DNA from: Promethearchaeota archaeon
Lineage (GTDB): Archaea; Asgardarchaeota; Hermodarchaeia; Hermodarchaeales; Hermodarchaeaceae
Assembly: GCA_048939245.1 (NCBI GenBank)
Contig: JBHLPR010000063.1
Location: forward strand, 1-12,986
Direction: 5' to 3'
Length of the DNA stretch: 12,986 bases
Shown here: positions 1-12,986 of the stretch, piece by piece
How positions within the stretch are numbered: the stretch's first letter is position 1
Layout: each line of letters starts with the position of its first letter
Program-made: the position numbers and the translations under genes
The notes under the pieces: model-generated
What the model was told of the DNA's origin: nothing
Databases searched by the model: none
What the model saw: the letters and a program-made list of their open reading frames with translations, nothing else

Positions 1-2
1 CG

Positions 3-125
3 AGCCTAGTGTTTCTAAATTTAGAGATTATATGGTTTTTAATCTACTTTGCAATCCTTCTTAGTGCCATTAACTTGACTCTTAGTTCCCAGATTCAGAC
101 TAGCTCAGATTGGATTGAATCTTAA
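3..125 (+). CDS. possible C-terminal fragment of a membrane protein entering from the left edge
   Basis: Frame is open from nt 3 to TAA at 123-125 and translates as SLVFLNLEIIWFLIYFAILLSAINLTLSSQIQTSSDWIES*, with a TM-like hydrophobic stretch, converging on trpS. Could be chance in AT-rich DNA. Confidence 0.35.
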   Translation, partial: SLVFLNLEIIWFLIYFAILLSAINLTLSSQIQTSSDWIES

Positions 126-239
126 GCTTAAATCGGATTGCATGAGGTTGGATAGTTAATCAGGTCATAAAAAATCATAAAACTCTCTTATGTCCAAACT
201 CCAGTTGGCAAATTTGGCTATCCTCATATTTTTTGCTAA

Positions 240-1382
240 TTATTTGAGAGTGATTTCATCTTCTTTGAGTAGGAAATCCTCTAATTTGTCTCGGGCTTTC
301 TCTCTACGTTTCTGGTGCTCTGTGAGGAACTTGGTGGCGAAATCTATACAAATGCTCTTACATTCTCCACAGAGCATATCTCCGCTTCGACACCGTTGCT
401 CTAAAGCGTCAAGCTTGTCTTGCTCTGGAATAAAGACTAATTGATAATTCGCAAAAATCGAACAGATCTCAGGTTGCCCTCCGAGCTTCCGTTGTTCAGC
501 AGCATTCCCTCGTCCTCCCGTGAAGGCATTTTGGAGCTTCTTCTTGATTACTTTCGGTGGGTCCACGGTAAATAGGGCTGAGTCAGGTTCAGAGGCTGAC
601 ATTTTCCCACCTTGCTGTAGTCCCTGGAGAAACCTTGAGTGTATGATGCCTGGTTTCAAATACCCGAGTTTGGGTAACACATCTCGGGCGGCCCGAAAAT
701 GGGCATCTTGGTCGATAGCAAGGGGAATCACGCAGGGTACGTTATGCCCCACAAGGATAGAATGGAGGAAGGCAGGAACAGCTTGAAAGCTGGTAAAGAA
801 GATGGACCCGATGTTATTTGAATTTGTGAAACCAAAGATTGCCTTTGCAGTGGAAAACGTGATGCGCTTAGCTACTTGAATCGCCAGAGGGTAGATCGTC
901 CTTGCGTGGAGCGAATCCACGATGATATGTGTATTCTTGGGATCAAAGCCTGTAGCAATGAGATCTAAGGCATTCTCCTTAGCGTAGTACTGTGCTTGGT
1001 CGAGTTCTAGCTCGAATTTGAAGAGAAATTTTTCGTCATCTGTGAGTTGGAAGTAATAGGGGCAGTTGAACTTGTCTTGCATCCATTTGGTGAAGATGAA
1101 CTGGGTAAGGTGTCCAATGTGGGTGTGGCCGCTGGGACCCCGACCGTTGTATAAATAAAAGGGATTGCCTTTATCGTATTCATCGAATACAAAGTTCATG
1201 TCACGGTGGCTGAAGTAGATGCCACGTTTCAAAAGGTAATGCAATTCTCCGGTATACTTCTTGAAGCGTGCAAGCAGTTTGTCATCGATTGGTTCAGTAC
1301 CAAATTGCTTAATCAGCTTCGCATAGTCCACATCGCCTTTTACTTCCCATGGGGTCACAACAAACTCATTATCGCGAGGCAT
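240..1382 (-). CDS. trpS: tryptophanyl-tRNA synthetase (archaeal/eukaryal type)
   Basis: N-terminal VTPWEV; GRGPS..HIGH; AIDQDAHFR; KMSAS; AFTGG; C-terminal C-x23-C-x6-C-x2-C motif. Confidence 0.97.
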   Translation of the reverse strand: MPRDNEFVVTPWEVKGDVDYAKLIKQFGTEPIDDKLLARFKKYTGELHYLLKRGIYFSHRDMNFVFDEYDKGNPFYLYNGRGPSGHTHIGHLTQFIFTKWMQDKFNCPYYFQLTDDEKFLFKFELELDQAQYYAKENALDLIATGFDPKNTHIIVDSLHARTIYPLAIQVAKRITFSTAKAIFGFTNSNNIGSIFFTSFQAVPAFLHSILVGHNVPCVIPLAIDQDAHFRAARDVLPKLGYLKPGIIHSRFLQGLQQGGKMSASEPDSALFTVDPPKVIKKKLQNAFTGGRGNAAEQRKLGGQPEICSIFANYQLVFIPEQDKLDALEQRCRSGDMLCGECKSICIDFATKFLTEHQKRREKARDKLEDFLLKEDEITLK

Positions 1383-1491
1383 GATTCTTCACAACTCCGT
1401 TTTTCATGTATTCAATTTTATACTGTCTCTTCTCGATTATACACTTGGTAAATCTTTGTTTCGTACTGGCTAAGTTCTTAAAAGTTGAGGC

Positions 1492-1572
1492 GGTAGCAGT
1501 GTTTACTAGGCGTGGAAAAGAGAACAGGCTATGGGTTCGGCCAAAAATAATCGCCTAACATCCTTCACTACC
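1492..1572 (-). ncRNA. candidate structured leader RNA or sRNA upstream of trpS
   Basis: Nested stems on the minus strand: GGUAGUG(1572-1566)/UGCUACC(1498-1492), UGUUAGGCG(1560-1552)/CGCCUAGUA(1512-1504), apical GGC/GCC. Four G-U pairs would be A-C mismatches on the plus strand. The 5' end lies ~23 nt downstream of TTTATATA. Confidence 0.5.
1529..1561 (-). CDS. putative 10-aa leader peptide MLGDYFWPNP
   Basis: ATG TTA GGC GAT TAT TTT TGG CCG AAC CCA TAG, preceded by SD-like GGTAGTGA, on the same strand as trpS and ~150 nt upstream of it. Confidence 0.4.
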   Translation of the reverse strand: MLGDYFWPNP

Positions 1573-1594
1573 ATCTGTTCATCATCGTCCTCTG

Positions 1595-1616
1595 TATATA
1601 AATCATATTCATGAAT
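1595..1616 (-). promoter_or_regulatory. TATA box (TTTATATA, 1602-1595) with adjacent palindrome ATTCATGAAT (1607-1616)
   Basis: Consensus archaeal TATA oriented toward trpS; predicts a TSS near 1572. Confidence 0.55.
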
Positions 1617-1720
1617 GCAACCGAGTTTAGTTCTTGATGGTTTTTAAGCTAAAGAATGCGAGTGTTTTTTAGCAAGAATTTCACAAAGAGGCTTGAGGGT
1701 TCTCCCTTTGAGGGAAAAAT

Positions 1721-2764
1721 ATGGCAAAAGCACCTGAAAGTTTTGAAACAAAATATGTGCCCATGGATTTTGGCAAGGTCCTTGAAACCTCGCTGCGCTA
1801 CTGGATCAAGAATCTTAAGTCCTACTTCATTTTATACTTCTTTGTCCATTTTACTATCCTTGTATTCGGCTACGGTACATTTTTTCTTTCTGGGAGAAAT
1901 TATCTTGTTCTACAATTCGCTGGATATTTGGGTATTATCTTACCCTACTGGCTAATCTCCTATCTTCCTCCCTCCTTCTTAGCAATCGGGCTCGCAATCA
2001 CAGTCATTATCGTGATAATCATTAATCTCGTTATCCAGGTCTTTTTAGGAGGGATGGTAATCCAGCATACCGCTGACTTTCACGCGAATCTCTCTCCAAC
2101 ACTCACAGGAAGCTTTAATCACACACGAAACCGGTTTTGGTCAATAATTGGAGCTCAGATTCTTCTTGTGCTAATTGTTACCGGAATTGGACTGGGGACA
2201 GGACTTCTCATGGCAGTGTTGGGGATTGGGTTATTTTTCCTAGGACCTATCGGAATGTTAGTTGGCATACTCATAGGGGCAGTTTTAATGATTGTTCTCC
2301 TGGTTTATGTAACAGTTCGTCTCACAGTGGTCGTTCCCTCAATTATTCTTGGTGATGAAACTGCTATCGGAAGCATCGATCAGAGCTGGCGTCTTGTTGG
2401 AGGGAACTGGTGGCGAACCTTTGGCATCACATTCATTATCGGGATAGTGAATATTGCCATCGAAATTCCTGCTTCAATCATAACTTCGCTAGCGCTAACT
2501 GGAATTTATCTTCCCACAATCACAATTATTGGCATCATCACCTTTGCTATTACGAATTCAGTGCTAACCGGAATTACAACACCTCTTGGCAATTCCACTT
2601 CCACCATGATTTACCACGACCTTATGGGACGCGAATATGTCCCCTCTCAGCTTGGTCCGCCTCCTCGGGTTCACGCATATACAGAATGTCCAGTATGTAA
2701 GCGCCCGGTCTCTCCAGGTGATCGCTTCTGTGGGCAATGCGGTCGGGAACTCGACATCGATTAG
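1721..2764 (+). CDS. multi-pass membrane protein (GDPD-membrane-domain-like) with C-terminal zinc ribbon
   Basis: Multiple TM segments; family-typical 'AIGSIDQSWRLVGGNWWRTFG' and 'IYHDL'; C-terminal CPVC-x10-CGQCG. Confidence 0.8.
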   Translation: MAKAPESFETKYVPMDFGKVLETSLRYWIKNLKSYFILYFFVHFTILVFGYGTFFLSGRNYLVLQFAGYLGIILPYWLISYLPPSFLAIGLAITVIIVIIINLVIQVFLGGMVIQHTADFHANLSPTLTGSFNHTRNRFWSIIGAQILLVLIVTGIGLGTGLLMAVLGIGLFFLGPIGMLVGILIGAVLMIVLLVYVTVRLTVVVPSIILGDETAIGSIDQSWRLVGGNWWRTFGITFIIGIVNIAIEIPASIITSLALTGIYLPTITIIGIITFAITNSVLTGITTPLGNSTSTMIYHDLMGREYVPSQLGPPPRVHAYTECPVCKRPVSPGDRFCGQCGRELDID

Positions 2765-2835
2765 GATTCTAGTAGACTACTCTCTTCTAGCATCTTCAAG
2801 TATAGAAACGCAATAAACGTTCTAGGTCACGAATT

Positions 2836-2851
2836 GAAAAAAGGTTTAAAA
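2836..2851 (+). promoter_or_regulatory. BRE/TATA promoter of tRNA-Trp
   Basis: Purine-rich GAAAAAAGG followed by TTTAAAA (2845-2851), ~34 nt upstream of the mature tRNA 5' end. Confidence 0.7.
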
Positions 2852-2884
2852 CCCCCAGTACCCACCATACGCCAGTCTGTCTCA

Positions 2885-3030
2885 GGGGTCATGGCCTAAC
2901 CAGGTATGGCAACGGGCTCCAGAAGAAGCCACCAGACAGATTAAGCTGACCGGACATCCGGGATGACGATGTTCTGGAGCGACCTGGCGACACCCGTAGG
3001 TTCTGGGTTCAAATCCCAGTGACCCCACCA
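2885..3030 (+). tRNA. trnW: tRNA-Trp(CCA) with a 37/38 intron and encoded CCA end
   Basis: Acceptor GGGGTCA/TGACCCC, A73, CCA; D stem GCC/GGC; anticodon stem ACGGG(2912-2916)/CCCGT(2993-2997); loop CT-CCA-G|A; T arm CTGGG-TTCAAAT-CCCAG. Confidence 0.96.
2923..2991 (+). ncRNA. 69-nt pre-tRNA-Trp intron with box C/D guide RNA features
   Basis: D' CTGA (2946-2949), hairpin CCGG-ACAT-CCGG (2950-2961) and C' ATGACGA (2963-2969) form a K-turn. TTCTGGAGC (2972-2980) is the exact complement of GCTCCAGAA (2916-2924). Terminal C and D boxes are degenerate. Confidence 0.8.
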
Positions 3031-3139
3031 CCTCTTCCTTCCCATAGAATTGCTTCCCCTAGCATTTCTTCAATATGCCCTACTACCTTTTTAGGCGAAG
3101 GACTTCAAAAGGTGATTGATCTTTGGAGGTTCATTTCAG

Positions 3140-4051
3140 ATGGTATTTTTCGATCCCACTATCATCATTCTTCTTCAATTATTACTTCCCTATTTCGTCT
3201 GGGAGATTCTCAATTTTGTTGGTGATCCACTAATCTATGTCATGCTCTTGGGCATTACCTTTTGGTGTCTCAATAAACGAGAAGGCAAAATCGCTATTAT
3301 GCTGGTGATGTTTTCAAATTTCATCAACATACTATTGAAATATGCCTTCGGGATGCCGCGTCCTCCCGCATCGTTACGACAAAATCCTGAATATGTAGCA
3401 GATCAATCTTATGGGTTTCCTAGTGGTGCCGCACAAACGGCAAGTACTTTCTGGGGATGGGTCACACTGCGGTTGCGCCGATGGTGGGTTGCCATCATTA
3501 GTGGAATCTTCATCACCATTGCTGCGCTTGCCCGGATGGGCTTGGGATTACATTTTCTGGGTGATGTCATTGGTGGAATCATCGTTGGAATCATCCTCGT
3601 GACTTGGGCCTATTTCTTGGTTCCCTATCTCAAGCCCCAGTGGAAACGGTTACCTACCTTCCTGCAGAATTGGTTGTTACCAATCATTTCTTTGGTATTC
3701 TTTTTCATCTATCTCGCTGCCTATGCCCTCGGGCTTCCATATTTCCCTTCTGAGAATGTTGCCATTTCACTAGGCGTGGTATTCGGATTCAGTGCTGGGC
3801 TGGTTTTAGAAAAGCGGTATGTGAATTTCACCATGGATATTTCACGGAATACCAAAATCATTCGAGCAATTCTTGGGGTTATTATCTCCATCCTCATCTA
3901 CATTACCTTGTCTGCAGGATTTTCTCTCATACCCACATTTCCGCTTCTAAGTTACACAACACGGTTTATCCGGTATATTCTAGTGGGCTTCTTTGGGGCT
4001 TTTGTCATTCCACTCCTGTTTACTCAGATTGAAAAATTGCACCCACAATAA
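3140..4051 (+). CDS. PAP2 (type 2 phosphatidic acid phosphatase) family membrane protein
   Basis: Motif 1 KYAFGMPRP; motif 2 FPSGA (canonical PSGH); motif 3 ARMGLGLHFLGD. Start moved to ATG 3140 because of GGAGGT at 3125-3130. Confidence 0.88.
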   Translation: MVFFDPTIIILLQLLLPYFVWEILNFVGDPLIYVMLLGITFWCLNKREGKIAIMLVMFSNFINILLKYAFGMPRPPASLRQNPEYVADQSYGFPSGAAQTASTFWGWVTLRLRRWWVAIISGIFITIAALARMGLGLHFLGDVIGGIIVGIILVTWAYFLVPYLKPQWKRLPTFLQNWLLPIISLVFFFIYLAAYALGLPYFPSENVAISLGVVFGFSAGLVLEKRYVNFTMDISRNTKIIRAILGVIISILIYITLSAGFSLIPTFPLLSYTTRFIRYILVGFFGAFVIPLLFTQIEKLHPQ

Positions 4052-4105
4052 TCTTGTTCCGATCAGTTGAACAGGAAATGCAAATAATTGAAAGGGTTGG
4101 TCGGA

Positions 4106-4639
4106 TCAGCGGACCTTGCTGTTGGTTGTAAGTACAATTTCTCCGAACATTTCTTGTTTCGCTTGGCAAATTGGGCATTTGTAGGGTGGCTCTTCTCGGA
4201 AGGTTACGTATCCACAGACTTTGCAATAGTAGAACTTTCGGTTGGTATCCCTTGCTTCAGTTGTTGCCGCAGTATCTTTGGGTTGCTCGGGAGTTTTCCC
4301 CATGGCTCGATCGACTTTTTCTTGAGGGCGTCTTTCGGGAATGGGTTCCATTGGTTGCTTCCCCTCGAAGACCTCTTTATCGACATACAGTGAACAGAAA
4401 CATTGCCCAAATTCTTCTACATCTGGATCACGATATTCACAAGGACAGATAATATCTCGGTCCCATTCGAATTTTCCTGAGGAAAGTCGGCAAGGACAGG
4501 AGCCATATCCATAACGCTCTTCGTTTTCCGTTAAGCCTTCAAGGAGATTTTGGAGAAATTCGGGGTTTGGATTAAGGAAATAGCCATGTGCTTTCGCGTC
4601 CGCCTCCGCTTTTCGCTTCACTTTTTCAATAGTGGTCAT
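4106..4639 (-). CDS. ferredoxin-thioredoxin reductase catalytic domain fused to C-terminal rubredoxin (ferredoxin:disulfide reductase-like)
   Basis: YGYGSCPCR, IICPCEY, GQCFCSLYV, PIPERR; C-terminal CKVCG-x11-CPIC rubredoxin motif. Confidence 0.93.
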   Translation of the reverse strand: MTTIEKVKRKAEADAKAHGYFLNPNPEFLQNLLEGLTENEERYGYGSCPCRLSSGKFEWDRDIICPCEYRDPDVEEFGQCFCSLYVDKEVFEGKQPMEPIPERRPQEKVDRAMGKTPEQPKDTAATTEARDTNRKFYYCKVCGYVTFREEPPYKCPICQAKQEMFGEIVLTTNSKVR

Positions 4640-4920
4640 ATTTCTAACTCCTTACTAATCTGGTCTTTCTTGAAACCCGTAATCACGGTTTTATCATCAA
4701 TTATAATCGTGGGAAAAGCAATTCGCGCTCCATGCTTCTTAATATCTTTGTTAACGATTTCTTTATCGGGGTGGTCGAGTTTATCAACATCGACGTATTC
4801 GTACTCAATGCTGTTATCATTGAGAAAGGCTTTAGTCATTTTACACCAGCCACAAGTACTCAAAGCGTAGAGCAGAACATGGTGCTGTTTTCTGTCGCCT
4901 CGGACTTTTTCACGTTTCAT
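4636..4920 (-). CDS. glutaredoxin/NrdH-like redoxin
   Basis: LYALSTCGWC active site; cis-Pro motif AFPTIII; ITGF; ATGA overlap with the reductase gene (translational coupling). Confidence 0.92.
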   Translation of the reverse strand: MKREKVRGDRKQHHVLLYALSTCGWCKMTKAFLNDNSIEYEYVDVDKLDHPDKEIVNKDIKKHGARIAFPTIIIDDKTVITGFKKDQISKELEI

Positions 4921-4974
4921 GATAGATTGTCCCTCGGCACCCCCTAATTGTCTGCCTTTAAAAGGGTTATCAAC

Positions 4975-5007
4975 TTACCTGACAGCGTCTTGGATGCCTG
5001 TCGGTAA
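4975..5007. repeat. imperfect inverted repeat between divergent redoxin and MBL-rhodanese genes
   Basis: TTACC-t-GACAG-CGTC-ttg-GATG-c-CTGTC-GGTAA. Confidence 0.65.
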
Positions 5008-5089
5008 TCTACTCGTATTCTCGATAAATTGAAAAATAGTAGAGCTGCATACTCCACGTGTTTGCTAGACTGTCTTGGAGTGCATGGAT

Positions 5090-6478
5090 ATGAGATTTGA
5101 GCATATTATTTCACCGGGGACTGCTCACAATAGCTATTTCTTTGCAGATAAAGGTGTAGCTTTCGTTGTTGATCCACGCCGTGATGTAACTGTCTATCTT
5201 GAACTCGCGAATGAAGAGTGTACAGATATTCTCTATATCTTTGAAACCCATCGGAACGAGGACTATGTTATCGGCTCCCTAGAATTGCAGAATCTAACAG
5301 GGGCAGAAATTGCGCACAGTCGAAAAACCCAGTTCAAATACGGCGAACATAACGTGAAAGACGGGGACACTTTCGATATTGGCCGGTTCCGCGTTGAAGC
5401 CCTATATACTCCAGGTCATACTAACGATTCTGTTTGCTATTCCGTAACGGATACAGGAAACGGCTCTCGTCCCTTCATGGTGTTCACTGGTGACACGCTC
5501 TTCGTGGGCGATATCGGGAGGACTGATCTTCCGGGACTGGATATTTGGGAGAAAATGACTGAGAAACAGTATCATAGTTTGCACGAAAAGCTTCTGCCTC
5601 TTGGCGATGATGTTTTAGTATATCCTGCTCACGGGGCGGGATCAATTTGTGGGCATAAGCTTAGTGATCGGAATTTCAGCACCATTGGCTATGAACGGCA
5701 TCACAATCCCGTATTGCAGCTAGAGAAAGAAGCGTTCATCGAATATGTCTTGGGTATCAAATTACGACGTCCACCCTATTTCCGGAAGATGGAAGAGTAT
5801 AATTTAGATGGGCCTCCTTTGCTTCGTGATGCAATGGTTCCACAAGCTTTGAAGGTCTCCGAATTTGAGAAAGCAATGGAAGCATCTAATACCATCGTAG
5901 TGGATACGCGTAATCCCGATGCTTTTGCAGCGTCTCATCTACCAGGATCTTTGAATATTTGGCTTAGTGGATTATCCTTCTATCCCGGATGGACTTTAAC
6001 CTATGACCAAGAGATACTCCTCGTATTAGAACGAACAGAGGATATTGAAACAGCTAAACCCTATCTCTGGCGAATTGGCTATGACAACATTGTGGGTTAT
6101 TTATGTCCAGGAATTCATGTCTGGAGGACGCAAGGTAAACCTACCGATCAAATTGGTGCTATCAAAGCGACTCAGTTAAAAGAGCGACTTGAGAAGAAAG
6201 AATTGCGACTCCTTGACGTTCGCACAACAGCAGAATGCGAAGCTGGCTTCGTCGAAGATTCAACATATGTCTATGTAGGTGAACTAACTCAACATCTAGA
6301 CAAGATTCCACGTGATAAACCACTTGCAACAACTTGTGCTTCTGGATTGCGTGGAAGCCTAGCCGCTAGTATTCTTCGCAGACACGGATTCACTGATGTC
6401 AGCAATGTATTGGGCGGTCTCAAGGCGTGGGAGGCTCTTGGTTATCCGCTATCGCCAGAGTGTCCCGCAGAATTCTAA
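5090..6478 (+). CDS. MBL-fold persulfide dioxygenase-like protein fused to two rhodanese domains (CstB-like)
   Basis: VVDPRRD, ETHRNEDY, TPGHT, FTGDTLFVGDIGRTDL, PAHGAGSICG; central rhodanese-like domain; C-terminal rhodanese active loop CASGLR and GG..AW. Start at ATG 5090 (or 5084) after GGAG. Confidence 0.9.
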   Translation: MRFEHIISPGTAHNSYFFADKGVAFVVDPRRDVTVYLELANEECTDILYIFETHRNEDYVIGSLELQNLTGAEIAHSRKTQFKYGEHNVKDGDTFDIGRFRVEALYTPGHTNDSVCYSVTDTGNGSRPFMVFTGDTLFVGDIGRTDLPGLDIWEKMTEKQYHSLHEKLLPLGDDVLVYPAHGAGSICGHKLSDRNFSTIGYERHHNPVLQLEKEAFIEYVLGIKLRRPPYFRKMEEYNLDGPPLLRDAMVPQALKVSEFEKAMEASNTIVVDTRNPDAFAASHLPGSLNIWLSGLSFYPGWTLTYDQEILLVLERTEDIETAKPYLWRIGYDNIVGYLCPGIHVWRTQGKPTDQIGAIKATQLKERLEKKELRLLDVRTTAECEAGFVEDSTYVYVGELTQHLDKIPRDKPLATTCASGLRGSLAASILRRHGFTDVSNVLGGLKAWEALGYPLSPECPAEF

Positions 6479-6507
6479 AGAAGTAATGGATTTGGTGCCC
6501 TCTCATT

Positions 6508-8208
6508 TCACGGAATGAAATATCCCCAGAAAAACGCGAGAACAGCTACGGCAATAGTGACGAGGAGAATCACAGGTAATGCCTTGCGCATTACTTGTCC
6601 TTCCATTCCCTTTGCATCAATAACTGCAGCAGCATTCTGTAATTTTGCAGGAGAAAGTACACTCGCTAATCCACCGCCAATACCTGAGCTTGCTCCAACG
6701 ATAAGGGGTTGGGCACCAATTGTTGAGGATGTGAGCTGATGGTAGGGTTGGAACATGACTATCGTGGACGTTTCACTCCCACTAACGAATCCGCCAAGCA
6801 GACCTAGAAATGCCGCGGTGAGAGGATAAAATGGGCCAAAGGAAGCCGCAGTTACTGCTGAGAGGACATATATCATGTTCCATTCAGGAATGTAATCAGA
6901 TGCACGAAGCCAGGATCCATCAGAGGCGATAACGCTTCCAGAATAAATTAGGATATAGGCTAGTGCAAAGAAAATGGCTGCGGAAACAAAGGGTCGCCAT
7001 GCTCGACGAATCCAGGTCACCATCGTGTCTTGGATGTCTGTTTTGAATTTAGGGATTTTTTGTTGAGAACGGGCTATAAATGCATCAATGATGATTGCTA
7101 GCAGTGTCGCAATCAGCACCCAGAAGTATGCATTCCATAGAAAGCGAGTGCTGATGGTTATGATTCCAATAGTGACGGGAAAAGTGAGAACGTTGAAAAA
7201 CAGATCATAGATTGGTGGGACAAGGTTGATGAGAAAGCAGAAGAAAATGAGAATAAGCCATGGACTCATCGCCTGGAGGAGTCCCATGGATTCTATGACA
7301 GGTTGATCTTCCTCGGTGAGGACGCTCTTATCTATAAGGGCGAGGCCTCGAAGCTTAGAATAAGCAAGCATCGCAGCGATAACAGCGAGACCAGCGAACA
7401 CATTGGTCAAGGTAGTGAAGCCAATCCAGAAGAGGTTGCAGAAATAACACACTAACCCCGCAATAATGCCGGTTGCGATGGCTAATCCCAAAGCTTCCTT
7501 ATTAAAAAATAATTTTCGTCCCCCGGCAAGCCAAAGCATAGCGAGTGCAATGCCAGTGGCAACAACGGGCATGTAAAGGGAAAAGATATGACCGGACATG
7601 AAGAGGGGCTCGATACCGGGATAACGTGTAGCCCAATAGGTGGAGTCTACGCCTGTAACAACATCAGAGAACACTAAAACAGGGATACCGAGGAGCGCAT
7701 AGGTAGTCAATGGGTCATAACCTATTGATGGTAACATGACAGCGACCAATGGAGAGAAGCCCATTGCTAGCATAACTGGTGGCAGCATACTGACCGGGGT
7801 GGCTCCTAAACCCACGAGAAAAAGGCCTAAACCAACATTGATGAGCATGATTTGAATGGCTCTGTTACCAGATCCTAATGTTTTAAAAAAAACTGTGATT
7901 CGAGCTAGGGCACCGGTTCGGACCATATAGGTAATCATTAGAATAGAAGTGATGACCATTAACGAAATGGGAAATGAAGCAATAATTCCTGCTACGCTAG
8001 CCAGGATAGCCAGAATAGGATTTGTTCCAAAACATAGAATTGCGATACAAAATCCAAGGAAAAATGCAGCTACTCCCACCTTATCCGCAGACCAGCGGCG
8101 AAATATCAAAAGATAAAGTGCTATAATAATCGGAAGGAGAATAAGCACCGTTCCAAGCAACGGATTTGCTGCAACAAACAACGTAAGTGGAAGTACCATC
8201 GCTATCAA
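6508..8208 (-). CDS. lctP: L-lactate permease (LctP) family transporter
   Basis: Highly polytopic 566-aa protein; LctP-like C-terminal signature 'FLGLLGGFVSGSETSTIVMF...Q...GIGGGLASVLSPAKLQNAAA'. Start may be ATG at 8199. Confidence 0.8.
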   Translation of the reverse strand: MIAMVLPLTLFVAANPLLGTVLILLPIIIALYLLIFRRWSADKVGVAAFFLGFCIAILCFGTNPILAILASVAGIIASFPISLMVITSILMITYMVRTGALARITVFFKTLGSGNRAIQIMLINVGLGLFLVGLGATPVSMLPPVMLAMGFSPLVAVMLPSIGYDPLTTYALLGIPVLVFSDVVTGVDSTYWATRYPGIEPLFMSGHIFSLYMPVVATGIALAMLWLAGGRKLFFNKEALGLAIATGIIAGLVCYFCNLFWIGFTTLTNVFAGLAVIAAMLAYSKLRGLALIDKSVLTEEDQPVIESMGLLQAMSPWLILIFFCFLINLVPPIYDLFFNVLTFPVTIGIITISTRFLWNAYFWVLIATLLAIIIDAFIARSQQKIPKFKTDIQDTMVTWIRRAWRPFVSAAIFFALAYILIYSGSVIASDGSWLRASDYIPEWNMIYVLSAVTAASFGPFYPLTAAFLGLLGGFVSGSETSTIVMFQPYHQLTSSTIGAQPLIVGASSGIGGGLASVLSPAKLQNAAAVIDAKGMEGQVMRKALPVILLVTIAVAVLAFFWGYFIP

Positions 8209-8250
8209 CTCAAGGGTCTAAGAAAGTAGGTCACCTTCGCGTTCTTTTTC

Positions 8251-8316
8251 CCTATATAAATAACACCTGTTTTCCGCTTATCAGTGGACATGGCAGAAAC
8301 AATATGCCTATATAAA
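8251..8316. promoter_or_regulatory. two copies of CCTATATAAA (8251-8260, 8307-8316), likely TATA boxes of the divergent lctP and DUF308 genes
   Basis: Exact 10-bp direct repeat with TATA consensus, each copy ~35-50 nt from the nearest start codon. Confidence 0.6.
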
Positions 8317-8351
8317 GAAGTTTGGAGTGTAGCCTTAATTACGTGATAACC

Positions 8352-8894
8352 ATGTCTCAACAACCACAATGGCTGCGAATTTTCGATATTATACTTGGAC
8401 TGATCACAATTGTCTTCGGTGCTTTGTTATTCATTGTCCCCTCGTTCACGGTTGTCTATGGAATCGGCTTTGTCTTGGGGCTTGGGCTAATAATCCTCGG
8501 AATCTGGCAAATAATGAAAATCATCCTGGCAAAGGATGTCGAGATGAATTCTCGAATTATCAGCTTGTTCATTGGTCTACTTATGTTAATCTTTGGTATG
8601 ATATTCATTGTTTCGCGAACTTTCTTCCCCACTCTCGTGGTGTTTATCCTATCAGGTGCTGTGTTGATTATTGGACTCTTCCTCCTAGTCCAAGGAACGA
8701 TGGGTAGAACAATGGAGCTGTGGATACGAATCCTCTATCTCATCTTTGGTGTTGTTGCTATCGGTATAGCGATTCCAGCGTTTATCTTTCCTACAACATG
8801 GGGTTTAGATTTGGTCTCTATTGCTGTCTCAATTGCGATAATCTTCTTTGGAACCCTAAGACTATTAGTAGGCATTAAAGGAGACTACACCTAG
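8352..8894 (+). CDS. DUF308/HdeD-like six-TM membrane protein
   Basis: Three tandem helical-hairpin repeats (IILGLITIVFG..P / LFIGLLMLIFG / LIFGVVAIGIA..P). ATG 8352 follows CGTGAT. Confidence 0.75.
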   Translation: MSQQPQWLRIFDIILGLITIVFGALLFIVPSFTVVYGIGFVLGLGLIILGIWQIMKIILAKDVEMNSRIISLFIGLLMLIFGMIFIVSRTFFPTLVVFILSGAVLIIGLFLLVQGTMGRTMELWIRILYLIFGVVAIGIAIPAFIFPTTWGLDLVSIAVSIAIIFFGTLRLLVGIKGDYT

Positions 8895-9074
8895 TTAGTT
8901 ATGTAAAATAAGAATCTAATCTCATTAAAGGTGTGAACCTGATTGAGTCATTTTCCTCCTTTGTTCGGTTAGCTCCTGTCGATAGCAAAACCGTAACTTT
9001 TGGCTTCCACAAAGAACAAAAGGATAAGACGCACAATCACAATGATTTATACTCATGCTGGAGGCGTGTTCTGA

Positions 9075-10385
9075 TTGGCAGAGAAGTTCGATGTCATCGT
9101 CGTAGGTGCAGGAATCCTTGGAGTCGCAACAGCTTATTACCTTCAAAAAAATAGCCCCGACAATACTATACTTCTGGTCGATACCTTGCCAGATGCTGGA
9201 CAGGCTAACACCGCAATGAGTGCCGCGGCTATAAGGAATATGTTCTCTTCTTCGACGAACCAATTGTTGACAGACACCAGCATCGCCTTTTTCAGGCACA
9301 TTCAGGAAGACCTCAAGTTTGATTTAAGCCTCCACTTTTGTGGCTATCTTTGGCTTCTCAGTAATCAGCAGTACAATGAGCCCACAGTCCAAGCTTGGAT
9401 GCAACGGATGGAAGCAAATAACATCACCTACCAGGCAATCGAAAAACCTGAACTCAAAAAGCTTCTTCCAGGGCTCATTACCGACTTTCCCAACGACGAA
9501 GAAGCACAACTAATGAATCTAAATCCTGTTGACTATGCCCTTTTTGGAGCAGAATGTGGGGTTCTTGATCCAAGTCTCCTTGTCCAATTCTATAAAGACG
9601 AATTCCTTAAACTCACGAAAGTGAAACCTCGCTTCAATCTCAGGGTTGAAAGCCTATTATTAGAAGCACAACCACCTCTCGGACTTCCTGGTGAACCCTT
9701 TGTATGGCAAAATAAGCAGGTTACTGGAATTCGTTCATCCCAGGGCACTATCAATGCTGATCAAGTTGTGCTAGCGGTTGGACCTTGGACCAATGCCTTA
9801 CTTGATCCCGTCGGTATCCCAAGTTATGTAAAGGCGAAAAAACGCCAACTCTTCATCGTAGCCACAAGTGATCATCCCAAACTCGAAGAACTTCTTTTTA
9901 CCAAGAACTTCAGCGAGGCAGGCTTCATTCCATTCACCATACTGCCTTCAGGGGGCGTCTATTTACGAGGTGTCCCTGAAGAGAAATCCTTCTGGGTAGG
10001 CTGTGCTGACAAAGTCGGACGAGCTTATGCCTATAAAATGGAAGATGAGGATTACAACGCAGAACGCACCTACTATGAACAAAGTATCTACCCAGTACTT
10101 AGCAAATATTTTCCGGCTTTTGCCAACCACCGCCCCACCAATATGTGGGCTGGCGCCTATACATATTCAGTTGATGCGATTCCATTAGTCTACGAACATT
10201 CGGGTGTTATTGTAGTCACGGGAGCCAGTGGGTCCGGAATCATGAAAGCAGACGCAATTGCCCGAATGGCTGATGCTCTTTATCGTGGCGAAGCCAATGC
10301 CGAATTATATGGAGGGCGAACCATCCCGGCTACCTCACTAGGTCTAACCCACCGAAAGGTAGAAAGAGAAAACGTTCTAATCTAG
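9075..10385 (+). CDS. FAD-dependent oxidoreductase, DAO/sarcosine oxidase-beta/proline dehydrogenase-beta family
   Basis: DVIVVGAGILGVATAYYL dinucleotide fold; NTAMSAAAIR; ADQVVLAVGPW; MWAG.Y...D..P; GASGSGIMKA. GGAGG precedes the TTG start. Confidence 0.9.
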   Translation: MAEKFDVIVVGAGILGVATAYYLQKNSPDNTILLVDTLPDAGQANTAMSAAAIRNMFSSSTNQLLTDTSIAFFRHIQEDLKFDLSLHFCGYLWLLSNQQYNEPTVQAWMQRMEANNITYQAIEKPELKKLLPGLITDFPNDEEAQLMNLNPVDYALFGAECGVLDPSLLVQFYKDEFLKLTKVKPRFNLRVESLLLEAQPPLGLPGEPFVWQNKQVTGIRSSQGTINADQVVLAVGPWTNALLDPVGIPSYVKAKKRQLFIVATSDHPKLEELLFTKNFSEAGFIPFTILPSGGVYLRGVPEEKSFWVGCADKVGRAYAYKMEDEDYNAERTYYEQSIYPVLSKYFPAFANHRPTNMWAGAYTYSVDAIPLVYEHSGVIVVTGASGSGIMKADAIARMADALYRGEANAELYGGRTIPATSLGLTHRKVERENVLI

Positions 10386-10419
10386 TCCTAACTAAAAACC
10401 CTGGCTTGTCGGTGAATTG

Positions 10420-11043
10420 ATGCAAGAACTATATCTCATACGACATGGCGAATCTGAACACCTAGTCAAAGGATTGACGGGTGGTTGGACCAATACTTCC
10501 CTCACGGATTTGGGTCGAGAACAAGCCATCCTCACAGGTCAACGACTAAAGGATTTGATTCAGGATTCTTCATTAGGCTTTTTTTCAAGCGATTTGGAAC
10601 GTGCAAGTCAGACAGCACAAATAATTGGGTCTATCCTTGAAATTGTCCCGATTTTAGACGAAGCCCTACGTGATTTGAATTGGGGGGTGGTAACTGGTAT
10701 GCCCCTCAAAGAAGCTCGTGAGTTCGAGCTGGAAAAAACTGAACCGCTCTTCGAATGGATTCCATTTCCTGAAGCCGAGAATTGGCGAATGCTTCATGAG
10801 CGGATAGCGCCGTTCCTAGAACAGATTGACAAAAAAGAATATGATACAGTTCTAATTGTAAGCCATGGAAATCCAATTGAAGAATGCATCTACTGGTGGC
10901 TTGATTTTTCACTCGAAATGCGTAGGGAAATCTCTTTTGATATTGCCCAATGCAGTATTACACATCTCCGAGTCAATGACTGGGGACAAAAGACAATCGG
11001 TTTCCTCAATCGCATTGAGCATCTTCATTCCCTCTCTTCATAA
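10420..11043 (+). CDS. histidine phosphatase (phosphoglycerate mutase family)
   Basis: LYLIRHGES, LTDLGREQA, SSDLERASQTA, LIVSHG, N..EHL. GGTGA precedes ATG 10420. Confidence 0.92.
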   Translation: MQELYLIRHGESEHLVKGLTGGWTNTSLTDLGREQAILTGQRLKDLIQDSSLGFFSSDLERASQTAQIIGSILEIVPILDEALRDLNWGVVTGMPLKEAREFELEKTEPLFEWIPFPEAENWRMLHERIAPFLEQIDKKEYDTVLIVSHGNPIEECIYWWLDFSLEMRREISFDIAQCSITHLRVNDWGQKTIGFLNRIEHLHSLSS

Positions 11044-11157
11044 ATTGACCTAGATTTGCAATTACGCTTGGTAGCCTTTCTGTTGTTGTGCGTTACCGCA
11101 ATCTTTTTAGGAATCACCTCGGCTTTGACCTTCTATCCTCATTGAGGGTGACAGATT

Positions 11158-12986
11158 GTGCGTCGCCAAACCTTAGGACTCTCACTATTCATCGTCTTAC
11201 TAACCTTAACACTACTTCCACCGCTGTTTGGATATTCACAAACAGCTCCCTTTTTAATTAATCCAAGCCCTGTGACACCGGGGCCCTTTGATCTAAATGC
11301 AACAACACCATTCGTTGCCAATGATGATTGGACTCCCGCAACTCCTTACGGCAATACCTCATTATTGGATGTTATCGTATCACTTGTCAATGCATCGGAC
11401 ATCGGCGAATGTAAAGCTGGCGACCTCACTGTGCATACCTTTAGTGTTCTCTTCGCAAATAATGATTCGGAAGTCTTCAAAGATAACCTCGAGTATATTC
11501 CAAGCACTGGATGGGCTGTCATAAATTATAATCTCCTACAATGGAACCTCACAACAGAAAGCTATAAGGTACGGTGCTTTTTCGAACGAGATACCGGAAT
11601 AGAAATCTGGAACACAACAACTGAAGATTCAGACACATTCTACTACAATCCCCGCTTAACAATAGCCGAACCTGAATACACCTATATCGCAGATACCTCT
11701 GATACAATTGACATAACCGTTGATCGTATCGCGAGTACCATCTGGGGAATCATAACAACTGCTAATACAACCATTGTCTTCCAAAATGCTTCCGGAACTG
11801 AAACGGAGGTATTCTACAATGAACTCCAATATAATTTAACCTCCACTAAGTGGGAAGTGGATGAGTTAAACATCTCCATTCTCGTTCCTGGTCAATCCTA
11901 TAAGATAAAAGTTCAAGCCAATTATTCTCTGGTTCAACCCTTCCAGGATGGAAATAGTCCTAACACTGATGCTTTCACTTTTAAAGGACCTTATCTGAGA
12001 GTCTCTCGACCCCATATCATCTATATCGGACGAACTGTCCAGAACCTGAATATCACAATTGACTGGGTATGGCACTCAGTATTTGGTTATCTCGATAATA
12101 CCGAGGTAACAGTTTCTAACTTCAGCATCTACCTTTCCACTGGCGTCGGAAGCGCACTAATCAATGGAACCCTGACTTGGAATAGCAGCGGGGCTAATTG
12201 GTATTTTGCACCTCTCAACATTAGCTATTATGTTGAACAAGGGCTACTCACGGTCGGAGAATATTATAATGTGAGTGCCTTCTTCGTTGCTCCATCGATG
12301 AGTGGACGTCCCTCCGTTCAAAACCTAAGTCCCTTCTCTATGTCATTCATTATTGACTATGATCCCCCGAGTATCGATTTTACCTCCATAAATCCTACTT
12401 CGCCCAAAGATTACGAATGGGTGGTAGTAACCGGGCAAATTAGTGACGACGCACAAATTGACACTGTTCTATTAAGCTACTATAATGGCACTCAGTGGAC
12501 CAATGTGACTATGTTTGGGATACCAGGAAAGCAAGCCAACTTCACCGCGTCGATTCCACCCTTTCCAGAACGTGAAATCGTTGAATACAAGATTTATGCA
12601 AACGACACGCAAAATGCTTGGACTAATAGCACTGTCCAGTACACGGTTGCTGATACGCTTCCAGTAATTTCTTTCATTAGCCAGCTACCAATTAATCCAA
12701 GGGATACAGATTCCGTAACCATTAATGCAACCGTTACAGATGGTACGGGCGTTCAATCCGTAGTTCTGAAGTATACCTTCGATGGCATCTCCTGGATCTC
12801 ATTATCAATGGAACATATTGGAGCTGATGTATACCAGGCAATCATCCCCCAATATCCTCAATTAATGTTAGACTATGATTTCAGATCCGTAGTCTTTCTT
12901 ATTGAAGCTACCGATGTATACGACAACATCAGGGAATCAGCCAATCTTGCCTATCAGGTCCAGGGAACCTTGATTTCAGTGGATCC
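11158..12986 (+). CDS. large secreted/cell-surface glycoprotein with tandem Ig-like repeats (3'-truncated by the window edge)
   Basis: Manual translation: GAGGGTGA SD, GTG start, signal peptide MRRQTLGLSLFIVLLTLTLLPPLFG, 609 codons without a stop, about 24 N-x-S/T sequons, internal repeats. Confidence 0.9.
   Translation, partial: MRRQTLGLSLFIVLLTLTLLPPLFGYSQTAPFLINPSPVTPGPFDLNATTPFVANDDWTPATPYGNTSLLDVIVSLVNASDIGECKAGDLTVHTFSVLFANNDSEVFKDNLEYIPSTGWAVINYNLLQWNLTTESYKVRCFFERDTGIEIWNTTTEDSDTFYYNPRLTIAEPEYTYIADTSDTIDITVDRIASTIWGIITTANTTIVFQNASGTETEVFYNELQYNLTSTKWEVDELNISILVPGQSYKIKVQANYSLVQPFQDGNSPNTDAFTFKGPYLRVSRPHIIYIGRTVQNLNITIDWVWHSVFGYLDNTEVTVSNFSIYLSTGVGSALINGTLTWNSSGANWYFAPLNISYYVEQGLLTVGEYYNVSAFFVAPSMSGRPSVQNLSPFSMSFIIDYDPPSIDFTSINPTSPKDYEWVVVTGQISDDAQIDTVLLSYYNGTQWTNVTMFGIPGKQANFTASIPPFPEREIVEYKIYANDTQNAWTNSTVQYTVADTLPVISFISQLPINPRDTDSVTINATVTDGTGVQSVVLKYTFDGISWISLSMEHIGADVYQAIIPQYPQLMLDYDFRSVVFLIEATDVYDNIRESANLAYQVQGTLISVD

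Follow-up and report, generated by a model that had tools for sequence, protein, structure and literature searches.

How archaea match the levels of their aminoacyl-tRNA synthetases to tRNA charging is, to our knowledge, largely unknown; we know of no archaea with T-boxes and of no leader-peptide attenuator of a synthetase gene shown in archaea. In the window analyzed here, the whole 12,986-nt stretch of a Hermodarchaeia genome, a very short open reading frame with a Trp codon lies ahead of trpS. The original prediction was that Trp-tRNA supply tunes trpS through this ORF by transcription attenuation. We find that the single Trp codon of the mini-ORF, which is conserved, is the best candidate for a sensor, while the attenuation mechanism is unsupported. 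We instead propose, with a probability of about 65%, a Trp-tRNA-sensing +1 frameshift at UUU_UGG that would be followed by translational coupling to trpS. Between trpS and a divergent membrane-protein gene starting at 1721 lie 338 nt. The gene and the first elements of its leader are as follows.

240-1382, minus strand: trpS, tryptophanyl-tRNA synthetase, 380 amino acids (PF00579, E = 4.7e-22; homologues are named tryptophan--tRNA ligase)
1395-1398, minus strand: GGAG, the Shine-Dalgarno (SD) sequence of trpS
1595-1602, minus strand: TTTATATA, the TATA box of the trpS leader promoter
1567-1572, minus strand: GGUAGU, the predicted mRNA 5' end (from its distance to the TATA box) and the 5' strand of a helix, P1, that pairs with 1497-1492
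1561-1529, minus strand: the 0-frame mini-ORF, ten codons, MLGDYFWPNP, with its ATG at 1561-1559 and its TAG at 1531-1529

The TATA box lies where it had been predicted, and the mini-ORF with its Trp codon exists exactly as described, all of its coordinates being correct. In the alignment of the genus and the family, as well as in two more distant leaders (L250 and L252), TTTAWATA is followed by GGUAG with an unchanged spacing of about 22 nt. The trpS mRNA probably starts at about 1572, where a GG (1572-1571) lies 22 nt from the TATA box, and from this predicted start the mini-ORF would have a 5' UTR of 11 nt. A closer TATA-like sequence, TATAAAA (near 1422-1416), had been raised as a caveat; it is not conserved, relatives are GC-rich at that position, and a conserved second promoter at about 1420 is not supported. 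The SD of trpS, conserved as GGAGNUG, precedes the start codon by 8-12 nt and can pair with the 16S tail.

A tRNA-Trp(CCA) gene, missed by ARAGORN and scored by Rfam at 53 bits, lies on the plus strand at 2885-3027 of the window and is interrupted after position 37 by an intron of about 70 nt. The tRNA-Trp gene of several relatives (L004, L009 and L011-L015) adjoins the trpS leader directly upstream in divergent orientation, an arrangement that links the candidate sensor, the synthetase and tRNA-Trp. The gene for the alpha subunit of Trp synthase (trpA, PF00290) was not found over the cut-off in this genome, which is 88% complete, and the organism may be dependent on imported tryptophan.

We compared 22 trpS leaders, taken from relatives whose TrpRS is 67-91% identical. 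These leaders came from 15 species genomes of the same family (two genera, 76-91% TrpRS identity), one metagenome contig and five more distant lineages, the last reached through TrpRS homologues of 83, 78, 72, 71 and 67% identity. In 22/22 leaders the first seven codons read AUG NNA GGC GNU NNU UUU UGG, about 11 nt after the TATA-spaced start. The ATG, the frame and the TGG at codon 7, whose conservation in relatives had been put forward as the check to make, are thus kept throughout, and the worry that so short an ORF arose by chance falls away. The synonymous variation that had been expected along with the kept frame is not seen: the third positions of codons 1-7 are invariant (7/7), while codons 2, 4 and 5 vary at their first or second positions. 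In the trpS genes of the same 15 genomes, 7/359 third positions are invariant, including 0/90 four-fold sites and 2/89 two-fold sites. Third positions that stay fixed while the first two positions of some codons vary indicate constraint on the RNA and not on the peptide. The mini-ORF stops at codon 8, 10, 11, 14 or 20, and the residues after the Trp vary. A TnaC-type arrest peptide, which would call for W, D and Pro-stop at fixed spacing, or any other function at the level of the peptide, is not supported: the stop and the residues after the Trp vary, and the conservation is at the nucleotide level.

The core motif is found once per genome, before trpS, in 16/19 genomes of the order, and the extra matches that were checked, in G003 and G004, fall within coding regions. 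The non-family matches checked in a set of 400 Asgard species genomes lacked the ATG and are attributable to chance, as are 119/120 of the matches listed in a scan of metagenomes. One leader (L251:474-520) carries a tandem duplication of GAUGAAAGGC that creates two AUGs, of which the second alone is in frame with UUU_UGG.

Three features make up a two-frame layout:

1541-1547, minus strand: U_UUU_UGG, the proposed shift site, with the P-site UUU at 1546-1544 and the sensor Trp codon at 1543-1541
1550-1556, minus strand: AGGCGAU, a Shine-Dalgarno-like element, separated from the shift codon by 3 nt
1369-1542, minus strand: the +1 frame, read by skipping the U of UGG, with 57 sense codons and then a UAA 11 nt inside trpS

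UUUUUGG is invariant in 22/22 leaders. A UUU followed by a further U, as in every leader, would allow tRNA-Phe to re-pair on UUU one base forward; the fifth U of the run is invariant yet unneeded for a +1 slip. Each mini-ORF holds one UGG and no run of regulatory codons, which bears out an earlier caveat that there is only one Trp codon. Upstream, the SD-like element is invariant as A-GGC-G-N-U and reads AGGCGGU in genus 2. Compared with the complement of the 16S 3' tail of two relatives, GGAUCACCUCCU, both versions match at 6/7 positions, and the mismatch is the invariant C, whose conservation is not explained by a pure anti-SD function. The 16S genes themselves hold irregularities: in L289 (G006:C71:619-4212) the 16S rRNA match spans about 3.6 kb compared with a 1.48-kb model, and in one relative's 16S there is an insertion just before the 3' terminal helix, which suggests introns or insertions in Hermodarchaeia rRNA genes.

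Beyond the shift site, the +1 frame stays open for 32-61 codons after the UUU in 22/22 leaders, and its stop always falls close to the trpS start. Measured from the first base of the start codon, this end lies between 21 nt upstream and 22 nt downstream: most leaders have a UGA or UAA that is 8-11 nt into trpS, and the frame ends in AUGA overlaps in L251 and L253, and just before the SD or AUG in L250, L252 and L014. Counted from the shift site to 22 nt before trpS in 21 leaders (934 codons), the stops in frames 0, +1 and -1 number 86, 0 and 71. Dinucleotide shuffles gave P values of 0.016-0.14 per leader; for six lineages taken together, between which the middle of the leader does not align, the value is about 2e-8. 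A further lineage (L294-296), fetched after the hypothesis had been formed, fits the two-frame pattern. The same frame is also free of Trp codons, with UGG occurring 15, 0 and 6 times after the shift site in frames 0, +1 and -1. As a control, an open frame of 45-70 codons that ends at the start codon was found in 2/76 other archaeal trpS loci. A -1 shift was rejected, with the -1 frame closing after 5-37 codons.

No AUG, GUG or UUG in the +1 frame is conserved among the leaders. Just behind the mini-ORF AUG a UGA or UAG shuts the frame, which leaves the mini-ORF as its sole conserved entry. The +1 frame is out of frame with trpS and does not encode TrpRS, so any effect of a shift on TrpRS would need translational coupling. 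In one lineage (L011 and L298-L300), the leader is shortened, with 107 nt separating the mini-ORF AUG and trpS, and lacks the purine tract described below; its +1 frame of 32 codons still reaches a UGA 8 nt inside trpS. In L294-L296, an automatic call places a 66-aa ORF over the +1 frame (locus positions 811-1011), with an ATG that lies downstream of the TATA box but ahead of the predicted transcript start. This call, which obscures the two-frame layout, is probably an artefact of annotation.

Taken together, this layout suggests how the leader could act. Ribosomes would initiate at the AUG at 1561 and read M-x-G-D-x-F. Once UUU occupied the P site, the leader's single Trp codon would come next. 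When charged tRNA-Trp is plentiful, UGG would be read and translation would end at a stop 1-13 codons further on, about 140 nt before trpS. When charged tRNA-Trp is scarce, the A site would stand empty and peptidyl-tRNA-Phe could re-pair one base forward, from UUU to UUU, a slip possibly aided by the SD-like AGGCGAU 3 nt upstream. The new A-site codon would always be GGN, and reading would go on in the +1 frame, which, being free of stops and of Trp codons, would deliver the ribosome to the ribosome-binding site or start codon of trpS. There, the shifted ribosome would reinitiate or open the site, and more TrpRS would be made. The net effect would be a negative feedback loop on tRNA-Trp charging. 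Translational coupling by termination and reinitiation has been shown in archaea (PMC6728339) and requires an overlap or a very short distance there (PMC6728339, PMC10666635).

A scan of the same genome with the leader as a template revealed a second instance ahead of proS:

G000:C79:11083-11215 (locus L301, about 384-516), plus strand: AUG AUA GGU GUU CAC UUU CCU, the proS leader

The downstream gene was identified as proS by TIGR00408, over the cut-off. In this leader AGGUGUU takes the place of the trpS AGGCGAU, and the UUU is followed by C, so that a slip would place the tRNA on UUC, also a Phe codon; the fifth U of the trpS run is absent. The leader is kept in 16 family genomes, in which the stops in frames 0, +1 and -1 number 36, 0 and 27, and its +1 frame stays open as far as the SD or AUG of proS, where it ends in most cases in an AUGA overlap. 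In these 16 genomes the putative sensor codon is CCU or CCC, a synonymous variation. In a sequence-level test, UGG stood at the A-site position before trpS in 22/22 leaders, and CCU or CCC before proS in 16/16. At this level, the trpS and proS leaders are one template in which the putative sensor codon differs according to the gene's own amino acid.

A strict template scan of the genome returned seven matches, of which those before trpS and proS alone are credible; a match on C21 was rejected as the normal start of a transporter gene. A crude look at the other 14 synthetase genes located in the genome showed no such leader. Two genome-wide scans for a mini-ORF plus a long shifted frame were set aside, swamped by false positives, one example of which lay inside an aconitase-family gene.

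The RNA of the leader also has conserved pairing, with the following elements:

1492-1497, minus strand: GCUACC, the 3' strand of P1, pairing with the 5'-terminal GGUAGU
1514-1528, minus strand: a pyrimidine tract directly after the 0-frame stop, the 5' strand of a long-range helix (RNAalifold, genus 1)
1423-1434, minus strand: the purine tract GAGAAGAGACAG, the 3' strand of the same helix, about 85 nt downstream of the pyrimidine tract

P1 shows compensatory changes in L002, genus 2, L250, L252 and L253, with the variants GGUCGU/ACGACC, UGUGG/CCACA, GGUAC/GUGCC and GUAUUGAAG/CUUCAAUGC. Within the genus 96% of P1 cells are paired, and the helix is broken in one metagenomic leader (L166). The pyrimidine:purine helix has a 7-bp core that is nearly always paired and extensions that covary; within the genus, 87% of its cells are paired compared with 40-61% for slid partners, and its covariation score was unmatched by 500 shuffles. 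RNAalifold applied to all leaders together returned almost nothing, and a single closed RNA domain was considered and set aside. In folding, the trpS SD was not more paired than the rest of the leader, its unpaired probability being about average, which leaves sequestration of the SD unsupported. By eye, we found no conserved C/D-box or K-turn, TRAP-like repeats, tRNA-Trp mimicry or T-box-like pairing to the local tRNA-Trp.

The leader might instead be a structured cis-regulatory RNA, such as a riboswitch or a tRNA- or protein-binding leader, to which the AUG, the UGG and the open frame are incidental. Conservation of the core at the nucleotide level, the covariation of P1 and of the pyrimidine:purine helix and the tRNA-Trp gene next to the leader in several relatives are all consistent with such an RNA. 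We nonetheless consider it unlikely. Searched over the whole window, Rfam placed no family in the leader at E values up to 1, and a structured RNA cannot account for zero stops and zero UGG codons in one frame across leaders that cannot be aligned. Nor does it fit with a proS leader in which the template recurs and the sensor position holds a Pro codon.

Alternatively, the +1 frame might encode a small protein of about 60 amino acids co-translated with trpS, with the UGG sensing nothing. Constitutive frameshifting, slippage of RNA polymerase on the U5 run or a non-canonical start would then give access to the frame. The frame is long and always open, gene callers annotate the 66-aa ORF in one lineage, and transcriptional loss of one U from U5 would yield the same fusion. 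Five U, however, is a short run for transcriptional slippage, and the +1 peptide is not conserved between lineages and has no conserved start codon. On this view it would also be a coincidence that, before trpS and proS alike, the slippery codon is followed by one cognate to the downstream synthetase. We regard this explanation as improbable.

Classical leader-peptide attenuation, in which RNA pairing, and with it termination at a U tract, would depend on whether a ribosome pauses at UGG or stalls at Pro-stop, is very improbable: it can draw on a translated-looking mini-ORF with a Trp codon, on alternative or crossing helices (P1 and pyrimidine:purine) and on a CUUUU(A/G)A conserved within one genus, but it has only one Trp codon per leader to work with, its U tracts are not conserved as U runs, and it leaves unexplained why one frame runs stop-free to the trpS start in seven lineages. 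The pyrimidine/U tract noted after the ORF is present at 1528-1514, and what is conserved there is a helix-forming pyrimidine strand that reads UUCUCUUCU in most relatives instead of a U run. The second UUUU, at 1483-1480, is likewise present and is limited to one genus, the motif being absent from genus 2, L250-253 and L294. TnaC-like stalling at Pro-stop is not supported: Pro-stop occurs in only 12/22 leaders, and others end in LYL, LIA or HF before the stop, or in a stop directly after the Trp.

The frameshift reading thus remains the one that we prefer for trpS, and the proS leader extends it. We lean, by a small margin over an even chance, toward a family of Asgard leaders that sense tRNA charging through the ribosome and can be retargeted by swapping a codon. 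Each would be a mini-ORF that combines one cognate sensor codon with a slippery codon and an SD-like element, and in each a +1 slip at the starved codon would lead into a stop-free frame coupled to the synthetase start. The trpS and proS leaders of this Hermodarchaeia family would be two members. If the frameshift reading is right, the leader would be a compact and easily mutated sensor, with which the question could be put to a direct test in the prokaryotes most closely related to eukaryotes. That a single codon (UGG versus CCY) retargets it would also yield a clear comparative prediction for other synthetase genes.

We found no published description of tRNA-charging sensing by such a leader. 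Its separate parts have counterparts in known systems, of which the nearest is bacterial prfB, where CUU_UGA_C and an upstream SD-like element direct a +1 shift (PMC5009743). As proposed for the trpS leader, prfB sets a slippery P-site codon before a slow A-site codon. The AGGCGAU element, a candidate stimulator, has the 3-nt spacing of the prfB stimulator from the shift codon, and its match to the 16S tail is imperfect. In both, the decoding rate would be tied to the gene's own product, with a +1 shift raising that product in a homeostatic loop. The slow codon of prfB, however, is a stop read by a release factor, whereas in the trpS leader a charged tRNA would decode it as a sense codon; the +1 frame of prfB encodes the protein itself, whereas that of trpS is a non-conserved leader ending at the gene start; and prfB is bacterial, whereas the trpS leader is archaeal.

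The proposed slip itself resembles hungry-codon +1 frameshifting, as in the E. coli starvation work of Gallant and at the CUU_AGG_C of Ty1 in yeast (PMC5009743), in which limitation of the A-site aminoacyl-tRNA is likewise combined with re-pairing of the P-site tRNA. In Ty1 a constitutively rare tRNA sets the gag:pol ratio, whereas the trpS leader would be a dedicated sensor. According to the review of Atkins et al. (2016), starvation-induced hungry-codon frameshifting has no known natural example with a function (PMC5009743), and frameshifting in E. coli pheL was judged incidental (PMC3082878). For Archaea, a 2021 review lists only a single programmed frameshift as demonstrated, and its direction is -1 (PMC8211752). 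If true, our proposal would be the first natural regulatory use of hungry-codon frameshifting. Eukaryotic antizyme and regulatory upstream ORFs offer a further parallel, the one in using a +1 frameshift as a metabolic sensor and the other in controlling a main ORF from upstream. The ligand of antizyme is polyamine, its frameshift product is a functional protein, and tRNA charging is not sensed.

Two bacterial systems are comparable in what they regulate. In E. coli pheST/pheM, trpL and pheL, as is proposed for the trpS leader, the behaviour of ribosomes at cognate codons of a short translated leader sets downstream expression. These attenuators use runs of regulatory codons and terminator/antiterminator hairpins and act at the level of transcription, whereas the trpS leader has one codon and a second conserved frame, and its output is probably translational. 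T-boxes, such as that of Bacillus trpS, bind uncharged tRNA directly and without a ribosome; the trpS leader has no Rfam match to a T-box, and we found in it no conserved structure with a UGGN bulge. In what they do, the two would be alike: T-boxes sense tRNA charging, precede synthetase genes and are retargeted by one codon swap, their specifier codon being paralleled here by the putative sensor codon, UGG in trpS and CCY in proS. If our reading is true, these leaders would be the functional counterpart of the bacterial T-box.
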